15,902 nucleotides of DNA from Elusimicrobiota bacterium (lineage in GTDB: Bacteria > Elusimicrobiota > Elusimicrobia > Elusimicrobiales > UBA9959), in NCBI GenBank assembly GCA_037137395.1, contig JBAXKK010000062.1, positions 1-15,902 of the forward strand. The letters run 5' to 3'. The notes beneath the pieces are model-generated. The model was not told the origin of the DNA. It saw nothing but the letters and a program-made list of their open reading frames with translations, and did not search any database. Of this stretch, positions 1 to 15,902 are shown piece by piece; the stretch's first letter is position 1; each line of letters opens with the position of its first letter. Made by a program: the position numbers and the translations under genes.

Positions 1-252
1 ACTGAGAACTATCCCAACCTTAAGGCCAATGAATCAGTTAAGGTTCTAATGGAAGAGCTGACGCATACGGAGAACCAGATCGGTTTCGCCAGGCAGTTCT
101 ACAACGATATCGTTACCAAATTCAACATTGAACAACAGGTTTTCCCGAACAATATGTTAGCCCCCATGATGGGTTTTTCGTCCGCGGTTCTGTTTGAACT
201 CCCTCAGGATTCCGCTGACAGGGAAGTTCCGAAAGTGGACCTTGCGGTATAA
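1..252 (+). CDS. lemA: LemA family protein, C-terminal part (5' end lies outside the window)
   Basis: Frame is open from base 1: TENYPNLKANESVKVLMEELTHTENQIGFARQFYND..., matching the LemA E-x-YP-x-LKA...ELT-x-TEN-x-I-x-FARQ-x-YN pattern; followed by htpX, a common pairing. Confidence 0.9.
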   Translation, partial: TENYPNLKANESVKVLMEELTHTENQIGFARQFYNDIVTKFNIEQQVFPNNMLAPMMGFSSAVLFELPQDSADREVPKVDLAV

Positions 253-256
253 TAAA

Positions 257-333
257 AGGGTGTAGGGGGTAGGGTTTAGGGTATAGTAAAAAACTTCTTA
301 ACCCTGGACCTCTACCCTGACCCCTGAACCCTA
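257..333. repeat. Degenerate AGGGNNN heptamer array with inverted arm (hairpin-capable)
   Basis: AGGGTGT AGGGGGT AGGGTTT AGGGTAT (257-284), an A/T-rich spacer, then reverse-complement heptads TAACCCT GGACCTC TACCCTG ACCCCTG AACCCTA (299-333). Confidence 0.85.
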
Positions 334-337
334 ACTG

Positions 338-1387
338 ATGAACATCTACGAACAGCAGGCAAGGAACAGGCGCATGACTTGGGGAATCATGTTCGTTTTT
401 GTCATTTTATTTTTTGTGATCGGCATGGGCTTTGACTTCTTCTACCTGAGTTTTAATCCGGCCGCGGAACCCGCTTACAAGTGGAACTCCTTGGGTTACT
501 ATGAAGCCGCCGGTGCCTCTCAGCCGGTGCCGTACGGTACCATTTTCGCCCTCCTGATAGGCTTTGGGATGGTGGCTAATAGCATGGTGAACGGAGCCAA
601 AATGGTGCTGCGTTCCACGCAGGCCCGTCTTGCCGTTCCCACGGATGAAAAGGAGCGCCAGTTTATAAATGTGGTCGCGGAGATGTCTACAGCTTCCGGG
701 TTGCAGCGGCCGCAGGCGTATATAGTTCCGGACGCCGACCTTAACGCCTTCGCCGCCGGGATAAATCCGGAAAACGCGGTGATTGCCGTCACCGAGGGGC
801 TTTTGAGTTCGCTCAACAGGGAAGAGCTGCAGGCCGTAGTGGCCCATGAGATGAGTCACATTAAAAATTACGACATGCGCCTCATGACGGTGTCGGCCGC
901 TCTTATGGGCGCCATAGCGCTCCTAAGCGATCTGGCTGGCCGGACCATGCGCGTTCGCGGCTCCTCCGGCGTCGGATCCGCCTCGGCAAAATCTTCTTCC
1001 GGGGGGCGTAAAAGCGGGGGCGGCGCGCTCATGCTGGTCGTTTTCGTGGTCTGGATACTGCTGGTGGTTCTGGCGCCGCTTATCTCGCGCCTGCTGGCCA
1101 TGGCTATTTCCCGCGAGAGGGAATATCTGGCTGACGCTTCCGGCGCCGAACTGACGCGTAATCCCCTGGCTCTAGTGTCCGCGCTGGAGAAGATCCGCGC
1201 TGCCGTAATGCCGTCCTACGCCATTAATAACGGCGTGGCGCATATGTGCATCACTGATCCGCGCGGCAGCCTGATAGAGGAAAAAATGGGCCTTGCTGCC
1301 GACCTGTTCGCCACGCATCCTCCCATGGAAAAAAGGATACTCGCTTTAAAAGTTATGGCATATCAGAAAGGCAAAGCGGCAATTTAG
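338..1387 (+). CDS. htpX: M48 family membrane zinc metalloprotease (HtpX-like)
   Basis: NAFA motif, HEMSH (HExxH), SREREYLADA, FATHPP, several hydrophobic segments; directly downstream of lemA. Confidence 0.9.
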   Translation: MNIYEQQARNRRMTWGIMFVFVILFFVIGMGFDFFYLSFNPAAEPAYKWNSLGYYEAAGASQPVPYGTIFALLIGFGMVANSMVNGAKMVLRSTQARLAVPTDEKERQFINVVAEMSTASGLQRPQAYIVPDADLNAFAAGINPENAVIAVTEGLLSSLNREELQAVVAHEMSHIKNYDMRLMTVSAALMGAIALLSDLAGRTMRVRGSSGVGSASAKSSSGGRKSGGGALMLVVFVVWILLVVLAPLISRLLAMAISREREYLADASGAELTRNPLALVSALEKIRAAVMPSYAINNGVAHMCITDPRGSLIEEKMGLAADLFATHPPMEKRILALKVMAYQKGKAAI

Positions 1388-1542
1388 CAATTCGGAGGCA
1401 TAGCGGTTATAGGCAAAGCAGTCTGGCAGTTTAGAGGCAAAGCAGTTTGGATGTAAAGCAATTTAGCTAAATTGATCACTGCGCTTCTAAGTCGCTAGCT
1501 CGCTTATATCTAAGTTGCTGGCTGGCTTTGCCTCTAAATTGC
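1369..1542. repeat. Degenerate ~8-nt periodic array (AGGCAAAGC / GCARTTTA) with inverted arm
   Basis: AGGCAAAGC-like units at 1369, 1396, 1411, 1435, 1451; GCAGTTTAGAGGCAAAGC (1426-1443) is 17/18 complementary to GCTTTGCCTCTAAATTGC (1525-1542); perfect 16-bp palindrome CAATTTAGCTAAATTG at 1459-1474. Confidence 0.75.
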
Positions 1543-1567
1543 TTGAATCGACATTGAGGAGAACGAC

Positions 1568-2143
1568 ATGATAACATCTACGCAATTCAAAGAAGGCACG
1601 ATATTCACCAATGAGAACGGGCAGATAGTGGAAGTGCTGACCTATCAGCACCACCGCAAGTCACAGGCCCGGGCCGTGGTAAGAGTCAAGCTCCAGAACC
1701 TTGAAACCGGAGCTATCATCGAAACCACCTACCGCCCCGAAGATAAATTTAAGGACGTGATGGTGGAAAAACGGCCCAAGACCTACCTTTACAGCGACGG
1801 CACGCTCGCTCACTTTATGGATAACGTAAGCTTTGAGCAGGCCGGCCTGCCCATGTCCAAGATCGGCCCCCTGATGCAGTTCCTTACGGAAAACATGGAG
1901 GTAGAAGGCCTTTACCTCAACGATAAATTCTTCAACATCGCCTTGCCGGCCAATATCGTTATGACCATAACTGAGACCGTGGACAGCGTGAAGGGCGACA
2001 CGGTTTCCAATGTGATGAAGGATGCCAAGGTCAACACAGGGCTGGGGATAAAGGTCCCGATGTTTATTAAAGAGGGAGATAAGGTCCGCGTGGATACCCG
2101 CACTTTTGAGTATCTTGAGAGAGTGACAGAACCTAAAAGATAG
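1568..2143 (+). CDS. efp: Elongation factor P (atypical loop tip)
   Basis: 191 aa; VRVKLQNLETG, YLYSDG...FMD...FEQ, VKGDT, G-x-x-IKVPMFIKEGDKVRVDTR are EF-P signatures; GAGGAG RBS upstream. Confidence 0.92.
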   Translation: MITSTQFKEGTIFTNENGQIVEVLTYQHHRKSQARAVVRVKLQNLETGAIIETTYRPEDKFKDVMVEKRPKTYLYSDGTLAHFMDNVSFEQAGLPMSKIGPLMQFLTENMEVEGLYLNDKFFNIALPANIVMTITETVDSVKGDTVSNVMKDAKVNTGLGIKVPMFIKEGDKVRVDTRTFEYLERVTEPKR

Positions 2144-2183
2144 TGACGAGTGAATAGTGGTGAGTGGATAGCAGGAAGTTAGG
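2142..2183 (+). repeat. AGTGNNN heptamer array beginning in the efp stop codon
   Basis: AGTGACG AGTGAAT AGTGGTG AGTGGAT AGCAGGA AGTTAGG, strict 7-nt period. Confidence 0.7.
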
Positions 2184-2259
2184 AGGATTTTCTTTTCTGC
2201 ATACGGCTTACGGCGCGCGCGGCGCGCTTATAGCCTAGGGCAATAGACTCTAAAAAATT

Positions 2260-2946
2260 ATGATTAAAGCCGTTATTTTTGATATTGATAACACCCTGAT
2301 GGATTTTATGCGCATGAAACGCGCCTCGGTGGACGCGGCAGTGGATGCAATGCTTGACGCGGGCCTACCCATGAAGAAGGAGAAGATGTACGAGTCGATC
2401 TTTGAGACCTATTGGAAGGAAGGCATCGAAGATCAGAATATTTTTGACAAGGTTCTTGTGAAGGAATTCGGGACGGTGGATTACCGGATCCTGGCGGCCG
2501 GAATCATCGGATATAAACGGGCTAAAGAAGGCCACATGACGCTGTATCCGCGCGTGAAGCTCACCCTCACCGAGCTTATGAAGAGCGGTATAAAAATGGG
2601 CGTGGTTTCCGACGCGCCGCGCCTGTCGGTCTGGCTGCGCATCGTGGCGCTGGGGCTGCATCATTATTTTGAACATATTGTAACTTTTGAAGACACCGGG
2701 GAGCGTAAGCCGTCCCCGAAGCCGTTTAAGAAAATATTGGGCCTGCTGGCGGTTTCGCCGCAGGAAGCCGTTATGGTCGGAGATTGGGCGGAGCGGGACA
2801 TCAAAGGTGCTAAAGCTCTTGGCATCCGCACAGCATGGGCCAAGTATGGAAATGAGTTTGACACCAAGGTGTCCGGCGCGGATTACGAGCTGGACGATAT
2901 CTACGATATGGTCAGGATAATTCGGAAAATAAATGAAAAAAAATAA
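2260..2946 (+). CDS. HAD-superfamily hydrolase, subfamily IA
   Basis: Motif I FDIDNTL, motif II VVSD, motif III KPSP, motif IV VGDWAERDIKGA. Confidence 0.88.
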   Translation: MIKAVIFDIDNTLMDFMRMKRASVDAAVDAMLDAGLPMKKEKMYESIFETYWKEGIEDQNIFDKVLVKEFGTVDYRILAAGIIGYKRAKEGHMTLYPRVKLTLTELMKSGIKMGVVSDAPRLSVWLRIVALGLHHYFEHIVTFEDTGERKPSPKPFKKILGLLAVSPQEAVMVGDWAERDIKGAKALGIRTAWAKYGNEFDTKVSGADYELDDIYDMVRIIRKINEKK

Positions 2947-3505
2947 ATTCCCGGCTTGTATTGCGGCGGTTCTTATCCTGTCGGCTCTAAACGCCGGCGC
3001 GCTTGAAATAACCGCCGCGGCCCCTGCGGCAACGGAAAAAGGGAAAGCCGCTGATTTTGTTTTTTCTGAATCCGTAATCGTGAAGAATATTGCCTTTGAA
3101 AAAGGCGCGGTCGTCATGCCGGTTACCGAGTATAAGGACAGGGTTTACACGGACATCAGGCTGTTGTCCAAATCGCTTTACGAAAAGCTGGGGGCTTGTT
3201 TTTCCGAAAAAAAGTGCGCCTATGCCGGCAAGGCCGCCAAGCTGAAACTTTCAGTTTTAGAAGTTAAGCCTCTTAAATCCAAAGCCCGGGTGGCCAATGT
3301 CATATTGGCTTTTGACGGAGATCTGTCGGTCACTTTCGGCGTCATCAGGAAGGCTTCCGGCGAGCTCTGGGCGGCTTATCCGGCTAATTTTGAAGTAAAA
3401 GACCCCGCTCTTAAGGGCTTGATTGAAAATAAAGTCAAAGAGGCTTTTAATAGCGCGCCCCGGTCCGATAAAAAAGCCGCCGGCGCCGCGGCCGCTAAGA
3501 AGTAA
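2933..3505 (+). CDS. Exported protein with two SpoVG-like repeats (putative)
   Basis: Signal peptide MKKNKFPACIAAVLILSALNAGA; two segments resembling SpoVG by eye (ADFVFSESVIVKNI...VVMP...YTDI; ANVILAFDGDLSV...LWAAYP...LIENKVKEAF); overlaps the HAD gene by 14 nt. Confidence 0.6.
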   Translation: MKKNKFPACIAAVLILSALNAGALEITAAAPAATEKGKAADFVFSESVIVKNIAFEKGAVVMPVTEYKDRVYTDIRLLSKSLYEKLGACFSEKKCAYAGKAAKLKLSVLEVKPLKSKARVANVILAFDGDLSVTFGVIRKASGELWAAYPANFEVKDPALKGLIENKVKEAFNSAPRSDKKAAGAAAAKK

Positions 3506-5128
3506 ATGAAAAAACACCTGGTTCCCCGGATATCTTTTTTAGTCTTTTTTCTGATGGTTCTCTGCTTGTCCGCTGCCTTCGCTTTGAGAACGGAATATCT
3601 GCCGGCCGCCGGCCCGGCCGCCGCTCCAGCCGCGGGCGAGGCAGGGCGCGGCCGCGAGGTTGCCTCCGGGCGGGCGCTGGTAAAGTTTTCTCCTGAAATA
3701 TCATCCTCCGCCAAACGGGAGCTTTTGAACGCTTCCGGTTTTGAATTGGTCAGGGATTTTAAATCTATAGGCTGGATGGTGATTAAATTGCCGCAGGGGG
3801 TTAGCGTGGCCGCGTCCTTGCAGGAGCTGAGAGCGCTTGCCGGAGTTCTGGCTGCGGAACCATCCGGGGTCTACCGCGCCGCGAAAGTGCCCATAGACAC
3901 GTACCGGGCGGAACAGTACGGGCTGTCCAAGATAGACGCTTTCAGAGCCTGGGACATTGAGACCGGATTCTCTAATCTTGTTACCGTGGCTGTTCTTGAC
4001 ACCGGGATAGATGGTTCGCATCCGGATCTTCTGGCGAAGCTCTCCGGAACAAGCCAGTTCTTTGACCCTGACAATGAGGGCGCTCAGACGACGAATGATC
4101 CGCCCACGCCGGCGTGCTCCCACGCCACCAAAGCCGCAGGCATAGCGGCTGCCGTCACAGATAATTCCTACGGCATGGCCGGCATGTCCTGGGGGGCGCG
4201 CCTGCTGTCGCTTAAAGTGTTTAGCGACGCCGACTGCATGCCTGACTGCTCGGACAGGGCCGGGGCAAGTTTCTGCAGCACCGATGATTCCGCGATAATC
4301 AGCGCGATAGTTTATGCCGCCGATCAGCAGGATTCCCCGGCAACCGGTAAAATAGTGCTGAATATGAGCCTTGGGCAGCATACGTTTTGCAGCGCTGCTC
4401 TCCAATCTGCGATTGATAATGCTGTTAGTAAGGGGCTAGTGCTGATAGCTGCCGCCGGCAATAATTCCGGCAGCGTGGATTCTCCGGCCAACTGTCTGAA
4501 TATGATACCGGTCGGCGCCACGGATATCAACGACAACATAGCCTACTTCTCGGCTAGGGGCACGGAAATGCTGAGCCGTGGCGTTACCGCTCCCGGAGTG
4601 AATATTTTTTCTACCGCCCCCGGCTCCATTGTCGTTTCCGATTCCGGAACCTCGTTCTCTTCCCCGCTGGTTGCAGGCCTGGCCGCTTTAATAATCTCCA
4701 CCCGGCCCGCGCTGTCTCCTTCCGAGGTCGGAAATATTATCAGAAATTCCGCCGATGACCGCGGAACCGCCGGGCCGGATCCCATTTATGGCTTCGGCCG
4801 TGTTAATGCGTATAAGGCGCTGCTTCTGGCCGTGAATAATAGTTCTTCCACTTTTACCCCATCCGCGCCGCAGGTCAGGGCCTACGCCTTTCCCAGTCCG
4901 TACAAACCTGGCGCAGGCCTCCTTTCTTTCGTTGTCCCGGACGAAATAGCGGGCGCGAATCTGGTGATAACCATCTACACCTCCGAGGGGGAAGAGATAA
5001 AGAAAATTTCCACGCGGACCTGGGACGGACATACCGAGGCCGGCCGCGGCGCGGCCAGCGGCGTATATCTATTTTTTATGAAGACTGAAAAAGGAACGGC
5101 AAAAGGGAAATTCGCTCTGTTGCGGTAA
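3506..5128 (+). CDS. S8 (subtilisin-like) serine peptidase with N-terminal prodomain and C-terminal FlgD-Ig/T9SS-like domain
   Basis: Signal peptide; catalytic triad motifs VAVLDTG, SHATKAAG, GTSFSSP; oxyanion AAAGN; YGFGRVNA; C-terminal AFPSPY...IYTSEG...WDG...ASGVY. Confidence 0.9.
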   Translation: MKKHLVPRISFLVFFLMVLCLSAAFALRTEYLPAAGPAAAPAAGEAGRGREVASGRALVKFSPEISSSAKRELLNASGFELVRDFKSIGWMVIKLPQGVSVAASLQELRALAGVLAAEPSGVYRAAKVPIDTYRAEQYGLSKIDAFRAWDIETGFSNLVTVAVLDTGIDGSHPDLLAKLSGTSQFFDPDNEGAQTTNDPPTPACSHATKAAGIAAAVTDNSYGMAGMSWGARLLSLKVFSDADCMPDCSDRAGASFCSTDDSAIISAIVYAADQQDSPATGKIVLNMSLGQHTFCSAALQSAIDNAVSKGLVLIAAAGNNSGSVDSPANCLNMIPVGATDINDNIAYFSARGTEMLSRGVTAPGVNIFSTAPGSIVVSDSGTSFSSPLVAGLAALIISTRPALSPSEVGNIIRNSADDRGTAGPDPIYGFGRVNAYKALLLAVNNSSSTFTPSAPQVRAYAFPSPYKPGAGLLSFVVPDEIAGANLVITIYTSEGEEIKKISTRTWDGHTEAGRGAASGVYLFFMKTEKGTAKGKFALLR

Positions 5129-5132
5129 CAAT

Positions 5133-5169
5133 AGGGGTCAGGGGTGAGGGTTTAGGGGATAGGGTGCGG
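5133..5169 (+). repeat. AGGGNNN heptamer array (single arm)
   Basis: AGGGGTC AGGGGTG AGGGTTT AGGGGAT AGGGTGC; 5131-5151 is identical over 21 bp to 8127-8147. Confidence 0.85.
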
Positions 5170-5189
5170 AAATAAGGAGTTTTACGCGC

Positions 5190-5528
5190 ATGATATTTTT
5201 TAATAAAACCAGAAACGCGGCCGCGGCTGCAAGGGTTCTTAAGGCCGACACTTTTAGTTCCAGATTGTTCGGGCTTATTCCGCGTAAAACACTGGAACCG
5301 GAAGAAGGCTTGTGGCTTGACCCTTGCGCCATGATCCACACTTGTTTTATGAGCTTTCCGATAGACGCCGTTTTTCTTGACGCCGGTCTTAAGGTCGTGA
5401 AGGTGGTCCCGTCGCTTAAGCCCTGGAGATTCTCTCCCTGGGTTTACGGGGCTAAAAGCGTGCTGGAACTGGCCCCGGGCCGTGCGTCCGCCGTTCTGGC
5501 GGAGGGTGATTTTTTGGAGGTCAGATAA
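5190..5528 (+). CDS. DUF192 family protein
   Basis: ADTF-x-SRLFGL, IHTCFMSFPIDAVFLD, VLEL-x-x-G motifs; AAGGAG RBS upstream. Confidence 0.88.
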   Translation: MIFFNKTRNAAAAARVLKADTFSSRLFGLIPRKTLEPEEGLWLDPCAMIHTCFMSFPIDAVFLDAGLKVVKVVPSLKPWRFSPWVYGAKSVLELAPGRASAVLAEGDFLEVR

Positions 5529-5577
5529 TTTTTGATTTGTAATAGTTCCGTAATAAAATTATAATTATAGATTGATT

Positions 5578-7380
5578 ATGCTGCCAAACAAGGGTTTACA
5601 GAGAAGAAAAAATATCAGGGAGATACTGATAGAGGGCGGTCTTGTCCCCGAAGACAGTATCAAGGCCGCGGAAGAGCTCGCGGAAAAAGAAGATAAGACG
5701 CTTCAGCAGACGCTTACGGAACTTAAGCTTATAGACGAGGTTAAGCTCCTGAAGGTCATGGCTGACGAGTGGGGATTTAAAGCCGTAGATCTCTCCAAGA
5801 TGGAAGTGCCCAGAGAAACGGTTCAGAGCCTGCCGGAGTCTATCGCCATGCGCCAGGTTTGCGTGCCCTTCGCGCTCCAGGACAATGTGATGTTTCTGGC
5901 GATGTCCGATCCGCGCGATTTTCTGGTGGTGGAAGATATCGGACTCAGGACAGGCCTTGAGGTCAAGGTTTATCTGGCTTTGCCCCAGGGCATAAATAAA
6001 ATTCTTGATAGCGTGTATGGCAAGGCCGACTCCGCCCAGGTGGATCAGCTTGTCGAATCCGTCACCCAGGCCGCGCCTAAAAAGCCTGGCGAGGAAGAAT
6101 CTTTTTCACTGGCCGATGAGGCCGAGAAAAAAGACATCAGTGATGTAGACGCGAACGCCCCCGAAGTTGAGCGTCTCGTCAATGCCATAATATTGAGTGC
6201 TCTTCATATCAAGGCCTCCGATATTCACGTGGAACCTTTTGAAGATCCCAACGGAAAAAATTCCAAGGTCATGATACGCTATCGGGTTGACGGTATGCTT
6301 CGGGCCGCCTCTTTTTCAGTGCCGTGGGCCTACCGGCAGGCCATAACCGCCAAGATCAAGATCATGACCAATTCCATGAATATCACTGAGCGGCGTATCC
6401 CCCAGAGCGGGCGCATACAGATTATCGCCAAAGGCAACCCTATAGAATTCCGCGTGGAAATGATCCCGACCGTCTACGGCGAGGCTTGCGTTATGCGTAT
6501 ACTGGACAGGGCTTCGGTGCGCGTGGATATCAAGGTCATGGGCTTTTTGCCGGACACTGAGAATAAATTGCTCGCACAGTTCCAGGGGATAGGCGGTAAG
6601 AAAAATTTCGGCCTTGTGCTAGTTTGCGGCCCCACGGGTTCCGGTAAATCCACCACGCTCTACGGTTGCCTTAACTACGTCAATCGGCCCGATATAAAAA
6701 TTATTACCGCCGAGAACCCGGTTGAGTATAATATCGACGGTATCGTTCAGGTTCCGGTGAACCCGGAGATCAAGCTGGGCGAGGATAAGCGTTTTGATTT
6801 TGCCAGCGCGCTCCGTTCTTTTATGCGGCTGGATCCTGATGTCATCATGGTCGGCGAGATCCGCGACCAGGAAACCGCCCACATAGCGCTTGAGGCTGCC
6901 ATGACCGGCCATCTCGTTTTTTCCACCATACATACTAACGATTCCGCTTCCGCGCTGGAGCGGCTGACCCAGATGGGCATTCCGCGCTTTGTGGTCGCCA
7001 ACACCATGAAAGCCGTGCTTGCCCAGCGTCTGGCCAGGCGGCTTTGTCCCGATTGCAAGAAGGAAGTTGATATCTCCCCTGAGGAACGGGCGGTTTTTGA
7101 GGCCAACAATGTGCAGATTCCGGCTGGCGCCAAAATCTTTGCGGCCGTGGGTTGCGATAAATGCAAAACAACCGGTTATAAAGGCCGCCTGGGTATGCAT
7201 GAACTGCTCATCCTTAACGAGACTATCCGGACACAACTTTTGAGCGACCCTTCCGCCATCCCCGTTAAGAACATTGCCATGAAAGCCGGCATGCGGTCAC
7301 TATCCATGGACGGCTTGGAAAAAGTGATGCTGGGGCTTACCACGGTCAAGGAAGTTCTTGGCGGCGGGGGCGACAAATAA
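5578..7380 (+). CDS. pilB: Type IV pilus assembly / type II secretion ATPase (PilB/GspE family)
   Basis: ASDIHVEP, Walker A GPTGSGKST, Walker B PDVIMVGEIRD, His box TGHLVFSTIH, tetracysteine CPDC...CDKC, MshEN-like N-terminus. Start could be ATG 5578 or TTG 5572; PilB versus GspE cannot be resolved from sequence alone. Confidence 0.88.
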   Translation: MLPNKGLQRRKNIREILIEGGLVPEDSIKAAEELAEKEDKTLQQTLTELKLIDEVKLLKVMADEWGFKAVDLSKMEVPRETVQSLPESIAMRQVCVPFALQDNVMFLAMSDPRDFLVVEDIGLRTGLEVKVYLALPQGINKILDSVYGKADSAQVDQLVESVTQAAPKKPGEEESFSLADEAEKKDISDVDANAPEVERLVNAIILSALHIKASDIHVEPFEDPNGKNSKVMIRYRVDGMLRAASFSVPWAYRQAITAKIKIMTNSMNITERRIPQSGRIQIIAKGNPIEFRVEMIPTVYGEACVMRILDRASVRVDIKVMGFLPDTENKLLAQFQGIGGKKNFGLVLVCGPTGSGKSTTLYGCLNYVNRPDIKIITAENPVEYNIDGIVQVPVNPEIKLGEDKRFDFASALRSFMRLDPDVIMVGEIRDQETAHIALEAAMTGHLVFSTIHTNDSASALERLTQMGIPRFVVANTMKAVLAQRLARRLCPDCKKEVDISPEERAVFEANNVQIPAGAKIFAAVGCDKCKTTGYKGRLGMHELLILNETIRTQLLSDPSAIPVKNIAMKAGMRSLSMDGLEKVMLGLTTVKEVLGGGGDK

Positions 7381-7403
7381 GACCACGGTTTTTTAAGGCA
7401 GTT

Positions 7404-8120
7404 ATGATAAAGAAAATTATACTCGTGCTCAGTCTCGCGCTGATTCCCTCGCGGGCGGCGTACGCCGGCTCCGGCACTTACGCCAATTTCCCCAACGCTG
7501 TCGCCTCAGATCTCAGACCTTTTGCCAGGGATCTGGGAGGCCTTCTGGGCAGCGGGACTAATCAGACCGCGCGGGTGCTGGGCTTCGGCGGCTTCGATTT
7601 CAGCGCCCGGGGCGTTATGCAATTTGAGCCGGAAAGGAAAAACGGAATCCTGAAGAAAAATAAACCTTTCGGCCTCGGCTGGGTGCAGGCTGAAATAGGT
7701 ATGCCTTTCCGCATAGACGGTTTTATTAAGGCGGCTTCTTTTGATAATATGGCGGTCGCGGGCGGGGGGCTTAAGTATGGCCTTACCCAGCCTCAAAAAA
7801 AAGTGCAAGCTATGCTGGTCGTCAACGGGAATCTGGCCGCTCACAAGTTCTTTTACGCCGCGCATTTGGCTTACGGCCTGGCCGTATCTCTCAACACTCC
7901 GGTCGTGTCTCCGTATTTCGGCGTGGGAATGGATAATACAAGGCTTACGGTGCAGACCGTTAACGATCCCTCTCTGGCTGGCAGGCGCGTTTCCGTAGCC
8001 GAGCCCAGATACACTGCCGGCGTCAAAATGACTTTCCTGAATTATGGTTATGTTTCCGGCGGATATACCTACACGCACGGCCGGGGCCTCGTCACCGCGG
8101 GCCTGGGTCTGAGAATATAA
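7404..8120 (+). CDS. Hypothetical exported protein, probable outer-membrane beta-barrel
   Basis: Signal peptide ending AYA; Gly/aromatic alternating strands (GGGLKYGL, PYFGVGMD, YVSGGYTY, VTAGLGLRI). Confidence 0.6.
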   Translation: MIKKIILVLSLALIPSRAAYAGSGTYANFPNAVASDLRPFARDLGGLLGSGTNQTARVLGFGGFDFSARGVMQFEPERKNGILKKNKPFGLGWVQAEIGMPFRIDGFIKAASFDNMAVAGGGLKYGLTQPQKKVQAMLVVNGNLAAHKFFYAAHLAYGLAVSLNTPVVSPYFGVGMDNTRLTVQTVNDPSLAGRRVSVAEPRYTAGVKMTFLNYGYVSGGYTYTHGRGLVTAGLGLRI

Positions 8121-8121
8121 C

Positions 8122-8208
8122 AGGGTATAGGGGTCAGGGGTGAGGGTGCAGGGTAAGGAGTTCTTTACTCTTCCACCCTCAACCCTGTACCCTAAACCCT
8201 CTACCCTG
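8122..8208. repeat. AGGGNNN heptamer inverted repeat between convergent genes (possible bidirectional 3'-end structure)
   Basis: Plus arm AGGGTAT AGGGGTC AGGGGTG AGGGTGC AGGGTAA; minus arm, read after the smpB stop, AGGGTAG AGGGTTT AGGGTAC AGGGTTG AGGGTGG. Confidence 0.88.
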
Positions 8209-8211
8209 AGT

Positions 8212-8685
8212 TTATCCTTTAAATTTTTCTTTGAAGTCCCTGCGGAGTTCCCTGTCAATTTCCCGTTTCTTTGTCGCTTCGTGTTTGTCCGGGGCTTTTC
8301 TGCCTTTGGCTAAAGCAAGGACTACTTTCGCCCAGCCTTTCTTGAAGTAGACCTCAAGCGGCACGATGGCCGTGCCTTTCGTGGCTGTGGAGTTGGTGAG
8401 TTTTTTTATTTCTTTTTTATTCAGGAGAAGTTTTCTGGTACGGATGGGATCCAGCTCTTTGACGGTGTTGAAAATATAAGGGGGGATGTGCATGCCGTAA
8501 AGGTACAGCCCGTCTTTTTCTACCCTGGCGAAGCTCTGCGTTATCTGGGCCTGTTTCAGGCGGAGCGACTTTACCTCAGGCCCTTCCAGCACCAGCCCTG
8601 CTTCAAAGGTTTCCAGTATTTCGTAATCATGCCTGGCCTTGCGGTTGGTGGCGACGATCTCTATTCCGGTTTCCTTCTTTTTCAT
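8212..8685 (-). CDS. smpB: SsrA-binding protein SmpB
   Basis: NRKARHDY, EAGLVLEGPEVKSLR, HIPPY, RTRKLLLNKKEI, LAKGRK...DK motifs. Confidence 0.97.
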   Translation of the reverse strand: MKKKETGIEIVATNRKARHDYEILETFEAGLVLEGPEVKSLRLKQAQITQSFARVEKDGLYLYGMHIPPYIFNTVKELDPIRTRKLLLNKKEIKKLTNSTATKGTAIVPLEVYFKKGWAKVVLALAKGRKAPDKHEATKKREIDRELRRDFKEKFKG

Positions 8686-8775
8686 AATTTAAATTTGTAT
8701 TAACACTTCAAATATCCTAAAATTGTAACATAATAGACATTCCTGAATGTAGCAAAGAAGTATTTATCCCGGTAT

Positions 8776-8815
8776 AAGCCCGCGAGTTTCCTTCGGAGAA
8801 AATGCGGGGTATGAC
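8776..8815 (-). repeat. Isolated GC hairpin resembling an IS200/IS605-type terminal palindrome
   Basis: Minus strand reads GTCATACCCCGCATTTTCTCCGAAGGAAACTCGCGGGCTT, an imperfect stem with GTCA..ACCCC / GGGCTT ends. Confidence 0.4.
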
Positions 8816-8819
8816 AAGA

Positions 8820-8903
8820 GCGCGGGTGGCGGAACTGGCAGACGCGCACGGCTCAGGACCGTGTGACCGAAAGGTCTTATGGGTTCAACTCCCTTCCCGC
8901 GCA
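8820..8903 (+). tRNA. tRNA-Leu (CAG)
   Basis: Acceptor GCGCGGG/CCCGCGC plus discriminator A; D-loop GGAACTGGCAGAC; anticodon arm CACGG-CTCAGGA-CCGTG; long variable arm GACC-GAAA-GGTC; T-loop TTCAACT; CCA not encoded. Confidence 0.96.
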
Positions 8904-8910
8904 GTTTTTT

Positions 8911-8939
8911 AAAGGCCGGACAGCAAGTCCGGCCTTTTT
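8911..8939 (+). terminator. Rho-independent terminator after tRNA-Leu
   Basis: AAAGGCCGGAC-AGCAA-GTCCGGCCTTTTT. Confidence 0.8.
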
Positions 8940-8941
8940 AT

Positions 8942-9200
8942 TGTGCGGGAAGGGAGTTGAAGCCGACACCGGCGCGTCCGGTGGACAAAAAGCTCGCTCC
9001 GCGAACGTCAGCCGGTGCGGCCGGCTTTGGAGGAAGGAGCGGGGGTGGACTTGACGGCAGTCCTGCGTGATCAAGGACACAATTCAGTGATCAGGCGACT
9101 GGGGGAAAAGAACTTGATAATTGAATTGTGTCGCTTTGCTCCACCCCCTTCCCGCGCAGTTTTTAAAAGGCCGGACAATCAAGTCCGGCCTCTTTTTATT
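8942..9200. mobile_element. Putative miniature non-coding element at the tRNA-Leu 3' end
   Basis: Begins with an antisense copy of the tRNA 3' end (8942-8961) and ends with a direct copy of tRNA 3' end plus terminator (9139-9200; 19-bp exact core 9146-9164 = 8891-8909); several internal hairpins. Confidence 0.55.
9166..9197 (+). terminator. Second, diverged copy of the tRNA-Leu terminator
   Basis: AAAGGCCGGAC-AATCAA-GTCCGGCCTCTTTTT; insulates the pilin promoter that follows. Confidence 0.7.
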
Positions 9201-9201
9201 A

Positions 9202-9231
9202 TTGACAACATTGCGTACATTCATGTAAACT
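9202..9231 (+). promoter_or_regulatory. Sigma70-type promoter of pilin copy 1
   Basis: TTGACA-N18-TAAACT. Confidence 0.7.
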
Positions 9232-9330
9232 TATTGTTAATAAGAGCCTCTTGGATATTATTTATACATCATCCCGAGAGTCCCTTATCACATGTGACGG
9301 CACATGTATCATACCAGGAGGTTGTATATA

Positions 9331-9771
9331 ATGAAAATGAACAAAAAAGGCTTCACCCTGATCGAACTCATGATCGTGGTGGCCATCATCGGTATTCTTG
9401 CCGCTATCGCTATCCCGAAGTTTGCTGATCTCATCAACAAATCAAAGGAAGGCGCGACCAAGGGTGCCCTCTCAACAGTAAGAAGCGCCATTCAGATATA
9501 CTACGGCGACAACGAAGGCTGGTTCCCGACTGAAGCCACCTCGTTGACCAGCCTCACCACTGACGGCAAATATCTGAACTCAATACCTATGGCTAAGTTG
9601 CCCACCAGGCACGCTGACTCCGCTACCATCGCCAATTCCGTCACTGACGCGGCCGGTTGGACATATTATAATGCCCATACCACCACAGCTGAAGCTGCCC
9701 TTTGGGGTACGTTTGTTGCCAACTGTTCACATATGAACATCGCTGGCACAGCCCAGTGGACGTCGTTCTAA
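9331..9771 (+). CDS. Type IV pilin / GspG-like prepilin, copy 1
   Basis: Class III signal MKMNKKG|FTLIELMIVVAIIGILAAIAIP with E5; AGGAGG at 9316-9321, 9 nt before ATG 9331; own promoter and strong terminator suggest a major pilin. Confidence 0.93.
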   Translation: MKMNKKGFTLIELMIVVAIIGILAAIAIPKFADLINKSKEGATKGALSTVRSAIQIYYGDNEGWFPTEATSLTSLTTDGKYLNSIPMAKLPTRHADSATIANSVTDAAGWTYYNAHTTTAEAALWGTFVANCSHMNIAGTAQWTSF

Positions 9772-9791
9772 TAACGGGACTTTAGTTTGAG

Positions 9792-9828
9792 AAGGCCCCG
9801 TCCGGCTAAGGCGGACGGGGCCTTTTTT
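9792..9828 (+). terminator. Rho-independent terminator after pilin copy 1
   Basis: AAGGCCCCGTCCG-GCTAAGG-CGGACGGGGCCTTTTTT. Confidence 0.9.
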
Positions 9829-9833
9829 AATCT

Positions 9834-9977
9834 ATGCTTACCGTAACATTATTGGTCTTCGTTTTTGCCTTCGGTCTCCTGATCGGCAGCTTTTTAAATG
9901 TCTGCATTGCCAGGTTGCCGCAGGCTCTTTCCATCGAAACCCCTCTCGCCATTGACAACATTGGTATATTCATGTAA
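9834..9977 (+). pseudogene. pilD: Truncated 5' fragment of prepilin peptidase created by the duplication
   Basis: First 34 codons encode the same residues as the 10583 gene (MLTVTLLVFV...PQALSI), then read through the junction into promoter 2 and stop at TAA 9975-9977 (47 aa). Confidence 0.85.
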
Positions 9978-9980
9978 ACT
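9952..9980 (+). promoter_or_regulatory. Sigma70-type promoter of pilin copy 2
   Basis: TTGACA-N17-TAAACT. Confidence 0.75.
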
Positions 9981-10079
9981 AACAATTAGTAAGCGCCTCT
10001 TGGATATTATTTATACATCATCCCGAGAGTCCCTTATCACATGTGATGTCGCATGTATCATACCAGGAGGTTGTATATA

Positions 10080-10520
10080 ATGAAAATGAACAAAAAAGGC
10101 TTCACCCTGATCGAACTCATGATCGTGGTGGCCATCATCGGTATTCTTGCCGCTATCGCTATCCCGAAGTTTGCTGATCTCATCAACAAATCAAAGGAAG
10201 GCGCGACCAAGGGTGCCCTCTCAACAGTAAGAAGCGCCATTCAGATATACTACGGCGACAACGAAGGCTGGTTCCCGACTGAAGCCACCTCGTTGACCAG
10301 CCTCACCACTGACGGCAAATATCTGAACTCAATACCTATGGCTAAGTTGCCCACCAGGCACGCTGACTCCGCTACCATCGCCAATTCCGTCACTGACGCG
10401 GCCGGTTGGACATATTATAATGCCCATACCACCACAGCTGAAGCTGCCCTTTGGGGTACGTTTGTTGCCAACTGTTCACATATGAACATCGCTGGCACAG
10501 CCCAGTGGACGTCGTTCTAA
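10080..10520 (+). CDS. Type IV pilin / GspG-like prepilin, copy 2 (identical to copy 1)
   Basis: Same nucleotide sequence, RBS and class III signal peptide as 9331-9771. Confidence 0.93.
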   Translation: MKMNKKGFTLIELMIVVAIIGILAAIAIPKFADLINKSKEGATKGALSTVRSAIQIYYGDNEGWFPTEATSLTSLTTDGKYLNSIPMAKLPTRHADSATIANSVTDAAGWTYYNAHTTTAEAALWGTFVANCSHMNIAGTAQWTSF

Positions 10521-10540
10521 TAACGGGACTTTAGTTTGAG

Positions 10541-10577
10541 AAGGCCCCGTCCGGCTAAGGCGGACGGGGCCTTTTTT
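10541..10577 (+). terminator. Rho-independent terminator after pilin copy 2
   Basis: Identical to 9792-9828. Confidence 0.9.
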
Positions 10578-10582
10578 AATCT

Positions 10583-11371
10583 ATGCTTACCGTAACATTA
10601 TTGGTCTTCGTTTTTGCCTTCGGTCTCCTGATCGGCAGCTTTTTAAATGTCTGCATTGCCAGGTTGCCGCAGGCCCTTTCCATCGTTAAACCACGCTCAC
10701 GGTGCCCCAAGTGCCTGATCCCCATTAATTTTTACGATAATATCCCGCTTTTAAGTTTTATTCTTTTGCGGGGACGCTGCCGTCATTGTGCCCTGCCGAT
10801 ACCCTGGCGCTATCCGGCCGTGGAGCTCCTTACCGGTATCGTGACCGCTCTGCTTTTTTTGAAATGGCAGGCGGAACCGGCTTGGCTGGCCGCGGCTCTG
10901 GCTGCCGCATATCTCCTTATAGTGGTAGCTTTTATAGATCTTGAAACTATGATGATAGCCGATATTTTTTCATACGCCCTTGTCGGTCTAGGGCTGGTTT
11001 CCTGTTTTTTTAACCCTTATTTTTCAGGCCCCGCTTTGAACCGGTTTTTTGGTTTCCTCTCGGGCGGTGCTGCAGGAGCTTTCATCATATGGCTGATGGC
11101 CTGGCTGGGCGCCAGGATATATAAAAAGGAAGCGGTCGGAGAGGGGGATATATTTTTAATGGCCGGCATCGGAGCCTTAACCGGCTGGCAAGGGGTGTTA
11201 TCGGCGCTAATTATGGCTTCTTTTTTCGGGTCGGTTTATGGCGTCAGTCTTATGCTGGCCAAAAAAGCCAGGCGCTTTGACCATATCCCTTTCGGCCCGT
11301 TCCTTGCGTTGGGCGCGGTGATAAACTTGTATCACCTGGTCCGGATAACGGATTTTTTTATTTATTATTAA
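10583..11371 (+). CDS. pilD: Prepilin peptidase / N-methyltransferase (A24)
   Basis: GSFLNVCIARLP, RSRCPKC...DNIPLLS...GRCRHC zinc site, FIDLE and GEGD catalytic aspartates, IPFGPFL. Confidence 0.96.
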   Translation: MLTVTLLVFVFAFGLLIGSFLNVCIARLPQALSIVKPRSRCPKCLIPINFYDNIPLLSFILLRGRCRHCALPIPWRYPAVELLTGIVTALLFLKWQAEPAWLAAALAAAYLLIVVAFIDLETMMIADIFSYALVGLGLVSCFFNPYFSGPALNRFFGFLSGGAAGAFIIWLMAWLGARIYKKEAVGEGDIFLMAGIGALTGWQGVLSALIMASFFGSVYGVSLMLAKKARRFDHIPFGPFLALGAVINLYHLVRITDFFIYY

Positions 11372-11392
11372 CCCGGCACCTTACCACAAATT

Positions 11393-11482
11393 TGGCGGAG
11401 AGGGAGGGATTCGAACCCACGGTACGCATAAGCGTACACCGGTTTTCAAGACCGGCGCCATAAACCACTCGGCCACCTCTCC
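11393..11482 (-). tRNA. tRNA-Ser (UGA)
   Basis: Minus strand GGAGAGGTGGCCGAGTGG...CCGGT-CTTGAAA-ACCGG...long variable arm...GGTTCGAATCC...CCTCTCCGCCA; CCA encoded. Confidence 0.97.
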
Positions 11483-11626
11483 ATTATTTTACAACACAAT
11501 CTTTCCACCGTATACTCAGAGCTTGTTTCAATTATATAAAATCGGGAGGGGGCGCGGTTATAAATGGTAAAATGAAATTAGCGGTATGCATTTTCCACGG
11601 CATTCGCAGCTTGAACAGAATATTTC

Positions 11627-13249
11627 ATGAAAAATTGGACACGCAGACGCAGCTTCGCCATCATTTCCCATCCTGACGCCGGCAAGACCACCCTTACCGA
11701 GAAAATGTTGCTTTATAGCGGCGCGCTCCATCTGGCCGGCTCTGTTACGGCCCGCAAAAACCAGCGTGCCACCGCTTCGGATTGGCTTGAGATGGAGAAA
11801 AAGCGCGGCATCTCCATCAGTTCCACCGTCCTGCAGTTTGATTGCGCCGGATACAGAGTTAATCTACTGGACACTCCCGGGCACCGCGATTTTTCCGAAG
11901 ACACTTACCGGGTTCTGACCGCTGTGGACGCGGTTATAATGGTTATTGACGCCGGCAAAGGCATTGAGAGCCAAACCAGGAAACTTTTCGAGGTGTGTCG
12001 CCAGCGCGGGATCCCTATTTTCACGTTCATGAATAAGCTCGACCGCCCCACGAGGGATCCGCTGGAGCTTATGGATGAACTGGAAGAGCTGTTGGACCTG
12101 CGGCCCTTCGCTATGAACTGGCCGATAGGCACGGGATCAGATTTCCGCGGTGTCTATGACCGCCGCACGCGGCAGGCGCATCTTTTTGAACATACTCCAG
12201 GTGGCGCGTACCGGGCGCCGGAGGCCGTCGGAGACCGCTCAGACGAGGCCATCCGTGAAAGGCTGAGCGCGTCCGTGCTTGCTCAGTTCCTGGAAGAGGT
12301 TGAGATGCTGGACTCGGTCGGTACACTTTTTGACCGTGACGCGGTAATGGCCGGAACCGCTACCCCCGTGTTTTTCGGCAGCGCATCCAATAATTTCGGC
12401 GTTCAGCTCCTGCTGGACGGTTTTCTTTCTCTCGCGCCGGCTCCGGCCGCCCATCGCTCCGGAAAGTATCTTATACAGCCGGATAACCCCGCTTTTTCCG
12501 GCTTCATTTTCAAGATTCAGGGCAATATGGACCCCAAGCACCGCGACCACGTGGCGTTTCTGCGGATCTGTTCAGGGAAGTTTACCCGGGATATGTCGGT
12601 TACCCATCAGCGGACAAAACGGCGGGTGCGCCTTTCCAACTCTCATAAGCTTTTCGGGCAGGAAAGGGAGATATTGAACGAGGCCTGGCCGGGTGATATA
12701 ATCGGTCTTATCGGTCATCCGGATTTTCTTATCGGCGATACTTTATCCGAAGACGCCGGTATCTCCTACAACGAAATTCCGCGTTTTCCGCCGGAATGTT
12801 TCGCCCTGCTGCACAATCCGACTCCGGCGCAGTATAAATCATTTAGAAAAGGCCTAGACCAGATCCTGACCGAAGGGATAGTTCAGAGATTCTGGCTGTC
12901 GGATGACCCAAATCAATCTCCGCTGCTGGCTGCGGTCGGACCCTTGCAGTTTGAGGTCGCGCAATATCGGCTTAAGGCCGAGTACGGCGCCGAATCACGT
13001 TTGGAATCTCTTCCCTGGACGCATGTCAGGTGGCCGGAATCAAAAGATCCGGGCCAGGATGTCAGCCGGATTTCTCTTCCAATCGGCGCGCGCTGGGGGC
13101 GTGATGACGCCCAAACCCCGGTCATTTTTTTTCAGGATTCCTGGGCCCCGAACTATTTATGCCAGCAGAATCCGAATATTTTGCTGAACGACTTCGCTCC
13201 CCGGGACCGGGATAAAGCCCGCGCTTTCTCCCAACCGGGAAAAACATGA
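11627..13249 (+). CDS. prfC: Peptide chain release factor 3
   Basis: RRRSFAIISHPDAGKTTLTEK, EKKRGISIS, LLDTPGH-x-DFSEDTYR, NKLD, FKIQGNMDPKHRD, VGPLQFEV. Confidence 0.96.
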   Translation: MKNWTRRRSFAIISHPDAGKTTLTEKMLLYSGALHLAGSVTARKNQRATASDWLEMEKKRGISISSTVLQFDCAGYRVNLLDTPGHRDFSEDTYRVLTAVDAVIMVIDAGKGIESQTRKLFEVCRQRGIPIFTFMNKLDRPTRDPLELMDELEELLDLRPFAMNWPIGTGSDFRGVYDRRTRQAHLFEHTPGGAYRAPEAVGDRSDEAIRERLSASVLAQFLEEVEMLDSVGTLFDRDAVMAGTATPVFFGSASNNFGVQLLLDGFLSLAPAPAAHRSGKYLIQPDNPAFSGFIFKIQGNMDPKHRDHVAFLRICSGKFTRDMSVTHQRTKRRVRLSNSHKLFGQEREILNEAWPGDIIGLIGHPDFLIGDTLSEDAGISYNEIPRFPPECFALLHNPTPAQYKSFRKGLDQILTEGIVQRFWLSDDPNQSPLLAAVGPLQFEVAQYRLKAEYGAESRLESLPWTHVRWPESKDPGQDVSRISLPIGARWGRDDAQTPVIFFQDSWAPNYLCQQNPNILLNDFAPRDRDKARAFSQPGKT

Positions 13250-14202
13250 AAAACAGAACGCTTTTTATTATCTGCGCTGGCGTTATGATCTTCGCCGCGA
13301 TATCGGCGTCGGTCATGTCGCGCCGCTCTGCGGGGGGGGCGGCGGGCGGGGATGGGGGACTTAAGGTTGTAACGACTATATTCCCTCTTTACGATATGGC
13401 CCGATCAATAGGCGACCGCAATGCCGAAGTCACACTCCTGCTTCCGCCGGGAGTGGAGGCGCATTCTTTCGAGCCTAAGCCCGGAGATATGGCCCGCATA
13501 AATGAAGCGGACATTTTTATATATACCGGAAAATTCATGGAGCCCTGGGCCGAAGATCTTGTCAGGAGCGTTACTAATAAGCGCCTGCTGGTGGTTAATG
13601 CCGGTGAGGGAGTCAAGCTGATGCCCGAGGGCGGCACGGGCCGGGGTAATCAGGAGGCGGTGCCGGACCCTCATGTCTGGCTGGATTTTGATAGCGCCAA
13701 AATAATGGTCGGGAATATTTCTGCGGCGTTTTCGGCCAAAGACCCCTCTAATAATGAAGTTTATCGCCGTGCTGCCGCAGCCTACGCGGGCGGACTCTCC
13801 GCTCTTGATTCCGCCTATAAATCAGGACTTTCCGCGTGCCGGACGAAGGAAATAATTTACGGCGGACACTACGCCTTCGGTTATATGGCCCGCCGCTACG
13901 GACTCAAATATATGGCGGCACAGGGTCTCTCTCCGAACTCCGAACCGACGGCGAAAGACCTTGCGTCCCTGGTTGAGCAGGTGAAAAAAGATAAGATAAG
14001 TTTTATTTTTTACGAAGAATTAACAAGTCCCAAAATAGCCGAAACGATCGCGGCCGAGACCGGAGCTAAAATGTTGCCGCTAAGCGCCGCGCACAATATC
14101 GCAAGGGATCAGTTCGCGCGCGGCACCTCATTCTTTGATATACTTCAGGGCGATCTGGTTAATCTAAAGGCCGGACTTGAATGTGCGGTAAGTGGTAAGT
14201 AG
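13246..14202 (+). CDS. znuA: Zn/Mn ABC transporter substrate-binding protein (ZnuA/AdcA family)
   Basis: VVTTIFP, EAHSFEP, DPHVWLD, HYAFGY, FYEE metal-ligand motifs; N-terminal hydrophobic segment. Metal specificity is inferred. Confidence 0.88.
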   Translation: MKNRTLFIICAGVMIFAAISASVMSRRSAGGAAGGDGGLKVVTTIFPLYDMARSIGDRNAEVTLLLPPGVEAHSFEPKPGDMARINEADIFIYTGKFMEPWAEDLVRSVTNKRLLVVNAGEGVKLMPEGGTGRGNQEAVPDPHVWLDFDSAKIMVGNISAAFSAKDPSNNEVYRRAAAAYAGGLSALDSAYKSGLSACRTKEIIYGGHYAFGYMARRYGLKYMAAQGLSPNSEPTAKDLASLVEQVKKDKISFIFYEELTSPKIAETIAAETGAKMLPLSAAHNIARDQFARGTSFFDILQGDLVNLKAGLECAVSGK

Positions 14203-14222
14203 TAAGAAATTAATCTTGATAT

Positions 14223-14969
14223 ATGTCTATTTTATCCGTTAAGAATATGTCATTCAGCTACGACTCCGCTGAAGTGCTGCGCGATGTCAGCTTTGACGTG
14301 CAGAAAGGCGACTATATCGGCCTGGCCGGGCCGAATGGCGCCGGCAAGACCACGCTCATAAAGGCGATACTCGGACTGACCGGCTCTTACACCGGCACGG
14401 CGGAACTGTTCGGCCGTGATATGCGCAGTTTTGATGCCTGGAATCGCGTCGGTTATCTGCCGCAGAGAGTAAATACGTTTAATCCGCTGTTTCCGGCTAC
14501 TGTTAAAGAAGTTGTAGGTTTGGGACTGCTTGCGAAAAAAAGTTTCCCAAAGAGATTCACCAAAGAAGACGAAATTAAGATCCTTCAGACGCTTGAGCTC
14601 ATGGGGATAGGTGACCTTGCTGATAAGCTGGTGGGGGAACTCTCAGGCGGACAGCAGCAGCGCGTTTTCCTGGCCAGAGCCCTGGCGCCGGACCCGGAAC
14701 TGCTTATCCTGGATGAGCCCAGCACGGCGCTGGACCCGGCCTCGCGCGACGGGTTTTATGACATTATAAAAGAGCTGAACGAGAAAAAAGGTATCACCAG
14801 CATCCTGATTACGCATGACACGGCGCAAATCGGGCGTTACGCCAATAAGCTCCTGTATCTTGATAAAAAAGTTATTTTTTACGGCCCTTTCTCGGACTTT
14901 TGCCAGTCGCCGGAAATGACCGGCTATTTCGGCACTTTTTCACAGCACCTCATATGCCATCAGCATTAA
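14223..14969 (+). CDS. znuC: Metal ABC transporter ATP-binding protein
   Basis: GPNGAGKT, GYLPQ, LSGGQQQR, LILDEP, ITHD; C-terminal HLICHQH. Confidence 0.9.
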   Translation: MSILSVKNMSFSYDSAEVLRDVSFDVQKGDYIGLAGPNGAGKTTLIKAILGLTGSYTGTAELFGRDMRSFDAWNRVGYLPQRVNTFNPLFPATVKEVVGLGLLAKKSFPKRFTKEDEIKILQTLELMGIGDLADKLVGELSGGQQQRVFLARALAPDPELLILDEPSTALDPASRDGFYDIIKELNEKKGITSILITHDTAQIGRYANKLLYLDKKVIFYGPFSDFCQSPEMTGYFGTFSQHLICHQH

Positions 14970-14973
14970 CAGC

Positions 14974-15059
14974 AGTGGTTAGTGATAAGTGGCGAGTGGG
15001 TAGTGCTGAGAAAATCAAAGTTTAGTTGACTTACCACTACTAGCGATACACTGGTCACT
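14974..15059. repeat. AGTGNNN heptamer array with inverted arm, inside the znu operon
   Basis: AGTGGTT AGTGATA AGTGGCG AGTGGGT AGTGCTG, then TACCACT ACTAGCG ATACACT GGTCACT. Confidence 0.8.
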
Positions 15060-15069
15060 GGTTTATATT

Positions 15070-15873
15070 ATGTTTTATTTTCTTACTTACGGCTTTATCC
15101 AGAGGGCTTATCTGGCCGGTTCTTTTGTCGCCGCGCTCTGCGCCATGCTCGGGCTGTTTCTGGTTCTGCGCAAGCTGTCGCTTATCGGCGACGGGCTGTC
15201 GCATGTGAGCTTTGGCGCGATAGCGCTGGGGCTCTTCTTCGGCTTCTATCCCTTCTATGTGGCCATCCCGGTTGTGCTGATTGCTTCCTATTTTATTTTA
15301 AAGCTTACCGGAAAGGCGAAGATGTACGGTGACGCAGCTATCGGGATTGTTTCCTCGGTCGGTATAGCCTCCGGAGTTATACTGGCCAGCTTATCCAAAG
15401 GGTTTAATGTGGATCTTTTCAGCTATCTGTTCGGCAATATACTCGCGATAAGCGGCCGTGAAGTATATTTGTCTATCGGCCTGTCACTGGCGGTTCTGCT
15501 GATCATCGTGGCTTTTTATAATGATCTGTTCTCAACTACTTTTGACCAGGAATATGCCAAGCTTACCGGCGTAAAAACTGCCCGCATTGACCTGCTCCTG
15601 ACCTCCCTTACCGCTGTTACTGTCGTGCTGGCTATTAAGGTTGTCGGTATTATGCTGGTTTCAGCCCTGCTTATTCTGCCGGCGGTAACAGCCCTTCAGC
15701 TCGCCAAAGGATTCAGGACCGCCATGGCGCTTTCCGTGCTGACAGCGGTCATGTCGGTGTTTATGGGGATAACGATATCTTTTTTTATGGATTTACCCGC
15801 CGGCGCTACGATAGTGCTGTGCAATGCGGCATTTTTCGCGGCCGCGCTGCTGTTTAAGATGATGCGGAAATAA
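15070..15873 (+). CDS. znuB: Metal ABC transporter permease
   Basis: SLIGDGLSH, YLFGNIL, VVGIMLVSALLILP, LPAGATIV (ABC-3 permease motifs). Confidence 0.92.
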   Translation: MFYFLTYGFIQRAYLAGSFVAALCAMLGLFLVLRKLSLIGDGLSHVSFGAIALGLFFGFYPFYVAIPVVLIASYFILKLTGKAKMYGDAAIGIVSSVGIASGVILASLSKGFNVDLFSYLFGNILAISGREVYLSIGLSLAVLLIIVAFYNDLFSTTFDQEYAKLTGVKTARIDLLLTSLTAVTVVLAIKVVGIMLVSALLILPAVTALQLAKGFRTAMALSVLTAVMSVFMGITISFFMDLPAGATIVLCNAAFFAAALLFKMMRK

Positions 15874-15902
15874 ACGAATAAGTGGATCAGTGGTGAAAGT
15901 TA

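Follow-up and report, generated by a model that had tools for sequence, protein, structure and literature searches.

What lies behind the tRNA-Leu(CAG) gene of an Elusimicrobiota genome, where the 3′ end of the gene recurs, once inverted and once direct, on either side of a short, stem-rich sequence? The window (the whole stretch of 15,902 nucleotides that was analyzed) holds this arrangement immediately downstream of the gene, and a preliminary description, made from the letters alone, had read it as a non-autonomous tRNA-targeting element or a structured RNA. When the region was compared by BLAST with its own genome, two repeat families were identified. The element in the window is a copy of a core termed A1 here; a second core is termed A2.

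Anatomy and soundness of the locus

The gene order is smpB (reverse strand), tRNA-Leu(CAG) (8820–8903, forward strand), the element, a duplicated type IV pilin gene and an ORF that we take to be prepilin-peptidase-like, although it has no NCBIfam match. T-loop positions 54–60 of the host tRNA correspond to 8884–8890, and the insertion junction, between positions 56 and 57, falls between 8886 and 8887. Every complete unit is ordered as tRNA, trailer, antisense arm, core and direct copy of the host tRNA tail. In the window, the trailer is an intrinsic terminator (8911–8939, forward strand) that is duplicated downstream. The antisense arm, a putative guide directed at host positions 54–73, follows on the forward strand at 8942–8961 and is, as had been described, the reverse complement of 8884–8903 with one G-U-compatible change: 19 of 20 positions agree, the single change gives a top-strand G·T pair, and when the 300 nt downstream were shuffled 2000 times, this match was reached in no case. 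In a repeat search, the pair extended to 23 nt at 91%. The last three nucleotides of the arm (8959–8961) match positions 54–56, which are absent from the direct copy and can be paired only with an intact target; thus, the arm spans the junction.

The direct repeat reported at +255 was likewise recovered, with an exact 19-bp core (8891/9146) and, together with the terminator, 61 nt at 88.5%, but its true start and an insertion that splits it had been overlooked. Alignment to one of the nearest relatives (L151) places the start at 9111, which is T-loop position 57; the first four nucleotides of the copy (positions 57–60; 9111–9114, forward strand) are separated by a 31-nt insertion (9115–9145) from the remainder (9146–9200, forward strand), which comprises the tRNA tail from 61 to 73 and a second terminator (stem 9168–9191).

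The element behind tRNA-Leu(CAG) is real and no assembly artefact. The source genome is a metagenome-assembled genome (MAG) of 174 contigs with 7.7% contamination, and unitigs from two runs of one study, either of which may be the source sample of the assembly, span the element with 0 differences (X1, 8879–9275; X2, 8874–9306). A run from another study covers 8804–8984 and 8989–9102 of the window. Against Rfam 15, the tRNA alone scored, with miRNA and sRNA matches far under their gathering scores, and identities as tmRNA, 6S or SRP RNA were rejected; the tmRNA of this genome sits on contig C8. A 137-aa ORF (9015–9428) crosses two nested insertions described below and was taken as spurious. When their sequence was read, the units at 21 loci from genomes, 40 from metagenomes and 27 found with the model showed no ORF inside, in keeping with the earlier statement that the element has no credible ORF or integrase.

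Two further repeats lie in the neighborhood. A 749-bp tandem duplication (window ~9215–10520) yields two identical 155-aa type IV pilin ORFs (9304–9771 and 10053–10520) and also repeats the start of the next gene; in run X1, contig depth doubles across the pilin gene. At ~8121–8211, a fold-back repeat built of heptamers lies between two genes.

Fold of the core and nested insertions

The A1 core measures ~90 nt, with individual cores of 81–142 nt. A three-way junction is supported by a structure alignment of 28 uninvaded units out of 49 catalogued, in which 93% of cells are paired and 22 of 33 pairs show compensatory change on both sides, a level reached by none of 500 shuffles; slid controls gave 36–51% paired. 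It should be considered that this one alignment also supplied the folds and the mutual information from which the structure was derived, which favours it. Compensatory change across 22 pairs indicates that the fold is under selection. In the window, domain 1 (8962–9021, forward strand) consists of P1 (8962–8965/9018–9021), P2 (8967–8973/9011–9017), P3 (8975–8987) and a variable hairpin, P4 (~8991–9007). Domain 2 (9025–9110, forward strand) consists of P5 (9025–9028/9107–9110), which terminates exactly at the junction, and P6 (9035–9040/9095–9100), which holds tandem G·A pairs. All four stems named in the preliminary description exist as sequence, but two of them come from the nested insertions and the other two are not conserved pairings: where it had local stems of the CACCGG/CCGGTG type, covariation supports P1 and P2.

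The two insertions belong to a separate repeat family of 25–55 nt (family B). B1, a long GTGGA..GACAC repeat of ~50 nt (9043–9094, forward strand), occupies the loop of P6, and B2, a short one of 31 nt (9115–9145, reverse strand), is the insertion inside the direct copy. The nearest relatives, L002 and L151, carry this unit minus both. The pairing of B1 with B2 follows from two copies of one separate family lying in opposite orientations and is therefore incidental. With these two insertions and an otherwise invariant C-G pair of P3 that is broken at 8987, the copy in the window is probably damaged.

Family B was found in 9 of 301 phylum genomes, all within the family of the source organism. 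Its members share GTGGA..GACAC with tandem G·A pairs, are often nested in A1, A2 and other repeats, and apparently enter at a GT/AC dinucleotide, as judged from a filled and an empty contig (C39 and C28). Further copies lie on source-genome contigs C26, C39, C65, C90 (within an apparent coding region), C109 and C110, at L152 and at G002:C15:177230. A viral scan for family B gave 0 matches. We considered family B as IS3-type ends from the shapes of inverted repeats and rejected this, no ORF having been seen between B pairs. At L053 and L174, a third small insertion lies within the T-loop part of the direct copy.

The core is asymmetric between strands. The top (transcribed) strand folds better in all 51 cores compared, and the motif GCGNAGC, which is stable as a DNA mini-hairpin, occurs 16 times on the top strand of these cores and 0 times on the bottom; this asymmetry of pairing and motif argues that the top strand is the functional one. 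G-U pairs make up only 9 of 923 cells, and the departures from canonical pairing are mostly tandem G·A. GGGA, GTAA and TTCG loops in the cores also suit RNA, and single-stranded DNA and RNA motifs are hard to separate bioinformatically (accessible part of PMC5737381). From these features, DNA is mildly preferred over RNA as the functional form.

Host matching, distribution and gain or loss

The earlier idea that the element carries its own target-matching arm was borne out by comparing arms with hosts. Among 44 unique pairs, which include related and hence non-independent genomes and come from a catalogue limited to anchors whose arm matched at 7/10 positions or more, the arm agrees with its own host in every pair at positions 55, 57 and 59 (44/44 each) and in 40/44 at position 60, all four misses being top-strand G·T. 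The arm also matches in two tmRNA hosts, whose TGC loop (G55) is unusual. Across 21 distinct hosts, 61 of 63 positions match, compared with a permuted mean of 35.6, and 0 of 20,000 permutations were as high. At 23 loci outside the training alignment, arms match at positions 57, 59 and 60 in 22, 23 and 22 cases, counts that are inflated by a model that rewards arm-to-copy pairing. The A1 arm is often mismatched at position 64, where a hairpin splits the arm of A2.

The boundary on the other side is equally regular. The direct copy begins at position 57 in 29/31 catalogued and 22/23 further units, and its length from there is 17–22 bp in 21/31 units and longer in the others. All hosts (44/44 and 23/23) read GGG at positions 51–53, compared with 19/43 tRNAs of the source genome overall. 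The unit, made up of the tRNA tail from position 57, trailer, antisense arm and structured core, enters at the 56/57 junction of tRNA and tmRNA T-loops after GGG, so that the host gene remains intact; its arm pairs with the copied tail. At least 14 tRNA species plus tmRNA are used by A1. The inverted ends differ from one host tRNA to the next, and the copies have in common no fixed terminal inverted repeats of the kind by which a MITE is recognized.

Copies of the core on other tRNAs with host-matched flanks, one of the checks proposed at the outset, were present in the source genome itself, where A1 occupies five loci (tRNA-Cys, Thr(CGT), Glu(CTC), Gly(GCC) and Leu(CAG)). The same genome has A2 behind Arg(TCT), Arg(TCG) and Val(TAC), and the direct copy begins at position 56 in all five A2 units listed. 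At L005, L006, L008, L193 and L194, a hairpin interrupts the A2 arm at the exact border of its anti-acceptor and anti-T-arm parts. The A1 model matched 21/151 phylum genomes in 18/62 genera, in line with a multi-copy, non-autonomous, tRNA-targeting element as first proposed. The core lies directly behind a tRNA at 19 of 21 genome loci (the other two are at contig starts) and at 32 of 40 metagenome loci. In a pattern scan of genome contigs, 40 of 61 matches fell outside Elusimicrobiota and were dropped as chance matches, being without the rest of the core. Scans with A1 returned a single chance match in viral sequences, none in phages and one weak coding match in plasmids.

Orthologous sites are variously filled, empty or tandem. 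Among 20 tRNA-Leu(CAG) loci obtained from 41 genomes searched, A1 is present at 4, A2 at 3, an arm alone at 2 and none of these at 11; six of these loci have the downstream pilin gene in common, and filled, arm-only and empty states occur among the six. Cores that are 0.90–0.93 identical sit on different tRNAs (L230/L216, L085/L157 and L081/L171). Tandem copies occur at L003, L027, L057, L183 and L230, mixed-core tandems at L167 and L183, and a second arm with a 3′-cut core at 7 of 27 loci. By a crude labelling, cores on the same tRNA resemble each other slightly more than cores on different tRNAs do (0.68 vs 0.66), so inheritance is vertical in part. The contigs from four runs showed no circle, empty allele or joint. 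Taken as a whole, A1 is probably a mobile element that retargets.

Several loci depart from the usual arrangement. An A1 arm and core without a detected upstream tRNA are present at L208, L275 (= L231), L147 and L165, of which L208 and L275 end in a tRNA-like sequence. Further cores of the tRNA-linked repeat (TLR) type follow tRNA-Leu(GAG), in tandem (C106:1–138 and the end of C37), tRNA-Asn and tRNA-Gln(CTG), with sites at C109:139–480 and C14:39635–39870. At tRNA-Leu(GAG) and tRNA-Asn, a direct copy of the T-arm comes after the arm and forms a hairpin, as at E. coli proK and serX.

Mechanism, alternatives and relation to known systems

The search for an enzyme covered the source genome, ten A1-rich genomes (Y1 in five) and, for GIY-YIG alone, 80 genomes of the family, and no GIY-YIG or Y1 gene enclosed by A1 was found across them; the longer, enzyme-encoding versions that had been suggested as a check were missing from the loci examined. 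A phmmer check of 104 neighboring ORFs for GIY-YIG identified no enzyme in the units. The A1 model R1 found no core at any GIY-YIG locus examined, and among 90 GIY-YIG and Y1 loci only one had an A1 match, with its Y1 gene outside the unit. The source genome has four Y1 genes, each with its own repeats. Small GIY-YIG genes do adjoin tRNA genes with duplicated 5′ or 3′ tRNA parts (end of C130 / C20:34953–35204 in the source genome; L121, L122, L129, L135, L136, L139 and L143), that at L122 lying within a tRNA-His T-loop-to-tail duplication. The source genome encodes an 84-aa GIY-YIG protein after tRNA-Asp, and a second GIY-YIG gene, upstream of tRNA-Ser(CGA) on contig C11, has an internal stop. 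These tRNA-linked genes are leads only.

We propose that A1 is a non-autonomous element of the TLR type (after the E. coli repeats compared below) that acts as a folded single strand, most likely of DNA, and is guided by base pairing. A putative nicking enzyme supplied in trans, of the HUH Y1 or small GIY-YIG/Ssn-like kind, would bind the core and cut at the junction, and the unit would be moved as a single strand or a circle, with the arm selecting its target through base pairing in the manner of the IS608 guide. Repeated entry would produce tandem and mixed arrays, and incomplete copying the 3′-cut second cores. After entry at a new tRNA, its arm might be rewritten by fold-back or template-switch correction and then be maintained by selection. 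For the mechanism as a whole, we consider the chances roughly even.

The nearest alternative is that the functional form is RNA, either a trailer or small RNA (like those of rrA/B/F) that tunes processing through competition for the T-arm, or an RNA intermediate that spreads with priming at a nick in the T-loop. Of the E. coli TLRs, those of the rRNA operons give processed transcripts that bind Hfq/CsrA (accessible part of PMC8144298). The rarity of G-U pairs, the patchy presence with its many cut copies and the position of the window's arm behind the terminator all argue against RNA, even though it is the top, transcribed strand that folds better and the minimum-free-energy fold of the precursor allows the arm to take over the T-arm and acceptor strand. 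Likewise, the four position-60 misses would all be G·U in RNA, and a fixed start with a variable length of duplication resembles, we infer, target-primed reverse transcription. In one RNA run (X15), the element was not covered, which weighs little because the organism was barely present and is no sign of silence. We regard an RNA form as unlikely, and the role in tRNA processing raised in the preliminary description is, given the patchy presence and that single run, unsupported.

A second alternative comes from the islands and prophages that tyrosine integrases insert at tRNA T-loops, which duplicate the 3′ part of the tRNA and keep the gene intact, span kilobases, carry an integrase and have neither an antisense arm nor a conserved fold. 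A1 also copies the 3′ part and leaves the gene intact, and a tail copied from a fixed T-loop position, which in A1 is 57, is an established island signature. A1 could accordingly be read as a minimal integrative element or island scar inserted by a tyrosine integrase in trans, with the arm as part of the att site. This is quite doubtful: unlike islands, the units have 81–142-nt cores without an integrase ORF between their ends, and neither an integrase nor a long version was seen at any locus read. Moreover, att sites need neither a covarying multi-stem fold nor an antisense arm that matches the host over as many as 22 nt, and a single core serves at least 14 tRNA species plus tmRNA.

Enzyme-free spread of a neutral, hairpin-rich sequence, by local duplication, quasi-palindrome template switching and T-arm gene conversion, would account for tandem and partial units as slippage and for those arms that continue into perfect fold-backs through the terminator (C109), and the shared T-arm consensus could seed ectopic recombination. 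We consider it quite unlikely, since compensatory change over 22 pairs marks a selected fold, the start is fixed to one base (57 in A1; 56 in the five A2 units listed) and the hosts are exclusively GGG-bearing. A fold-back chimera of library or assembly, which can leave an inverted copy beside a hairpin and might be suspected in a fragmented, partly contaminated MAG, is refuted by the spanning unitigs, the cover in another study and orthologues in other species, and its probability is negligible.

Should a nickase use the arm as its guide, the folded-strand mechanism proposed here would constitute a natural, programmable means of insertion that recognizes longer targets than IS608 does; if there is no guided nickase, A1 would still be an uncatalogued, phylum-wide structured motif with a covariation-supported fold, for which Rfam 15 gave no match beyond the tRNA at gathering score.

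The IS200/IS605 and REP/TnpA-REP elements are among the systems closest to A1: a hairpin has at its 5′ foot a short guide complementary to the bases before the insertion point, together with strand asymmetry and non-canonical pairs (accessible parts of PMC3201880 and PMC5934647). In IS608, this guide pairs with the cleavage site (accessible part of PMC3201880), and longer pairing, engineered to 12 and 17 nt, extends specificity (accessible part of PMC5934647). In A1, the 3′ end of the arm lies at the 5′ foot of P1 and matches positions 54–56, a guide-like relation at the level of sequence, and the arm as a whole resembles the extended pairing engineered into IS608. Unlike the natural IS608 guide, it is 10–22 nt long and varies with the host, and unlike IS200/IS605, A1 has no transposase in or tied to the unit, carries a host tail and has a far more complex fold. 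The small GIY-YIG genes beside tRNA duplications in the source organism's family recall the Ssn GIY-YIG nucleases, which act on single-stranded DNA and go with NTS/SRM hairpins (PMC11893778), but no A1 core was found at the GIY-YIG loci examined and SRMs are simple hairpins; in the main text of that paper, 'tRNA' occurs 0 times.

The closest counterparts are the TLRs of E. coli, known since 1978 (Egan & Landy 1978 and Rudd 1999, as cited in PMC8144298), which according to the accessible part of that paper comprise 22 repeats at ten loci, including rttR/tyrT-tyrV, serX, proK, lys and rrA/B/F, have as their last 18–19 bp the end of the upstream RNA, are transcribed and processed as small RNA at rrA/B/F and have no known function. 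Like A1, they lie behind tRNA genes, have a 3′ end that repeats the host from the T-loop on and occur as one to several tandem copies, some of them partial. When we compared seven K-12 regions, an arm matching its own T-arm across the junction was present at 6 of the 10 E. coli tRNA TLR loci (tyrT, tyrV, serX, proK, lysQ and lysV; 15–17/20), each scoring best with its own host among five compared, and proL and alaX, which have no repeat, scored 9–10/20. The four short lys TLRs have an arm of only ~9 nt. An inverted copy, which the preliminary description had placed outside the standard pattern of integrative elements, thus has a precedent in the E. coli TLRs.

The E. coli arm differs in reaching further 5′, mostly with a 2-nt junction bubble, and it closes a multi-hairpin fold of which the closing stem is the sole feature common with A1. 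The A1 model R1, run with filters off on six E. coli loci, gave a best E of 0.11 and thus no significant core similarity, and rttR matched 28 plasmid records with no annotated feature beneath any match. The accessible part of PMC8144298 makes no mention of an arm, inversion or mobility, and our literature search found no description of the element, its arm or its mobility, although Rudd 1999, Egan & Landy 1978 or supplements might describe the arm.

By the published definition, the window's element counts as a TLR on its sequence; it behaves as one and would best be classed with the TLRs as a sequence family new to them. A host-matched, junction-spanning arm in both Elusimicrobiota and E. coli K-12 makes the function and origin of TLRs testable in a laboratory strain. 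More tentatively, TLR-type elements from E. coli to Elusimicrobiota might form a naturally reprogrammable class of single-strand mobile elements, in which a nickase-recruiting fold is joined to a 10–22-nt junction-spanning guide that is rewritten for each target, with scarless entry into essential RNA genes; we think of this as possible rather than probable. The comparison suggests that A1 is a distant counterpart of the E. coli TLRs that hints at how they move.
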